Assembly (NCBI GenBank): GCA_013329045.1
Contig: DUKZ01000004.1
Coordinates: 14,171 to 78,170, forward strand
Direction: 5' to 3'
DNA: 64,000 nt
Source of the DNA: Candidatus Woesearchaeota archaeon
GTDB taxonomy: Archaea > Nanobdellota > Nanobdellia > Woesearchaeales > UBA9989
Part shown: piece after piece, positions 1 to 64,000 of the stretch
Layout of the letters: every line of letters begins with the position of its first letter
Numbering within the stretch: position 1 is the first letter of the stretch
Notes under the pieces: model-generated
The model's input: the letters and a program-made list of their open reading frames with translations, nothing else
Told to the model about the DNA's origin: nothing
The model's database searches: none
Position numbers and translations under genes: made by a program

Positions 1-1702
1 ATCTTGCCACCTCATGCGCATGTATCTTCTCTTCAATGCGATCGGTTTTTGACATCATGGAGAACTTGAGCATGATCTTTGCCATGGACTTGACCGCTTC
101 ATCATCGCTTTTGCCCTCACGCTTCAAGATATAGATGCCGGGATTTTTCTGGGGGACCTTATCGGCGATATACTTGCCAAACCCTGATAAGTCAGATGTG
201 ATTGCAGCAACACTCAGAGCAGCAGATTCTAAGGGGGTATAGCCATAGGGCTCATAGAAGGAAGGAAAGACTCCCAGATGACAGGCATGGATTGTCTCAT
301 AATAGCCAAGATCAAGGAGGCCATCTACCCCAGTTAAGTATGAAGGGTAAAATATCATTTTCACCTTGTTCTCTTTCCTGTTGTCTAGCCCATTTTCCAG
401 AAGCATATGGAGGATGGAATCATTCATATCGATCAGGTGTGTGGCAATCCTTGGGTTTCCAGCCTTCTTGAATGCCAACAGTTTCCTCTTTAGCTCAGGG
501 GAAACCTTCTCAGGGATGAGCTGGTCATAGCAGACATTCTTTTCAAGGATAGAAGAGATCAGAAGGTTATGGAGGACATCATCCTGCACATCATACACAC
601 TGCTCCTGATATCATTGAATTTGAGCTTCTTATCGATAACCTCAGGATCAATCCCCCTATGGCCTGCTGGGACAAAGATGAGGGCGACGATGGTAGGAGA
701 CTGCGGATCTGCCATCAATTGATCATTGAGTATCTTGAGTGAAGAGATGAATGTATCGATCCCCTTGACATGCATCTCATAGCGTCCCAGGATAAAATAA
801 AAGAGCGTGTTCTCAATATCGAAGGTGTAATGAGGGAAAAACTGGCTCATGACAAATTCCTTGAGCTTTTCCTTGTATCTCTTATGATATGATGCAGATT
901 CCTCAAACGTAGGAAACCTGCTCAGATGCAGGCCATTTGGCAGGACAACATCAACCTCTTTGCCCAGCAATATTTTTGCCTCCTGGGCCGTCGTCTCACT
1001 TACTGTCGTAAAGACATGCGCATTTATTGCACAGGCTTTCTCTGTTGTGTGCTTTTCCTGGATGTGAGATTCGTATGCTTTTCCAGTGGGGTTTAATCTT
1101 GCGAGTTCATCTTGTGATAACTGAGCGACATTGATGTTCTGGCTCCCGAGAACCCGCCCGAGCATTGTTGCATGGGTTGTGAATATGGTCTTGACAGGAG
1201 AATTGACCGACCGCAGGTACAGGAGGCCAGCCCCAGATATCCACTCATGGAATTGTGCTGTAATCTGGTCTGTGGTGGTCGTTGCAAACTGCTCTAAAAA
1301 CATCCCTGCACCCCATGCCCAGGTGATTACCTCATTAAAGTCATAGCCTGCACCAAGGGAATCGATCTTATACATCTCCCAAAGGCGTTTCTTTATGTAG
1401 TCTGTTGCCTCTTTTAACTGATCAAAATCAAGGAGGATCGTCTTTGGCGTCCCTTCAATGAGCCAGCTGCCGAAATGAGGGGTCACCTCTTTCTTCCTCA
1501 TCGCGTCAAATACTGGCTTTAAATTTGCAGGGACTTTTTCCTCAACAAATTGTCCGATTACCTTGTCCTTGAAATACGGCCCGATGAGATAATAATCATC
1601 AAAAGAATGCTCCATCAATTCCGCTTTAGATGAGATAACAGTAAATATCCCGCCAACCTTGTTGCATACTTCCCAGCATATCTCGAATGCAGTATGTGCC
1701 AT
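1..1702 (-). CDS. Glycogen synthase, GT3 family (runs off the left edge of the window; absent from the ORF track)
   Basis: Manual translation from ATG at 1702 gives MAHTAFEICWEVCNKVGGIFTV. Near 300-200 it reads HACHLGVFPSFYEPYGYTPLE. Both are GT3 signature motifs, and the frame is still open at base 1. Confidence 0.9.
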   Translation of the reverse strand, partial: MAHTAFEICWEVCNKVGGIFTVISSKAELMEHSFDDYYLIGPYFKDKVIGQFVEEKVPANLKPVFDAMRKKEVTPHFGSWLIEGTPKTILLDFDQLKEATDYIKKRLWEMYKIDSLGAGYDFNEVITWAWGAGMFLEQFATTTTDQITAQFHEWISGAGLLYLRSVNSPVKTIFTTHATMLGRVLGSQNINVAQLSQDELARLNPTGKAYESHIQEKHTTEKACAINAHVFTTVSETTAQEAKILLGKEVDVVLPNGLHLSRFPTFEESASYHKRYKEKLKEFVMSQFFPHYTFDIENTLFYFILGRYEMHVKGIDTFISSLKILNDQLMADPQSPTIVALIFVPAGHRGIDPEVIDKKLKFNDIRSSVYDVQDDVLHNLLISSILEKNVCYDQLIPEKVSPELKRKLLAFKKAGNPRIATHLIDMNDSILHMLLENGLDNRKENKVKMIFYPSYLTGVDGLLDLGYYETIHACHLGVFPSFYEPYGYTPLESAALSVAAITSDLSGFGKYIADKVPQKNPGIYILKREGKSDDEAVKSMAKIMLKFSMMSKTDRIEEKIHAHEVAR

Positions 1703-2052
1703 TATGCCTGTTTCTCCAGGTTGGCAATCCTTTCTTTCACTACTTTTGCCATCTCTTTTGGTGTCTTTGCCTTCTCAATTCGCTTTGCCAGTCCCGCGTC
1801 CTTGAAACAATCAGCGACCCAGTTCCTGAAATCATTTTTTTGCTGGTTTACATGAAAACTGAATATTGTTATATGCATGGCATCGAGCGTTTTTGCCAGC
1901 TCTTTATAGGAAGAGATATATGTGCCATCAGTCACATAGAAACGAAGGTCACCCTCAACATATTGTGGCATTGCCAGAGCAGGTACTGTGGTCTTTGCAT
2001 GTCTCTTCATTGGAGCATTCTTAGAAGTTGCACCCTTACCCCCTTTTTTCAT
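1702..2052 (-). CDS. DUF5752-like small protein associated with glycogen genes
   Basis: FYVTDG...KELAKTL...FSFHVNQQKNDFRNWVADCFKDAGLA pattern; its stop overlaps the GT3 start. Confidence 0.7.
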   Translation of the reverse strand: MKKGGKGATSKNAPMKRHAKTTVPALAMPQYVEGDLRFYVTDGTYISSYKELAKTLDAMHITIFSFHVNQQKNDFRNWVADCFKDAGLAKRIEKAKTPKEMAKVVKERIANLEKQA

Positions 2053-2109
2053 GAAATCACCTCTTAATGGACAAACTTTGTTTTGAGAGGTATTTAAATG
2101 TTGTGGTTG

Positions 2110-2775
2110 CTATTTCCCAAAATTTCTTTTCCTCTGGTCAAACTCAGCGATGATAGCATGAAATTCCTGATTGGAAAAGTCAGGCCAATAGGTGTCCACA
2201 AAGAACCATTCTGCATATGCTGTCTGCCAGGGCAGGAAGTTTGATGTCCTCACCGCACCGCCAGTCCTGATGACAATGTCTGGCTGGTCTTCCATATATA
2301 ACAATTTTTCAAATCCCTCTTCAGTGAGTTCATTCCCATTCCTGATCGCTTTGTTTACCGCATCAAGGATTTCCTGCCTGCCGCCATACCCAAAACAAAA
2401 CCTTAAAGGAAAGGAACCGTCAATCGTGTCCTGCTCAATCTTTTTTGCCATATTCTGGATGTCCCTTGGAAAGAGGGCAAGACGGCCAAGGAAGATTATA
2501 CGAAGACCTAGCTCCTTTGCCTTTTTTGCGAGCCTGACGAAAAATTCCCTGAACAGGTCAAAGAGGTTTTTTAGTTCTATTGGGGCCCGGCGGAAGTTTT
2601 CCGTCGAGAAAGCATAGAGCGTGAGCGCCCTTGCCTTCGCATCACGGCACCATTCCACCAGCTCTTCGAGCTTTTTTGCCCCATGGCGATGCCCTTCTAA
2701 TCTATTGAGATGGTTTGCTTCTGCCCACCGGCGATTCCCATCCATGATTATTGCGATGTGAAGATTCTCTGACAT
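2110..2775 (-). CDS. uppS: cis-prenyltransferase (undecaprenyl/polyprenyl diphosphate synthase)
   Basis: HIAIIMDGNRRWA, YAFSTENFRR, YGGRQEI, DIVIRTGGAVRTSNFLPWQ, RNFGK; start moved to ATG at 2775. Confidence 0.95.
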   Translation of the reverse strand: MSENLHIAIIMDGNRRWAEANHLNRLEGHRHGAKKLEELVEWCRDAKARALTLYAFSTENFRRAPIELKNLFDLFREFFVRLAKKAKELGLRIIFLGRLALFPRDIQNMAKKIEQDTIDGSFPLRFCFGYGGRQEILDAVNKAIRNGNELTEEGFEKLLYMEDQPDIVIRTGGAVRTSNFLPWQTAYAEWFFVDTYWPDFSNQEFHAIIAEFDQRKRNFGK

Positions 2776-2904
2776 GTGAGCAAGCGAAGCATCCCTGTTT
2801 ATAAAAGTAGTGCTCACATCATTCTCTACAAACAGCATACATCCGAAACATTTATAAGGTACTAATTTAAGAAACAAAGTATCTTTTGAAAAAAGGGGAA
2901 CTGA

Positions 2905-4164
2905 ATGAAAGTGCTAATGATGGGATGGGAGTTCCCCCCGTATAACATAGGGGGCCTTGGCACAGCGTGCCATGGGATAGTCAAAGGACTCTCAAAACAC
3001 GACGTTGATGTGCTTTTTCTTCTCCCTCAAATCCCTTATTATAAAGAAAGCTGCATCAAGGGATTATCCCTGATAGGAGTCAATAATATTGATCTTGCTC
3101 CAGGAAAGGTCAAGGTGAAGCGGATGGATGCGATACTCGTGCCATACTTTGACCCTTCTACCTGGGAAGAAGAAAAACACAAGTATTTCATCTATGAAAA
3201 AGACAATACCCTCAAGCCATTGACGCTGTATGGCAAAGACATCTTTAACCAGATCCAAAAGTATGCAGAACAATGCGAAAAGGTCGCTCTCGCAGAAGAT
3301 TTTGATATTATCCATGCACACGACTGGATGACATTTGCCGCCGGCGTTCGGGCAAAAGAGGCATCAGGAAAACCATTAGTAATCCATGTCCATGCGACTG
3401 AATTCGACCGGACAGGCGGGCATCCAAACCAACAAATCTATGATACTGAACGATGGGGCATGCATACAGCAGACAAGATCATCTCCGTCTCCAATTTCAC
3501 GAAAGGGATGATTGTCCAGCATTATGGCATTGACCCTGCTAAAGTGGAAGTTGTCCATAATGCGGTCGATAAGGACAACTATGTTGAAACAGTGTATGAA
3601 TTCAATCGCCTCCGGGAAAAATTCAAGATCGTCTTGTTCCTCGGCAGGATCACCATCCAAAAAGGGCCAGACTGGTTCTTGCATATCGCTGCCCGGATCC
3701 TGCATGAAAGGAAAGACGTGATGTTTGTCTTTGTTGGCACTGGTGACATGGAGAACCGCATCATAGAGCAGGCAGCGACGATGGGCATTGCCAACCATAT
3801 CATCTTTGCAGGGCATATCCCCTATAATTTTATCGATAAGGTGTATCAGGTCGCAGATATCTATATCATGCCATCCATCTCTGAACCATTTGGAATCACC
3901 CCATTGGAGGCGATGAAGAACAAGATCCCAACAATCATCTCAAAACAAAGCGGGGTTGCCGAAGTGGTAAACAACTGCGTGAAGCTGGACTTTTGGGACT
4001 GCGAGAAGATCGCGAAGGAAGCAATCAAAATCCTCAATAACCCTGAGCTCAAGGAGAGGCTGGTGAATGGTGCGCTCGAAGAAGTGAATAATCTCAACTG
4101 GGACGATTCCGCAGCAAAGTGCATTACTGTCTATAATAATGTGCTCAGGGACAGTTCATGGTAG
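2905..4164 (+). CDS. GT4 family glycosyltransferase (glycogen-related)
   Basis: GWEFPP..GGLG, HAHDWMT, GRITIQKG, PSISEPFGITPLEAM. Confidence 0.9.
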   Translation: MKVLMMGWEFPPYNIGGLGTACHGIVKGLSKHDVDVLFLLPQIPYYKESCIKGLSLIGVNNIDLAPGKVKVKRMDAILVPYFDPSTWEEEKHKYFIYEKDNTLKPLTLYGKDIFNQIQKYAEQCEKVALAEDFDIIHAHDWMTFAAGVRAKEASGKPLVIHVHATEFDRTGGHPNQQIYDTERWGMHTADKIISVSNFTKGMIVQHYGIDPAKVEVVHNAVDKDNYVETVYEFNRLREKFKIVLFLGRITIQKGPDWFLHIAARILHERKDVMFVFVGTGDMENRIIEQAATMGIANHIIFAGHIPYNFIDKVYQVADIYIMPSISEPFGITPLEAMKNKIPTIISKQSGVAEVVNNCVKLDFWDCEKIAKEAIKILNNPELKERLVNGALEEVNNLNWDDSAAKCITVYNNVLRDSSW

Positions 4165-5333
4165 CTATCTGCTTCTATTTCCAGGTACACCAGCCCTATC
4201 GGCTCCGCCAATATTCACTCTTTGACATAGGGAACAATGACCACTATGAGGACGAGGCAAAGAACAAGGCAATCATGGAAAAGGTTGCCCATAAATGCTA
4301 CATCCCTGCAAACAAGCTCTTCTTATCCATGCTCCATTCCCATCCAGACCTCAAGATCAGCTATTCGATCTCCGGCACCGCCCTGGAACAAATGGAGAAA
4401 TATTCCCCAGAGACGCTCTCACTTTTCCAGCAGCTCGTTGCCACCGGACGGGTAGAACTCCTGAATGAGACGTATTATCACTCGCTCTCGTCTATCTTTT
4501 CTCCCCAGGAATTCAAAGAGCAAGTGCAGATGCACCGGGACATCATCAAAAGGCTCTTTGGGGTCACTCCAAGCGTGTTTCGAAATACTGAACTGATCTA
4601 CAGCAACCACATCGCGATGCTGGCAGAGGAGATGGGATACAAGGCAATCCTCGCGGAGGGAGCAGACCATATCCTTGGATGGAGGAGCCCGAATTTTGTC
4701 TATAAGCCAACGACAGCAAACATCAAGCTCTTGCTGAAGAATTATCGGTTATCAGATGATATCGCTTTTCGGTTCTCGAATCGGGACTGGGCAGGCTGGC
4801 CGCTCACTGCAGAAAAATTCACTGATTGGGTCAACCAGGCAAATGGGTCTGGCGAAGTGATCAATCTTTTTATGGACTATGAAACAATAGGCGAACACCA
4901 ATGGGCAGAGACAGGGATTTTCCATTTCTTCCATCACCTTCCAGAAAAAGTATTGTCCCATCCTGACAATTTGTTCATGACCCCTTCTGAAGTCGCTGAA
5001 AAGTTTGATCCTGTAGGAGAACTCGACATCCATCATCCGATCTCCTGGGCAGACATCGAGCGGGACCTTTCTGCCTGGGCATCAAACAGCATGCAATTGC
5101 ATGCATTGCATTCATTGTACAATCTTGAAGGGGCAGTCAAGAAAAAAGGCGACCTTCGGATGATCGAGAATTGGAGAAAGCTCCAAACATCAGACAATTT
5201 TTATTACATGTGCACAAAATGGTTTTCTGACGGTGACGTGCACAAATATTTCAATCCTTTCGACAAACCGCATAATGCATTTACCTCTTTTATCAACGCG
5301 TATCATGATATGGTTTTACGGCTGAAGGATTAG
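4158..5333 (+). CDS. GH57 alpha-amylase
   Basis: FQVHQPYRL, ETYYHSL, FRNTELIY, FMDYETIGEHQW, SWADIERDLSAW, LQTSDNFYYM. Confidence 0.93.
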   Translation: MVAICFYFQVHQPYRLRQYSLFDIGNNDHYEDEAKNKAIMEKVAHKCYIPANKLFLSMLHSHPDLKISYSISGTALEQMEKYSPETLSLFQQLVATGRVELLNETYYHSLSSIFSPQEFKEQVQMHRDIIKRLFGVTPSVFRNTELIYSNHIAMLAEEMGYKAILAEGADHILGWRSPNFVYKPTTANIKLLLKNYRLSDDIAFRFSNRDWAGWPLTAEKFTDWVNQANGSGEVINLFMDYETIGEHQWAETGIFHFFHHLPEKVLSHPDNLFMTPSEVAEKFDPVGELDIHHPISWADIERDLSAWASNSMQLHALHSLYNLEGAVKKKGDLRMIENWRKLQTSDNFYYMCTKWFSDGDVHKYFNPFDKPHNAFTSFINAYHDMVLRLKD

Positions 5334-5393
5334 TGTGCATTATTCATGAGCAGACAGACGATTCCAGCATGGTCGAGTACATGATTTCTTATA

Positions 5394-7661
5394 TCACTTT
5401 CTTATATCAACACCAGTCCTCAAGAATGCGCTATTCAGCATGGTATATGCCCTTCGCTCAGGAATTTCCAGCTCTCTTGCCATTTGTTTTATGGTCATTG
5501 GTTCATGGCAGATCCCAAGATAATGCGAAAGCACCCCCTGGTCCACCGTAGACCTTTGTGGAATCATTGGGGAAAAGAATGTGGCAAGATACGGTTTCAT
5601 GAGATGTCCATCTTCGACATCCTCAAAGGGCCTAAATACGCTCATTGCCCGAGCACCCAGGTCTCTCATCCTCTTCAATATGCCAAGGACCATCATTTGG
5701 GTGATGGTGCTTCCCACCGGATCGCCGCACTCCATGATATGATTGGTGAAAAATTTTTGGATCGGGGAGATCAATGATTGCGATAGGTTGAGCACTGCTG
5801 AAAATTGGTGGACAGCTCCCATTGGGTCATTCGCAAGTGCTGCTAGCAGATCCTCCAGATGCTCTTGAGAATTGTAAAGAGATCCATCCTCAACCAGCCT
5901 CCTTACATTCTCCACTGAGTAGGTACGATCAACCTCGAGGAGAGCATACCCATGGCGATCCATATACTGAAGGATATGAGATAAGGTTTCGCGTGTTTGG
6001 GCAAGTCTTGGTGTTTCGATTGCCTCTTGGGAATTTCTTAGCTGGGAGAGATACTCGAATGCGACACTGAGAGGCATGCCCGGTTCCCATGGTGTTATTG
6101 GCAAGGATAATCCATACATGACCTGAATTGGCAACCTCGCCTGATGAACATCCCATTCTGCCAGCGCTTCATATCCTTCCTGCGTAAAAAAGACCCGCTG
6201 CCTTCCCTCAGGTGATTTTCGTAATCGAAAACAGGATGTTGGATCCTCTGCTACTAATGTTTCAATACGCTTTTCAGTCTCACCCCTTGGCAGCCTGAGA
6301 GCATAAGAAATGTCTGCCCTTGAATAGAGATCAGGATTTCCTTCTATAAATGGCATGAACCCCTGAAAGATCATCCCTTCGGGATACTGCTCATCCAGAT
6401 ATGCAATCATCTCTATACCTAAAATATGGGAAGAATCTTCGAATCTACCAGCCTTTCTTGCCTGATTAATGATTGAGAGGGGAAGGCCTGTTCGCTCAAG
6501 GCTATTAGTGGTGTAGGACTTAGAGGGATCAATCCTTTCTTTCAGTCCTGCCATTGCTTTCTTTTCAAACCGGACCATCTCCCTCAAACGCCTTCGTTCA
6601 AGGGGAGACAAACGATGCTTGTTTTCTCCGGTAGATGATCCAAGATTAAAACGGCTTGCGAGAGAATATGCATATGAGTCAGATATGCCAAGTTTTCTTG
6701 CGATGACAAAGAGCCCTGTTTCACTTTGCCGCTGGTCTCTTCTTAGATGGGCAATGACGCTCCTATGGTAGAGATGACCACAGCTACCCCCATTGACAGC
6801 AACCAGATCAGAATATAACCTGAGCACCTTCGCCCGAGTATGGGTCTCAGAAAGACCTATTTTATCCACAGCCTCATTTACCGGCAGCCAAGCAGAAGAT
6901 GCAAGAAGAGCATCCCATAACTGGTCGCCATAAACAATGCCATCAAGACCGCTCTCTCTTAAGATTGAGGCTTGGTAGCAACGGTTAGGGATGATGGTCA
7001 TCGTGCCTGGGTGTGGAGAGAGTCTGGTGAGAAGGTACTGCATTACTTCATAATAGCTTTGAGAAGGAAAAAGATATTTATGATCATTCTCGCCAGGCCC
7101 AGTCCTCTCGATGACTTCCCGCTCAAGGACAAGACCTGGAAACTGGTCCAGCAGGATACCCCTCACATAATCCCTATCTAAGTGAAGTCGGTGCGCAAGA
7201 TCTGTTGAAGATGCCCATTCTGGAGATTCTTTTAGTAAGTCCCACAAGGCATTCCCTGAAACTCTCTCAGGACTGGCATCACGGATAAATGCATCTGCAG
7301 GATATCCCTCACCCCCTCGGATGAGGTGGACAGGTGGAAGGTTGATTCCCTGCACACCACTATTTCGAATAGAATTGTAATGGATAAGATACTTTCTGTG
7401 TCCTAGGTCGTCTCTACAAAGCATAGAATAGGGTGTTGTTTTCTGAAAGTATTCCTTGATATACTTTGGATTCCCAAATGCTAGCTCCTCATCAGCTTGC
7501 GGCATCGTCAGCCAAACAGGAGACCTTTTTGCCAAGTCCCACAGCCTTGTACCATCAACTTGCCCAGAAACACCTATCCCAAGAACCATCGAAGCATCAT
7601 AGAGACCAGAGGAGGTGATATGAAACATACCCTCGCTACCGGGCTCCCATTTACTTGCCAT
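5394..7661 (-). CDS. Hypothetical 755-aa protein with three N-terminal repeats and a C-terminal sigma70-region-4-like HTH
   Basis: Long ORF; G..LWD....S..W repeated three times; C-terminus YLGICHEPMTIKQMARELEIPERRAYTMLNSA. Confidence 0.7.
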   Translation of the reverse strand: MASKWEPGSEGMFHITSSGLYDASMVLGIGVSGQVDGTRLWDLAKRSPVWLTMPQADEELAFGNPKYIKEYFQKTTPYSMLCRDDLGHRKYLIHYNSIRNSGVQGINLPPVHLIRGGEGYPADAFIRDASPERVSGNALWDLLKESPEWASSTDLAHRLHLDRDYVRGILLDQFPGLVLEREVIERTGPGENDHKYLFPSQSYYEVMQYLLTRLSPHPGTMTIIPNRCYQASILRESGLDGIVYGDQLWDALLASSAWLPVNEAVDKIGLSETHTRAKVLRLYSDLVAVNGGSCGHLYHRSVIAHLRRDQRQSETGLFVIARKLGISDSYAYSLASRFNLGSSTGENKHRLSPLERRRLREMVRFEKKAMAGLKERIDPSKSYTTNSLERTGLPLSIINQARKAGRFEDSSHILGIEMIAYLDEQYPEGMIFQGFMPFIEGNPDLYSRADISYALRLPRGETEKRIETLVAEDPTSCFRLRKSPEGRQRVFFTQEGYEALAEWDVHQARLPIQVMYGLSLPITPWEPGMPLSVAFEYLSQLRNSQEAIETPRLAQTRETLSHILQYMDRHGYALLEVDRTYSVENVRRLVEDGSLYNSQEHLEDLLAALANDPMGAVHQFSAVLNLSQSLISPIQKFFTNHIMECGDPVGSTITQMMVLGILKRMRDLGARAMSVFRPFEDVEDGHLMKPYLATFFSPMIPQRSTVDQGVLSHYLGICHEPMTIKQMARELEIPERRAYTMLNSAFLRTGVDIRK

Positions 7662-7727
7662 ACAGAAGAGAGGGTTATTTTGCTTATAAAAATTGTTATT
7701 CCTCAGTGATTATTACGTCTTTTCCCG

Positions 7728-8666
7728 TTATCTCTCTCCCCGGTAGAACTTCGCCGCGGACTCTGGAGCTACAGGGTTGACAAGGTAATTTGTTCCAAAC
7801 TCGAATCCTGCGGGAGTAGTCGTCCTCGGAAGGAATTCTATGTGGAAATGGATGTTTGCCCCTTTTGTTCCATAAAAAAAGATAAAGTTGAAGGGAATAT
7901 CTGCCTTATGAAGCTTACTCAAGATGACATGCATCGCCTCCGCGAGGCTCCCGAGATTTGAGCTGGTCATCTTTGAGAGGGATGTCTTATGAGTCCTTGG
8001 CATGATCCATGCCTCCCAGGGGACTCTTGAAGCATATGGCGCGAAAACACAAAATTGCTTGTTTGAAAAAATTGCCCTTGTGGACTTGCTTTCCCTCTTT
8101 GCAATGACGCAATAGGGGCACTTCTTGTATTTTTTTACTTCCCTTGCCTTGTCTTCTACGAGCTGAGGAATCCTTGTCATGCCAATGATCTGAGTATGGG
8201 AATGAGCAAGTGAGGCGCCAGCCTCTTTTCCTTCATTCTTGAATAAAACAACGTATTTGATGCCTTTCTTTTTTTGGATTGCCACCATGCGTTTCTTGTA
8301 CTGCTGGAGGACTTCGGTGAGCCTTTTTTCTGAGAATGATGAGAGCTGTTCAGTCTCGCTTGGCGTTTCCACCAGGATCTCATGATGACCCTGGAGTGCT
8401 ATTTCCCGGTACAGGCGATGGCTATGAAGAGGATGCTTTTGCATGTCAAGGATTGGGAACTTGTTCTCAAACCAGCGCATCTGCCATGACTTTCCCTTGC
8501 TGATCCTCCCTATCTCCTCTGGGGTGAGGTGTTCATTTCCTGGAGCGAAGAAATCGACTTTTGCCTTCACTATTGGAGCTCTGGAGAAGTCAGAGGGCCG
8601 AAGGGAGCGCTTCTCATTTATGATCACATAATGGTCAAGAAGATAATCTTTTCTCAGTTCTGACAT
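7728..8666 (-). CDS. galT: Galactose-1-phosphate uridylyltransferase family (HIT-like)
   Basis: MSELRKDYL..., FENKFP, FKNEGKEAGASLAHSHTQ (HxHxQ), APYASR, FHIEFLPR; ATG at 8666 with GGAG upstream. Confidence 0.88.
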   Translation of the reverse strand: MSELRKDYLLDHYVIINEKRSLRPSDFSRAPIVKAKVDFFAPGNEHLTPEEIGRISKGKSWQMRWFENKFPILDMQKHPLHSHRLYREIALQGHHEILVETPSETEQLSSFSEKRLTEVLQQYKKRMVAIQKKKGIKYVVLFKNEGKEAGASLAHSHTQIIGMTRIPQLVEDKAREVKKYKKCPYCVIAKRESKSTRAIFSNKQFCVFAPYASRVPWEAWIMPRTHKTSLSKMTSSNLGSLAEAMHVILSKLHKADIPFNFIFFYGTKGANIHFHIEFLPRTTTPAGFEFGTNYLVNPVAPESAAKFYRGER

Positions 8667-8841
8667 GCTCCACCTCTTTTTGATTTCCTTGAGTTTGAGA
8701 TTATAAAAAGGTTGTGGAAAAGATGAGTGGCAGCCGTCTTTTCTCTTATGCTGAAACATTGGTTATTTTCGTCTACCCTACCACTCCACAGCCTTAAGTA
8801 GATGGAAACTGGATTGTGAAACCACAATATTTAAATAATAA

Positions 8842-8862
8842 AGTAAACATTATATGTTTACT
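8842..8862. promoter_or_regulatory. Perfect 9-3-9 palindrome, probable operator of the downstream gene pair
   Basis: AGTAAACAT-TAT-ATGTTTACT lies between a TATA-like ATTTAAATA and the ATG at 8871. Confidence 0.65.
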
Positions 8863-8870
8863 ATGAAACG

Positions 8871-9185
8871 ATGGCTCCAGTGCAAAAGAGATTCAAGATC
8901 AGACTGTCCGCTGTTGACATCATTGATGTCATGTTCATCAAAGACAATATGACCCTCATCAAGTTTGCTTTAAACTATCGAGGGTTCATAGGAGACGAAT
9001 GGCATGAAATATATCGGGTTGACAACTTCCATGGATTTTTACATGAACAGAAATTTTGGATCTCCCCTGAGCCCATACCGTTAGACTGCATTGGAGACCT
9101 CATGGACATTATGACAGATTATTTGATAGTTATTAAAGAGAATTATAAAAGATACAGAGGCTATTATGAGAACAAAGCAACATAA
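8871..9185 (+). CDS. Putative toxin-like small protein (DUF6516/TumE-like RxDNxH motif)
   Basis: WHEIYRVDNFHGFLH; overlaps the downstream HTH gene. Confidence 0.55.
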   Translation: MAPVQKRFKIRLSAVDIIDVMFIKDNMTLIKFALNYRGFIGDEWHEIYRVDNFHGFLHEQKFWISPEPIPLDCIGDLMDIMTDYLIVIKENYKRYRGYYENKAT

Positions 9186-9492
9186 AGACATGAAAAAACT
9201 AGTTGAGAATATGCTCAGCGGGAGCATCCCTGAGAATGCAATGATATTCCTTAATGCAGATGATATCCCTGAAGTATTTACAAAGCAGCGTTTAGCATTG
9301 ATTAGAAAGATTCACGAGGGCCATCCAGAATCTATCCAAGCATTGGCAGATGCCCTCGGGAGAAAAAAACAAGCTGTGCACAGGGACCTTAAGCTGCTCC
9401 TTGGACATAATGTTGTGGGTCTTGAAAAAAAGGGAAGAGAAGTGGTCCCAACAGTCACGAAAGAATATATTTATGTGCCTTTGATGACATGA
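9166..9492 (+). CDS. Winged-HTH DNA-binding protein (HVO_A0114-like), putative antitoxin/regulator
   Basis: VFTKQRLALIRKI...PESIQALADALGRKKQAVHRDLKLL...VGLEKKGREVVP. Confidence 0.7.
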   Translation: MRTKQHKDMKKLVENMLSGSIPENAMIFLNADDIPEVFTKQRLALIRKIHEGHPESIQALADALGRKKQAVHRDLKLLLGHNVVGLEKKGREVVPTVTKEYIYVPLMT

Positions 9493-9537
9493 AGAATAGT
9501 ATAAGAAAAGAAAAAAAAATTCGCGGGACGAGTTTAC

Positions 9538-10140
9538 TTATTTTGTCCCGCAATAGAAGAACTTTTCGACAGATACATCCGCCGGCGTGAAGCTTCCAGT
9601 CCTTGGCGCAAATTGCTTTGGCGCTTCTGGCCTGGGAATTTGTGCCATTGGCTGCTCTATCAATTCTTTTATTGGTTGTTCCAACCTTTCCTGCACCGCT
9701 ACCTGGGCAGCTATTGTCGGCTCTTTTGGTGAAACCTGCCGAAGCTCTCTTTTGATTTCCTGCTCTACTGCACTCGACCGCGAAAATGGTGCTGCTGCCA
9801 CGAGTTTTTTTAGCTCTGCAACTTCGGTCTGGTGCTGCGAGATGAATTCAGTGAGCTGCTCGCCAAGCTTCATCAATGCTGCCTCAAAGAGCTGCTGCTG
9901 TTCTGCCAAAGCGAACCGCAGTTTTCGATCAACTAAACTGAGGGTTGCGTAATCCCCTTGATATTCTTCCTTATATGCAGCGGGCGCTGGGTGCTCATCC
10001 TCTAGGACGAGCGAGGGGGACAAGTCGCCGTACATTTTTTTCACATAGTCGACACAGTCATCATGGCCTCCAAACACACTTCTGTGCTGGGAGAGCTCCT
10101 TGATCATCGTGTTCATCTTTTTTGCCCTCTCTATATCCAT
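9538..10140 (-). CDS. Hypothetical coiled-coil protein immediately downstream of ftsZ
   Basis: ATG at 10140 sits 10 bp after the ftsZ stop with a GAGGTG SD-like motif; helical middle; C-terminus PRTGSFTPADVSVEKFFYCG. Confidence 0.75.
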   Translation of the reverse strand: MDIERAKKMNTMIKELSQHRSVFGGHDDCVDYVKKMYGDLSPSLVLEDEHPAPAAYKEEYQGDYATLSLVDRKLRFALAEQQQLFEAALMKLGEQLTEFISQHQTEVAELKKLVAAAPFSRSSAVEQEIKRELRQVSPKEPTIAAQVAVQERLEQPIKELIEQPMAQIPRPEAPKQFAPRTGSFTPADVSVEKFFYCGTK

Positions 10141-10150
10141 CGATCCCACC

Positions 10151-11179
10151 TCATACAAAGCTGATACCAAGCTCGTCTTGCAACTGGGTCCTTTTTGACT
10201 CAGCGTGTTGTCTTTTCTTGCCGCCAACAATCCAGGGAGAGGCAACTCCGGTAATTATTGTCATGACACAGATCTTTCCTTTCATTGAGGGATTGACTCT
10301 TGCTCCCCAGATGACATTAGCTTCACTATCTAATGTTCCGGTGGCAAGCTCTCCAATTCTCTCAATCTCTTCTAGTGTCATGTCGGGGCCGCCCTCGACA
10401 TGGATCATGGCGCCATGGGCACCATCGTAGCTGATGTCTAGGAGTGGATTTGATAATGCGCCCCTGACAGCTTCTTCTGCCCGGTTTGCCGTATCACTAA
10501 AGCCAACGCCAATTGCTGCGACATGGCCATCGCTCATGATGGCTTTTACGTCAGCAAAATCCAGGTTGACGAGGCTTGGAGTGGAGATTGTCTCAACAAT
10601 TCCCCGGATCATTGTCGCGATTAGCTCATTTGCGACGGCGAATGCCTGCTGGACGGGGAGATTGCCTGCAATCTTGACTAAGCGATTGTTATCAATGACA
10701 ACGACAGTATCGGAACTAGCTGATAGTTGCTGCAGGCCAAATTCTGCCTTGTCAATCCTTGCACGCTCTATTGCAAATGGCATTGTCGTTGTGCCAATCA
10801 CGATAGCACCCGCCTCTTTTGCCATCTTGGCAACAACGGGCGCAGCGCCAGTTCCGGTGCCACCGCCCATGCCTGCACAGATAAAGACCATATCAGTCTT
10901 GTGGAGGAGGCTTTTGAGCTCATTCATCGTCTCTTGCGCTGCTGCTGCTCCTTTTTCCGGAAAGCCGCCGCAGCCAAGGCCTCTTGTAATGCTCGCGCCG
11001 ATGAGCACTTTGTGGTCTGCATTGACCAGATCTAAATGCTGTTTGTCCGTGTTGAGTGCAAGAATGTCTGCACCCTGGACTCCTTTCTTATATAACCAAT
11101 CTACCATGTTGGAGCCGGCACCGCCGATCCCAAGCACTTTGATGTTGACTTGCCCAGGAGATAGTTCCATATTATTCAC
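10151..11179 (-). CDS. ftsZ: Cell division protein FtsZ (FtsZ2-like)
   Basis: GIGGAGSN, NTD, GMGGGTGTG tubulin signature, NLDFAD; PFAIERAR resembles the archaeal FtsZ2 type. Confidence 0.97.
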   Translation of the reverse strand: MNNMELSPGQVNIKVLGIGGAGSNMVDWLYKKGVQGADILALNTDKQHLDLVNADHKVLIGASITRGLGCGGFPEKGAAAAQETMNELKSLLHKTDMVFICAGMGGGTGTGAAPVVAKMAKEAGAIVIGTTTMPFAIERARIDKAEFGLQQLSASSDTVVVIDNNRLVKIAGNLPVQQAFAVANELIATMIRGIVETISTPSLVNLDFADVKAIMSDGHVAAIGVGFSDTANRAEEAVRGALSNPLLDISYDGAHGAMIHVEGGPDMTLEEIERIGELATGTLDSEANVIWGARVNPSMKGKICVMTIITGVASPWIVGGKKRQHAESKRTQLQDELGISFV

Positions 11180-11339
11180 CTCAGTTTTACAGCACTTATA
11201 TGGAGAGGGTAATATATAAATGTTACGTTTTTGTATACTGGCATAGAGAATTAGTCAAAATGTATATTAGTTGTGTAATTGATAATTATTATATATGCTT
11301 AAAAGTTTTAGGTTCATAGATTGGTTTAGATTGATTTCT

Positions 11340-11921
11340 TTATCGGATATCAGCAGGCATTGCACCATGAGTCATACGATAAAGCTGGTATGCACCATCG
11401 AGAATCTGGATGCTGGTGAGAAAGGTGTGATATACTGGCCGTGACCTGCTGCTTTGGGGCAGGTTATTCAATGTTTCCCTAAATTGATCCCTCGTCCGCA
11501 AATATGATTCAAACAGGCCGGCTAGCTCTGGATCCTGGTGAAGGTCATCCAGGACAGGGTCTGTTAGTTGAAGAATACATTCAGGATCAAACCTCTTGCC
11601 CCTCCGTATCTGGAGAGCCCTTGCCAGTTGGGGAATAGCTTTCCTGACTGGATGATCCTCAGGAGAATAATGGCCATTCGATGCACCCGATGCATTCTGG
11701 CGGTAATCCTGAGCCATGGTGTAGAGGAAGATTCCCCCTTCTATAGAGAAGTCAAACCGATGAGTTCTCCTCCTCTGCGCTCGTCCAAGAGCATAGCCAA
11801 AGAGTATATCCTGACGGTCAAGAGAGAAAAGATGTTCCCAGAGCAGGTCTAATTCTTCGAGCGCCGCAGAAGAGGGAATCACATCCCTTAGAGGGAGAAT
11901 GTCTCCAGGCAGATCGTCCAT
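11340..11921 (-). CDS. Hypothetical protein
   Basis: ~193-aa ORF with upstream TATA-like TTTAAATA; no recognised motif. Confidence 0.6.
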   Translation of the reverse strand: MDDLPGDILPLRDVIPSSAALEELDLLWEHLFSLDRQDILFGYALGRAQRRRTHRFDFSIEGGIFLYTMAQDYRQNASGASNGHYSPEDHPVRKAIPQLARALQIRRGKRFDPECILQLTDPVLDDLHQDPELAGLFESYLRTRDQFRETLNNLPQSSRSRPVYHTFLTSIQILDGAYQLYRMTHGAMPADIR

Positions 11922-12124
11922 GAACAAAGAGAAGCCCCCCCTTATTTAAATATTTTTAGGTTTGTAATGTTACCAGATAGTAGTAAATTTAATTTGTTTT
12001 TTTATTAAATTTCTCAAAGAAAAATGGAGATAAATAAAAATTTCTCACCAAAAGGCTTTAGAATTATTCCGTAATTTATACGTATTGTGGTTCTGAGGCG
12101 GCACCTCTCCCACACCCTGGAACG

Positions 12125-13255
12125 ATGAAAAGAAATTTATATGTACAATTTGTAGGGCTGGCAGCTGTTGCAAGCGCACTTGTTGCTGCTGCACCGGAAA
12201 AAGGATACACGCCAGAAATACTTCCAAGAGAAACACCCTCTCTTATTGAGCATAGAGCAGTTATTCCTCATGAACAGCAGCCTGAATCATTCTTTTTGCC
12301 ATCTGCACCATATACTCCAGATATAACTATTCTTTATCCACGGCCAGCACCAGAGCCAGCTCCTGCACCAGAACCTGCCCTGAGAGTCCCGGAAACAGTG
12401 TCCTATACGTTCACCATCAATGGCCGATGGAGCCAAATGGTTGATGGATTATCAGAAAACATCCCTGAAGGATATGCTCCTGTTGTCGTTGAATTATATA
12501 AAGAACTCAATGCTCCTGTATCGCCTTTTCCCGTCGGGGAACATACAATTAATATCCCCCGATCAGCATTAGAAGAACGACTGGAAGAGAGAGGATATCT
12601 GCCTCCAGAACAAAGAGGAGGGCAACGAGCAATTTATATCCAACAACCAGTGAATCAACGAAACCTTCGACAGCAAATCAATCGCCAGACTGGTTATACC
12701 GGATTTTTGCTCGCAAGAGCGCTCTTTGAGATTGAAACAGAGCAGGGAGAACTGCAGGATAGCAGGTTTGTCTATGTCGATGAAACCCGGATCAATCAAG
12801 AGTATGAACAAATGGTACAGCCAATCGTTGATGTAAATATTGGTGGAAGCCAGCTCATCAGAAATGGCATGACCACTGCTAGCAATTATAATTCTGGAAG
12901 CATCACGTCAAGCGGCAGAAGGTTTAACTGGAGAGAAGCCACCTGCGCATTAAATATGGCACTTCGCATCAGAGGGGAAAACGGAAACCCGAGACGAATG
13001 CCGTTTGGATCGCTCGTTTTAGTGACAAATATGGACGAAGGATCCTCTACCTATTTACAATCAATGGTTGCAGAATATACTGATAATGGCCCATTTCATG
13101 TCGGGCTCTGGAACAACAGAAGGCAGCTTGCACCGCATCCAACAAGGGGCATTGATGTTTCGACCGGATTTAAGCGAATGCTTGGACTTGACGACCTTGC
13201 AAGAGTCCATCTTGAGATCATCAGACCTGAAGGCAGAAGAACATTACAACGCTGA
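12125..13255 (+). CDS. Secreted protein with a C-terminal RlpA-like double-psi beta-barrel (lytic transglycosylase-like) domain
   Basis: Signal peptide and Pro-rich linker; ASNY..GSITSSGRRF....TCAL...MPFGSLVLVTN...DNGPF...RGIDVS matches the RlpA pattern. Confidence 0.75.
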   Translation: MKRNLYVQFVGLAAVASALVAAAPEKGYTPEILPRETPSLIEHRAVIPHEQQPESFFLPSAPYTPDITILYPRPAPEPAPAPEPALRVPETVSYTFTINGRWSQMVDGLSENIPEGYAPVVVELYKELNAPVSPFPVGEHTINIPRSALEERLEERGYLPPEQRGGQRAIYIQQPVNQRNLRQQINRQTGYTGFLLARALFEIETEQGELQDSRFVYVDETRINQEYEQMVQPIVDVNIGGSQLIRNGMTTASNYNSGSITSSGRRFNWREATCALNMALRIRGENGNPRRMPFGSLVLVTNMDEGSSTYLQSMVAEYTDNGPFHVGLWNNRRQLAPHPTRGIDVSTGFKRMLGLDDLARVHLEIIRPEGRRTLQR

Positions 13256-13693
13256 TTTCTTTCCTTTCCCATTCTTCCTGAAGGGAGAATGCTCTTTTGA
13301 GACTGAAGGAATTCTTGGGACAGCAGCTGCAAAGATGATGCCTATCAAGGCCATGAAATAAAGGCCATACCCTATCGCGATACCAATCGAACACCCAAAC
13401 CATACGCTTGCTGCAGTCGTCAAATTAGTTATGGTGCCATGTTCACCTTTTATAATGACACCAGCGCCAAGAAAGCCGATGCCGGAGATTATTGCTGCAG
13501 CAATCCTTGCTGAAGGGTCGATCAATGAAGAGAGGAAGGCAAACATCATCGAGCCGCCGATGACGAGTGAATGTGTGGCGATACCTGCTGGTTTTTCTCT
13601 TGATTCTCTCTCTGCACCGATGATAAGGCCAGCTAACAAAGAGAATAAAAGATTGAAGAGGAAAGGGAGTTCATAACCGGATGTCAGCATCAT
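13244..13693 (-). CDS. MgtC/SapB family membrane protein
   Basis: IGAERESREKPAGIATH, RIAAAIISGIGFLGAGVI, LTTAASVW. Confidence 0.9.
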   Translation of the reverse strand: MMLTSGYELPFLFNLLFSLLAGLIIGAERESREKPAGIATHSLVIGGSMMFAFLSSLIDPSARIAAAIISGIGFLGAGVIIKGEHGTITNLTTAASVWFGCSIGIAIGYGLYFMALIGIIFAAAVPRIPSVSKEHSPFRKNGKGKKSAL

Positions 13694-13738
13694 CTTCTCT
13701 TATTGAACATTTCCCTTTAAAAATATATTGTTCTCTAT

Positions 13739-13950
13739 GGCTTTGTAGAAAATCTCGCTTCGCGAGTGAGCATCAGCCTCGGTTCCGTGCCAATATCATT
13801 AGAATGCGGGTCCCTCCCGAAGTCCACCAAAAGCAAAGCTTTTGGGTCGCGAAAACTATATTTTCGCAGGTCCAACCCCTCCCGCAGACTTACATTTCAT
13901 CTTTAAGAGAACCTCGGAAGATGATGCTCACCACTATTTTCTACAAACCC
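13739..13950. mobile_element. MITE-like structured repeat, copy 1
   Basis: TIR GGCTTTGTAGAAAAT / ATTTTCTACAAACCC; flanked by gttctctat / attctctat; core shared with 56903-57105. Confidence 0.75.
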
Positions 13951-13955
13951 ATTCT

Positions 13956-15071
13956 CTATAATCCAACAGCACTCGACAGAGAGAGAATCCTCTCGATCAC
14001 TTCCTTATCTATTGCTGCCTCATGATGATCTAATCTTGGAAAAGGATCAACAACACCATCTAATGACCTTCCGATAGCATCCAGCATCCCAAGCGCGAGC
14101 TCTGGACTATCAACTGCCCTGATACCTTGATCCCCCATTATCTGATGGTACACCTGATATGTCAGTTTTCCTCCAGGGATGAATGCCAAAGCGCGCGTAT
14201 CCATCGTCGGGAAAAAGACATCGATCATTCTCTGATCAGTTCCAAATGCTCGCTGCACCGCATCCTGTATGACTAATTTTGGCAGATATAAACTTGTTGA
14301 GTATGCGCCCTGCCTGCCAAAAACATCAGATGAAGGATCCCTCCCTTCAACATCCAAGCTTCCTCGCCAATCAGCAAAAGCCAAAACCGATACACTGAAA
14401 CCAGCAGCTCTTAGTGTTTGAGGGAACTGGACAGCCATCGTCCCCATAATATTTATTGTTGCCTCAACCTGCCGTTCTTCCAATGGAGTGAGCCGCCATT
14501 GGAACAGTTCCGGTCTGCCACCCACAACCCTGACATCCTTTGAATAGACAGTTGGTTGACCTTCTAATAGTCCACAGCTGGCCGCTGCGACAGTGTTGAT
14601 ATAGATAATATCCGTTGCCCCAATATCATGGAGGCCCTGCTGGATTGCGGCGAATTGATTGCCCTCCACCGTCATCCCTCGATAGTTCTGGAAAAAATGA
14701 TTGGCCCTCTTTGCCTCCTCGACTTTTTCCCGGTAGGCTTCAGTTGTGAAATAACCAAGCGTCAAACCTCTCATATCTCTTGAGAGAATGGTGATACTGC
14801 CAATTGTATCAAGATAAGGAAGGAGTGCAGTTGCAACGGCAAATCCTAGCCCTTGCCCAGAAGCACCTGCGAGAAGAAGATGCCTGCCTGCCAGCCAACC
14901 AAGATTGTATGAAGACGCATGACGCGCTTGTTCCTGCAGATTGCGTTCGAGCAACGATGCTGCTTCACCTGGATATGAAGCGATCTCTTCTTCATTTGGC
15001 CTTGATGGTGCCGGTGCCCCCTCGACAATTTCTAGTCCGGGGAATGGTCTTGTGTAAGGTGAATTTGCCAT
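13956..15071 (-). CDS. Distant FabV/Ter (trans-2-enoyl-CoA/ACP reductase)-like SDR protein
   Basis: LLAGASGQGLG, EERQVEATINIMG, Y-x7-K (YSTSLYLPK), DTRALAFIP..TYQVYHQIMGDQG and RLDHHE parallel FabV motifs; start moved to ATG 15071 because the track start overlaps the tRNA. Confidence 0.6.
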   Translation of the reverse strand: MANSPYTRPFPGLEIVEGAPAPSRPNEEEIASYPGEAASLLERNLQEQARHASSYNLGWLAGRHLLLAGASGQGLGFAVATALLPYLDTIGSITILSRDMRGLTLGYFTTEAYREKVEEAKRANHFFQNYRGMTVEGNQFAAIQQGLHDIGATDIIYINTVAAASCGLLEGQPTVYSKDVRVVGGRPELFQWRLTPLEERQVEATINIMGTMAVQFPQTLRAAGFSVSVLAFADWRGSLDVEGRDPSSDVFGRQGAYSTSLYLPKLVIQDAVQRAFGTDQRMIDVFFPTMDTRALAFIPGGKLTYQVYHQIMGDQGIRAVDSPELALGMLDAIGRSLDGVVDPFPRLDHHEAAIDKEVIERILSLSSAVGL

Positions 15072-15215
15072 AACGCAGAATTGGGGCTCTGACTTATAAT
15101 AATTATTGAGATGAAGACGTGGTGATAAAAGCGGGAAAAGAGATAAACCTGCGAGGTAGACAAAAACAAAGTTTTTGAGCCTCGCATGCCCAGTTATATA
15201 GTAAATATTACTGGA

Positions 15216-15289
15216 TGAGCCTGCGAGGATTTGAACCCCGGTCAATCGGTCCGAAGCCGACCGCACTATCCAAGCTATGCTACAGGCCC
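15216..15289 (-). tRNA. tRNA-Arg(TCG)
   Basis: GGGCCTG/CAGGCTC acceptor stem, GTCGG-CTTCGGA-CCGAT anticodon arm, GTTCAAATC T-loop; CCA not encoded. Confidence 0.95.
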
Positions 15290-15370
15290 ATAAAAGAAAG
15301 TGGAGAGAGGGAGTTTATAAATGTTACAGAAAATGAATCTCTTTTCTTTGGAAATGAAAAAATAATTCAT

Positions 15371-15652
15371 TCACTTCTTTGCGAGCAAAATCTCAATCGT
15401 GCTCACACGAACATCTCTTCCTTCCTTGTTCTTGAAATCTTCAGAATCTATGGTTATGCCCTTGATGACAATCTGGTCCGCAAGGAAGCGCTTGACGGCA
15501 ACCTGGGCAACATCAACTGCCCTGGAAATAAACTTTCCTCTGGCTTTTATAGTTACTTCGTGTGCATTCTTTGTCGTAAACTGCATCACCACACTAGTTA
15601 CATAATTCATAAAAGGCTTATTGCCTATAAATACAGAACTGTCGTCACCCAT
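15371..15652 (-). CDS. albA: DNA/RNA-binding protein Alba
   Basis: VFIGNKPFMNYV, IKARGKFISRAVDVA, VSTIEI. Confidence 0.96.
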   Translation of the reverse strand: MGDDSSVFIGNKPFMNYVTSVVMQFTTKNAHEVTIKARGKFISRAVDVAQVAVKRFLADQIVIKGITIDSEDFKNKEGRDVRVSTIEILLAKK

Positions 15653-15669
15653 AGTTTCCCCCCAATGAT

Positions 15670-15858
15670 TTACGATGAGTGTTTGGTGCGCCTGGTCAAA
15701 AATCCTGCCACGGCATTCCTAATCTTCTTTGAAGTCACGTTCGTATGTTTATTAACAAGTATCTTGTTCTCTTCGTAATTCTTCTTAAAGGCGCCAGGGT
15801 GCTGGGCCATGAGCTCACTCGTGAGCCTCTTTGTCAATACTGTTTTTATCCTTCCCAT
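15670..15858 (-). CDS. rps17e: 30S ribosomal protein S17e
   Basis: MGRIKT..KR, F..NYEENK, SKKIRNAVAGFLTR. Confidence 0.95.
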   Translation of the reverse strand: MGRIKTVLTKRLTSELMAQHPGAFKKNYEENKILVNKHTNVTSKKIRNAVAGFLTRRTKHSS

Positions 15859-16049
15859 ACCTACTCTGGAGGAAGGTTTCTATATAAAGGTTTTGGAAAG
15901 GTCTCGAGAGAGAAGGGAGGTGATGGTGATATTTTGGATAGTAGTATAGTTTTTTGGATATTATCTTTTTTTAATGATCTTTTTTTAGAGGCTAATCACT
16001 CCAGATAGTATAATAGGAGATAATAGAAGATAATAAAATATTAGAACAA

Positions 16050-16331
16050 ATGACCATTCATGATTGCATGAGAAAGGCAACCCTTCTTGGTATTCTTGCT
16101 GCTCTTGGAGCAGTCTATGGACGAGAGCCTGAAGCAGCCCAACCAGAGTTTATGACACCGCCAAGCGAGAGCGCACCTGCCCCTGCCCTCCCGCCCCTCC
16201 GGCCGCAACTGACAGTTCCCCTCCCCCATATCCCAGAGCCAGAACCATCAATCATTAAACCTCGGATGGACCCCTATCAGGCGCCTTCTCACGAACAAGA
16301 AAGGTATTATGGCATCGTTAGATATTGTTGA
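16050..16331 (+). CDS. Small Pro-rich protein with a signal peptide (possibly a truncated remnant)
   Basis: RKATLLGILAALGAVYG followed by a PAPALPP linker; ends 3 bp before the dif/attC-like site. Confidence 0.45.
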   Translation: MTIHDCMRKATLLGILAALGAVYGREPEAAQPEFMTPPSESAPAPALPPLRPQLTVPLPHIPEPEPSIIKPRMDPYQAPSHEQERYYGIVRYC

Positions 16332-16516
16332 ATTTTAAGGATATACCTCTGTTATACGCAATTCAAAGAATATTTTTCTAAAATGAATAATGAAGATAGG
16401 CTTTCTGAAAGGCGAATAAATTTGATTTTTCTTTTATTTATAGAGGGGGATAAAATGGTACTTTCTCCACTCCGTTCCGAAAAATCTATAAAGAAAATAG
16501 TTTAAGAAATGTGATT

Positions 16517-17899
16517 ATGAGTATTAAACCAAGCATCTACACAACAAGAGCTCGTTACCCAGCCCTGCTTTTCCCAACAGCATGGTACTATTATTATCTC
16601 GCTACTGATAAATTCTATAATGACTTCGGTGTCAAGTTTGAAAAAGTTGGAACAATTATCGAAGATAATATGCGTAAAGATATGTATTATCCGATAAACA
16701 CCGCAATTCGTTTCCAAAAGAAATTCATTCAAAAAATTCTTACCTCACCCCATTTTCTTGAAAATCTCAAGGAGCAATTATTTATCGACAGGGCAAAATT
16801 TTTAAAATTTTTACAACAACATGAGACCGTAGATTCATGCACTTTATCAGATAATAAACTGATGTCCTTGTACAAAGAGTATACTCTCCTCTACACTACC
16901 TTCAATTACCCAGCTGTTGTTATTGTTGTGCTTGGAATTGAAGAGCTTGTTCGGGAAGTACAGAAGATTTTACATGACCAATCCGAGTTTGACATTTTCC
17001 TAAAATCGTCTACACTTCCCTATTTATTGCAATACGAACTAGATATACTAGAGGGAAGTATAGAAGATCTAGACACAATTCTCAAAAAATGGTACTGGAT
17101 TCCATTTGATTATTACGGTGCTGATGAGTGGGATAAAAATCATTTTCTATTAGAACTGAAAAAAACAAAAGATGCAGAGAGGACGACCTATTTAAAAAAC
17201 TATCAAACAATTACTTTGAGGAAACAAAAAGAAATTTTAGAAAACAAAAAATTGACCTCGAGTGAAAAGAGGCTTGTCAAAGCATTACCAACACTCATTT
17301 ACATTCAAGATGAAAGAAAAAGAGTAACAAATCTATCATATCCTTTTCTTCACAAGAAGATATTTAATGAATTTGCCAGACGATTGGGTATCCAAAAAGA
17401 GATTGTCTGGCTTATGACTCCAAATGAAATACAAAGAGGATTTGCTGGAGAAAAAAAAGATTTTTCTTATAGAAAAAAAGAGTGCGTACTAGAAGTTTCT
17501 GAAGACAATTTTACTATACATGATAAACTCCCTTCATATATCTCCTATGAGATGGTTGATGAAGACAAAGAATTCATCAAAGGTGTGGTAGCGTCAGGCG
17601 GTAAAACAAGAGGGATGGTTAGAATATGTATCTCTTCAAAAGAGGTTTCTCAAATGCGAAAAGGCGAAATTTTGGTAGCGCCAGCTACTACACCCGATTA
17701 CATTCTCGGTTTTAAAAAAGCCATCGCTGTAATAACTGATGAGGGTGGATTGAGCAGTCATGCTGCCGTTGTATCTCGAGAAATGAACCTACCGTGCGTT
17801 ATAGGAACAAAAATTGCTTCTAAGATTTTGAAAAATGGAGATCTCGTGGAAGTAGACGCGAATAAAGGGATAATTAAAATTCTAAAAAAGAACCAATAA
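16517..17899 (+). CDS. PEP-utilising enzyme mobile (His) domain protein with a large helical N-terminus
   Basis: LVAPATTPDY...AVITDEGGLSSHAAVVSREMNLPCVIGTK...GDLVEVDANKG; no ATP-grasp or TIM-barrel domain recognisable. Confidence 0.88.
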   Translation: MSIKPSIYTTRARYPALLFPTAWYYYYLATDKFYNDFGVKFEKVGTIIEDNMRKDMYYPINTAIRFQKKFIQKILTSPHFLENLKEQLFIDRAKFLKFLQQHETVDSCTLSDNKLMSLYKEYTLLYTTFNYPAVVIVVLGIEELVREVQKILHDQSEFDIFLKSSTLPYLLQYELDILEGSIEDLDTILKKWYWIPFDYYGADEWDKNHFLLELKKTKDAERTTYLKNYQTITLRKQKEILENKKLTSSEKRLVKALPTLIYIQDERKRVTNLSYPFLHKKIFNEFARRLGIQKEIVWLMTPNEIQRGFAGEKKDFSYRKKECVLEVSEDNFTIHDKLPSYISYEMVDEDKEFIKGVVASGGKTRGMVRICISSKEVSQMRKGEILVAPATTPDYILGFKKAIAVITDEGGLSSHAAVVSREMNLPCVIGTKIASKILKNGDLVEVDANKGIIKILKKNQ

Positions 17900-17904
17900 T
17901 TTGT

Positions 17905-17949
17905 TTTGAAAAATGAAAGAGGGGTTAGGGGTGAATTTCATTTTTCAAA
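17905..17949. terminator. Perfect 14-bp stem-loop just after the stop codon
   Basis: TTTGAAAAATGAAA ... TTTCATTTTTCAAA. Confidence 0.45.
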
Positions 17950-18133
17950 GCGAAAAAAATCAAATTTATAAGTATTGAGGAAAGCCTATCATAATGAGTA
18001 AGAACGAAAAATATTTTTTTGAACTCTCTCCGCTTCGCTCCGAGCCACGCTGCACTCTCGCTACACTTCGTTTCGCTCGGGGCGTATAACAAGGGACCCT
18101 AACGTTAAATTTAAGAATATAACTCTATTGAAT

Positions 18134-18928
18134 TTAAGAATATAATTCCCATAAGATCTTTGCCGCAACCTTTGTTGTGAGATTATCAACATCTTTTTCC
18201 GGATTGACTTCGACAATATCAAATGCCCGGACGTTCTTCAACAATTTTATCCTCTGGATAAAGGTGAGGAGTTCCCTTGTCGAAAGCCCCCCCGGTTCTC
18301 GATACCCAGTGCCTGGAGCAAACGCCGGATCAAGCACATCAATATCTATCGATACATACGCATGAGGCCATTCTCTCATGGATTCCGTGATGCCGTTGAT
18401 GACCTCAGAAATTCCGTTTTGCATGATCTGCTTCATTGTCACATGAGGTATCTTTTTTTCCTTAATGAACGCTATCTCGTTTCTGTCCCAGTTGCGCAGG
18501 CCGACAAGGAGGATTCGTTCAGGAGCGATAATGCCTTGGTTAATGAGTCCATTGATGATATCCTCCTGTGATGGAGGGGCAAAATCATTCTCGCAATCGG
18601 GATGAGCATCGAAGACAAGAAGGCCGATCCCGGGGTATTTTTTTGCTGCTGCTTTGACGATCGGGAAAGTGATTGAATGATCACCACCAAGGAAGATGGC
18701 TCTTGATGAGGAGGAGAACGCTTCGGTTGCCTTTTTCATAATTGATTCGTTTGTCTCTGAAAAGTTATTTGGGATAATGTGAGCTTGCTCTACCTCAAAG
18801 ATTGGTTGGAGCTTATCTTCGTTGAGGAAGAGCTCTTTTGTCTGCTCCATGATCATATCCGGCGCTTTTGCTGCGCCATTGCCATGCCCAAGACCGCCCT
18901 GGCCTGATGGGATCTTGATGAGTTTCAT
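18134..18928 (-). CDS. Ureohydrolase (agmatinase/arginase family)
   Basis: GGDHSIT, FDAHPD, SIDIDVLDPAFAPGTG, DIVEVNP; start at ATG 18928. Confidence 0.92.
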   Translation of the reverse strand: MKLIKIPSGQGGLGHGNGAAKAPDMIMEQTKELFLNEDKLQPIFEVEQAHIIPNNFSETNESIMKKATEAFSSSSRAIFLGGDHSITFPIVKAAAKKYPGIGLLVFDAHPDCENDFAPPSQEDIINGLINQGIIAPERILLVGLRNWDRNEIAFIKEKKIPHVTMKQIMQNGISEVINGITESMREWPHAYVSIDIDVLDPAFAPGTGYREPGGLSTRELLTFIQRIKLLKNVRAFDIVEVNPEKDVDNLTTKVAAKILWELYS

Positions 18929-18996
18929 GTCAGAAGCTGAATGAGGAAGGGTATAAAAAGATGGTGGGTACCCCTTGATAGGGGATGGACCGAGTG

Positions 18997-19320
18997 TCAA
19001 GGAGTATAAAAGGTAAAGATATATCCCCTTTGTTGCAATTTTTCAACATCAGCCGCAATAATCCTTTGCGCCTTTTCTGCTTCTATTCCAACAGTGTAGA
19101 AAAGCAGGGGAGTTCCCTGCTCTGAGACTGGCCCTATCTTTTCCACTAAACAATTCGTTGCTTCCTGGATGCCTATTACTGTTGCTGGAAACCTTGGATG
19201 GACCCCGAGCATAGAGATTTCGAAGCGGTGGCGCCCATTTGCGCTAGCATCATGGATGGGCACAACAATCCCGCCCAAAGTGAGTGTACCTATCCTGGTT
19301 CTTTTGGATGTGTCTTCCAT
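18997..19320 (-). CDS. Hypothetical protein
   Basis: 107-aa ORF filling the gap; no motif. Confidence 0.5.
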   Translation of the reverse strand: MEDTSKRTRIGTLTLGGIVVPIHDASANGRHRFEISMLGVHPRFPATVIGIQEATNCLVEKIGPVSEQGTPLLFYTVGIEAEKAQRIIAADVEKLQQRGYIFTFYTP

Positions 19321-19444
19321 AGACTAAGGGAATGGGCCAGCAAATAAAAATATTCTGGACTTAGATTAAGTAACATTTATATATAAGTAATTTTATAACG
19401 TATAATATAAGTAATTTATTGGTGTTATTCATCGGTAAAAGATC

Positions 19445-19600
19445 ATGAGGATCAAGCGAAAACTCTACAAGCGGGGCCCCAGCATGGAGACGACAATCCC
19501 AAAGCCACTGCTCTTTGCCCTCGACGAGAAGAAAAAACACAACATCATCTTTGTCTTTGAAAAAGGCCGATGGTATATCGAGTTTGAGGAGAGGACATGA
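19445..19600 (+). CDS. Small AbrB/SpoVT-like protein (51 aa; below the ORF-track cutoff)
   Basis: MRIKRKLYKRGPSMETTIPKPLLFALDEKKKHNIIFVFEKGRWYIEFEERT; ATGA overlap with the next gene. Confidence 0.7.
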   Translation: MRIKRKLYKRGPSMETTIPKPLLFALDEKKKHNIIFVFEKGRWYIEFEERT

Positions 19601-20433
19601 TGGCCAGAGAAGACCTTGTTGACTACATCCAGCACCGCCTCGACAAAGGCCATGATATCCTGGCGATACGCGAGTTCCTCCTCAACCACCACCCGGCAAA
19701 AGATGTCCATGAAGCGATCGATGCAGTCTATCAGCACGCATTGCGTGAAGAAGGAGAACAGCAAGAAAAGGATGCATTCAGGAAATCGCTCTTTACACCA
19801 ACACCGGGAAAAATGATCCTTCCCCTCCTTATTATCATCGCACTCTTCCTCCATTTCCTCGGCAATGCATGGCTCCTCCCAGCACTCAGCAGCGACCTTT
19901 GCAGCATTGCTAAATCCCAGGAGGGAATAAAAGAACAGCTAGCATCCCAGGAGCTAACAGATGAAGAGAGCCTCGGACTCAGCGCGCTTGCGCGAGTAGA
20001 ACTTGCCCAAAACATCGCCCTTGCATCAAGCGTACAAAACATTCTGACATTCAATTACCCATTTATCCTGCTTGGCCTCTCATATGCAGATCCCCTCTTT
20101 CCAGCCGCGTGCGAGACCCAGCTGATTGTACCCTCGCTCAACTGCAAGTATTACATGCCAAAAGAGGACTATGATTGCATAGCTGGACAAACAATCCCCT
20201 TCATCGACCAAACAAAGCCATATCGGCGCATCAGCCCAATAGAAATATTTTTAAATGCATTTTTCCTGATAGGACTGGGGTACGTGATCAACTGCTGGTT
20301 TATCCATATCCTGCAGAAAAAAAAGGGGGAACATCATGTCCGAATCATCATTGCCATTAGTTTTATCATCCTCATCAGTTTTGTTATCCTGTTCTATATC
20401 TATCTCCTTCGAACTATTGGTGCTCGCCTATGA
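19597..20433 (+). CDS. Membrane protein with an N-terminal small helical domain
   Basis: LVDYIQHRLDKGHDILAIREFLL N-terminus and several TM segments. Confidence 0.7.
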   Translation: MMAREDLVDYIQHRLDKGHDILAIREFLLNHHPAKDVHEAIDAVYQHALREEGEQQEKDAFRKSLFTPTPGKMILPLLIIIALFLHFLGNAWLLPALSSDLCSIAKSQEGIKEQLASQELTDEESLGLSALARVELAQNIALASSVQNILTFNYPFILLGLSYADPLFPAACETQLIVPSLNCKYYMPKEDYDCIAGQTIPFIDQTKPYRRISPIEIFLNAFFLIGLGYVINCWFIHILQKKKGEHHVRIIIAISFIILISFVILFYIYLLRTIGARL

Positions 20434-20912
20434 ATAAAGATCTTATTGCCTATATTAATAAGGAAATTGCAAAAGGATTCTCCCTCCATACTATTAAGAG
20501 AGCGCTGCTTGATCATGGATATGAAGAGGGAATTATCAGTGAAGCATTCTCCTCGGTCATGCAGAAACAACATGATATCCCCCACATTCATGAGAGGGAC
20601 TCACGAAGGCTGAAGGAATGGGTGAGAGAAACATTCGCCCCTCAAGGATCAACCGGCATCCTGCCAGTGAAAAAAGGAATACTCGGCGGAATGATCATAG
20701 GCATTTGCTTTTTTCTCTATCTTGGCATACTCTCCTTGATACACACCAAGAGGATTACCTGCTATTACCCAGGCATCATCACCAGCTGTTCTGGCGGTTC
20801 CATGCTGGCAGGCTTTTACCTTTTCTCATCTCTTGGCGTCTTTATCGCTTTTAGCGCGATCTTTGCTGTTCTTGCTGGAATAATCAGACTCATCTTGCAC
20901 TATCAACAATGA
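20430..20912 (+). CDS. Membrane protein with a similar N-terminal helical domain
   Basis: LIAYINKEIAKGFSLHTIKRALLDHGYEEGIISEAF and 2 TM segments; ATGA-coupled. Confidence 0.7.
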   Translation: MNKDLIAYINKEIAKGFSLHTIKRALLDHGYEEGIISEAFSSVMQKQHDIPHIHERDSRRLKEWVRETFAPQGSTGILPVKKGILGGMIIGICFFLYLGILSLIHTKRITCYYPGIITSCSGGSMLAGFYLFSSLGVFIAFSAIFAVLAGIIRLILHYQQ

Positions 20913-23542
20913 AAGACGAACACACACTCTCTGCACCCGAACTCTACAAGCTATTGCATACAAGCAGGCAGGGGCTGTCTTCTCTAGAAGCAATGCACCG
21001 GCTAAAAGAACATGGGCCAAATGTCCTCAAGCAAGAATCACCTATCAGCATTTTCAGGCTCATCGCCGAGCAATGCGCAAGCCCTCTTGTCTGGATTCTG
21101 ATCATCGCGGCGGTCATCTCCATTGTGGAACGCCAGGTACTGGAAGCTGAAGTGATCGTGGCTGTACTCATTATCAATGGAGCAATAGGATTCTTCCAGT
21201 CATATAAGGCAGAAAAAGCAATTGATGCCCTCCAGAAGATGACAAAAGTGAATGTAAAAGTCCTTCGTGATGGCAGAGAGGTGATCATCACCAGTGAAGA
21301 GGTTGTGCCGGGCGATTGCATCATCATCACTGAAGGAGATAAGATCCCTGCAGATGGGAGAATAGTTGGAGAGATCAACCTCGAATGCCAGGAGGCAGCT
21401 CTCACTGGGGAATCAATGCCGGTAAAAAAACATTCAAAGGAACTCCCTCCAGAAACAATGCTGGGCGATCGCAAGAACATGGTCTTTGCGGGAACAATTG
21501 CCACAAAAGGAAAAGGAAGTGTGGTGATTACCAGGACGGGCATGGAAACAGAGCTTGGATCTATTGCCAAGATGGTGACAAGAGAAAATCCAGAGCCAAC
21601 CCCCCTGCAACAAGAGCTCGATAAGCTTGGAAAGCTCATCGGCATCATCGTCATCGTCATCTGCATCATCATCTTTGCCTTTAGCATCCTAAAGAACGGG
21701 ACAACATCAAGGACAGAGCTTCTCATCACTGCTATCGCCCTTGCCGTTGCAGCCATCCCTGAAGGCCTGCCAGCGATCGTTACCATCTCGCTCTCTATTG
21801 GCATGCAAAAAATGGTCAAGAAAAATGCATTGATCAGGAAACTGCCTTCGGTAGAGACGCTTGGCTGCACGACAGTCATCTGCAGCGACAAGACCGGGAC
21901 ACTCACGAAGAATGAGATGACTGTCTCTTCCATTTATGTGAACAACACAATTGTCAATGTGACAGGTGCCGGGTATCATGCACAAGGCACATTCTCTGAT
22001 CAGCCTGAGGGAATAGGGCTCCTCCTCCAGGCAGGAGTGCTTTGCAATGATGCCCGATTCGATGGAAACAATGTCATTGGGGACCCAACGGAAGCTGCTT
22101 TACTCATCTCAGCCAAAAAAAGAAGGATAGAACAGGAGGAAGAGAACCTTCGTTCACCGCGCATCAATGAGCTCCTCTTCGATTCGCAGCGAAAACGCAT
22201 GAGCACGGTCCACAAAGAGAAGAAAAGGATACGCCAATATACGAAAGGCGCTGTTGATATGATGCTTCCCTGCTGCACGCATATCCTTATCGATGGAAAG
22301 CCAGCAAAGATGAGCATCTCCCAGAAGAAAAAAATCCTTGAGATGAACCACCACTTTGCCAGCCAAGCCCTTCGTGTCCTGGGTTTTGCCTATAAGGATA
22401 TCAAAGAAAAAGACGGCCCTTCAGAAGACGCCCTCTGCTTTATCGGCATGCAGGCGATGATTGACCCACCGAGGCAAGAAGTCCTCAATGCTCTCGAAAA
22501 ATGCAAAGCTGCAGGCATCAGCGTAAAGATGGTGACGGGCGATCATGCAGCAACGGCCAGCGCCATTGCATCGCACCTCTCCATTGAAGGGGAGATTCTC
22601 ACAGGCCAGGAACTCGAAGAGATAACCGATCAGGAACTAGAAGAGAAGGTTGAAAAAACAGGGATCTTTGCCCGCGTGAATCCTGAGCATAAGCTTCGGA
22701 TCGTAAAAGCGCTCCAAAAGAAAGGCCATGTCGTTGCCATGACCGGCGATGGGGTAAATGATGCACCAGCCCTCAAACGGGCAGATATTGGCATTGCCAT
22801 GAACCTATCAGGAACAGATGTTGCAAAGGAAGCATCAGAGATGGTCCTGCTCGATGATAATTTCACCTCCATCGTCAATGCGGTTGAAGAAGGACGGTAT
22901 ATCTTTGACAACATCCGGAAATTCGTCTTTTTCATGCTCTCATGCAATTTTGGAGAGGTGATCACAATCTTCCTTTCAATCATGATCGGACTTCCCCTGC
23001 CTTTGATCGCCGTCCAGATCTTATGGATGAACATGCTCACTGACAGCCTGCCAGCACTCGCACTGGGCATGGAGCCAGGAGACCCTTCTGCGATGCAGGA
23101 TAAGCCAAGAAAAAAGGATTCAGGCATCATCACGTTTGCCGGCATGGCTGGAATGATCAGCATTGGGATATTCATGGCGATTGGGACATTGCTCGTCTTT
23201 TCTTTCTTTATCCCAAGAGGCATCGCTTATGCGAGAACTATGGCATTTACCCTGCTCGTCCTCTTCCAACTCGTCCATGTCTTCAATGCAAAATTCCATG
23301 GAACAATCCTTCGAAAAGAATTCTTCAACAACCCCTGGCTCTTCCTTGCAATCAGCTTATCAGTGCTCCTCCAGGCAGTAGTCATCTATTCACCACTCAG
23401 TACGTATTTTGGCACTGTTCCCTTGTCTCTTGCAGACTGGGGGATATTGCTCATGACCTCATTTTCCATTGTTGTGCTCATGGAAACTACGAAGGGTATT
23501 TGGACCTGGAGGGGCACAGCACATCAGCCTTCCCACCACTAG
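20909..23542 (+). CDS. P-type ATPase, type IIA (Ca2+-transporting-like)
   Basis: LTGES, IPEGLP, CSDKTGTLT, KGA, TGD, GDGVNDAP, QILWMN. Confidence 0.95.
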   Translation: MKDEHTLSAPELYKLLHTSRQGLSSLEAMHRLKEHGPNVLKQESPISIFRLIAEQCASPLVWILIIAAVISIVERQVLEAEVIVAVLIINGAIGFFQSYKAEKAIDALQKMTKVNVKVLRDGREVIITSEEVVPGDCIIITEGDKIPADGRIVGEINLECQEAALTGESMPVKKHSKELPPETMLGDRKNMVFAGTIATKGKGSVVITRTGMETELGSIAKMVTRENPEPTPLQQELDKLGKLIGIIVIVICIIIFAFSILKNGTTSRTELLITAIALAVAAIPEGLPAIVTISLSIGMQKMVKKNALIRKLPSVETLGCTTVICSDKTGTLTKNEMTVSSIYVNNTIVNVTGAGYHAQGTFSDQPEGIGLLLQAGVLCNDARFDGNNVIGDPTEAALLISAKKRRIEQEEENLRSPRINELLFDSQRKRMSTVHKEKKRIRQYTKGAVDMMLPCCTHILIDGKPAKMSISQKKKILEMNHHFASQALRVLGFAYKDIKEKDGPSEDALCFIGMQAMIDPPRQEVLNALEKCKAAGISVKMVTGDHAATASAIASHLSIEGEILTGQELEEITDQELEEKVEKTGIFARVNPEHKLRIVKALQKKGHVVAMTGDGVNDAPALKRADIGIAMNLSGTDVAKEASEMVLLDDNFTSIVNAVEEGRYIFDNIRKFVFFMLSCNFGEVITIFLSIMIGLPLPLIAVQILWMNMLTDSLPALALGMEPGDPSAMQDKPRKKDSGIITFAGMAGMISIGIFMAIGTLLVFSFFIPRGIAYARTMAFTLLVLFQLVHVFNAKFHGTILRKEFFNNPWLFLAISLSVLLQAVVIYSPLSTYFGTVPLSLADWGILLMTSFSIVVLMETTKGIWTWRGTAHQPSHH

Positions 23543-23573
23543 AACCCTCCTCAACCACTAGAACCATCCTCAG
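23536..23573. repeat. 19-bp tandem duplication including the ATPase stop codon
   Basis: CCACTAGAACCCTCCTCAA / CCACTAGAACCATCCTCAG. Confidence 0.8.
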
Positions 23574-23575
23574 AA

Positions 23576-24133
23576 TTACTTTTTCGCCTTCTTTTTTAGC
23601 TTTCTCTTTATCAGCTTGATTCTGGTTGGCAAGCCCCTGTCGACACAGAGATTCTTGATGAGGATCTTGATCTCATCCAAGTCCTGCTGCATATTCTCTA
23701 CCTCCCACTCTGCCCGCCTATTAATGACATAATCCAAAATTGCCCTCGCGCGGTCCCGCTCTGCCTCACGATTCTGGCTCATCAAGATGATTGGCGCCTG
23801 GAGGGCAGCGAGGCAACTGAGCATGAGGTTGAGGAGGATAAAAGGGAAAGGGTCATGAACGATCATGTCACTATATGTTCTTGTGATCCACACGTTGATA
23901 ATGATCCATACGATGAGGAAGACCGCAAACAGGGAGATGAATGTCCAGCTCCCACCAAATTTTGTGACAAGATCAGCTAGCGCCTGGCCTCTTGTCAGAT
24001 TTTTAGAAGATTGGCCCATCGACGCTAGAGTTGGTTGCTTTGCAGAAAAGGAATGGGGCTCGATGTAATGGATCATCTGGGGCTTTTTCAGGATGGATGG
24101 TTCCTCGCTTGATTTTGGTTTTTCTTGTTTCAT
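23576..24133 (-). CDS. DUF1003 membrane protein
   Basis: ADLVTKFGGSWTFI, DPFPFILLNLMLSCLAALQAPIILMSQNR. Confidence 0.92.
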   Translation of the reverse strand: MKQEKPKSSEEPSILKKPQMIHYIEPHSFSAKQPTLASMGQSSKNLTRGQALADLVTKFGGSWTFISLFAVFLIVWIIINVWITRTYSDMIVHDPFPFILLNLMLSCLAALQAPIILMSQNREAERDRARAILDYVINRRAEWEVENMQQDLDEIKILIKNLCVDRGLPTRIKLIKRKLKKKAKK

Positions 24134-25149
24134 ACTTTGGGCATAAATCCCGCGATGAAGTGGCTCACCACCAGGAAGACTGAAAGCGAGCCAAGGACGA
24201 AGATCGGGATGTATTTTATCCCTCCTTTGATGTCTCCCTTCTCAATGATGGAGACAATCATTGAAGAAAAGAGAGAGATTGTCCCGAGCGCATACATCGC
24301 AAATACCTTGAATTCATCAGGGTTGATTGACACTTTGGAGAAATTCAACGGCACATTGACAACGGTTGAATAGGAATTAGCGCCAACCTTTGCCCCGATC
24401 TTACTGATAATAGACAAGAGAAGGTGAGAGACGGCAAACAAGAAAGGGGCGATAAAGACAACGATGATAGAGACGAAGATGATATAGGAAACAACGCTTG
24501 CCACCATCTCATTTTTTAGCGCCTTTACCTCCCGCAGATCATCAGTTATGCTGTCGAGAAGGTCTGCTACTCTTCCTCCTGATCCCACCTCGCTGATGAT
24601 AAGAGCGATGACCCGCTTTAGTGTTGGGCTGTCATAACTATCAGCGAATATTTGGAGGGATTCTGCCAGGTCCTGGCCAGTCATCACTTTCTTTGCCACC
24701 CGATCAATCTCAACTGAGAGCGTGGAAAACTGCGGCTGGATCGCCTGCCAGAGCGCATTTTCAAAAGACAGCCCGCCCCTCAGGTTGATAGACACCACCT
24801 GCAGGAAGTCAGGGAGCACCTCCTCCATGGCCCTGGTTCTCTGATAGATGACCATATCAAAATAAAACATCAGGCCAAACATCACAAAGACGGCAAGGGC
24901 AAGCTGGACACCAAACCAAGCAAGGAATGAGAATAAAGCAGCCTTTATTGGAGAAAACCCCTGCATCAAGGGTTGGAGATACATGACGAACGAAATGCCG
25001 GTGAGGACAAGGGTTAAGTAAAAGAAATTGCCAAACATGCCATAAGGGATATCCACATACCCAGCCTTCAACAGATATGACCGCAAGTTCGGCCGAACCT
25101 TTTCTGGAATGAATGCCTTTCCAAAGACCTCAGAGAAAATCAGCTTCAT
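24130..25149 (-). CDS. Type IV pilus platform protein (T2SS-F/TadC-like)
   Basis: MEEVLPDFLQVVSINLRGGLSFENAL, EVGSGGRVADLL, multiple TM segments. Confidence 0.9.
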   Translation of the reverse strand: MKLIFSEVFGKAFIPEKVRPNLRSYLLKAGYVDIPYGMFGNFFYLTLVLTGISFVMYLQPLMQGFSPIKAALFSFLAWFGVQLALAVFVMFGLMFYFDMVIYQRTRAMEEVLPDFLQVVSINLRGGLSFENALWQAIQPQFSTLSVEIDRVAKKVMTGQDLAESLQIFADSYDSPTLKRVIALIISEVGSGGRVADLLDSITDDLREVKALKNEMVASVVSYIIFVSIIVVFIAPFLFAVSHLLLSIISKIGAKVGANSYSTVVNVPLNFSKVSINPDEFKVFAMYALGTISLFSSMIVSIIEKGDIKGGIKYIPIFVLGSLSVFLVVSHFIAGFMPKV

Positions 25150-25955
25150 AGATTCACCGCCGGCCGAATGTTCCTGAAGATGGATATGAAAACCAGCTGG
25201 ATAAATGCAATCATGCCGATGATGAGAACATACACGACACTATCAATCCTTAAGTTAGTGAGTCCTACCATCACCATCGCAAAAGTGACCCCAATCGACG
25301 GCACAAGAATAGCCATCAGCATATAGATCAACGAAACAGAGTTGAGCTTCTTGGAATAAGCCTGAATCTCTGAGAATTGCTCTGCTGTCAGCTCTTTTAG
25401 GACTGATTCCAATGGTCCAGAAACATCGATTCCCAGGCGAAGAGCATTATTGACCTGCGTGAGGATTTTCCTCAATTTCCTTGACGCACAATATTTTATC
25501 GCCCGATCCATTGCCTTCTCAATCGGCATGCCCGTATTCACGTCATCTACGATCTCCTTAAAATATTTCGCCCCAACACCATATGTCTTTGACGCCTCTA
25601 TAAAAGTGTTAAAGATGGGGATGCCAGAGCGAAGCTTTATGAGCAAGAACCTGCCGGCAAAGAGCACCTCCCGATCGATGTCCCTTTGCCTTCTCCTGAT
25701 ATAAACAACAGGGAGGTTCATGAAAAACCGGAAGAAAAACAAGAACAAGAGGACAAAGACAAGAGGGTATCCCCAGAGAGGCATGACCTTGCTGAATAAG
25801 AAAAAACCAACAAGCGTGAGCATCAGAGCAAAAACAAGGGTGTTTGAAAGGCATTGCTGGACGAAACGTCTTGGACTCAATGGCAGGTGAGCGATCTCTA
25901 ATTGATCCTTGAGGAGGGGATATTTCCTGAGGATCATGTCAACGATCTTTGTCAT
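25146..25955 (-). CDS. Type IV pilus platform protein (T2SS-F/TadB-like)
   Basis: IDREVLFAGRFLLIKLRSGIP, GMPIEKAM, YSKKLN, TM segments. Confidence 0.88.
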   Translation of the reverse strand: MTKIVDMILRKYPLLKDQLEIAHLPLSPRRFVQQCLSNTLVFALMLTLVGFFLFSKVMPLWGYPLVFVLLFLFFFRFFMNLPVVYIRRRQRDIDREVLFAGRFLLIKLRSGIPIFNTFIEASKTYGVGAKYFKEIVDDVNTGMPIEKAMDRAIKYCASRKLRKILTQVNNALRLGIDVSGPLESVLKELTAEQFSEIQAYSKKLNSVSLIYMLMAILVPSIGVTFAMVMVGLTNLRIDSVVYVLIIGMIAFIQLVFISIFRNIRPAVNL

Positions 25956-27412
25956 ACCCTCCCCCGCAGCGCCTGCTCAAAGTCAGAGATAGATTTCCCC
26001 TGATAATACAATGAAACGACAAGCCCGATATCATGCACGTTCTTTATCTTTTTCTGGACAATCCATGCCAATATCTTTTTTTTCTCTGCGAGATTCTTGT
26101 TCACCTGCTCCTTTGACATCCCGGTATACAACCCCAGCGTTTCGTAGAGAACATTTGGCTCTTTTACCTTCTTGAGCTTGTCCGTCTTGATGTCATACTG
26201 CATAATCACCTGGGCATCACCTGCCGAGGTGACCTGAGCTACCTGAAACGTCCTTCTTTTCCCTGTCTTCCTGTCACGGTTCTGGACAATAATCATAGAC
26301 AAGGATGCCAGCATCAGCTTTGGCACATCGATTGGCGGATTGGTGAGCCTGGCTACTGTCTCTGGCGCAGTATTTGCGTGGATGGTCGCGTAGACGGAAT
26401 GGCCGGTGTGCATTGCTTCGAAGAGCACCTCCGCTTCCTTCTTCCTCCTAATCTCCCCTACAACAATACGGTCTGGGCGCATCCTAAGAGAATTGACGAG
26501 CAGGTCGAGCATGGATACTTCCCCTTTTCCCTCAGGGTTTGGAAGCCTTGTTTCAAGAGGCACCCAGTGGAGCATATTTGGAAGGGTGAGCTCCCGCGTA
26601 TCTTCGATAGAGATGACGCGGTGATTTGGAGGCAGGAAATTGGCGATGACATTGAGCATGCTTGTCTTTCCAGAACCGGTGCCTCCCGCAATGAGGATAG
26701 ATAATTCATGCTCGATCCCAAGCCAGATCAATGCGGCGGCATCAGCATCTATTGTCCCGGAATTGAGGAAATCGGTGATCGTCCAGGGATCAGCCGCAAA
26801 CTTCCTGATGGTGATCGTGTTGCCCTTTGTGGAGATAGGATACAACGTTGCATTCACCCTATCCCCCGTCTTTAAATGAGCATCCATCAATGGACTGAGG
26901 AGTGTTATTTCCTTGTTTATGTCACGGCCAATGAGCGTTGAATAATGCCGGATCCTATCCTCATCAGGGATGGTGATGTTTGTCTTGCACCACCCATGCT
27001 TGCGATGATAGACCCAGACTGGATCAGAAGAATTATTGATGACAATCTCTTCTAGCGCTGGATCCCTCAGAAGCACTTCAACATGGCCAAGGCCAAGATT
27101 CTGCTCAATCACATAATTTACGAGCAATTCGATCTTATGGTTATCCAGGTCTGGAAAATATTCATTGAGGATCGAGCGAATCTCATTCTTGAACCGATCC
27201 TTTATACCAGCCACGGCCTTCTGGGTGGAAAGTTTAGACTTATTGATGAACTCTTCCCGGATATTATCCAGGATAAGGAGAGTTGGTTTTGATACATTCG
27301 TCACCTCAGCGATATAATGGGGAACAAAATCCTCATCTGTCCGCTCTATTGCAATGCCTACCTCAATCTGCTCGAACTTGATTGTGTATGATTCAATAGC
27401 CACCTTACCCAT
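25952..27412 (-). CDS. Type IV pilus assembly ATPase (CpaF/VirB11/FlaI family)
   Basis: GGTGSGKT, SIEDTREL, LRMRPDRIVVGEIR, MHTGH..YATIHA. Confidence 0.96.
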   Translation of the reverse strand: MGKVAIESYTIKFEQIEVGIAIERTDEDFVPHYIAEVTNVSKPTLLILDNIREEFINKSKLSTQKAVAGIKDRFKNEIRSILNEYFPDLDNHKIELLVNYVIEQNLGLGHVEVLLRDPALEEIVINNSSDPVWVYHRKHGWCKTNITIPDEDRIRHYSTLIGRDINKEITLLSPLMDAHLKTGDRVNATLYPISTKGNTITIRKFAADPWTITDFLNSGTIDADAAALIWLGIEHELSILIAGGTGSGKTSMLNVIANFLPPNHRVISIEDTRELTLPNMLHWVPLETRLPNPEGKGEVSMLDLLVNSLRMRPDRIVVGEIRRKKEAEVLFEAMHTGHSVYATIHANTAPETVARLTNPPIDVPKLMLASLSMIIVQNRDRKTGKRRTFQVAQVTSAGDAQVIMQYDIKTDKLKKVKEPNVLYETLGLYTGMSKEQVNKNLAEKKKILAWIVQKKIKNVHDIGLVVSLYYQGKSISDFEQALRGRV

Positions 27413-27420
27413 TTGCCACC

Positions 27421-28038
27421 TTACCCATTTTCGTATGCTCTCAGCTTCTCTTGCATCACCTGGATATCAACATGCAGGCTCACTTCCTCAGTTACCTTCT
27501 TTACCTTCTTATACAGATCAATGCGCTGCTTGACATCATCTGATGGCACCCTATTGAACAGTTCATGGAGATCTCCTAGCGTCTTTTTGGCCAAATCATA
27601 TCTCTTGGATGAGAGTTGCAGCTCAATCTTGCTAGAGAGCTTGCCAATCTCCATTCGCAATTTGCCATTCCTCTCTTTGACACTTTGATACAAAGCGGTT
27701 GTGAGCTCCCGATAGCAGGAGATGAGCTCTTGCTGGAGGGTATATTTCTCCTCTAAGAACCCATGAGGGAACTTGGAAAAGAGGTCATTTGCCCCCTGGT
27801 AATGATCAGAAGCACTCTTCACGCCGCCAGATTTGAGGGCATTCTTTGCGCTTTTTATTCTTGCAAGGATCATTGCCATCATCTCTTTCATCTTGGGGTA
27901 GTTCTGAAGGTATATATCCTCATCAGTTGTCGCGCTAAAAGGCGGCAGCTTAGCCATTCCTCCTGCCGGCTTTGCGCTTTGCTGATTTGGAGCGTCTTTC
28001 TTCCCAACCTGCTCATCTAAAAATTTGTCTATATCCAT
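27421..28038 (-). CDS. Hypothetical helical protein in the pilus operon
   Basis: Co-oriented and closely spaced with the ATPase. Confidence 0.65.
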   Translation of the reverse strand: MDIDKFLDEQVGKKDAPNQQSAKPAGGMAKLPPFSATTDEDIYLQNYPKMKEMMAMILARIKSAKNALKSGGVKSASDHYQGANDLFSKFPHGFLEEKYTLQQELISCYRELTTALYQSVKERNGKLRMEIGKLSSKIELQLSSKRYDLAKKTLGDLHELFNRVPSDDVKQRIDLYKKVKKVTEEVSLHVDIQVMQEKLRAYENG

Positions 28039-28041
28039 GTT

Positions 28042-28449
28042 CTATAAGTGGGCTGCCTCAAATTTTTTCCACTCCTCACCAACATTTTTTAATTTTTTTG
28101 CCCTTGCATGCTCAAAAAATGACCTCCTGATGAGGTCCTTATTCTCGTTGAGATACCGCTGCCAGAGAATGGCAGCCTGCGGCTCTTCTACTCCCCGCAT
28201 TTTCGCTTTTTTAAAAAACTCCTCTTTAGAGATGAAAGAGAACGTGTCCCGGATAAGGAAGATATAGGGCGTTGTCAGATGATACTCAACACCGATCTTC
28301 TTTTCCTGAACCATAAAATCTACCCATTTCTGGACAACTGCCTCTGACATATTGATCCGCCTTGCAGCATCAGAAAGGGGAATCTTTTCCACTGATTCCA
28401 ATAAGGCCATGAGCTCATCGACTTTTGTAGTGATCTGTGTGTCAGCCAT
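28042..28449 (-). CDS. Hypothetical protein with a winged-HTH-like N-terminus
   Basis: ITTKVDELMALL...IPLSDAARRINMSEAVVQKWVDFM...IGVEY; start at ATG 28449. Confidence 0.65.
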   Translation of the reverse strand: MADTQITTKVDELMALLESVEKIPLSDAARRINMSEAVVQKWVDFMVQEKKIGVEYHLTTPYIFLIRDTFSFISKEEFFKKAKMRGVEEPQAAILWQRYLNENKDLIRRSFFEHARAKKLKNVGEEWKKFEAAHL

Positions 28450-28641
28450 AAGATATGCAAACTCCCTCTTTTTCACTAATCCTATCTTTAGAGGTTTATA
28501 AATGTTGCGGAGCTGATATGACCCCATCAGACATTATCAATACAAGAATTCTTTCACGGCAACATTCAACGATGAGGCGTCATAAAGGCCAGGAATAGCC
28601 TATAAGAGATCCTCTGTAGCCTATGTCGGTGGTGGATTGCT

Positions 28642-28679
28642 TTTTGTGATGCCGGGACAATTTTGTGATACCTGGACAA
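28642..28679. repeat. 19-bp tandem duplication downstream of a stop codon
   Basis: TTTTGTGATGCCGGGACAA / TTTTGTGATACCTGGACAA. Confidence 0.75.
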
Positions 28680-28688
28680 TCGAGATAC

Positions 28689-29675
28689 TCACACTGGGCA
28701 TGCTGGCTCTGATTCATAAATCGAATAAGAGAGGATATGCTCCTCATCAAGGTATACTGGCTCTGTGACAAAAGGAATCCTGTTAGGATATACCATATAT
28801 ACCTTATCACAGCCTCTGCACGATGGATCACCGATGCCACACGTGAAGTAGATGTAATCTGCATAGCTGACAAAGTCCTGTGAAAGGCCAAATTTCGCCG
28901 GACGGATAATTGATTCTATCCCAAAGGGGCTAGGGGAAGTGCTGCCATAATATCTTCCCAAGAATGAAGGGGCAGCAGGGTAGCTCCTATAAGTAGTATC
29001 AAGATAATGCTGAGTCACAGCAGCTCTTGTGTCCTGGCTCCAGTCAACAACAACTGATTTCTTGATCGGATGAGCCAGCCCATGAGCGCTATATAATGGA
29101 TCATCAAAGCCTTCAATTGAGATGTTTGAAGCGATAATCGACTCTTTTTGCCAGAGCCCAAGACCCGGAGATTCTGCATGGTAAGATAGCTTCCCTGTCA
29201 CAGTAATTATCCAAGGGGAGGCCTGAGAAATAGTAATGTCACTCATTGACAGATCAAGGCTAATACTGAGAAGGTCTTCTCCAATCATCCTGAGCTCATT
29301 GAATCTGGCATCAAGCGTATTGCCATCCATGATTGGATGCAGAGTTGATGAACCGGGGGCATAACCATCACGCATCATTTCAACGAGAAAAGTGGAAAAT
29401 TCCCCCTCAACATGAGTAGGGTATGGATCCTGGCCAGTCCCTTCCCTGCTGAGAATGACCTGATCATACGCCCTGAGCGCCTTGACCGCGGAGATCTCCA
29501 GATATTCTTTTGCATAGCTTTGCTCTGTTGCCGCAAGAAAATCATGCACGAGCTGGATGCGAATCTGCTGGACATCATCTACCGGAACCTGGTTATTTCG
29601 AATTGTCAACAGGAAAAATGCAGTGATAAGTATTGCTGTCAAGGTAAAGAATATGCCTTTCCTGCTCTTCCTCAT
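28689..29675 (-). CDS. Minor pilin-like protein (class III signal)
   Basis: MRKSRKG/IFFTLTAILITAFFLL; ATGA overlap with the upstream gene. Confidence 0.75.
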   Translation of the reverse strand: MRKSRKGIFFTLTAILITAFFLLTIRNNQVPVDDVQQIRIQLVHDFLAATEQSYAKEYLEISAVKALRAYDQVILSREGTGQDPYPTHVEGEFSTFLVEMMRDGYAPGSSTLHPIMDGNTLDARFNELRMIGEDLLSISLDLSMSDITISQASPWIITVTGKLSYHAESPGLGLWQKESIIASNISIEGFDDPLYSAHGLAHPIKKSVVVDWSQDTRAAVTQHYLDTTYRSYPAAPSFLGRYYGSTSPSPFGIESIIRPAKFGLSQDFVSYADYIYFTCGIGDPSCRGCDKVYMVYPNRIPFVTEPVYLDEEHILSYSIYESEPACPV

Positions 29676-30244
29676 TTCTCCCATACAAACACCTTCATGA
29701 TATATGGCCCGATGATGTCCTGGTTCTGATAGTCAGCAATCACGATCTGAGAAGACACGATCACCTGCTGGCTCTTGCTATATGATCCTTCCACGCCTTC
29801 GCTAGAATAGATGAAAAGAGGGTCAGCATACACGACCTCATCGTTTTCTTCATTGCTCTCTATATGCGCTTCCTGGAAATAGAGCTCTACCCCATATGTG
29901 GGGTTGCTTATCTGGCTCATGACATCATCCACAAGGAACGCCATATCCTCTTTGCATTCTGGACAAGACCCCTCGTCAAACAGGAACTGCCAAATACCCA
30001 GCTGCTGGGCAATGGTGTGCTGCTGGTCGCTTATCTTCCCATCTAGTACCATCTGATGCTTCACATCAGAGTTATATTTTATCAAGTCAGTACCAAGGAA
30101 CGTGAGCAGATCCTGTGCATATGACTGGGACTGCACTGAGGATGGAGCAGAGATATAATTAGTAAAAATGAGGGATATCCCGACAAGCAGGATGGTGACT
30201 CCAAAGAGCATGTCTAGCACGAAGAAATATCCTTTCTTTCCCAT
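29672..30244 (-). CDS. Minor pilin-like protein (class III signal)
   Basis: MGKKG/YFFVLDMLFGVTILLVG; C-terminus IGPYIMKVFVW. Confidence 0.75.
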   Translation of the reverse strand: MGKKGYFFVLDMLFGVTILLVGISLIFTNYISAPSSVQSQSYAQDLLTFLGTDLIKYNSDVKHQMVLDGKISDQQHTIAQQLGIWQFLFDEGSCPECKEDMAFLVDDVMSQISNPTYGVELYFQEAHIESNEENDEVVYADPLFIYSSEGVEGSYSKSQQVIVSSQIVIADYQNQDIIGPYIMKVFVWEK

Positions 30245-33200
30245 CAGGGACCCTCATAGCTGACAATGACCAATTCCACTGGCTTGCCTTTACGATAAAC
30301 AACTTGTTTTTTGGTGATTAGATGAGGAATATCATTGAGGGTGAGGTCAATTTTATACAAATCCTTTTGAACAAGTGGCCCAGTGCAGCATTCCACAATA
30401 CTGCCATTTGACTCCATCTCAAAGCCTTGCAGCTGTTCATCACATAGGCTTTGGGCTGCTGGCGTTGCAAACTGGCAGCTGCTTTGTCCCTGGCACTCAG
30501 CATGGCAGATATCATCTGTTGCGAACGTGCAGTCAGGCTGGCATTCATAGCCAACAGGGGGGCCAATCTCCCAGCAAATCTCATCTCCCGAAAGCACCTT
30601 TGAAAATATCTTTACCTGGTCCAGGGAAGCATTCGCGCTCTTTGTCCCTTCATGAGTAGACCCAATGCTCAAGAAACTGTCGATTGCTGACATGGAGAGT
30701 GATGCTGGAGAGATTTCTGCTTCCAGGTTGCAATCAATGTAGAGTTTGATAGCATCATTCTCTGTGTCCCAAGTGAGGGCGATATGAGACCATACTTCAC
30801 TATCCCAGGGAACTGCTGCCTGGAGGGTATTGCCATCCACCTCCGCTAACACCAGATCATTTTTCTGCCAAATTCTGACTGCAGCAGCACTATCCTCATC
30901 AAATAGGTATTTCTCGTCAAGCCCTATGCTGCCGGGCTTGACAAACATCATGATGGTGCCTTGAGACTGATTCATGTTCAAGCCTGTCTTATATCGCAGC
31001 GTATCGTTTCCATCCATCTGGATGGCCCTGCCAACCCGTCCACCTCCCTGAGTGATATCCTGCTGGGTTGTCATGTTATAGAGCGGCCATTCCCCGCCCA
31101 TCCCGACAAGAGGCCAAGTTGTGCTCTCAAAAGGAAGAATAAGGTCGTCTGGAGAGGAATCATTGTAGTCCAGATAAAACAAGTTACTGGAGGTAAGAGG
31201 CCCTGATTCTGTCTCGATTACCAGCCCGCCTGCATCAATGAAAGAGACGGTCACATTATACATCCCCGGATACAGTGCCATCTTATATTGGACAATGTTG
31301 AATAGCTCTGCCAGCGAGAGGGTCTCATTTGGCTGGATGGTCCGCTCGCTTGCCTCTAGCAAGGGAACATCAATTGCGAAATCATGGAAATTCCGATCGA
31401 CCTCAACTTTTAACCTTCCCGTCAGGTTCACATTGCCAACATTTGTGATAATAGAATCAGGGGTGAAGGCTATTGGCTCATTGAAGAGGAAGAGATCACT
31501 TGTTGTATTGAGGAAGATCTGCGCCTTTGGGTGAGGGCTTTTCCAATACTCATCGCAAATATCCCCTTCTGTGAGCCTTGACCCAAATATCTTGAGCTCA
31601 TCGATTGCAACCAAGGCAGGATTCAATCCATCATCCGTGTTGCCTATTGTCATCTCCTGACTCAAGGACAGGGAAGATGCTGGTGAAGTGGTATGATTCT
31701 CAGATAAGCAGTCGATGACGAGCTGATATTCCCCAATGCCCACATCATATGATGCTGCCACATGATGCCAGTACCCCATAGGGTTGCTGAGCGGCTGGGA
31801 CAGGATGATAGTTCCATCCTTGATAAGGTTCACTTTGCCATTTGAAGCAGTGATGCCTAGATTATTTTCTTCATCGAGGACCATAGAAAATAGCCCGCAC
31901 TCAGGGCATGCTGATGTAGAGTTCCATGAGGGAAGCATGTAAAACATGATCGTTCCTGCCGCATCATCCAGATTCTTTATCCGATCATCGATCAGGTTGA
32001 TATCAAGGGTTCCTGGGCCTGCCGACGTGATGAACTCTTTGCCCATAAAATAGGGTATTGTTGCGCCTGGGGAACCTGAATCAATCATTACATCTGCAAA
32101 TCTGCCAGCGTCTCCTATTTCGATATCAAACCCCTTTGGGGAAGATGCTTGGAATGAATAAGAGAATGACTTGTTCATAGGGAACCATACATCATTATCT
32201 GAACCTGTCAGCGTTTGCGCGCCGATGTTTATAACATCTCCGGGGCCAAGATTCATTGGCCGGATGCGAAAGGCGCCCGCCCGCCTCAGCAGGAGAGAAC
32301 CATCAAAAGTATCAACACCCATCGCTTGTCCCCTGATGCTGAGGAGCAAAGAATAATTTCCCTCAGAATCCTGCATATACTCTGAACGTCTCAGGGTCAT
32401 CATCGTCCCGTTGGCATTGAGAAGAGCATCGCCCCTTGTGGGATATGAAAGAGATGAGGAACCATCAAACAAGACAGATTGCCCAACTTTGCCATGCTGG
32501 TATTGGATAAGAGAATCCAGCCAAGCATATTCACCTGCATTTCCCCTCGTTGTACCTTCAAATGGAACATCCAGAAGGATAGTCTGCCAGCAGTCATTAT
32601 CAGTGATCTCATCACACCCAACCGGGCAGATGGTGTCATTATCAATGCACGCTGCCGGACCAGGCTGACCACAGTCATTGTCAGTTGCTGCATCACACCC
32701 AACCGGGCACTCACTATCATCAGAAACGCAAGGTGGGATCAACCCGCAATCCATATCCATGTTCTCATTGCACATGATCGGGCAGCGATAGTCAATTGCT
32801 TCATTGGTGCATACCGGCCAGCTGCAATCAACATCAACGGTTGAATCACATCCTTCCAGGCAAAGTCCATCTGCAAACGTGCCAGAACACTGATCAGGGA
32901 GGCAATCATTATCCAACCGGGTATTGCACCAGATCGGGCAGAGATCATCATTATCAGCACATATGGGACCTTTGCAATCAACTTCACTCATTGAAGTGCA
33001 GGAAGGGGTACACACATTGTCTGGAGTCATACCGGAACAGGAGAACAAGCAATCATCATCCATCGCATCATTGCAGCCAAGAGGGCATGAGTCATCACCA
33101 CTAATACAGGAAGCCTCAGTGGTATAAAGCGATTTTACTTCGCTTGCATCAAGTGCACGCCTCATAATCAGGACCTGGTCGATGAGTCCTGTAAAAGGGG

Positions 33201-35346
33201 ATGATAAAGAATTATCAGCACCGATCGTGAGCTGCCCACCTGCCAGGGCATAGATACCAGAGACTGTTTGAGAGAGCAGAGGCTCGCCATTGACAAAGAA
33301 CCAAGACTCATTTTTCTCCTGATCATATGTATACGCGACCATGGTCCATACACCCATCGGGATGACTCCCTGCCCGGTCTGGAACATGCTCTCAGAGAGT
33401 CCTGGTTGATTCATCCGAAGAGAGCCATCAACCAGCAAAGAAAGCCTCCAGGAGCCATCAAGATCGATGAGAACCTGGTCTGCTTGCATGAGCGGTTTTA
33501 TCCAAAGTTTTATTGTGGCAGAGCCAAGCTCAAGGCTCCTCTCATAAGGAATGGTGATATGGTCACCAGCAGACAATCCGATGCCAGCGAGCAGCTGGCC
33601 TTTTGCCCTTCCCCCAACAAGGTCGCCATGATTCTCATAAGGAGAATGATCCTGGACAAAGCTGCCAGGGTCAGTACATTCATAAAAACCAGTCTCAAAC
33701 GATAAGTCTCCGATCGTCACCGGCTCATTGATAAATGAGCATGAACCCTCCTCCAGAGGCATATCAAGCACGGTATGAGAATAGCAATCATTGTCTGTGA
33801 GCTCTGTGCAGCCAATCGGACAGACCCCATCAAAATCCTGGCAGGGCTCATCCCTCATTATACAATCAATATCATTGCTCTCATCACAGCAGGCTGGACA
33901 GGTATCATCTGATAATATACCAGAACAACTGCCTGGCATGCAATCATTATCATTCCCTGCAGTGCAGCCAATCGGGCAGATATGATCATTATTGACGCAT
34001 GCAGGCGCATCACAGTCTGCATCATTTGAGGACGTGCAGCCAGGATTGCAAACAGCATCCTTTATTATCCCGGAGCAACTATCAGGAAGAGCGCAATCGT
34101 AATCATTGCCTGCATGATACCCTATTGGACAAAACAAGTCACCTGGAGGGCAGGAGGATTGAGCGCAATCAATATCATTCGTGCTATCACATCCAGCAGG
34201 GCAAAGATCATCTGAGATAATTCCAGAACACTCACCTGGCGCGCAATCATTATCGGTCCCTGCATTGCAGCCGATTGGACAAAGAAAATCATCATCAACA
34301 CATCCCCTCTCCCTGCAGTCAATATCGTTTGAGGGGGTGCAGGCGAGCGGACAATTATTGTCAGATATCACCCCAGAACAATCACTGGGATCACAGTCTG
34401 GATCATTCATGATCGAGCATGTTACCGGACAATTGTTATCAGGGAGACATTCTGGCGGCGGGCAATCCAGATCAGCTGAAAAATCACATGACGCAGGACA
34501 GATCCCATCACGCCAGGGGCCAGAACAGGAAGTATCACAATCTGGATCAAAGGAAAAACAATCCCTGCATTCAAAGTCAACATCGCCGCAGCAGCCAGGA
34601 GTGGAGGCTTGAGCGCATAAGCTCGGACGGCAATCAATGTCGTTGTTTGCAGTGCACGCAGCTGGGCAATTCCCATCCGCGGAGACATTATTGCAGGCCC
34701 AGACACAATCGACATCATTTTGGACAGAGCACCAAGGGGGGCAGATACCATCATTTGTTGATGAGCAGGGGGGAGGGCCCATGCAATCAGGATCGTTTGG
34801 CGCATTACAGCCAATCTGACAGATACCATCATCAAAGCAATTTCTTGCTGAGCTCAGAGAAGTTTGATAGACGCAGACAAACCCGAGGCAAAGAGAAGGA
34901 AGACCTGACTGGTTGAACACACCAACAGGCTCATAGCCCATGCTAAAGACTATGTTTACTGAATCTGTTTGGTTTTGAAAGAGGAGAAGGTTTGGAGAAT
35001 AATATTCCGTCGGGAGAATAGGAAGATTTAGGTGCTGGGGTCCTGGCGGCGAAGATCCCTGCTGCTGTCCGCTCAGATAACAAACACCACCAAGGCAAAT
35101 CTCATACTGGCCAGCCTGGCCCTGCCCGACTATATCCTCCGTGATAACCTGGAGGAGAGGCGTGGATCCCTGAGAGAGTGATGTTGTTTCACTCTGTTTT
35201 TGTCCAATTTTTCCAAAAACACCAGAAGGAAAAGCGCTCTGTGAGATCACAGCACTCTCTGTTTGCGGCAGGGAAAATCCCTGAGGGAGAAGAAGGATAA
35301 CAATAACGTAGAGTACTAAGACTGCTTGAAACCCCTTTTTATACAT
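30244..35346 (-). CDS. Giant secreted adhesin: many D..CP..C....D.DC Cys/Asp repeats and three LamG-like domains
   Basis: Signal peptide; more than 20 Cys-Asp repeats; WTMVAYTYD..IDQVLI, WHHVAASYD..IDELKI, WSHIALTWD..LDQVKI. Confidence 0.85.
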   Translation of the reverse strand: MYKKGFQAVLVLYVIVILLLPQGFSLPQTESAVISQSAFPSGVFGKIGQKQSETTSLSQGSTPLLQVITEDIVGQGQAGQYEICLGGVCYLSGQQQGSSPPGPQHLNLPILPTEYYSPNLLLFQNQTDSVNIVFSMGYEPVGVFNQSGLPSLCLGFVCVYQTSLSSARNCFDDGICQIGCNAPNDPDCMGPPPCSSTNDGICPPWCSVQNDVDCVWACNNVSADGNCPAACTANNDIDCRPSLCAQASTPGCCGDVDFECRDCFSFDPDCDTSCSGPWRDGICPASCDFSADLDCPPPECLPDNNCPVTCSIMNDPDCDPSDCSGVISDNNCPLACTPSNDIDCRERGCVDDDFLCPIGCNAGTDNDCAPGECSGIISDDLCPAGCDSTNDIDCAQSSCPPGDLFCPIGYHAGNDYDCALPDSCSGIIKDAVCNPGCTSSNDADCDAPACVNNDHICPIGCTAGNDNDCMPGSCSGILSDDTCPACCDESNDIDCIMRDEPCQDFDGVCPIGCTELTDNDCYSHTVLDMPLEEGSCSFINEPVTIGDLSFETGFYECTDPGSFVQDHSPYENHGDLVGGRAKGQLLAGIGLSAGDHITIPYERSLELGSATIKLWIKPLMQADQVLIDLDGSWRLSLLVDGSLRMNQPGLSESMFQTGQGVIPMGVWTMVAYTYDQEKNESWFFVNGEPLLSQTVSGIYALAGGQLTIGADNSLSSPFTGLIDQVLIMRRALDASEVKSLYTTEASCISGDDSCPLGCNDAMDDDCLFSCSGMTPDNVCTPSCTSMSEVDCKGPICADNDDLCPIWCNTRLDNDCLPDQCSGTFADGLCLEGCDSTVDVDCSWPVCTNEAIDYRCPIMCNENMDMDCGLIPPCVSDDSECPVGCDAATDNDCGQPGPAACIDNDTICPVGCDEITDNDCWQTILLDVPFEGTTRGNAGEYAWLDSLIQYQHGKVGQSVLFDGSSSLSYPTRGDALLNANGTMMTLRRSEYMQDSEGNYSLLLSIRGQAMGVDTFDGSLLLRRAGAFRIRPMNLGPGDVINIGAQTLTGSDNDVWFPMNKSFSYSFQASSPKGFDIEIGDAGRFADVMIDSGSPGATIPYFMGKEFITSAGPGTLDINLIDDRIKNLDDAAGTIMFYMLPSWNSTSACPECGLFSMVLDEENNLGITASNGKVNLIKDGTIILSQPLSNPMGYWHHVAASYDVGIGEYQLVIDCLSENHTTSPASSLSLSQEMTIGNTDDGLNPALVAIDELKIFGSRLTEGDICDEYWKSPHPKAQIFLNTTSDLFLFNEPIAFTPDSIITNVGNVNLTGRLKVEVDRNFHDFAIDVPLLEASERTIQPNETLSLAELFNIVQYKMALYPGMYNVTVSFIDAGGLVIETESGPLTSSNLFYLDYNDSSPDDLILPFESTTWPLVGMGGEWPLYNMTTQQDITQGGGRVGRAIQMDGNDTLRYKTGLNMNQSQGTIMMFVKPGSIGLDEKYLFDEDSAAAVRIWQKNDLVLAEVDGNTLQAAVPWDSEVWSHIALTWDTENDAIKLYIDCNLEAEISPASLSMSAIDSFLSIGSTHEGTKSANASLDQVKIFSKVLSGDEICWEIGPPVGYECQPDCTFATDDICHAECQGQSSCQFATPAAQSLCDEQLQGFEMESNGSIVECCTGPLVQKDLYKIDLTLNDIPHLITKKQVVYRKGKPVELVIVSYEGP

Positions 35347-35460
35347 TTTCCGAGAAACAACAGGATTTAAGGTTTAAAAAGTTATGGATTTTCTCTGATA
35401 CCTCTGCCTGCTTATCATCATGTCGTTTTTGCTCGTCAAAAATCAGGATTTTTAAGAATC

Positions 35461-35557
35461 TTTTATTCCTTCAGGATTATACCTAAAGAAACAGGAATTT
35501 TTTATCCCTTCAGAATTATACTTTCAGAAAAAGGAATTTTTTATTCCTTCAGTATCC
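35461..35557. repeat. ~40-bp tandem repeat (2.4 copies) including the 3' end of the adjacent gene
   Basis: TTTTATTCCTTCAGGATTATACCTAAAGAAACAGGAATTT / TTTATCCCTTCAGAATTATACTTTCAGAAAAAGGAATTTT / TTATTCCTTCAGTAT. Confidence 0.75.
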
Positions 35558-35873
35558 TATTGACCTTTCTGATCAGTTTTTCATACTTATCCATGACAGG
35601 AGCTGCTTTTTGCTGAAGCCTCACACCGAGAAAAATGACAACGAGCATCAAGATAAAGCAGATGGCAAGGAGAACATTATTCGCTTTTTTTAATGCTACA
35701 ACCTCAGGATTTTCAGTCTGGACAGATCTTGTGATTACTGCCTGCTGTGAGAGCGGAACCTGTCTTGGCTGGGAGACAGTATTACTGGGATCATAGACAA
35801 TCCTCTCGTATGCATGCACCATGAAGAATGTCGTCAAGAACACTACTAAGAGAATCACCAGTTTTTTCCTCAT
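35541..35873 (-). CDS. Small membrane protein
   Basis: N-terminal signal or TM plus a second TM. Confidence 0.65.
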   Translation of the reverse strand: MRKKLVILLVVFLTTFFMVHAYERIVYDPSNTVSQPRQVPLSQQAVITRSVQTENPEVVALKKANNVLLAICFILMLVVIFLGVRLQQKAAPVMDKYEKLIRKVNRILKE

Positions 35874-35923
35874 ATGTTATCTAGAGATAGAGAGTATTTA
35901 AGTGTTTCGGGATAACAGAAAAA

Positions 35924-36505
35924 TTATTTGTGTTTGATATTTGAGAGCCGCAAGAGGAGGAGGATGATGACGAGGCCAAAGACAAAGTTCATCACGGGAA
36001 AGAAGGGAAAAGATTGCTTTGGGATGCATTTAAAATTACTGCATGCTGCAGATTGGCCGCATGTCGCATTCTGGACACATTCCACTTCGGTGAGAGGCAT
36101 GACCACCAATGACCTTGGAGACTGGTCACAACTAATCTTGCCATCCACAAGAGCGCAGAATTGGTAATATAATGTAGAGCCTCTTGTTGGCGGAGGAACG
36201 ATCCCCTTTAATTGAGCATCTGCAGTCTGCTCTGGAGGAATGATCCCCTCAACCTGGTCACCGGCAAGCAAGATATTTGCAGTATCCATGATGAACATGC
36301 CAGAGATGTTGATTGGCGAATCATCAAGGTTTGAAATTTGCACATTCCAGATGATGGGGGCGGATTCGACACAAAGGTTTTCAGTGATATTCGCTGAACA
36401 CTGAGCAATAACCGTTGCCTGGAATGGCGGTTGGTTTGCAGATTGGCCCAGGACAACACTTACCATTCCCAAAAAGACCATGATCAAAAGAAACTTTTTT
36501 ACCAT
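35924..36505 (-). CDS. Secreted, C-terminally anchored Ig-like protein
   Basis: Signal peptide, beta-rich core, small Cys knot, C-terminal TM with a basic tail. Confidence 0.7.
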   Translation of the reverse strand: MVKKFLLIMVFLGMVSVVLGQSANQPPFQATVIAQCSANITENLCVESAPIIWNVQISNLDDSPINISGMFIMDTANILLAGDQVEGIIPPEQTADAQLKGIVPPPTRGSTLYYQFCALVDGKISCDQSPRSLVVMPLTEVECVQNATCGQSAACSNFKCIPKQSFPFFPVMNFVFGLVIILLLLRLSNIKHK

Positions 36506-36551
36506 GCTAACCCCAGCAGTTTTGGGCGGTGGTAGTTTAAATAATTATTGG

Positions 36552-39440
36552 TTATCTGCCAATAAAAATGCGGCCATCACTCAACAAGAGACCGATATAC
36601 TGGCCATCGACCGTTGAGACGACCCGGCCATTGAGCACTGCCTGTTCTAAATTTGCATCAACCTGTCCAAGAAGGCTCACGAGCGTGTGGGTCTTTTCCA
36701 TATCTGCATCATCCTCTGCAAGACGATTGCCGACAATACCTGGCGAGGAAGCATGGATGCCAAGGAACTTGTCTCCTGATTGGAATTTTCTCACTTTTCC
36801 CGTTGCAAGGTTTATACCGATACTGTCACCGGGCACAGAGGGCTCCTCTTTCTCAAACCATTCTGCATAATCAGCATCAGTTGTCTGCCAGCCACCAGAG
36901 GAATATGCACGTCCCCGAACATCCAGCTTATCATTGCCAGGAGCAGCTGTCCCGATCCCAACATTTGCTCCAGGAGCTGCGCTCACAAACACTCCTATCG
37001 TGTCACCATTGTTTGTGATGGCCAGACCAGTATCAGTCCCATAGGGCCTTATCCTGATGAAATTTGGCAGGTCTGAATCTGTACCAATAAGCAATTTGTG
37101 GTTGTGCAGTGTATCTTCGAGAAGCAACAATGCATCCCCTTGTCCAGCAGGGGAGGAAACAGTGAGCTTTGCCCCAGGCGAGGTTGTCCCAACACCCATA
37201 TTCCCCTGCCTGGTCACAAACACAAGATCATTCCACCCGGTTCCAGCATCATTGCTTCCCTGGATAGCAAAGCCATCACGATTCTCATCCCCTGACCGGA
37301 TGGCCATCTTATTGACCCCTGCTCCTGCAGAGTCTTTGTCTTTTAGGATTATCCTTGGCAGGGCCGTTTCAATGATGAAGCTTTCTCCCCGGTAGGTGAT
37401 ATTATCAGCAGTAATATGGAGGAGGGCTTTTGGAGATGGCGTGCCAATCCCTACCGCGCCACTCTCGTTAAACCTCACTGCCAATTTTAAGGGGGCGTTA
37501 GGGTCATTCTCTTTTGTATAAAAATCTAGGTTTCCTCCTGTACCTTCACTATACCCCTGCAGCACTATTTTTGTACTAACAATATTTGGGTTGGATCTTT
37601 TCACAAGACGAATCTCAGCATCATCCGACCCTGCCGGTTCTGTCTGGCTGATATAAAGAAGATTGAAGGGATGCTGTGACATAACGATTGATCCATTGAC
37701 ATCAAAGGGAGAAAGCGGCGTTGTTGTTCCAATACCGACATTACCTAAAGAATCAATGCGAACCCTCTCCCCCGAATTAGTAAAAAATCCCATAGACTGA
37801 GAAACCGGAGCAGAAATAAACACACCAACAGAAGAGTTACCCTGCTGAACAGCAGAAAAACCAAAAACACGATCAGTGAGAACAGCACCACCCTTCACAT
37901 CAAGCTTTGCTGAAGGAGAAGACGTGCCAATACCTACATTACCGCTTGTTGTATTCAATACAAGACCCCACCCGGCACCATTAATCCCATAAAGACCAAG
38001 ATTGTTCTCATTCGTCAAACCAACAAACCCCTGACCATGCGCCTCACCTTGAGTCTTGGCAAACCACAATCCAGCAGTACTATCAGAACCCTCAGTAATC
38101 CGAGACCTACCCACAACATCCAAGGCAAAACCAGGAGTAGATCGCTTAATACCAACATTGCCACCAGTATAATAAATCGCACCGGCCGGGCTTGCCGACT
38201 GATTCCATACCTGAAGAGGAAGAGCATTCAGGCAATTACCAGAACCATCACAGATAGCACCCGAAGACCTGAAATCCCCACCGATAGTAAGATTGCCTTT
38301 ATGCCACGCATTGCCGTTTGACTGGAAATAATGAGTCTTTTCACCTGGGCCAAGACATCCACCAGGAGCTGCGCAGTTATTCCCCCAAATCTCAAAAGAC
38401 TCATTATTATTATCCTCAATATGCAACTGGAGAGCATTAGTATCATCCCCACTATTTGTTTTCAACAAGTAATACGGATCAGACTGGGCATCACCCGTCG
38501 AATCAAAAAAAGATATCCTGCCACCCCAAAGGGAAAGATCACCACCTACAGTCAGACGCGCATTAGGAACAGGGGTGCCAATACCAACATTGCCACCAGT
38601 ATAATAAATCGCACCAGCCGGGCTTGCTGACTGATTCCATAAAGAGGTGGTATCACCAACACACCTTCCAGACCCATCACAGATGAGTCCTGTCGCATTA
38701 ATGCTTCCCCTTCCCAGGATGTTCCCGTTCACATCAAGGCGCTCGCCAGGTGTCGAGAGGCCAATGCCCACAAACCCATCATTATAATATATTTGGGAAT
38801 TGTTCATGGCGCTCTTGTTCCACATCGCGCTTGTTGCAGGTATGATTGTACTGATGCATTTTCCAGAACCATCACAGACAGTTCCTCCCGCCTGCACATT
38901 GCCAATGACATTCAGGTTGCCGGCCATCGAAGCATCAAGCTGGACGGAGAGGCCTTTTGTTGCAATGCCACCGCCACAGGCAAGGAAGTTTTGTGAGAAC
39001 AACTGTTGTTCAACATCTCCTCCTGCGGTGAGGAGCGAAATGATGATCGTGTAGTTCTGGCCGCACGTGAGATCCGAAGGAACGAGTGAGTTGAAGATGC
39101 CTGCGTTGACTGGAATATCTGATGAAGCAATGGGGGTTCCTGCCTGGTCCCCGATGATGACTCTTAAGTTTCTGTTGTTCATCAGGTTCCCTGCAGCATC
39201 ACGGACAATGCCCTGGATGGTTAATTCCTGTACAGTTAGAAGAGAGGTATGCTCATTGGCAGCGAGCGAAGGATTGTTGATTGCCGCGATCCTGCCAAAA
39301 GAACCAGTTGATGGTGAAGTTGAAAATGAAGTTGTTGAAACAACATTTTGGTCTGCAATAGCTACAGGCAACAGGATCATGATAAACAGTATATAGAAGA
39401 TGGATAAGTTCAAAGCACCTTTTCTCATAGCATGTATCAT
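36552..39440 (-). CDS. Secreted tail-fibre-like protein with GNVGIGT repeats and a C-terminal peptidase G2-like intramolecular chaperone domain
   Basis: About 8 G.VGIGT..P...L.V.G repeats; DADYAEWFE...PGIVGN...VSLLGQV. Confidence 0.8.
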   Translation of the reverse strand: MIHAMRKGALNLSIFYILFIMILLPVAIADQNVVSTTSFSTSPSTGSFGRIAAINNPSLAANEHTSLLTVQELTIQGIVRDAAGNLMNNRNLRVIIGDQAGTPIASSDIPVNAGIFNSLVPSDLTCGQNYTIIISLLTAGGDVEQQLFSQNFLACGGGIATKGLSVQLDASMAGNLNVIGNVQAGGTVCDGSGKCISTIIPATSAMWNKSAMNNSQIYYNDGFVGIGLSTPGERLDVNGNILGRGSINATGLICDGSGRCVGDTTSLWNQSASPAGAIYYTGGNVGIGTPVPNARLTVGGDLSLWGGRISFFDSTGDAQSDPYYLLKTNSGDDTNALQLHIEDNNNESFEIWGNNCAAPGGCLGPGEKTHYFQSNGNAWHKGNLTIGGDFRSSGAICDGSGNCLNALPLQVWNQSASPAGAIYYTGGNVGIKRSTPGFALDVVGRSRITEGSDSTAGLWFAKTQGEAHGQGFVGLTNENNLGLYGINGAGWGLVLNTTSGNVGIGTSSPSAKLDVKGGAVLTDRVFGFSAVQQGNSSVGVFISAPVSQSMGFFTNSGERVRIDSLGNVGIGTTTPLSPFDVNGSIVMSQHPFNLLYISQTEPAGSDDAEIRLVKRSNPNIVSTKIVLQGYSEGTGGNLDFYTKENDPNAPLKLAVRFNESGAVGIGTPSPKALLHITADNITYRGESFIIETALPRIILKDKDSAGAGVNKMAIRSGDENRDGFAIQGSNDAGTGWNDLVFVTRQGNMGVGTTSPGAKLTVSSPAGQGDALLLLEDTLHNHKLLIGTDSDLPNFIRIRPYGTDTGLAITNNGDTIGVFVSAAPGANVGIGTAAPGNDKLDVRGRAYSSGGWQTTDADYAEWFEKEEPSVPGDSIGINLATGKVRKFQSGDKFLGIHASSPGIVGNRLAEDDADMEKTHTLVSLLGQVDANLEQAVLNGRVVSTVDGQYIGLLLSDGRIFIGR

Positions 39441-39514
39441 CTCTTTTAATTCTCTTTTGGATTTAGGATATTTAAAGGTGTTGGTTGGTGATTTTGGAAT
39501 TTAAACATCTCTGC

Positions 39515-42500
39515 CTAAATTTCTGCATGAGGTGGTATTTCTATGCAGGCAACGTCGCCTGGAATATCTTGGTTTGAACATGAATTCATTTGGAAGCATT
39601 GAGGGGAACCTGGTATTGGTGGACAGGGTCCGTCCTGAGGATGATTCTGGTAAAAAGCATTTAAGCAATTTGATGCACATTCACCCGCAGTTTTACCCAT
39701 GAATGGGTAAGGGTCAGGGGGGAGGGCTGGTTGATAATTACAACCACCGCCCTGTTGTCCAGAACCCATTCCAATTGAATAACTGATTGAACATCCAAAC
39801 TGAACATGAACCACACAAGTAGCTTTGCAAGCACCATTATCCCCCACATATTGACAGGATGCACCCTCACCCGAACAAGACCCCTTTTGAGTACCGGGGT
39901 AGTCCCACTGATACATATGATCGTTATAACAATCCCCGGGACAATTATCATGACAGTCTGATTGAGTACCATAAGGCCAACCAGATCCGTCAGGGCATGC
40001 CCAATACTCTCCCCCATCATTACAATATTCAATATTAACTGTGTTGTAATCACCGCAGACATATCTATAATTCCCAACATCAGCTTTAGATGAACAAGTA
40101 TCTGATGGTGAATTCCTCCTGGTCACTGAACACCCATTAGCATCACCGCCAATCCAATTAGTGTACATCGAGCAGTATGTACTAAGGCAAGCATCATTGT
40201 TTTGGTTTAGATAATTACAATACCCTGATATTGCATCATGTCGGCATAAACCACTCGTACCAGGAAGGAGAATCACACATGTATCCTGCATGCAAGCAGA
40301 TGTTTCACAATCACCATCCGAGTAACATTCACCCCATGTACCACCAGAAGAGGAGGAAGAACTACTTGAAGATGAGCTTGAACCTCCTGAAGAAGAACTA
40401 GATGAGCTACTAGAAGAACCTCCTGAAGAGGAAGTAGATGATGAAGAGCTGGAAGAACTGCTCGAACTTGATGATGAGGAGGAACCTCCTGAAGAACTTG
40501 AAGACGACGAGCTGCTTGAGCTAGATGAGCTCCCCGAGGAACTTGAAGATGAACTTGAACTGGAAGAAGAGGAGCTACTCGATGAGCTAGAAGAACTAGA
40601 AGAAGAGGAACTAGAAGAACCACCAGAAGAAGAACTAGAACCGCTAGAAGAAGAACTAGAAGAAGAAGAGGAACTACTACTAGAACTAGAAGAAGAGCTC
40701 GAACTAGAAGAACCACCAGAAGAACTACTAGAACTAGAAGAGGAAGAGCTAGAACTGCTTGATGATGAACTGGAAGAAGAGCTGCTAGAAGAAGAACTAG
40801 ATGATCCGCCAGAAGAACTCGATGAGGAAGAGGTTGATGAACTACTCGATGATGAACTAGAAGAGCTCGATGAGCCACCAGAGGAACTGCTCGAAGATGA
40901 ACTTGATGAGGAACTGCTTGATCCGGAACACTGGCTCGTGTCTTCTGACAAGTAATCATATTCATAAGGACAATCCTTGTAGCAATAGATATCAGGCCTC
41001 TGCCAGGAATAGGCTTGCATCTCATTTGGCTGACAGGTGCCATCGCCACAATATTCCTGAGCACAATCAATCGAACAAGTAATGGGGCTTTCATCCGGTG
41101 CACAGTATGTATCCCCGCACCTGCCGCAGTCCTGCCAGCACAGCTCGCCGCTGCCCCACATGAAGCTTTCTAGCTCGAGGAAACTGCAGAATCCATTCCC
41201 GCAATCGCTTGGAACAAGCCTGTCCCAACAATAATCAGGACAACGGTAGTAATTCGCCGGGTCATCGCACCATTCAGGGAAATAACTAGAAGCGCCATAC
41301 CAGCAATCCTGGCAATCAGAGCAGGAGGGAGAGCTTTCATGAGCGCCGCACAATCCATCTCCACACTCATCGCAATCAAAGGGGCAATTTGCATGCGACT
41401 CACCATAACCACAGGTCCTATCGCCACAATAGCCGCAATCCTGGCTGCACGTAATGGTGTTTTCATTTCCTCTGCAATACCCATCACCGCACACATTGCA
41501 ATCATCGGGGCAATTGACCATTGATTCGCTTGCATCACACTCATCATCACCGCAGACAGTCTCGCTATCAATGAACCGTGACATGCAGGCAGGATCGAAC
41601 CGGTCAATCAATACATCTGCATCATTATCAATGCTGTCGCTGCACTGCGTCGTGCCGCCATCTTCAGAATTATCAGAGCGGCTCTCACAACCAAAATCAC
41701 ATGGATAATCAATATCGCCATCCTCATCATTATCAATGCCATCAGCGCATTCGGGCATTATGACCGGATGAGACTCGAGATCATCATAGTATCCAGAACA
41801 ATCAGGATCTTCAAGATCAATGAACCCGTCGAGGTCATCATCAATAAAATTAGAACATTGGGTCTCACGGACAAGGACATACGCTGTTGCCTTAGCACAA
41901 TTCGCCACGTCCTCTACCTGGATAGTGCATGATCCTGGCGCCTCTGCAGTCACAGTCATTACCGAGTAAGGGTCTTGAGTTTCCTTGTTGCCAAGAGAGC
42001 AGGCATTTCGCTGGCCATAGATATTATACTCATTCGAAAGGAACGTCCATACATAGTCAGGATAATTAGGCGTGCCGGATGCATAGATATGGGCAAATTC
42101 CTCCCTGATGAGCTCAAAATAATCCTGGAGGATAGTAATTTGACCGGATTCTATCTGGCAGTTTGCATTGCAGCCATCGCAGCCGACATTATTGCCATCA
42201 TCACATTCCTCTTCGATCCCCAACACGTTTGGCTGATTCAGCTGGCCATCACCACAATAGCCAAGGCAAGCGAGGCTGTCAGATAGGAGACAGATATCTT
42301 GTCCAGCCTCTTGGATCCGCTGACAAGCCTGGTTCACACAAGTATATCTCCAGTCTGAACAATCGATTGCGCAATTGCTTTGGTCTTCCCATACCTCACA
42401 GATGTCATCTCCGCAAGAGCAATCAGTTGGATTATTGCAGGAAGGAACACCGCCAGCATACCACTCCTGCACGCACGTATTCTGGCTGCATCCAAGACGA

Positions 42501-43816
42501 TACGTCTCTGTCTGGCAGACAGAAGAGCATCCATCACTCGATGCGGTGTTGCCATCATCGCACTGTTCTGCTATACCCTGGCCATCGGGCGATTGAATGA
42601 TGTTATCGCCGCAGGATGTGAGCTGGCAGGTCGTCGAGCACATATCTGAGTTGATCGTATTTGCATCATCGCACTGCTCTTGGATGCCCTCACCATCAGG
42701 CGACTGGACAAGGCCATCACCGCAGGCAGTGAGAATACATTGATTCGAACAGGTATCAGTCTCAACTATGTTCCCATCATCACACTCTTCCCCACTATCA
42801 AGAGCGCCATCACCGCAGATAGCAGGTCCTCCAGATGATGAACTAGAACTGCTAGAAGAAGAACCACCAGAAGAACTAGAAGAAGAACTTGAACCTGAAG
42901 AAGAGCTAGAAGAAGAGGAACTACTACTAGAACTAGAAGAAGAGCTCGAACTAGAAGAACTAGAAGAACCACCAGAAGAACTAGAAGAAGAACTTGAACC
43001 AGAAGAAGAAGTAGAAGAACTTGAAGAAGAAGAACCACCAGAAGAACTGCTAGAACTAGAAGAAGAAGTAGAAGAACTTGAAGAAGAACTCGATGAGCCT
43101 CCAGAAGAGGAGGAAGAAGAACTAGAAGAACCACCAGAAGAACTGGAAGAAGAACTTGAACCAGAAGAAGAAGTAGAAGAAGAACTGCTAGAACTAGAAG
43201 AACCACCAGAAGAACTACTAGAACTAGAAGAAGAAGTAGAAGAACTTGAAGAAGAACTCGATGAGCCTCCAGAAGAGGAGGAAGAAGAACTAGAAGAACC
43301 ACCAGAAGAACTAGAAGAAGAACTTGAACCAGAAGAAGAAGTAGAAGAAGAACTGCTAGAACTAGAAGAACCACCAGAAGATGAACCCCCACCACTCAGT
43401 GCCTGGCCGCAAAAGAGATCCTGAGTCAACTGGAGTGAGGGGCTGCCAATACCTGTTACTTGCTCATCACCCATCGGGATAAGATACCCGTTCTGATCCT
43501 GAAGGAAAATGCAGAAATCGCCCTTGATGTTCAATTGGCGGCGAATCTTCTCATATGCAATTTCCGGATCTGGCTCTGCAGCGATGAGGGGATACACTTT
43601 CTCCTCTGCTATCTGATTACCTGGTGCAATATTGATCTGTGTCGATGATTCTTTTGCAGTCACTTCCTCCCCAATATGCGTTGCCTCAGTCTCTAACTGC
43701 TGCAATGGCGGCGGGGAAAACCAGGTCATGAGCACAATGAAACCAACAACAATAACAAAGAAGATAGTGAGCGCTACGAGCAACTCTACTGATAGTACCT
43801 GACCCCTCTTTTTCAT
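39515..43816 (-). CDS. Giant pilin-like adhesin: class III signal, two poly-Ser linkers, Myxococcus-type Cys-rich repeats
   Basis: MKKRG/QVLSVELLVALTIFF; CGDG...EECDDGN...DGCS..C; CADGIDND.DG.ID repeats; CGDG.C...E....CP.DC repeats. Confidence 0.85.
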   Translation of the reverse strand: MKKRGQVLSVELLVALTIFFVIVVGFIVLMTWFSPPPLQQLETEATHIGEEVTAKESSTQINIAPGNQIAEEKVYPLIAAEPDPEIAYEKIRRQLNIKGDFCIFLQDQNGYLIPMGDEQVTGIGSPSLQLTQDLFCGQALSGGGSSSGGSSSSSSSSSTSSSGSSSSSSSSGGSSSSSSSSSGGSSSSSSSSSTSSSSSSSSSGGSSSSSSSSSTSSSGSSSSSSSSGGSSSSSSSSSGGSSSSSSSSSTSSSSSSSSSGGSSSSSSSTSSSGSSSSSSSSGGSSSSSSSSSSSSSSSSSSSSSSSSGSSSSSSSSGGSSSSSSSSSSGGPAICGDGALDSGEECDDGNIVETDTCSNQCILTACGDGLVQSPDGEGIQEQCDDANTINSDMCSTTCQLTSCGDNIIQSPDGQGIAEQCDDGNTASSDGCSSVCQTETYRLGCSQNTCVQEWYAGGVPSCNNPTDCSCGDDICEVWEDQSNCAIDCSDWRYTCVNQACQRIQEAGQDICLLSDSLACLGYCGDGQLNQPNVLGIEEECDDGNNVGCDGCNANCQIESGQITILQDYFELIREEFAHIYASGTPNYPDYVWTFLSNEYNIYGQRNACSLGNKETQDPYSVMTVTAEAPGSCTIQVEDVANCAKATAYVLVRETQCSNFIDDDLDGFIDLEDPDCSGYYDDLESHPVIMPECADGIDNDEDGDIDYPCDFGCESRSDNSEDGGTTQCSDSIDNDADVLIDRFDPACMSRFIDSETVCGDDECDASESMVNCPDDCNVCGDGYCRGNENTITCSQDCGYCGDRTCGYGESHANCPFDCDECGDGLCGAHESSPSCSDCQDCWYGASSYFPEWCDDPANYYRCPDYCWDRLVPSDCGNGFCSFLELESFMWGSGELCWQDCGRCGDTYCAPDESPITCSIDCAQEYCGDGTCQPNEMQAYSWQRPDIYCYKDCPYEYDYLSEDTSQCSGSSSSSSSSSSSSSSGGSSSSSSSSSSSSSTSSSSSSSGGSSSSSSSSSSSSSSSSSSSSSSSSSSSSSGGSSSSSSSSSSSSSSSSSSSSSSSGSSSSSGGSSSSSSSSSSSSSSSSSSSSSSSSSSSSGSSSSSSSSSSSSSSGGSSSSSSSSSSSSSSSSTSSSGGSSSSSSSSSSGGSSSSSSSSSSSSGGTWGECYSDGDCETSACMQDTCVILLPGTSGLCRHDAISGYCNYLNQNNDACLSTYCSMYTNWIGGDANGCSVTRRNSPSDTCSSKADVGNYRYVCGDYNTVNIEYCNDGGEYWACPDGSGWPYGTQSDCHDNCPGDCYNDHMYQWDYPGTQKGSCSGEGASCQYVGDNGACKATCVVHVQFGCSISYSIGMGSGQQGGGCNYQPALPPDPYPFMGKTAGECASNCLNAFYQNHPQDGPCPPIPGSPQCFQMNSCSNQDIPGDVACIEIPPHAEI
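40340..40925. repeat. Low-complexity poly-Ser(Gly) coding tract 2
   Basis: GAA/CTA/GAG-rich on the + strand. Confidence 0.9.
42830..43390. repeat. Poly-Ser(Gly) coding tract 1 with a 168-bp internal duplication
   Basis: CGATGAGCCTCCAGAAGAGG at 43091 and 43259; a 56-aa unit is repeated. Confidence 0.9.
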
Positions 43817-43935
43817 TACAGACGATCCAGAATTTTATAGTTTATAAGTGTTGCGACAATAACCCGGCATGGTGAATCTGCTTGGCTTATTCGATTCACA
43901 GAAATCAATAAAAAGGGGAATACCAGGCAGAGGGT

Positions 43936-45219
43936 ATGAATAAAGAGAAAAATATGGATAAAGAGAAGGATAAAGAGAAAAAACTGCTCCTCCTTATTGT
44001 CATCCTCTCCTTGCTTGTCCGCATCGGGTATATCTTCCTCTTCACTACACCGCAGAATTATATCAACTCAGACATGTCGTTCTATGACCAATACGCAGAT
44101 GCACTTGTCAATGGAAAACAAATGACCATGTGGACCGCGTGGGCGCCGTTCTATTACATCTATCTTGCCGGATGGTACTGGATCTTCAAGCTCCTTGGGA
44201 TCTATCACCTGAAGTACTATCTCCTGCCGATCATCCATTCCCTCATTTTTGCTTTGTGCACTTATCTTATTTTTGAAACGACAAAAAAACTCTCCAACGC
44301 ACGAGCAGCCCTGATTGCATCCATGATCTATGCATTCTACTACCCTTATATCTACCTGAACATCTTCGTGATGAGTGAAAACCTCTTCTTCCCACTGATC
44401 ATCATCAGCCTCTACCTGATCACGTGCAAACTTGAGAAGAGAAGGACATACTACCTGCTCGGATTCCTCATTGCACTGGCAAGCCTGGCCAGGCCAGTCC
44501 TCCTTCTCTTTATACCGGCATTCATGCTCTGGACTCTGCTCTATCAAGAAAAGCCGACCTTCAAGATATTCCTTTTCCTTGTGCCAATCCTGCTGCTCTT
44601 TTGCGCCCAGGCAGCATTCAATTACTCAATGACAGAAGGGAAGGTGAAAGGGCCGTTTTCCAACGGCGCCCTTAACATGGCATTTGCCTGGTGCGACCTG
44701 CGAGGCATTATCTATAATGGAGATTACCATTGGGAGTTTGGGCCACCAGCAGCAATTTACTACCCAGAGTCAAAGATCATCAACACAACAGTAGAGTTTA
44801 CTAATCAGCCATATTATTATTCCATGGCATTTGAATGCCTCAAGAAAGATCCAAAACAGCTCCTCTACCGTTTCAAAGGGATTACCCGCTTGTTTCAAAG
44901 CCAATTATTTCCCTGGTATCAGAACATAGCCGGGTGGAGAGTGCTCATCCTTATCTTTAAAATCATCACCGCGGTATTGCTCATCCCTTTTTCGTTCTAT
45001 TCCATCAGCAAGATCAAAAGGAAAGACATCCTCATCCTTTTCGGGCTGCTGCTGCTCTCCGTCTTTGCCATCGAATACCTCGCGAATGCAGGGGAAGAGA
45101 GGCACTTTATCCCGTTCACGATCGTGTTTATCATCCTTGGCAGCATAGGCATGGAATCTTTTTTGCACAACCATTTTATAGAGGAAAGAAAAAAGAAGGA
45201 CAATGCTCACCCGCGATGA
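43936..45219 (+). CDS. GT-C fold glycosyltransferase (ArnT/PMT-like)
   Basis: SDMSFYDQYA loop, APFYYIYLA, MSENLF, LARP, EERHFIP; polytopic. Confidence 0.8.
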   Translation: MNKEKNMDKEKDKEKKLLLLIVILSLLVRIGYIFLFTTPQNYINSDMSFYDQYADALVNGKQMTMWTAWAPFYYIYLAGWYWIFKLLGIYHLKYYLLPIIHSLIFALCTYLIFETTKKLSNARAALIASMIYAFYYPYIYLNIFVMSENLFFPLIIISLYLITCKLEKRRTYYLLGFLIALASLARPVLLLFIPAFMLWTLLYQEKPTFKIFLFLVPILLLFCAQAAFNYSMTEGKVKGPFSNGALNMAFAWCDLRGIIYNGDYHWEFGPPAAIYYPESKIINTTVEFTNQPYYYSMAFECLKKDPKQLLYRFKGITRLFQSQLFPWYQNIAGWRVLILIFKIITAVLLIPFSFYSISKIKRKDILILFGLLLLSVFAIEYLANAGEERHFIPFTIVFIILGSIGMESFLHNHFIEERKKKDNAHPR

Positions 45220-46234
45220 CCTCAAAGATGCACTCTGGCATTATTATGCAAACCTCTTCCTGATCTGGCTTGCCATTCTCTTCTATAAGACAAATGCCTA
45301 CTACAAAGGGTTCATCCGGGCGGAGGCAATGCAGGTGCTCCTTTTCATGGCGATTGGCTATACCATCTTTGCGTTTCCTTATTACCTTGTCTTGCCGGTA
45401 GCTGGAAAGGGAAGCAAAGGATCCATCCTTCTTCGCGCAATGAAACGAGTATGGATCGAAGGACGGGTATACCTTCGAGCATTTGTATCAAAACCAGAGC
45501 ATCCCCTCCCAAGACTAGAGCAGCATGAGAAGACCGCGTTATTGTTTGTCTTGGTGAAAATCTTCTTTTTGCCGATCATGCTCACGTTCTTCTTCAACAA
45601 CTATTTCCACATCAAGGGCCTGCTTGTGGGGCTCAATAATACACCGCTTGCATTTACTGCAGATATGTTCTTTTCAAAGCTTTATCCAGCCATCATCCCG
45701 CTCATCTTTCTGCTCGATACCCTCTGGTTCTCTTTTGGGTACGCATTTGAATTTTCCTGGCTGAAAAATACAGTAAAATCAGTAGAACCCACCGTTTTTG
45801 GATGGATTGTTGCCCTCATGTGCTATCCGCCATTCAATTCGGTGACGGCACAATATGCACCATTTTACACAAATGAACTGGTGGAGTGGGGTTCCCGGAC
45901 GATGTATATCAGATTTGGCATACTGATCGCATTGCTCATCTACCTCTGGGCAACATTTGCCCTTGGGGCAAAATGCTCAAACCTGACAAACCGAGGGATT
46001 GTCACTCGGGGACCTTATGGCATTGTCCGCCACCCCGCATACATCGCAAAGAACATCTCCTGGTGGATCATGATCCTGCCGATACTAAGCTGGCAGCTCT
46101 TCTTTTCTGCGATCTTCTGGATCGTTGTATACACGCTCCGGGCAATAACAGAGGAGAGGCACCTGATTAAGGATCCAGACTATGTGGAATATTGCAAGAA
46201 CGTAAAGTGGCGATTTATTCCTTATGTGATTTAA
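45203..46234 (+). CDS. Isoprenylcysteine carboxyl methyltransferase/PEMT family membrane protein
   Basis: SNLTNRGIVTRGPYGIVRHPAY, RAITEERHL, Y.EYC..VKWRFIP. Confidence 0.85.
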   Translation: MLTRDDLKDALWHYYANLFLIWLAILFYKTNAYYKGFIRAEAMQVLLFMAIGYTIFAFPYYLVLPVAGKGSKGSILLRAMKRVWIEGRVYLRAFVSKPEHPLPRLEQHEKTALLFVLVKIFFLPIMLTFFFNNYFHIKGLLVGLNNTPLAFTADMFFSKLYPAIIPLIFLLDTLWFSFGYAFEFSWLKNTVKSVEPTVFGWIVALMCYPPFNSVTAQYAPFYTNELVEWGSRTMYIRFGILIALLIYLWATFALGAKCSNLTNRGIVTRGPYGIVRHPAYIAKNISWWIMILPILSWQLFFSAIFWIVVYTLRAITEERHLIKDPDYVEYCKNVKWRFIPYVI

Positions 46235-46637
46235 TAATGTTCTTTGCTGAGTCAACGAACTCTTTGATAACAACAACCTGCTGAAGAATCTCCCACACCT
46301 CTTCTTCTCCAAAGTCCTGATACTCATGAGCTAATAAATTCCTTGCGTGCACCAAATCAATCAATTTTGTTGCTTGTGATTGAGAGATGATTTTTCCTCT
46401 CGCCAGGAGGGTAAAAATCATTTTATAGGAATCTGGTATGCTGAGTTTTTTCATGAACACCAGTTCTTCCCCCAGGTCAATCATACGATTAAGCAGAGAA
46501 AAAAGAAGCATAGAAGCAGCATAAAAGTTCCTTTTTTCTGAAAGGTCCTGCCTCCGAAGATCGAGAACCTCAAGATCAGCAAAGTATTTTTCTATATCCC
46601 CAATGATCTTTGCTAAACGTTCTCTGTCAGCTTTCAT
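46215..46637 (-). CDS. HEPN/DUF86 RNase toxin (HepT-like)
   Basis: Rx4HxY motif RNLLAHEY; start at ATG 46637. Confidence 0.88.
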   Translation of the reverse strand: MKADRERLAKIIGDIEKYFADLEVLDLRRQDLSEKRNFYAASMLLFSLLNRMIDLGEELVFMKKLSIPDSYKMIFTLLARGKIISQSQATKLIDLVHARNLLAHEYQDFGEEEVWEILQQVVVIKEFVDSAKNIIKSHKE

Positions 46638-46996
46638 GCCAACACCCTCCTTGCCACCCTTTCGAGCATTGACTTGCAATCAAGGTATTCTTTTACCGTT
46701 CTGATCATCACCCATCTCAAGTAATGCTTGTCCTTGATAAACAGGGGCTTTCCCTCCTTGAATACACGAAACTTTATTGTTGGTGGCAAATCCGAGAGCA
46801 CTGTCATATCAACATATTTTGAAGAAAGGCTGAGCAGTTCTTTTCGTTTCTTTCTAGTAATATCTGTTTTAGTGATGATACAATAATCATAATCAGAATA
46901 TGGCCTCGCAGTACCCTTTACTTGAGAGCCAAAAAGAAAAACGGCAATGACATCTGAATCACGCTTCAATTGCTGAATTAACCTGTCTGAAAGCAT
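46634..46996 (-). CDS. Minimal nucleotidyltransferase antitoxin (MntA-like)
   Basis: LFGSQVKG...SDYD, VD...L; ATGA-coupled to the HEPN gene. Confidence 0.88.
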   Translation of the reverse strand: MLSDRLIQQLKRDSDVIAVFLFGSQVKGTARPYSDYDYCIITKTDITRKKRKELLSLSSKYVDMTVLSDLPPTIKFRVFKEGKPLFIKDKHYLRWVMIRTVKEYLDCKSMLERVARRVLA

Positions 46997-47047
46997 AAAG
47001 CAGGGAAGTTCTTCAGACATTTAAATCTTCTGGTGTTTTCCTATCAT

Positions 47048-47107
47048 CATCTCATGATGATTCACCTCATGATGACCCATCTCATAATAATGCACCTCAC
47101 GAGGATT
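47048..47107. repeat. Four 15-bp tandem repeats upstream of the MNT-HEPN promoter
   Basis: CATCTCATGATGATT CACCTCATGATGACC CATCTCATAATAATG CACCTCACGAGGATT. Confidence 0.8.
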
Positions 47108-47118
47108 ATTCGCATTAT

Positions 47119-47442
47119 CTACAGGTGCGCTTTGATTGCCTCTTTTTTTATCTCGTAATGCGAAGCTGAATAGACAACTTTTCCATCTTTTAGGACGATG
47201 ACCTGCGGCGATTCATGTTTTACTAGCAGGTCGTCTGCGATTTTCAGTGAGACATCGCGTTGCTCAATAACGAGAACTCTTGTTAGGATGATGCCTTTTG
47301 GCAAATCTTCCTCCAGTGCAGCGACTTCTCTTGCGGCAGCCGCACTGATTGGGCATCTCGTGCTGTGCTTGAAGATGACCACAACCGGCTGATTGTACAA
47401 CTCCTTCAGATCATCAATGCTTGTCAATTCTTTCATTTTCAT
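47119..47442 (-). CDS. YtxJ family monothiol thioredoxin-like protein
   Basis: IFKHSTRCPISAAA, RDVS..IA..L.VKHESPQVI, ASH. Confidence 0.88.
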   Translation of the reverse strand: MKMKELTSIDDLKELYNQPVVVIFKHSTRCPISAAAAREVAALEEDLPKGIILTRVLVIEQRDVSLKIADDLLVKHESPQVIVLKDGKVVYSASHYEIKKEAIKAHL

Positions 47443-48200
47443 GTCCTCATGCGATAGCCGATCCTGAACAGGTGGAGGCAGATGGATGTGATGAGGATAG
47501 AAAGAATGACCAGGTAGAGCACACCGGCATAGATCGATGCGTCATGAAAACCGATCATCGCATACCTTGTCCCATCGATCATCGCAAAGAGAGGATTCCA
47601 CCTCGTGAGCGCTGCGAGGAGGGGCGGGACCATATCCAGCGAATAGAACACTCCGCCCAGGAATGTGAGGGGAGTGACGACAAAGTTGATGAAGATATTG
47701 AGCTCTTGCCATTCCTTTGCAACAAGGCCGATGATGATGCCAAGGCCTGCAAAAACGTATGCGATCAAGGTGAGATACAAGAGGAGGAGGAAGGGATGGG
47801 CGATGTGAACCTTTATGAAAAATAACGCGATGATCAATGTTCCAATACCAAGAAAAAATCCCCTCAGGATGCCTGCGAGCAAGTACCCAGTAATCATTTC
47901 TGCATAAGACAAAGGAGCCAATAAGATGTCAGTGATAAACCCCATGCTTCTTGCGACAAAAAGGCTTCCGGAAGGATTTGAGTAAGAGCCGTTGATGATG
48001 TTTTGCACCAAAAGGCCTGGAAGGATAAACAAGAGATATCCATAACCATGCACTTCCCTAATCCTTGATCCGATAGCTATGCCGAAGATAAGCATGTAGA
48101 AAAAAACGACGAGGAGCTGGGGATAAATTGTTGTATGGGGGACTGTAAAGAAACGCTGGAATTCTCTCTTGAAATGCGTTGAAAAACTGATCCAGTTCAT
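47439..48200 (-). CDS. ABC-2 type permease
   Basis: FILPGL, PLTFLGGVFYSL, NPL..MIDG.R. Confidence 0.92.
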   Translation of the reverse strand: MNWISFSTHFKREFQRFFTVPHTTIYPQLLVVFFYMLIFGIAIGSRIREVHGYGYLLFILPGLLVQNIINGSYSNPSGSLFVARSMGFITDILLAPLSYAEMITGYLLAGILRGFFLGIGTLIIALFFIKVHIAHPFLLLLYLTLIAYVFAGLGIIIGLVAKEWQELNIFINFVVTPLTFLGGVFYSLDMVPPLLAALTRWNPLFAMIDGTRYAMIGFHDASIYAGVLYLVILSILITSICLHLFRIGYRMRT

Positions 48201-49078
48201 CGTGTCAGCCTCACAAAGATGTCCTCTAGGTCTTCCTTCTCGGTTGAGATGTCAAGGACCGGGTTTTTCTCTTTCTGGAATGCCTTAATAATGGCCTCGA
48301 CAGGGAGATTGGAAAAAAGAATTGAGTCATGCTCAATTTTCCCCTTTATCCCGGGGGGGATGGCGAGCTTCTTTGGGCGCACCCTGATAGTGGCATTGCC
48401 AAGCTCCTTAATGATCTCCCCTGTGTTTCTTATCATGATAATCCTGCCGTGATGAATGATGCCAACCCGATCAGCCAGCCGCTCGGCCTCATCAATGTAA
48501 TGGGTAGTAAGGAGGATGGTTTTCCCCTGCCCTTTGAGCTTATTGAGGTAATCCCACATCTCAAGCCTCAAGTCAACATCCAATGCAGCGGTAGGCTCAT
48601 CTAGGATAAGCAGCTTGGGATCATGGACCATTGCCTTTGCGATGGAGAGACGACGTTTCATCCCGCCGGAGAGCTGACGGACCTTCACCTTCGCCTTTTT
48701 CTCCAAGTCAAACAGCTCGAGAAGCTCCCTGATCCGCGGAAGAGAGTGATTTTTCGGAATGCCCATATACCCTGCCTGGAACTCCATAATCTCCTGAACA
48801 GTGAAATAGACATCAAAAGAATATTCCTGAGGAGAGAGGCCGATGCATTTCCTTGCCTGAACATACTCCCTGACCACATCAAAGCCAAAGACAGCTATCG
48901 CTCCACTGGTGATTGTAGAAAGGCCAGTGATGCAATTAATCGTTGTTGTCTTCCCAGCACCATTTGGTCCAAGAAAGCCAAAGATCTCACCCTCCTGTAT
49001 AGTAAAAGATATACGGTCGAGAGCACGATCGCCATCATATGTTTTTACCAGATCCTTTATCTCAACAGCTGGTCTCAT
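48197..49078 (-). CDS. ABC transporter ATP-binding protein
   Basis: GPNGAGKTT, LSGGMKRR, ILDEPT, TTH. Confidence 0.95.
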   Translation of the reverse strand: MRPAVEIKDLVKTYDGDRALDRISFTIQEGEIFGFLGPNGAGKTTTINCITGLSTITSGAIAVFGFDVVREYVQARKCIGLSPQEYSFDVYFTVQEIMEFQAGYMGIPKNHSLPRIRELLELFDLEKKAKVKVRQLSGGMKRRLSIAKAMVHDPKLLILDEPTAALDVDLRLEMWDYLNKLKGQGKTILLTTHYIDEAERLADRVGIIHHGRIIMIRNTGEIIKELGNATIRVRPKKLAIPPGIKGKIEHDSILFSNLPVEAIIKAFQKEKNPVLDISTEKEDLEDIFVRLTR

Positions 49079-49662
49079 GGGAACATTGCAAGGAACACCT
49101 CACCAAAACGTGCGAAAATGATCGTATTAAAGAGGAGGTTGCCAACCAGGGGCGGAAGAGAAACACTCACCGGGTACTGGAAGATAAACACATAAAAAAA
49201 CTGGAGGATGATATTATAAAGGATCGTGATGATGAATCCAATGGTAGCAATATCAAGTCCTTTGATGATCGGCAGGATGACTGCAAGCAGGAGGTATGTC
49301 AATGGGGTAATCATTGAAGAAGGCTGGAAATTCATCGAGATGATCAGGCCAAGGAGGATGGCAAGAAGGGTGAGGGTAATGGCGGGGACTATGCCAAGCT
49401 TGATGCCGGTGATGACAAACAAGAGGGTTCTGAGCTCAAACCCGATCGAGAAATGGGTAAACTTTGTGTAGAACGTGGAGAATACAGCAAGGATGAACAA
49501 AAATGCCGTTGCCAGGAGTGTTTGGAGGGAATGGAAAAAGATGATGATGAGCAGGATGAGGATTGCGATGCCGATGAGCTTTTCTGGTCCATGATCCTTG
49601 AGGAGTTTTTTTAGGGGGGAGAATATCTTTTTGCAGCAACGCTCGATAAAAGACTGTTTCAT
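49075..49662 (-). CDS. Polytopic membrane protein
   Basis: 5-6 TM segments; coupled to the ABC ATPase. Confidence 0.65.
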   Translation of the reverse strand: MKQSFIERCCKKIFSPLKKLLKDHGPEKLIGIAILILLIIIFFHSLQTLLATAFLFILAVFSTFYTKFTHFSIGFELRTLLFVITGIKLGIVPAITLTLLAILLGLIISMNFQPSSMITPLTYLLLAVILPIIKGLDIATIGFIITILYNIILQFFYVFIFQYPVSVSLPPLVGNLLFNTIIFARFGEVFLAMFP

Positions 49663-49708
49663 GGAATATGGGAGAATCAATCATTTATAAAATGATTGTT
49701 GAAGGGAG

Positions 49709-52700
49709 TTATGAGATGATTGCAGGTGCATCATGGCCCTCATCCACCATTGCCTGGATCTCATCTTGCGTGAGCACTTTATCCCACACCCTCACGCGAT
49801 CGATAGAACCATCAAAAAAATTGCTCATGCCATCACCACCTGCTCCAATGACCATCTGCGCAGTAGATGCGTCATAGCTGATCTCGGGAATGAAGGATCC
49901 AACACCATCAAGATAAAATGTTGTTCCAACACCAGGGATGAAGAGAGCGGCAATATGGTGCCAAACACCTGGCGAAACCTGAAATCCTGTATCCATCATC
50001 GAATTGCCCGTGTAGACATGCCAATGGTCGCCGACCTGAAGGACAGACCAATCATATCCACCATCATCGGTGCTCATGACCATATGGCCGCCGGAGGACG
50101 TTGAATCTGCCTTAACCCATGCTGAGAAAGAAAGAGGATTTTTTCCTTCCTGACTGGTGAGGAGATCAATTGAAAGGGCATCATTGCCATTAAGGGTTGC
50201 ACCAGCAGCAGGTGTGATGGCCGGGTCTCCAATCAATGTTATTATATGATTGAACAAAGAGGTGTCAACAATCACAAACGGATCTGGCGTGGGAGAGCCA
50301 TCAGCCATCATATAATAGACGGATGATACCTCTGTTGAAAGAAGGAGGCTAGAACAATCAGCAGGGCAGGAAATTCCTGATTCTCTGCTATCACAAACAG
50401 AATCCCCACACACATTTTCAATGAATCGAATAGCACTCAAGTCGCCAGAGCTTGTATCAAACTCAATCACTCCTCTCTCATATCTTCTCGACCATATTGC
50501 CCCATTACTTACAGGAGCAGGATCAAGAGGCATGCCAAACGTCTCGTTATAGAGGTAATACGGGAAAGGCTGGCCATCGGGGCCGGGCTGGTTGAGATAG
50601 GTGAACACATGAAAATAGGTGTTATCATCCGCAAGCAGATGCGCCCAGAGCCAGACCTGATACAGTTTAGAATAATCTGAGGGAATGACACCAGGATTAC
50701 CAGATACGAGATATGTAATGATTTTTCCCCTGTCTTTCAAGCTCTGTGTGAGATTCCAGTACCATTCAACATCACAGGAACGTTTAGAATACGCAGACGG
50801 GAGGAGGCAATCATCATAAAAACCACCCTCAACCATAATCCCATAAAAATTCCCAGCAGTACTCAGAAGAGAGGTATAGTCATTCAACGCAGAGTTTCCC
50901 GTGCTGGCATCATTCAAGATCATCCGCACTTGCGGATCCCTCGACAGGATCTCCTGATAGATCCCGTTTGCCACAGAAAAATAATACTGTCTCTGCTCAG
51001 ACTGGCTTCCAGGGGCCAAGTAATGCTCACTCCAGTAGCTTGTCAGCTGATGAGGCATATATGAATTATCGATGAAGATATCGTGCGATGAGCTCTTTCT
51101 CGACATTGCCAGCACATACCTGACCAGGTATTCACGTACTGCAGGAGAGTTATAGTTCCACAGTGCCCGACGAGCCTTAACCAAAGGCTGGTTATTGATT
51201 TGCCCATACGAATCAGGGATCACCATGGTCTTCCCCTGCTGATAATCATCCAAGGTGATACCCACTTGAGGAACCAGTTGGTAACCTCTGGAGCTGACAT
51301 TGATCGCTATGGGATTCAGCTTACTATCCACTTCGACCCCTATGGGAAGGTCATCAGTACCATAAATCGAGGCATACGTCGCATTGGTGGCCGCAAGCTC
51401 ATGGTGGACCTTTTGGACATCGGCGAGTTGGATGACTGATGGCCTCATCCATCCACCCTCATTGTAGAGATTGAACAAGTCAAGCAACTCCTGGTCGGAA
51501 AGATTAACAGCCTGATCATGGAGACCACGGTTATAGACAGTCGTTGTCGGGTTGACCTTGTTATCGTCCGAGGCCTTGATATCCTGCAGACCAAGATAAT
51601 TGAATTGCGGAAGGCCTGGGTATGGGACACCAATCGTGAAATCCACATCACCCACCGGGAAAGGAGGGTGAGAAGCATCATAGCCGAATGTCGGGTAATA
51701 AGTCAAAGAGTAGAAGTGAAGATACTCACCATAAGAAGAGCAATCAGCAGGGCAGGTGTCAACTGTTTCTCCAGCCTCACAGATGGAATTATTATCACAC
51801 GTTTTTCTTATTGACACTTCATCACTTGCCCATAAGTGAAGACTTTGTCCAACATGGTCACATACAATCCTCCACTGATGAGTTCCAGAAACATCAAAAG
51901 TGGAAAATGCAACATATAAGCCTAGCTGGTCATCAAAAGATACAGGGATTGGCGCTTCATCAACAAAGCCTTGACAAGTGGCGCCTGGCAGAGGGGCATC
52001 TTCGAGGGTGAGATTGCCATACAAGATGACAAGATCGCCGGTGAACTTTTCTTTTGTGTCAGTATCATCACTGGCAACAAGGACCTTATCCTGGCGCTTG
52101 AGCCTGGCATCATCTATCTGATAATTCGTGATGTTGTTCTCATCCGGGACCCAGGAGAGAATGATCTCATTTATTCCATTAGGGATAAGCAAGGATGCAG
52201 ATATTTTATTGCCTCTTGCCTGGACTTTGCCATATGCAGGGTAGAGAGAGGGGTCAAATGAGAGCATGACAGAGGAGTCATTGAAAAATGGGTTTACCAC
52301 CAGGATGCCATCCTGCATAAAATCAACGTTCACTCTTCCCTTTCCTGAACCATGGTCGCCCTTGACAAACGAAGTGAGGTCATAAAAGCCGGGAGGGAGG
52401 GAAACTTTTGCTGCCAATGATGAATTGCTGTCCAACAATCTGTATGCATACACACCGGCATTTGGATCATTTACCCTCTGGGAACCATTAATCTCCCACC
52501 CATCAGCAATCCTGTTTCCTGATGCATGGTCGCCAAAACCGAAATTTGTTGCATTATCAATCTCGAATGAAGGATTGTTAATGAAGTTCTCGCAATCAAA
52601 GGGGCAGGAGGCGATGGTCTCGACAGCATCGCAGATATCATTGCCGCAGATGGGTGAACAATCAGATGGGCAAGAAGTGTATGATTCATCAGCACCACAT

Positions 52701-53656
52701 TCACCATTGCCACACCAAGGAGTGGTGCAGTCACCTGGACAAGAAGAGGAAGTTTCTCCAGACTCACAAGCGCCATTGCCGCACTGGCTGATTGTTCCCT
52801 CACAAGAACCGGAAGGAAGGCATGCTTGGCCTTCAGGACAACCGCAAATATCACAGCGTTGGATGATCCTGGAAGCCATGGGCACCATGCGGCAATCTAG
52901 TTCTGAGCCGTTTATCGCATCACAAAAAAGATTGAGAGGCTGCGTGTCTGCTTCACAAAACCAAGGCTTCGCATTTTGGACGCAGGCGTGCGGAGGAGTA
53001 TCACCACAATACACCTGGCAGGGATTCATCGCATAGGACTCATTGAACTTCACCAATGTATTTGTCCCTTTGCGAATCCTTCCCATAGCAGGGACATCGA
53101 GGAGAACAACAACATCATTTTTTCCGCTCTGTAAGGATAGCTCCATGCCATCCAGCGAGAAGTTATACGATTGTTCATCAATCTTCTCTGGAACATCAAA
53201 CGTTGTCGCAAAGCAGCCGGGAGCGTTCTTGGCAAGCTGGACTTCCTGCTTGATGTTTTCACCAACGCTCTTCATTAGCACCTGCATTTGTTTCTCCTGG
53301 AGCTGGCCAGCATTAGTGTTGATGATGAGGGCAATTCCCACAAAGACAAGAATAACAACACTCAAGGCGATGGTGAATTCCATCCCTGCCTGCCCCTTCA
53401 TCGCCAGGGGAAAACAGAGGCAAAAAAGCGGGAGGATGAAGAGAAGAGGGAAAAATGAAAGAGAAGCTTTGGGGCTTTGAGAGGGAAGATTTCCTGGAGA
53501 GGAGGAAATGCGGGAGAAAACCCCTGGAGAAAAAACAGAGGAGGAGATGCTGCCCTGCTGATCCTCATTAGCACTCGTGAATGCCAGGGGAGAGAGGATG
53601 ACATTTATGAGCAGCCACAATACCATGACATACTGAACACCGCTTATTCTCTTCAC
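49709..53656 (-). CDS. Giant pilin-fusion surface protein: leader module, internal class III signal, Cys repeats, putative glycoside-hydrolase-like domain, LamG
   Basis: GTG start with a GGGGTG SD; MKG/QAGMEF at residue 86; WNYNSPAVREY...DIFIDN...GIMVEG...GMP...WSRRYERG; WHHIAA...IDRVRVW. Confidence 0.8.
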   Translation of the reverse strand: MKRISGVQYVMVLWLLINVILSPLAFTSANEDQQGSISSSVFSPGVFSRISSSPGNLPSQSPKASLSFFPLLFILPLFCLCFPLAMKGQAGMEFTIALSVVILVFVGIALIINTNAGQLQEKQMQVLMKSVGENIKQEVQLAKNAPGCFATTFDVPEKIDEQSYNFSLDGMELSLQSGKNDVVVLLDVPAMGRIRKGTNTLVKFNESYAMNPCQVYCGDTPPHACVQNAKPWFCEADTQPLNLFCDAINGSELDCRMVPMASRIIQRCDICGCPEGQACLPSGSCEGTISQCGNGACESGETSSSCPGDCTTPWCGNGECGADESYTSCPSDCSPICGNDICDAVETIASCPFDCENFINNPSFEIDNATNFGFGDHASGNRIADGWEINGSQRVNDPNAGVYAYRLLDSNSSLAAKVSLPPGFYDLTSFVKGDHGSGKGRVNVDFMQDGILVVNPFFNDSSVMLSFDPSLYPAYGKVQARGNKISASLLIPNGINEIILSWVPDENNITNYQIDDARLKRQDKVLVASDDTDTKEKFTGDLVILYGNLTLEDAPLPGATCQGFVDEAPIPVSFDDQLGLYVAFSTFDVSGTHQWRIVCDHVGQSLHLWASDEVSIRKTCDNNSICEAGETVDTCPADCSSYGEYLHFYSLTYYPTFGYDASHPPFPVGDVDFTIGVPYPGLPQFNYLGLQDIKASDDNKVNPTTTVYNRGLHDQAVNLSDQELLDLFNLYNEGGWMRPSVIQLADVQKVHHELAATNATYASIYGTDDLPIGVEVDSKLNPIAINVSSRGYQLVPQVGITLDDYQQGKTMVIPDSYGQINNQPLVKARRALWNYNSPAVREYLVRYVLAMSRKSSSHDIFIDNSYMPHQLTSYWSEHYLAPGSQSEQRQYYFSVANGIYQEILSRDPQVRMILNDASTGNSALNDYTSLLSTAGNFYGIMVEGGFYDDCLLPSAYSKRSCDVEWYWNLTQSLKDRGKIITYLVSGNPGVIPSDYSKLYQVWLWAHLLADDNTYFHVFTYLNQPGPDGQPFPYYLYNETFGMPLDPAPVSNGAIWSRRYERGVIEFDTSSGDLSAIRFIENVCGDSVCDSRESGISCPADCSSLLLSTEVSSVYYMMADGSPTPDPFVIVDTSLFNHIITLIGDPAITPAAGATLNGNDALSIDLLTSQEGKNPLSFSAWVKADSTSSGGHMVMSTDDGGYDWSVLQVGDHWHVYTGNSMMDTGFQVSPGVWHHIAALFIPGVGTTFYLDGVGSFIPEISYDASTAQMVIGAGGDGMSNFFDGSIDRVRVWDKVLTQDEIQAMVDEGHDAPAIIS

Positions 53657-53667
53657 ATACCCACCCC

Positions 53668-54135
53668 TTATTGCATAACCCTAATCTCGACATACAAGAG
53701 CCCAGCTGGGTCTTTCTTTGCCTCAACTTGTATCCTTTTGTATCCTGAAGTGACCTTCTCATCCTGAAGGGCGCCGGTGAAGTCCGCAGTCTCCAAAGGC
53801 ACCTTGCTCAAGGAAACAATCTCTGCATAGCCATCACCTGTCGTGACATTGATGACCAGCTCCTTTTGGCCTTCCAAGATACCATGCGGGGCAACCTTTA
53901 TCGAATTGACCCCCTCTGGCATCGTGAGCTCAAGCGTCAACCTTGATCCAAAACCAAAGTAATACACTTTTTCTGCATTCGATATGATCTGCTTTGCTAA
54001 TGTGCCAGATTGTGTGATTGCGGCCTGCTCCCTTGTCGATCTCGTGTAATTATAAAACAAGGACACTGTCGGAACAAGGATGATAAACAGGAGGGACATG
54101 ACCATCAAGAAGTCCATCGAAGCCTGGCCTTTCAT
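53668..54135 (-). CDS. Type IV pilin-like protein
   Basis: MKG/QASMDFLMVMSLLFIIL. Confidence 0.85.
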   Translation of the reverse strand: MKGQASMDFLMVMSLLFIILVPTVSLFYNYTRSTREQAAITQSGTLAKQIISNAEKVYYFGFGSRLTLELTMPEGVNSIKVAPHGILEGQKELVINVTTGDGYAEIVSLSKVPLETADFTGALQDEKVTSGYKRIQVEAKKDPAGLLYVEIRVMQ

Positions 54136-54650
54136 GCAACCCCCACCTTTAATGGCCCTCGCACAGTATGCGGCGTTGTTCCTTGATACCCGCTTGGCCC
54201 TTCCATACCAGTATTATCAATATGGTATGTTATGACAAGATCGCCTTTGACAATCCTTCCAGATTCAAGATTGCAGAGCAAAGGGTCTGCCGGGAGAGAC
54301 AAGGTGAAGCCCTGATTGTTGTTAATGAGACCATCTGGAAAACCTTCTGTGGCAAAGGCGGACCTGCAATCATAATTCGTGCCCTCCACCGATTCAATAT
54401 ATGCATCTTCCACCTTGATGCCAAACCCAAGATTATTGACGATATAGAATGTTATCCCATCAGCTTTTGCATTGAACGCATCACATCTTAGGTCATTTGA
54501 CAGAAAGCAGGAGTCTGGAAGCATCCGGTCAATTCTCATGATGCCAAAATAATTCAATGAGGCCACAATAACGAGGCCTGCGATGAACACCCATCCATAG
54601 GTGACCATAAACTCCATTGCCGCCTGTGCTTTTGTCCTCGCTGCCATCAT
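54132..54650 (-). CDS. Type IV pilin-like protein
   Basis: RTKA/QAAMEFMVTYGWVFI...YFGI...PDSC. Confidence 0.88.
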   Translation of the reverse strand: MMAARTKAQAAMEFMVTYGWVFIAGLVIVASLNYFGIMRIDRMLPDSCFLSNDLRCDAFNAKADGITFYIVNNLGFGIKVEDAYIESVEGTNYDCRSAFATEGFPDGLINNNQGFTLSLPADPLLCNLESGRIVKGDLVITYHIDNTGMEGPSGYQGTTPHTVRGPLKVGVA

Positions 54651-54702
54651 GCCTCTTTTTGTCTTTATCCTGTCCTCTTGCTATTTAAATGTTTCTGAGA
54701 AA

Positions 54703-55709
54703 GGACATTGTCATCTTTTCGTGATATACATCTTTGCCCTATACTTTATCAACGTTAATAATTTATTTCTCCCGAGATTTAAATTAATTCCTGCTGATTC
54801 AGCAGGAGTTTTTCCCTTCAATTGCCTGTGAGGATTCACAAAATTATGAATGATGTGTTTCAGATTCAAGAAGTGTTCTGCTCGTCGACAACTAAAGAAA
54901 CCTCTCATTGTTTTTATCCTGTCCTTTATCTCCTGGTTGTATCTCTCAATATGGTTGTTGTTGTGTTTTAACCCTGATTTCTTTGCCTTTATCGGAACAC
55001 CAAATCTCAATTTTGCTACCCGATAAAATAGCTTGCTGAAAGCTGTTTTGCAATTCTCAAATTTATCACATACAAATATGATGAGCTCCCTTTTCTTCAC
55101 GGGCTTGCATTTTTCTTGAAAATATATTTCAAGAATCTGTTTATAACAGGTTATTTTTATTTGTCTGAGAAAAGCAACACACTTTTCAATTGTTCTTTTC
55201 TCGACGAAAAAATGGGCTAAAACATATTTTGTTTTGCTGTCAATTGCATTCAAATCGTAGCAGTCGTCTTTTTTTACCTTGATGAACTTTTCATCAAGAT
55301 GAATTCTGCCCTTGATTATTGGACTTACCTGAAGATGAAGCGGATTTTAAAAAAACAGAGTACTTTTTTGTCCATTCACTTATAGTCCATCTTGTTACCT
55401 TGACATTGTCATGCTGCCAAAGAGGGTTTTGTACTTTGCTCAAAGACATTCCATCTTCGTGCATGTGAATTGCACGAACAATTTTCTCTTTATTGAATCT
55501 CATACGTTCAAAGCCATCAGGCTCGACGAAAGTCAAGCGGCAATCATTGCATCGATAAAGTTGCTTGACTATTGTTTTATTGTAACGTTTACCTCGTTTT
55601 ACTATATCTAAAGCACAGCATTTTGGGCAACTAAAAGACACCATGCAATCACCTCAGACATATTAAAGAAGAACTAGTATATAAATATCACGTTAAATAG
55701 GTAATGGCC
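54703..55709 (-). mobile_element. ~1.0-kb insertion sequence (IS6/IS1-like DDE type)
   Basis: Imperfect ~25-bp TIRs GGACATTGTCATCTTTTCGTGATAT / rc GGCCATTACCTATTTAACGTGATAT; direct repeat TGAGAAA (up to CTGAGAAAG) on both sides; AT-rich. Confidence 0.88.
54711..55644 (-). CDS. DDE transposase split by a +1 frameshift (programmed, or pseudogene)
   Basis: ORF1: CPKC...YRCNDC zinc ribbon and HTH. The shifted frame continues GRIHLDEKF...NAIDSKTK...CDK...NNHIERYN...HNFVNPH...KTPAE. Confidence 0.85.
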
Positions 55710-55782
55710 TGAGAAAGAAAAGGTAATATGTTATTGGACGTGCCAAAGGAAAAACATGAAAAAGATGAAGAAAAAGAACGCC

Positions 55783-56286
55783 TTATGGCGCCCTGAAATG
55801 GACTGGACCGGAAGCTGAAGCTTCAAAGCCGGTTGCTTGGATCCTATAGGTGATTGTCACGACAAGGTCGACGACATCACCACGGGAGATACCCTGAACC
55901 GTGCTTCCAGAACAATCAAGGCCAACTTCACCAGTAGCACCCGGCCTGATATTATCCGTTGGCGTGACCGTTGCATCATTCGTGCAGACAATATTCTTGC
56001 TGTCAGATTCAAAATCACCCTTCGCCTCAACGCTCACCAGATCGATGACTTTACCGACATTATTCTGGATAGAGAATTTCAGGGTCTGCCCATTCTCTCC
56101 AATGTTCATTGCAACACAGCTTACCTGGCCTGCGAGCTGGCAGGAATCAGGAACGAACTTTCCTGGCGAGAGAACGCCAAAATATGCAAGTGCCCCAATG
56201 ACCACAATTGCGACAAGTAGTGCCCACCCATAGGTGGTAAGAAACTCCATGGCCGCTTGACCTCTTTTACCATGTAGATGTCTCAT
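55783..56286 (-). CDS. Type IV pilin (probable major pilin)
   Basis: GKRG/QAAMEFLTTYGWALLVAIVVIGALAYFGVLSP; start at ATG 56286 with a GAGGT SD. Confidence 0.9.
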   Translation of the reverse strand: MRHLHGKRGQAAMEFLTTYGWALLVAIVVIGALAYFGVLSPGKFVPDSCQLAGQVSCVAMNIGENGQTLKFSIQNNVGKVIDLVSVEAKGDFESDSKNIVCTNDATVTPTDNIRPGATGEVGLDCSGSTVQGISRGDVVDLVVTITYRIQATGFEASASGPVHFRAP

Positions 56287-56390
56287 GATGTTTTGACCTC
56301 TTTTGTGATAAGGCATTCTTTGAATGTCGAGTATAAAAATCTTCCGATCGTCAAAAGCCTTGTTTAACAACCTATACTTGCCCCATTTTA

Positions 56391-56870
56391 TCAATGTTTA
56401 TGTTGGAATATACTTACAACTGCAAGGAGGCAACCTGGCAATTCTCTTACCTTACCCCTAGGGTAGAGCATTCCCATTGTTATCTCAATAGTATAGAAGG
56501 ATAATGCATTCTCAGCACCCCAAAGTCGTTCGGTTTTCCCACCTTGATCATCGAAGGTTGTTACTCTAAACCTGTTCCAATCAACTGGCTCGGTTATTAT
56601 CGTGTCAGATTCTTCGCGAAAATGAACGCCATCAGCATAACTATCTCGATAACTCTCAACTGCATTCTGATGAGCCTCATCAACATAGACGATTTCCTCC
56701 TCAAGAGCTCTTCTTGGAGGACGGTTATAATACCCATCAAAATATGCAACATATTGCAGGGCAACAGTTCTATCTTTGTAGACATCATAATAAAAACTCG
56801 CCCGAAGGTCGATCAAACGGTCTAACTCAGGTAAGGACATTGACGTGATTATGTCAGGTAGCTCTGCCAT
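56391..56870 (-). CDS. Hypothetical protein (AT-rich)
   Basis: 159-aa ORF; no motif. Confidence 0.55.
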   Translation of the reverse strand: MAELPDIITSMSLPELDRLIDLRASFYYDVYKDRTVALQYVAYFDGYYNRPPRRALEEEIVYVDEAHQNAVESYRDSYADGVHFREESDTIITEPVDWNRFRVTTFDDQGGKTERLWGAENALSFYTIEITMGMLYPRGKVRELPGCLLAVVSIFQHKH

Positions 56871-56902
56871 ACTGATTAAAGAGTGAAGATTTGTTTAAAA
56901 AT

Positions 56903-57105
56903 GGCTCTGTAGAATCTCTCGCTTCGCTCGGGCACGTGCCGGCTCAACTCTTGACCATTTACTGAAGGTGCTGCGTTCCCGAAGTCCACCAAAAGCGAAG
57001 CTTTTGGGTCGCGAAAACAATGTTTTCGCAGGAGCGACCCCTCGCGACGCACTATATGAGTCTGTGATCGAGTTTCGCAAAAAGGCACTACCTTTCTACA
57101 GAGCC
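56903..57105. mobile_element. MITE-like structured repeat, copy 2
   Basis: Perfect TIR GGCTCTGTAGAA / TTCTACAGAGCC; core CCCGAAGTCCACCAAAAGCGAAGCTTTTGGGTCGCGAAAAC..TTTTCGCAGG shared with copy 1. Confidence 0.78.
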
Positions 57106-57147
57106 TTAAAAGGTAATACTTATAAGAGAGAAAAGAAGAATCCCTTT

Positions 57148-58830
57148 ATGGATGGAAAGATAATGGAAGAACTTGTAAAATTTATCCTTACTCACCCATC
57201 AAAACAAGCCCTAGCAAAGAAGAAACTTGCTCTCTGCAAAAAATATAAGGTTAAGAAGATTCCCACCGATTTTGACATTCTCCTTAATGCGCCAGCAGAA
57301 TTGCTGCCAAAACTTGCCCATTTTGTCTCAAAACCAACAAGAACAATCAGTGGAGTTGCGGTTATTGCCGTCATGACAAAACCCATTGCCTGCCCGCATG
57401 GGAAATGCATCTATTGCCCTGGAGGGCCAGGATCATTTTTTGGTGATGTGCCCATGTCGTATACAGGAAAAGAACCGTCAACGATGCGGGCAATTAGGAA
57501 TATGTATGATCCTTACCTTATTGTGTTTAATCGGCTCGAGCAGTATGTGGCACTCAACCAGCCTGCCGAAAAGGTTGAAATCATCATCCAGGGAGGAACT
57601 TTCCCTGCGTTTCCAAAAAAATATCAAGAAGAGGTTATCATTTCCTGTTTTAAAGCGTTAAATGATTTTTCGCGATTGTTCTTTAAGGATGGGACACTTG
57701 ATCTCAAAAAGTATAAGGAATTCTTTGAGCTGCCAGGGGACATCACCGATGAAGAAAGAGGGAAACGAGTCCGGGCTAAGACGCTGAAGGTGAAAGGGGA
57801 TCTTTCTGCAACGATACTGGAGAGAGAACAGCGGAAGAATGAAAAGACATTTGCCAGGTGCGTTGGACTAACAATAGAAACAAAACCAGACTGGGGGATG
57901 CTCAAGGAAGGAAATATGTTATTGCGGCTGGGATGCACCCGTATCGAGCTTGGGGTGCAGACAGTCTATGAAGATGTCATCAAGAAGCTGAACAGAGGGC
58001 ACAATGTAGAAGATTCGAAAAAGTCTACACAGGAATTAAAGGACTTGGGATTCAAGATCAATTATCACATGATGCCAGGACTTCCCGGGACTACCCCCCG
58101 AAAAGATCTGGAAGGGCTCTTGTCCTTGTTTACCGATGAAGGATTCATGCCGGATATGCTCAAGATTTATCCATGCATGGTGATGCCAGGAACGCCGTTG
58201 TATGAGATGTGGAAAAAGGGCAGGTTTGTGCCGCTTCGGACAAAACAGGCAGCAAGACTCATTGCTCAGTTTATGGGAAAGGTTCCAGAATGGGTGCGCA
58301 TTATGAGGGTGCAGCGGGACATTCCGACAACACAGACATCAGATGGCGTTGATCGGACAAACCTTCGCCAGTATATTGATGAAGAGATGAAGAAACGAGG
58401 GCTTGTCTGCTGTGATATCCGAGCCCGCGAGGTTGGAAGATATACCGGAAAGATCGGAAAGGTGGGATTCAAGGTCTCGCATTACCGGGCATCGGGAGGA
58501 AATGAGTTCTTCATCCAGGCAGCGTTTAAAGGATATCTTCTTGGGTACTGCCGGCTTCGGTTTCCAAAAGAAAATTTGCGAAAAGAAATTACGCCATCAA
58601 CCGGCATTATCCGGGAGCTGCATGTTTTTGGCCAGCAGGTGGGGATCGGCAAAACTGGAGAGGTTCAGCATCGGGGCATTGGAAGGAAGCTGCTCGCGAT
58701 AGCGGAAGATTTGTGCAGGACGTATTATAAAGACAAGATTGTTGTCATATCTGGCGTTGGTGTTCGGGAGTATTATAAGAAACTTGGATATCGGAAGGAA
58801 GGGGTATATATGGTAAGGAAGATTGCGTGA
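57148..58830 (+). CDS. elp3: Elp3 tRNA U34 acetyltransferase (radical SAM + GNAT)
   Basis: KPTRTISGVAVIAVM..P..CPHGKCIYCPGG, ETKPD, RVQRDIP, IRELHVFG, QHRGIG, ISGVGVREYY; start moved to ATG 57148. Confidence 0.95.
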   Translation: MDGKIMEELVKFILTHPSKQALAKKKLALCKKYKVKKIPTDFDILLNAPAELLPKLAHFVSKPTRTISGVAVIAVMTKPIACPHGKCIYCPGGPGSFFGDVPMSYTGKEPSTMRAIRNMYDPYLIVFNRLEQYVALNQPAEKVEIIIQGGTFPAFPKKYQEEVIISCFKALNDFSRLFFKDGTLDLKKYKEFFELPGDITDEERGKRVRAKTLKVKGDLSATILEREQRKNEKTFARCVGLTIETKPDWGMLKEGNMLLRLGCTRIELGVQTVYEDVIKKLNRGHNVEDSKKSTQELKDLGFKINYHMMPGLPGTTPRKDLEGLLSLFTDEGFMPDMLKIYPCMVMPGTPLYEMWKKGRFVPLRTKQAARLIAQFMGKVPEWVRIMRVQRDIPTTQTSDGVDRTNLRQYIDEEMKKRGLVCCDIRAREVGRYTGKIGKVGFKVSHYRASGGNEFFIQAAFKGYLLGYCRLRFPKENLRKEITPSTGIIRELHVFGQQVGIGKTGEVQHRGIGRKLLAIAEDLCRTYYKDKIVVISGVGVREYYKKLGYRKEGVYMVRKIA

Positions 58831-58831
58831 T

Positions 58832-60310
58832 TCATTCTTCGGTTTGTTCTAATAAAGAAATTTTTCCCCTGCTCTGCCAGACAATAGCGCCAGCATCCAC
58901 CATCTCATGGAGAAGGCTATAGATATATCGCTTTGTCAATGTATCCATTGCTTTGCTCAATGCAGCGGAAGTGTCAATGCCCCCTTTGATGAGATCCCAA
59001 AGAGCCATGATCCTTTGTTCTTTTGAGACTATCTGCGGCTGGCCGCGGTGTTTTGGATTCAGGAACAATCCTTGATGAGTTCCAAGATATCCTGGCACCC
59101 TCACCTTCATCTCCCGCAGAGCGGTAATTCCTGTTGCGCTGATGAGCACATAATTATCTCCGGTTGACACCTGACTCTCATCTAAGCCAATTGTCAGGAG
59201 AGCATCGTGCATGTCCTGGATAAAACCAGGATTGGCACGCCTCATGCGAAAGGAATGGTCAAAAGATGGCTGGAGACAAAAATAGCCCATGAGGTAATAG
59301 GGCAAGAATGCATGCTCACCACCTGAGAATTTTTTGGGAAGGTGGCCGCCTAGTTCCTCTAGCCGATGATATGACAGCCTTTCCCCATTAGGGGTCAACT
59401 TCAATACCTCCTTATAGAAATGGAAGAGCGCCTCTGAACCGACAACGATATGTCCTGGAACCTCAAACTCAACTGTATTGTCCGCGCTGATGACTGGCCG
59501 GTCCAACCGCAGATTATGAAGCTGATAAAACAATGCGGACAACACTTTTTCATAAAAGCCCTCATTGCCGCGGTGCCTGCCAAAGACGAGCCTCCCGATA
59601 TCACCATCATCATTTCGCTTTTGTGTATGGAGCATTGCTGCATAATCAATCATCCCAACAAGGATTGCAAGGTCTGGGGCTGCCTCATTTGGCAACTTTG
59701 TGCCGCGAAGGAGGTCCATGCGGGAGAATGGATGATGAGTATCCCAGTGAGCCCTTGCCTCCTCGATGTTTGGCATGAAGCCATTGCCGCCATTTGTTGA
59801 TTCATAGATGTATTTCCTCAATGCAAGCGTTGCGGTGAGTTCGTCAAGTGATGCAGCAGCAGTGATGCCCTGTTTCTCCTCACGGAAATGGTAACAAACA
59901 GCGCCGGAACCAATAGTATTATACTGCGAAGGATCGACCTGCTGCTCAAAAGGCGTATCTTCCAAGGTGATTGCCATAAAAAATCCCAAGACACTTGTGC
60001 TGAGCTGGCTGAGAGCATCGCATTTTGTGAGACCATTGAGAACTGAATGAGTATATATGAACCGTGCAGCCTCCACAACAATCGCTTCTACATCCTGATA
60101 TGCTGCCGGCTCAAAGGTTCTAGGAAGAGCTCTTCTTCTCTGTTTGTCAAATTGCCTGCGGCCCCATGATTGGGATGCAGTATAGATATCTTCCGGAGCC
60201 ACGCCAAGGACTTCTGATGCGTACCGGACAGACCTTACCTGTGATCCTGTCTGAATAGCAAGGTCTCTTAAAACAGAACCGTCAAGATACGGTGGAAGCG
60301 TTGATTTCAT
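58832..60310 (-). CDS. Hypothetical protein, degenerate LAGLIDADG-like core plus C-terminal winged HTH
   Basis: GTKLPNEAAPDLAILVGMIDYAA and FLPYYLMGYFCLQP; C-terminus TSAALSKAM...KRYIYSLLHEMVDAGAI. Confidence 0.55.
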   Translation of the reverse strand: MKSTLPPYLDGSVLRDLAIQTGSQVRSVRYASEVLGVAPEDIYTASQSWGRRQFDKQRRRALPRTFEPAAYQDVEAIVVEAARFIYTHSVLNGLTKCDALSQLSTSVLGFFMAITLEDTPFEQQVDPSQYNTIGSGAVCYHFREEKQGITAAASLDELTATLALRKYIYESTNGGNGFMPNIEEARAHWDTHHPFSRMDLLRGTKLPNEAAPDLAILVGMIDYAAMLHTQKRNDDGDIGRLVFGRHRGNEGFYEKVLSALFYQLHNLRLDRPVISADNTVEFEVPGHIVVGSEALFHFYKEVLKLTPNGERLSYHRLEELGGHLPKKFSGGEHAFLPYYLMGYFCLQPSFDHSFRMRRANPGFIQDMHDALLTIGLDESQVSTGDNYVLISATGITALREMKVRVPGYLGTHQGLFLNPKHRGQPQIVSKEQRIMALWDLIKGGIDTSAALSKAMDTLTKRYIYSLLHEMVDAGAIVWQSRGKISLLEQTEE

Positions 60311-60386
60311 CACTTAAGGGGTGTAACATTTGTTTATAAGGGTTTCGGAAGAGAGAGTTATTATAATAGTATTTTTTCCTTTCTTC

Positions 60387-61349
60387 ATGGACATTATCCC
60401 AAGAACCGAGAAGATTGTGTGGAAAGAATCATTCATCTCCAGGTATTGCGCTCTGACTGACTTTGAAGCGTTCAAGAAAGCGAGCTTATCATATCCAAGG
60501 AAGTCGATTCGAGTCAATACCCTTAAGGTTTCGGTGGGTGAGCTGAAGAAAAGACTGGAGAAAAACTGGAATTTGGAGCAGGTACCCTGGTGCAAGGAAG
60601 GATTCTGGATCACCCATGCAAAAAAAGAACGGTTTGATATCGGAAATCTCATTGAGCATCAACTGGGGTATTTCTATGTGCAGGATGCCTCTTCCATGAT
60701 TCCGCCGCTCGTGCTGGATGCGCGGCCAGGTGAAAGAGTGCTCGACATGTGCGCTGCCCCTGGCAGCAAAACAACGCAGATTGCCATGTATATGAAGAAT
60801 GAAGGGCTGCTTGTCGCAAACGATGCGAAAGCTGACAGGGTCAAGCCGCTTGGGTTTAATTTGCAGCGGTGCGGGGTGAGGAATGCGGTCGTGACAATTG
60901 GGGAAGGAGGACACCTTGTCCGGATGCATGACAAAACAGGATATTCATTCGATAGGATATTGGTTGATGCCCCCTGCTCTGGAACGGGCACAATCAATAA
61001 GTCACTCAAGACAATCGAAATGTATAATGCCAACATGATCAAACGGCTGGCTTCAATCCAGAAACAATTATTGTCAATCGCGCTTCGGATTGTCAAAAAA
61101 GGAGGAACAGTTGTTTATTCTACCTGTTCTAATGAGCCGGAAGAGGATGAAGGGGTCATTGATGCGATGCTCACGCGGTTTGATGATGTGCAGGTGGAGA
61201 AGGTATCATTGCCGGGGCTGAGAGCATCAAATGCGGTTGTCGCGTTTGAGAAGCATGAATACAACAAGGAAGTTTCAAAAACACTTCGGATCTGGCCCCA
61301 GGACAACGGGACGGAAGGATTTTTTATCGCGAAACTGAGGAAGAAATGA
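60387..61349 (+). CDS. RsmB/NOP2 family RNA m5C methyltransferase
   Basis: IRVNTLK, YVQDASSM, LDMCAAPGSKT, LVDAPCSGTG, VYSTCS, GFFIAKL. Confidence 0.95.
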   Translation: MDIIPRTEKIVWKESFISRYCALTDFEAFKKASLSYPRKSIRVNTLKVSVGELKKRLEKNWNLEQVPWCKEGFWITHAKKERFDIGNLIEHQLGYFYVQDASSMIPPLVLDARPGERVLDMCAAPGSKTTQIAMYMKNEGLLVANDAKADRVKPLGFNLQRCGVRNAVVTIGEGGHLVRMHDKTGYSFDRILVDAPCSGTGTINKSLKTIEMYNANMIKRLASIQKQLLSIALRIVKKGGTVVYSTCSNEPEEDEGVIDAMLTRFDDVQVEKVSLPGLRASNAVVAFEKHEYNKEVSKTLRIWPQDNGTEGFFIAKLRKK

Positions 61350-61371
61350 ATTACGTTCTCTGGTTCACTCA

Positions 61372-61454
61372 GCAACAACAATAACGGCAGAAAACCAGTT
61401 TTTCTGCGAAAAACTTCCGCTTAGAAACTAAGCGGTTTTCGCCATTGTTGTTGC
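61372..61454. repeat. Multi-hairpin REP-like palindromic element
   Basis: Outer stem GCAACAACAAT/ATTGTTGTTGC; inner GCAGAAAA/TTTTCTGC and CCGCTTAG-AAA-CTAAGCGG. Confidence 0.75.
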
Positions 61455-61569
61455 CGCATTTGTTCATTCCAACCCCTTTTCATACAACATAACCATCACA
61501 ATAAATCTATTTAAGCACTATCTTTTCACTACCGAAGAGCATATAAGTAAAACAGGACCAGTTTTTGAT

Positions 61570-62049
61570 ATGGCAGGATTATATGTTGTGACGGCAGAAA
61601 TACAGCGCCCATCTCTCTACGGTGTGACATTCACCCTCGACCCTGAAAAGCAGCATGGGATGAAACGCCGCACGTTCACTCAAGGCTTTGTCCCAGGCGA
61701 AGGCGGGATCATCCTGCCAGGTTATTTGACAAAACTAAAGGCATTGGTCAGTATGGAGGGTCCAGAGGATCTTCGCTCGTATGATCCATCAACATCAATC
61801 ACAGTCACTCGCATCCATCAGCCTGTGATCCTTGGAAGGACAGGAAGGCATCTTCAAGGAGAATCATTAGAGCTTGGCGAACTCATCGGTCTTATCGGCG
61901 GCGATGGCCAACAGGTGCTTTATGATAATGAAGTGCTCGTAACACATCCAAATGCCTCGCCTCCAAGAGCAGCTTTTGTCCAGATCTATGCAGCGGAAGT
62001 GAAAGGCAATGATGCAGATGCATTCACCCTTGCCTGGAGATTGGAGTAA
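61570..62049 (+). CDS. Hypothetical protein
   Basis: 159-aa ORF with an AT-rich upstream region. Confidence 0.55.
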   Translation: MAGLYVVTAEIQRPSLYGVTFTLDPEKQHGMKRRTFTQGFVPGEGGIILPGYLTKLKALVSMEGPEDLRSYDPSTSITVTRIHQPVILGRTGRHLQGESLELGELIGLIGGDGQQVLYDNEVLVTHPNASPPRAAFVQIYAAEVKGNDADAFTLAWRLE

Positions 62050-62090
62050 TTTTTCCAAACCTTTTTTTAGTCTTTTCATATTCTTTGCGC

Positions 62091-62651
62091 ATGAGGACTG
62101 TTTTTATCATCCACGGCGCGTATGGGAACTCCCATGAGAACTGGATACCATGGCTGAAAAAAGAGCTTGAAGCTTTGGGAAACAAGGTGATCACTCCTGA
62201 TTTTCCAACGCCACAAGGGCAGAGCCTTACTGCATGGATGAATATATTTTCTACATATAAGCAGGATATTGATGAGAACACCGTTTTTGTCGACCACAGC
62301 CTCGGGTGTGCATTCATCTTATCGGTGCTAGAGGAGGATAGGGAGAAACCGGTGAGGGCGTGCTATCTTGTTTCAGGATTCGCCGGACCGCTTGGCGATG
62401 CACGGTTTGATGCCATCAATAAAACATTTACCATAAAAAAGTTTGACTGGGAGAAGATTAAGGGGAACTGTGAGCGTTTTGTGCTGTTTCATTCCGACAA
62501 TGACCCGTATGTGCCGATGGAGAAATGCGATGAATTGGCAGAAAAACTCAAAGGGAAACAAATAATCGTTGAGGGGGGATGGCATTTCAATGAACAAGCA
62601 GGGTATCATGCATTTCCCCTCTTGCTCAAGAGGATAAAACCTTCTCTCTAG
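62091..62651 (+). CDS. RBBP9/YdeN family alpha/beta hydrolase
   Basis: IIHG..G....NW.PWL, HSLG, HSDNDPYVP, HFN. Confidence 0.88.
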   Translation: MRTVFIIHGAYGNSHENWIPWLKKELEALGNKVITPDFPTPQGQSLTAWMNIFSTYKQDIDENTVFVDHSLGCAFILSVLEEDREKPVRACYLVSGFAGPLGDARFDAINKTFTIKKFDWEKIKGNCERFVLFHSDNDPYVPMEKCDELAEKLKGKQIIVEGGWHFNEQAGYHAFPLLLKRIKPSL

Positions 62652-62656
62652 GGTAT

Positions 62657-64000
62657 TCACTCCGCCTTTTGCAGCAATTCCAAAGAGCGGTTTAGGTCCT
62701 TCTTGAGCAGTCCTGCAAAGTGGAGAGATAATTCCTGAGAGAGCTCATCACTCAAGGTGACATCATAGCCCTTCCTCTTTGCATAGGAGATCATGTTGTC
62801 TGCCATCGTTTTCTTGCTCTCAATCATTTCCTGCAATGGCCTTATGAGGGGATAATATTTTTTTGGCGTCACCTGCCTGACGAACTTGCAGAACCGTCTT
62901 GCATATTCATGCACCCGTTTGCTGGCAAAGCCCTCGAATGCGGCGTCTTTTTGCAATTGGTTCCTGACATAGGTATGCGGGGGAATGAAAATGGCATTGC
63001 CCTCAATCTTGAAGCTTTCTGTCTCATCAATATCTGCCGGCACTACCCAGAGGAAATCACGCTGGATCTTTCTCTGGGAGAATTGGATGAGTGTTGCTGT
63101 GCTCAGCATATAAGAAGGCAGGTTCATATCGCAGCCGCGGTATTCAATGGTGCCTTTGCTGTTCACCCGGACAGGGTTCCATGCATAATCAAACGGCGTT
63201 GTATTCTTCATCTCTTTTTCCGGGTCAAACCCATGCTTTTGGAGCATGTGCCCCCACCTGTTGTATTTTTTTGCTGCAACGGAGATGAGATCCCTGAGAG
63301 TCTGCTTGTATGGCGGGAGCTGGCCAAAGAGCTGCTTGCTCTGATAGATCGAAGGATTGTTCCCAAAGATCCGCGAACCCCTCTGGAAAACAAGCCGGTG
63401 ATCGTTCATCTTATGCTCCCCATTGCTGAATGGAGAGGATTGCATGAATGTCGTGCATATCGGGTCTGCCGCGATGATGAGATTGTAGGAGTCGACCAGT
63501 GTCCTTTTGACCCTCGACTTCTTCATGTACTTCAATGTCTTATTCTTTTTGTCATACAATCCCCTTGGGAGGGTGTAATGCTGATGATAGCCGCAGGTGA
63601 ACATTTTTGTGTAGCGATCCTTGCCAAAGATCACCTTTTGCACATCATACCGGTGGTGCTCCCGGACCTTTGGCGCATATTTTCCCGGATAGGCGCCAAA
63701 AGGATAAAGGTGTTTTCCGAGGCTTTCAGCCAATTCGCTGAGCGACTCGAGGTTCTTTAGCATGTCCTGCGTCGTAGCTGAGAGCTTAGAGAATGGGAGG
63801 CAGTTCATCTCGATCATGCCAAGATGCGACTCCTTCTTTGCTGCAAGATTCCTCTTTGCCGATTGGATGAGGAGCTGGTCTGATTCATCTATCCTTCCCT
63901 CCCCATCAAGGATGAACATCTCTATCTCCTGACCGGAGAGGGAACGCTTCAATACTTTCTCTGTTGCCTTATGAGGATAGAGTATCCCACTGAGCGGTTT
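62657..64000 (-). CDS. Glutamate-cysteine ligase family 2 (GCS2/YbdK-like), 5' end beyond the window
   Basis: GQEIEMFILD, KE....MIE, CGYHQHY, WNPVR...GTIEYRGCD; the frame stays open to base 64000. Confidence 0.8.
   Translation of the reverse strand, partial: KPLSGILYPHKATEKVLKRSLSGQEIEMFILDGEGRIDESDQLLIQSAKRNLAAKKESHLGMIEMNCLPFSKLSATTQDMLKNLESLSELAESLGKHLYPFGAYPGKYAPKVREHHRYDVQKVIFGKDRYTKMFTCGYHQHYTLPRGLYDKKNKTLKYMKKSRVKRTLVDSYNLIIAADPICTTFMQSSPFSNGEHKMNDHRLVFQRGSRIFGNNPSIYQSKQLFGQLPPYKQTLRDLISVAAKKYNRWGHMLQKHGFDPEKEMKNTTPFDYAWNPVRVNSKGTIEYRGCDMNLPSYMLSTATLIQFSQRKIQRDFLWVVPADIDETESFKIEGNAIFIPPHTYVRNQLQKDAAFEGFASKRVHEYARRFCKFVRQVTPKKYYPLIRPLQEMIESKKTMADNMISYAKRKGYDVTLSDELSQELSLHFAGLLKKDLNRSLELLQKAE

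What the first reader, a model, noticed from the sequence alone, without database searches (positions are those of the whole stretch)
16335..18110. Single-gene cassette enclosed by inverted four-box ends with dif/attC-like termini
Seen: an AT-rich PEP-utiliser gene is bracketed by inverted boxes. These are GTTATACGC (16351) vs GCGTATAAC (18082); TTCAAAGAATATTTTTC (16362-78) vs 18006-23; GATAGGCTTTC (16395-405) vs GAAAGCCTATC (17980-90); and ATAAATTTGATTTTT (16416-30) vs 17955-69. The spacers between the inner three boxes keep their length (box 1 plus spacer = 33 nt, then 10 nt, on both sides) but not their sequence. That pattern suggests protein-binding sites or a bubbled ssDNA stem rather than an ordinary TIR. 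Read outward, the left end is ATTGCGTATAA-CAGAGG-TATATCCTTAA, an 11-6-11 layout whose first arm resembles a XerC arm. The right end is GGGGCGTATAA-10 nt-TAACGTTAAAT, whose last arm resembles a XerD arm. The GTT/AAC cores also resemble integron attC R boxes. Inference: a non-autonomous gene-shuttling module moved in trans by a tyrosine recombinase, like pdif modules or integron cassettes but with accessory boxes. I know of no description of this architecture in DPANN archaea. No recombinase is encoded in the window.
Basis: partly seen in the sequence, partly recalled or inferred. Interest (0 to 1): 0.85.

Follow-up and report, generated by a model that had tools for sequence, protein, structure and literature searches.

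The report
Integron-type gene cassette with extended arms
The gene bracketed by inverted boxes is a single integron-style mobile gene cassette in a DPANN archaeon, one member of a large family found in both bacteria and archaea whose cassettes all share the same two conserved arms around different cargo genes.

Summary
The four inverted boxes are real: z = 7.1 against shuffles, and the top flank score of 814 ORFs in the genome. They are not transposon ends. The unit 16352-18104 has integron-type edges (G|TT). Related loci carry a full attC-like hairpin just outside box 1'. In RNAalifold, 20 of its 21 predicted pairs show compensatory change. In the window that hairpin has collapsed to 14 nt.

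The two-box motif occurs in 108 stretches of GTDB genomes named as CPR bacteria, DPANN and other archaea, and other bacteria. I mapped 74 cassettes there. They carry different cargo between the same 5' arm (promoter-like) and 3' arm, and 73 of 74 have the cargo in sense.

At array junctions the arms fold with the attC-like site into one hairpin about 300 nt long. In 11 loci a short IntI/XerA-like recombinase lies divergently beside an attI-like site. It lacks the IntI-specific insert.

The window's host genome has only this one cassette. It also has two such recombinases, one with an attI-like junction at a contig end. Movement itself was not observed.

Verdict: a new variant of a known kind.

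The parts
16329..16351 (+). Host repeat copy 1, ending in the G of G|TT. This is the secondary (pseudo-attI) insertion site, ...AAGGATATACCTCTG|.
   Evidence: D1: 16329-49 is 81% like 18105-25. for the sequence. It resembles the L'-spacer-R' end of the family's attC-like sites and the attI-like sites.
16352..18104 (+). The cassette as delimited by integron logic (1,753 bp), from TT of G|TTATACGC to the G of ...CCCTAACG|TT.
   Evidence: In 38 of 47 aligned family sites the boundary triplet is GTT, and the next 4 nt take 26 different forms.
16342..16483 (+). 5' arm (L arm): box 1/R' remainder 16351-59, box 2 16362-78, box 3 16395-405, box 4 16416-30, then the conserved GAGGGGGATAA... segment.
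   Evidence: nhmmer against the L-arm profile: positions 10-150, 126 bits, E 8e-37.
16484..16510 (+). TATA-like stretch (TCTATAAAG, about 16486-94) 23-31 nt before ATG 16517. Inferred promoter.
   Evidence: Read directly from the sequence. In the family the L arm ends in TTTATTTATAAA, and start codons mostly lie 8-45 nt further on. No transcript data.
16511..17899 (+). Cargo ORF of 462 aa (GTG 16511; ATG 16517). The C-terminal part is a PEP-utiliser swivel domain (about residues 345-460). The N-terminal 345 aa match no family.
   Evidence: Atlas lead to PF27448 Rph_4th only (0.92, weak).
17903..17951 (+). Hairpin just after the stop codon. Stem about 17904-18 / 17936-49, loop GAGGGGTTAGGGGTGAA. 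The loop is inverted relative to most of the family.
   Evidence: I2; 71 canonical, 2 inverted (window, L132), 13 without the motif, of 86 distinct R arms. Two covarying stem versions.
17936..18096 (-). 3' arm (R arm): box 4' 17955-69, box 3' 17980-90, box 2' 18006-23, GC-rich segment 18024-81, box 1'/R'' 18082-90.
   Evidence: nhmmer against the R-arm profile: positions 37-192, 146.9 bits, E 3.7e-43.
18091..18104 (+). Collapsed attC-like site, AAGGGA|CCCTAACG. The L''...L' hairpin of about 75-80 nt seen in relatives is missing.
   Evidence: canonical form GCGTATAAC AAGG GATATACGG ... CGTATATCCC TAAC G|TT; 51 full, 7 short including the window, 4 other, of 62 distinct R arms with enough flank.
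18105..18150 (+). Host tandem repeat copies 2 and 3 (23-nt period), overlapping the 3' end of the agmatinase-like gene (18134-19000, minus strand).
   Evidence: The repeat is found nowhere else in the genome except one 4-mismatch match on C38.

Best explanation
The unit 16352-18104 is an integron-type gene cassette. It is a promoter-bearing single gene followed by an attC-like recombination site, and it sits alone at a secondary G|TT site in an intergenic tandem repeat of a DPANN (Woesearchaeota-type) chromosome.

It belongs to a large AT-rich cassette family spread across CPR bacteria, DPANN and other archaea, and other bacteria. In that family every cassette is built the same way:
- R' remainder (TTATACGC)
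- conserved 5' arm with boxes 2-4 and a TATA-like end
- cargo ORF(s)
- stop codon and a conserved hairpin
- conserved 3' arm with boxes 4'-2' and a GC-rich bulge
- attC-like hairpin (R''-L''-two small hairpins-L'-R').

Inferred mechanism. A tyrosine recombinase acts on the folded single strand and exchanges strands at G|TT, as in attC x attI recombination. In several genomes this enzyme is a short IntI/XerA-like protein without the IntI-specific insert, encoded divergently beside an attI-like site. In the excised circle, or between neighbouring cassettes, the two arms pair and lengthen the attC stem to a bubbled hairpin of about 300 nt. In an integrated single cassette the same arms appear as inverted boxes around the gene.

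The window's copy has lost the L''/L' core of its attC, so it is probably fixed in place.

Shown: the anatomy, the family, the cargo variation, the hairpin covariation, the G|TT boundaries and the recombinase/attI neighbourhood.
Inferred: the catalysis, the single-strand pathway, the role of the arms and the immobilisation.
For: 1. Family and cargo variation.
- The two-box motif was found in 5 of 400 other same-order genomes, against 1 hit for the reversed control. It was found in 108 stretches of GTDB genomes.
- Arm profiles found 231 arms (110 L, 121 R) and 74 L...R cassettes of 0.6-5.4 kb. In 73 of 74 the largest ORF is in sense. Starts mostly lie 8-45 nt after the L arm, and stops touch the R arm.
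- Cargo is diverse. Of 93 cargo proteins, 6 are PEP-synthase/RPH-like, 5 SspE/DUF262-like, 4 HEC-06 and 3 methyltransferases.

2. attC-like site.
- Outside box 1' lies R''-L''-...-L'-R'.
- RNAalifold on 47 sites predicts 21 pairs, 20 of them with compensatory changes.
- L'' pairs with its own L' at 6.93 of 10 positions, against 5.18 +/- 0.17 for shuffled partners (maximum 5.62 in 200).
- The boundary triplet is GTT in 38 of 47 sites, and the sequence diverges directly after it.

3. Platform.
- 13 of 113 loci carry a tyrosine recombinase. Eleven of these are divergent from the array, with TCGYATARAAACSA|GTT-like sites near the start codon.
- The best family is NF040815 (195-249 bits; 5 of 8 over the cut-off of 220). 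All 8 are under the IntI cut-off.
- The best solved relative is VchIntIA (2A3V, 177.8 bits). IntI4 residues 183-244 correspond to only 19 residues in the query.
- 0 of 5 of those genomes hold a match over the IntI cut-off.

4. Arms.
- Natural array junctions fold as ssDNA into one hairpin that pairs boxes 4, 3 and 2, R''/R' and L''/L'. Energies are -50 and -73.5 kcal/mol, z = -5.4 and -8.8.
- Boxes are 95-98% identical between the L and R arms. Spacers are only 18-25% identical.

5. Foreign and high-copy.
- Cargo GC is 0.34 against 0.46 for the rest of the window.
- In 4 groundwater or soil runs the arms have 8-40 times the summed contig depth of the ORF and flanks. In X3 the figures are 527 and 483 against 12.5.

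6. Own genome. There are two IntI/XerA-like genes. The one on C37 is followed, at the contig end, by ...GTATAATAGAT|GTTAAATCCAAT. That 12-mer sits at cassette boundaries after four different attC-like sites elsewhere.
Against: - No movement was seen. Contigs of 4 runs show the cassette in place and no empty-site joint. Contigs drop rare variants, so this is weak either way.
- No close relative was available for an empty-site comparison. The best agmatinase relative is 60% identical.
- The own genome has no second arm, no attC of this type and no consensus attI.
- The associated recombinases lack the IntI-specific domain that defines integron integrases. The L''/L' stem shows no extrahelical bases in the consensus fold. 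So the chemistry may differ from that of integrons.
- The boxes show no compensatory change: 0 shared among 14 L-arm and 8 R-arm deviations (on the 22 of 73 cassettes where my pattern found both cores). Pairing of the arms therefore rests on in-silico folds only.
- Host assignments of most loci are MAG labels, and some are doubtful.
- I could not run IntegronFinder.
Confidence: 0.78

Rival explanations
1. It is an ordinary integron cassette moved by canonical IntI integrases. The arms are only a portable promoter module and terminator module. The shared boxes would be operators for a regulator or nucleoid protein, with no part in recombination. The short recombinases next to arrays would be incidental or secondary.
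For: - The L arm ends in a TATA-like or -10-like box just upstream of the starts. The R arm starts at the stop codon with a hairpin.
- The boxes never covary.
- Archaeal and bacterial attCs of 95-100% identity and IntI-less clusters are already reported (PMC9668308, passage read).
- MAGs are incomplete, so IntI genes may simply be missing.
Against: - 0 of 13 recombinases beside arrays, and 0 of 5 whole genomes, reach the IntI cut-off.
- 11 short recombinases sit in the classical divergent intI position with a conserved attI-like site.
- Boxes 2-4 lie upstream of the promoter-like box, not in the transcript.
- A DNA-binding regulator common to bacteria and archaea is hard to picture, whereas folding needs no host factor.
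Confidence: 0.25
2. It is a Xer/dif-type module: a pdif-like module or an element that exploits the host's XerA. It would recombine as double-stranded DNA at 28-bp 11-6-11 sites at each end.
For: - The associated recombinases match the archaeal XerA family model best.
- The L''/L' and host-site sequences share a GGATATA-type core.
- The short R''-4 nt-R' forms look like simple core sites.
Against:
- Each cassette has one composite hairpin site, not two full sites.
- The hairpin covariation argues for a folded substrate.
- The host repeat at the insertion point is direct, not inverted, and is unique in the genome.
- I could not see archaeal dif sequences. They are in figures not held.
Confidence: 0.08
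3. It is a non-autonomous transposon with terminal inverted repeats (a mobile insertion cassette or gene-carrying MITE), moved in trans by a DDE transposase.
For: - Inverted ends of about 80 nt around a passenger gene.
- High copy number of the ends in metagenomes.
- One cassette (L029) holds an extra 278-aa ORF of different GC on the other strand (not identified).
Against: - No target-site duplication. The flanking repeats are a local three-copy tandem repeat.
- The conserved ends stop at G|TT next to an attC-like hairpin or an attI-like site.
- Cassettes lie head to tail in arrays.
- The recurrent neighbour is a tyrosine recombinase.
Confidence: 0.03
4. It is an invertible segment (phase variation), or a chance or regulatory palindrome private to this locus.
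For: Inverted repeats flank a whole gene. The hairpin loop after the stop codon is flipped in this copy.
Against: The orientation is the same in 73 of 74 cassettes. The same arms occur around unrelated genes in more than 100 loci. z = 7.1 against chance.
Confidence: 0.01

Closest known systems
Integron gene cassettes and attC sites, including clusters of attC sites lacking an integrase (CALINs) in Archaea (Ghaly et al. 2022, PMC9668308)
   Same: - Single, same-orientation ORFs, each followed by an imperfect palindromic site with R''/R' (…AAC / GTT…) and covarying L''/L'.
- Boundary at G|TT.
- Head-to-tail arrays.
- Divergent tyrosine recombinase gene with an adjacent insertion site.
- Occurrence in Nanoarchaeota/DPANN and near-identical sites across the two domains.
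   Different: - Every cassette also carries a conserved 5' arm of about 170 nt and a 3' arm of about 150-200 nt. These bracket the ORF tightly and extend the hairpin to about 300 nt.
- The cassettes look self-expressed.
- The L stem has no extrahelical bases in the consensus fold.
- The neighbouring recombinase lacks the IntI-specific domain, which that paper says its archaeal IntIs have (section 7 read).
Single cassettes integrated outside integrons at genomic attG sites (Loot et al. 2024). I did not read this paper: its title was seen only in the reference list of PMC13323075, and its content is recalled.
   Same: A lone cassette sits in a chromosome at a non-attI G|TT site, with no integrase nearby. 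That is the window's situation.
   Different: That work concerns bacteria and canonical IntI. Here the host is an archaeon, the target is a tandem repeat resembling the L'-R' half-site, and the attC core has since collapsed.
VchIntIA / integron integrases (PDB 2A3V) and archaeal XerA (PDB 5HXY, 4A8E)
   Same: The array-adjacent recombinase L098:5440-6303 matches IntI4 best (177.8 bits), then XerA (158.6 and 156 bits). The catalytic motifs align.
   Different: IntI4 residues 183-244 are replaced by 19 residues. From recalled knowledge, that stretch holds the I2 helix that reads the extrahelical bases. Abstracts of PMC4792948 and PMC7790495, seen only in the listing, describe I2 as the innovation that gave single-strand recombination.
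pdif modules and elements that integrate through Xer (e.g. the CTX phage's folded single-strand site). Recalled, no call.
   Same: Genes are shuttled by Xer-family recombinases acting in trans. The CTX phage uses a folded single strand and one strand exchange.
   Different: There are no paired 28-bp XerC/D sites around the gene, no dif target, and arrays sit next to a dedicated recombinase.
Mobile insertion cassettes / gene-carrying MITEs. Recalled, no call.
   Same: Non-autonomous, inverted ends, variable passenger.
   Different: There is no target duplication, the ends are halves of a recombination hairpin, and the partner is a tyrosine recombinase rather than a transposase.

Membership tests
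Integron gene cassette / attC site | Inverse core sites R'' (RYYYAAC) and R' (GTTRRRY) | tested here: met
   R'' is G(C)GTATAAC. The triplet at R' is GTT in 38 of 47 aligned sites. One position of each 7-mer departs from the recalled consensus.
Integron gene cassette / attC site | Second inverted pair L''/L' whose pairing, not sequence, is conserved | tested here: met
   RNAalifold on 47 sites: 10-pair L stem plus two inner hairpins, with 20 of 21 pairs showing compensatory change. Own-partner against shuffled-partner test.
Integron gene cassette / attC site | Extrahelical bases in the folded L'' arm that mark the recombined strand | tested here: not met
   The consensus L stem is a perfect 10-bp helix. 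The asymmetry is a 2-nt against 4-nt spacer between the R and L boxes, plus the GC-rich bulge of the 3' arm. The prediction is in silico only.
Integron gene cassette / attC site | Cassette boundary (crossover) at G|TT, with unrelated sequence beyond it | tested here: met
   Sequence diverges directly after GTT: 26 different 4-mers in 47 sites. The window junctions are ...CTCTG|TTATACGC and ...CTAACG|TTAAAT.
Integron gene cassette / attC site | Site length within the usual attC range (about 57-141 nt, recalled) | tested here: inconclusive
   Among the distinct candidate sites the commonest length was 98 nt (19 of 87 candidates, noisy set). With the arms the folded unit is about 300 nt or more.
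Integron (complete) | Integrase with the IntI-specific additional domain next to attI | tested here: not met
   8 of 8 array-adjacent recombinases scanned are under the TIGR02249 cut-off (165-234 against 265 bits), each matching in two stretches. IntI4 183-244 has no counterpart. 0 of 5 genomes have a match over the cut-off. In the own genome, 0 of 2 recombinase genes (four matched stretches) are over the cut-off.
Integron (complete) | attI insertion site beside the integrase gene, with cassettes transcribed away from it | tested here: met
   In 11 of 13 loci the recombinase is divergent from the array. By my reading of the output, a recurring ...CG(C/T)ATA(A/G)AAAC(G/C)A|GTT-like site is seen in about 8 of those 11.
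Integron gene cassette / attC site | Recognition by the IntegronFinder attC covariance model | not testable with these tools
   The program and its model are not on hand. Rfam has no matching family.
Archaeal XerA (NCBIfam NF040815) | Whole-protein score over the curated cut-off (220 bits) | tested here: inconclusive
   5 of 8 array-adjacent recombinases are over it (222.6-248.8 bits) and 3 are under (195-206). Several sit in genomes titled as bacteria.
pdif module | Two 28-bp XerC/XerD sites (11-6-11) in inverted orientation bracketing the gene | tested here: not met
The family shows one hairpin site per cassette.
Mobile insertion cassette / MITE | Terminal inverted repeats flanked by a target-site duplication, with a cognate transposase elsewhere | tested here: not met
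   The flanking repeats are an imperfect three-copy local tandem repeat. No transposase recurs beside the cassettes. The recurrent neighbour is a tyrosine recombinase.

The most novel reading that the evidence does not exclude
CPR bacteria, DPANN archaea and their neighbours share an integron-like gene-exchange system. It would be run by IntI-related recombinases that never acquired, or have lost, the I2 domain. These would work on attC-like hairpins that lack extrahelical bases.

Its cassettes are built on a standard chassis: a promoter arm and a terminator arm that pair to lengthen the recombination hairpin. The ORFs are placed between the arms to within a few bases. That precision would be the footprint of a cassette-building or ORF-swapping mechanism, which bears on the unsolved origin of integron cassettes.
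Probability: 0.3. Interest if true: 0.9.

Novelty: new variant of a known kind. Interest (0 to 1): 0.7.

Why it matters
Integrons are the classic gene-capture system. Two questions about them remain open: how cassettes are made, and how the integrase evolved from Xer-like enzymes.

- This family puts very different genes into one fixed frame of promoter arm, terminator arm and hairpin. That is what a cassette-making process would leave behind.
- Its neighbouring recombinases resemble integron integrases but lack the insert thought to have enabled single-strand recombination. They are therefore a natural test case for that evolutionary step.
- The same non-coding arms, at about 85-95% identity, occur in contigs named as CPR bacteria, DPANN and other archaea, and ordinary bacteria. 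This points to a busy cross-domain gene pool in groundwater and sediment communities. The cargo includes defence-type and PEP-synthase/rifamycin-phosphotransferase-like genes.
- For this window specifically, it explains a low-GC island in an archaeal chromosome.

Tried and rejected
Other copies in the own genome.
- blastn-short and the arm profiles found only the window copy.
- Motif scans for the attC halves and the attI consensus found nothing else.
- A crude attC-shape scan gave 3 loci against 0 in a shuffled genome. One lies just downstream of another PEP-utiliser paralogue on C2. None is of this family.

Do the host's paralogues of the cargo share the ends? None of 16 paralogue flanks does, apart from that C2 hairpin.

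Empty site.
- The one metagenome scan, with the agmatinase-like neighbour, gave relatives of 60% identity or less. L146 keeps agmatinase and Alba 3.6 kb apart with other genes between them. This is too distant to show an empty site.

Junction reads.
- 20 runs hold the stretch.
- All 4 runs laid were contigs. They showed no joint from 16351 to 18105 and no circle junction.
- The joints that skip 16381 or 16394 to 17955 are contigs of other cassettes that share the arms. The 'opposite strands' joints at 17903-17952 reflect the flipped loop.
- Contigs drop rare variants, so this is no evidence against excision.

RNA families. Rfam searches of the window 15000-19500 and of 5 loci gave only the tRNA and sub-threshold chance hits.

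Vehicles.
- No blastn match to PLSDB plasmids or INPHARED phages with a 424-nt array junction.
- One exact motif hit in IMG/VR (L150), not followed up.

Covariation between the arms. None was found, because the boxes are nearly invariant (only 22 of 73 cassettes passed my pattern).

dif comparison. The archaeal dif sequences are in figures that are not held, so I make no claim of likeness to dif.

Second-best flank-repeat ORF in the genome (C22). It is a purine-rich low-complexity match.

Literature.
- Searches found archaeal integrons (PMC9668308) but no paper holding the arm sequences. One search searched four motifs. Only the 11-mer hit, in 7 unrelated papers.
- None of the papers I opened describes conserved cassette arms or short integron integrases in CPR/DPANN.
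- Supplements are closed. Data S3 and S4 of PMC9668308 may well list members of this family.

Rejected readings: transposon ends, pdif module, invertible segment and chance. See the rivals.
Full report
**1. The observation**

The four box pairs are present at the stated coordinates: box 1 (9/9), box 3 (11/11), box 4 (15/15), and box 2 with one mismatch and one extra T. Aligning the left end with the reverse complement of the right end shows them collinear. The right arm has an additional GC-rich stretch of about 58 nt.

The local score of left flank against reverse-complemented right flank is 41. Across 500 dinucleotide shuffles the mean is 20.7, sd 2.9 and maximum 37, so z = 7.1. It ranks first among 814 ORFs of at least 250 aa in the genome. 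The runner-up is low-complexity.

The insert has about 33-34% GC in a window of about 46%.

**2. Setting**

- The window is C17:14171-78170 of a 1.74-Mb, 55-contig assembly with 44.8% GC.
- Neighbours are archaeal: FtsZ, Alba, tRNA-Arg at 15212-15290, an agmatinase-like gene at 18134-19000 on the minus strand, and archaellum/pilus-type ATPase genes.
- One same-order genome (G024) holds a contig titled Candidatus Woesearchaeota. The host is therefore a DPANN archaeon of that order.
- The insert lies between convergent genes.

**3. The same ends enclose other genes elsewhere**

- The pattern box 3-N10-box 4 (up to 3 mismatches) occurs in 5 of 400 other same-order genomes, all of different families. 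The reversed control gave 1 hit.
- An exact, slightly looser pattern gave 108 stretches in GTDB species genomes.
- Of the 80 titles printed, by my count 29 name CPR/Patescibacteria lineages, 20 name archaea and 31 name other bacteria. The archaea are Woesearchaeota, Pacearchaeota, Nanoarchaeota, Altiarchaeum, ANME-1, Methanomassiliicoccales and several 'Methanosarcinales'. The other bacteria include Gammaproteobacteria, Bacteroidota, Bdellovibrionales, Spirochaetales, Omnitrophota and others.
- These are MAG labels. At least one 'Methanosarcinales' contig (L042 = G304) belongs to the window's own order.
- Flanking genes support both domains. A bacterial GatB (612 bits, cut-off 338) lies near the L106 array. 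An archaeal-type ATP-dependent DNA ligase lies beside the L107 array.

I built profiles from 28 left-type and 46 right-type arms. They mapped 231 arms (110 L, 121 R) in the 113 loci plus the window, and 74 L...R cassettes of 0.6-5.4 kb, of which 73 are distinct.

- In 73 of 74 the largest ORF runs from the L arm to the R arm.
- Start codons mostly lie 8-45 nt beyond the L arm. Stop codons touch or overlap the inner end of the R arm.
- Some cassettes hold two or three ORFs.
- Cargo is diverse. Of 93 cargo proteins, 6 are PEP-synthase/rifamycin-phosphotransferase-like (including the window's), 5 match SspE/DUF262 models, 4 HEC-06 and 3 methyltransferases.
- Cargo GC is low throughout: mean 0.318 against 0.352 for flanks, r = 0.39. 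The window shows the largest contrast.

**4. What lies outside box 1: an attC-like site**

In most relatives the right arm continues beyond GCGTATAAC in this order:
- spacer AAGG
- L'' GATATACGG
- a small hairpin (AGCCC-TCGGCTC-GGGCT)
- TCACCCAAATTT
- a second small hairpin
- L' CGTATATCCC
- spacer TAAC or AAAC
- G|TT, after which the sequences are unrelated.

L'' and L' covary. Examples are GGATATGAG/CTCATATCC, GCGTATGCG/CGCATACGC, TAATAACCGG/CGGTTATCA and GATTAAGAG/CTCTTAATC.

- RNAalifold on 47 such sites predicts 21 pairs, and 20 have at least one double compensatory change.
- A cruder, independent test gave 6.93 of 10 pairs with the own partner, against 5.18 +/- 0.17 with shuffled partners.
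- The boundary triplet is GTT in 38 of 47, followed by 26 different 4-mers.

This is the anatomy of an integron attC site and cassette boundary. 'Box 1' on the left of a cassette (G|TTATACGC) is the part of R' that travels with the cassette.

In the window the right end reads GCGTATAAC AAGGGA|CCCTAAC G|TTAAAT. The whole L''...L' interior is missing. Of 62 distinct right arms with enough flank, 51 have the full site, 7 have such a short form (the window included) and 4 are otherwise truncated.

The window's flanking 'direct repeats' are three copies of a 23-nt local repeat. The cassette sits after copy 1, at a G|TT whose left side (AAGGATATACCTCTG) resembles the L'-spacer-R' end of the site.

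**5. A recombinase and an insertion site**

Thirteen of the 113 loci encode a tyrosine recombinase: 12 of 266-287 aa and one fragment.

- In 11 it is divergent from the first cassette.
- By my reading, a recurring ...CG(C/T)ATA(A/G)AAAC(G/C)A|GTT-like junction follows its start codon in about 8 of those 11.
- Of 8 scanned, all match NF040815 (archaeal XerA, named 'site-specific tyrosine recombinase/integron integrase') best, at 195-249 bits. Five are over the cut-off of 220.
- All match the integron-integrase model TIGR02249 in two stretches below its cut-off: 165-234 against 265 bits.
- Among solved structures the best match of L098's enzyme is VchIntIA (2A3V, 177.8 bits), ahead of XerA (158.6 and 156 bits).
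- IntI4 residues 183-244 correspond to only 19 residues of the query. From recalled knowledge, that segment contains the I2 helix that reads the extrahelical bases of attC.
- None of 5 genomes with such an array has any match over the IntI cut-off. MAG incompleteness applies.

The picture is consistent: a recombinase without that insert, and an L stem without extrahelical bases.

**6. What the arms do**

The arms are about 120 nt of diverged inverted duplication. The boxes are 95-98% identical between the L and R arms, while the spacers are 18-25% identical. Each spacer type is itself conserved (0.48-0.68) across cassettes.

At natural array junctions the order is 3' arm of cassette n, attC-like site, 5' arm of cassette n+1. 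The single strand there folds into one long hairpin: box 4:4', box 3:3', box 2:2', a GC-rich bulge, R'':R', L'':L' and two terminal hairpins.
- L052:880-1235 folds at -50 kcal/mol, z = -5.4.
- L029:9880-10260 folds at -73.5 kcal/mol, z = -8.8.
- In each case 0 of 100 shuffles fold as well.

An excised circle would form the same hairpin from its own two ends. So the 'inverted boxes around a gene' are the two halves of an extended recombination hairpin, seen in the integrated state.

This is inference:
- No compensatory changes exist in the boxes. None was shared among 14 L-arm and 8 R-arm deviations, in the 22 cassettes where my pattern found both cores.
- The 5' arm also ends in a TATA-like or -10-like box.
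- The 3' arm begins with a hairpin that has two covarying stem versions and a conserved 17-nt loop.

The arms therefore probably also serve expression. I cannot separate the two roles.

**7. Abundance and activity**

- Twenty public runs from 11 studies hold the stretch. Two runs may be the source sample.
- In the four contig sets laid, the arm bins reach summed depths of 527 and 483 (X3), 422 and 489 (X15), 50 and 36 (X19) and 36 and 41 (X20). The ORF and flanks lie at about 12.5, 5, 5 and 3. The arms are thus many-copy sequences in those communities.
- One contig in X3 spans 15700-17932 without change.
- No empty-site or circle joint was seen. Contigs cannot exclude rare forms.

**8. The window's own genome**

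- It has no second arm and no attC-like or attI-like site of this family.
- It has two IntI/XerA-like genes (C37:34516-35379, C52:51146-51979), scoring 136 and 127 bits on TIGR02249 with split matches.
- About 160 nt upstream of the C37 gene the contig ends in ...GTATAATAGAT|GTTAAATCCAAT. That 12-mer stands exactly at cassette boundaries after four different attC-like sites in L029, L110, L128 and L130.
- This suggests, but does not show, that the host has its own platform, with its array unassembled.

**9. The cargo**

- The 462-aa protein has a C-terminal PEP-utiliser swivel domain (residues about 345-460).
- Its N-terminal 345 residues match no NCBIfam or PDB entry.
- The language-model atlas gave only a weak lead to a cluster in which 21% of members carry PF27448 (Rph_4th).
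- It has no ATP-grasp domain. I cannot name its function beyond 'phosphohistidine-swivel protein related to PEP synthase/RPH-type enzymes'.
- It is 30-37% identical to a family greatly expanded in this order: 21 matches in the own genome, and 27 each in G035 and G041.

**10. Comparison with what is known**

- It works like an integron cassette. By anatomy it is one: R''/R', L''/L', G|TT, arrays, and attI beside a divergent recombinase.
- Archaeal integrons and integrase-less attC clusters, including in Nanoarchaeota, and 95-100% identical attCs across domains, are published (PMC9668308; abstract, passages and section 7 read).
- Lone cassettes at genomic sites are, from recall, also described for bacteria (Loot et al. 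2024). I saw only the title, in a reference list.
- Three features I did not find in print: the conserved arms that bracket the ORFs and extend the hairpin; the consistent neighbouring recombinase without the IntI insert; and the reach of one arm family across CPR, DPANN and ordinary bacteria. Supplements that could list members are closed.
- I therefore file it as a new variant of a known kind. It is not a member of 'complete integron' in the strict sense, because the defining integrase domain was tested and not met.

**11. Verdict**

The dif-like termini and the claim of no precedent in DPANN are not supported.
- Confidence that this is an integron-type cassette of the arm-bearing family: about 0.8.
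- Confidence that the short recombinases are its recombinases: about 0.6.
- Confidence that the arms act by extending the hairpin: about 0.45.

Noticed in passing
Own genome, outside the window: C19:574-13193, C25, C2, C12, C11, C24, C22, C52, C18. Relatives G035, G041, G038, G007.: The cargo's protein family (about 460-500 aa, C-terminal PEP-utiliser swivel domain) is hugely expanded in this archaeal order. There are 21 matches in the own genome, at least 9 of them in tandem on C19, and 27 each in G035 and G041. Its function is unknown.
   Followed up: partly
Own genome C2:4671-4772: An attC-shaped palindrome (TTAGTCAAC ... GTTGACTGA, with a long inner stem) lies directly downstream of another PEP-utiliser paralogue whose stop is at C2:4805. 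It may be a second lone cassette with a different attC type.
   Followed up: partly
Own genome C37:34516-35558: An IntI/XerA-like recombinase gene has an upstream region that ends the contig with ...GTATAATAGAT|GTTAAATCCAAT. That 12-mer is found at cassette boundaries in four other loci. It may be the host's own, unassembled, cassette platform.
   Followed up: partly
window 17903-17951; L132:5561-5749: The 17-nt loop of the post-stop hairpin is flipped in these two copies relative to 71 others. Contigs with the opposite loop orientation also appear as 'opposite strands' joints in three of the four runs laid (X3, X15, X20). The cause is unknown. One possibility is recombination between the stem arms.
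   Followed up: partly
L043, L106, L125, L122 (between the recombinase gene and the first arm-bearing cassette): Very short ORF-less units of about 190 nt, made of little more than hairpins rich in CGCTTCGCTC-type sequence, sit directly after the attI-like site.
   Followed up: no
L029:9026-9862: One cassette (cargo DUF262-like, 603 aa) also holds a 278-aa ORF on the opposite strand in a stretch of 48% GC. It may be an inserted mobile gene. It was not identified.
   Followed up: no
L150 (IMG/VR UViG, 71 kb), 1403-1437: This is the only exact match of the two-box motif in the viral contig collection. Its context was not examined.
   Followed up: no
L030 and L135 (same contig), about 6695-6720 in L030: A run of N (withheld stretch) interrupts the junction between two cassettes, so box 1 and part of box 2 of that arm cannot be read.
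   Followed up: no
L042, L045, L081, L088, L089, L100: Contigs titled 'uncultured Methanosarcinales archaeon' carry the cassettes. L042 is the same contig as G304:C4, which the genome tool places in the window's own (Woesearchaeota-type) order. These labels therefore look unreliable.
   Followed up: partly
window 16457-16483 and family attC centres: The 5' arm holds a small hairpin (GTTTTC-TCCACTCCGTTCC-GAAAAC type). It closely resembles the second inner hairpin of the attC-like site (TTTTTCT-TCCACTTCGTTCC-AGAAAAA). This hints that the arm and the site share ancestry.
   Followed up: no
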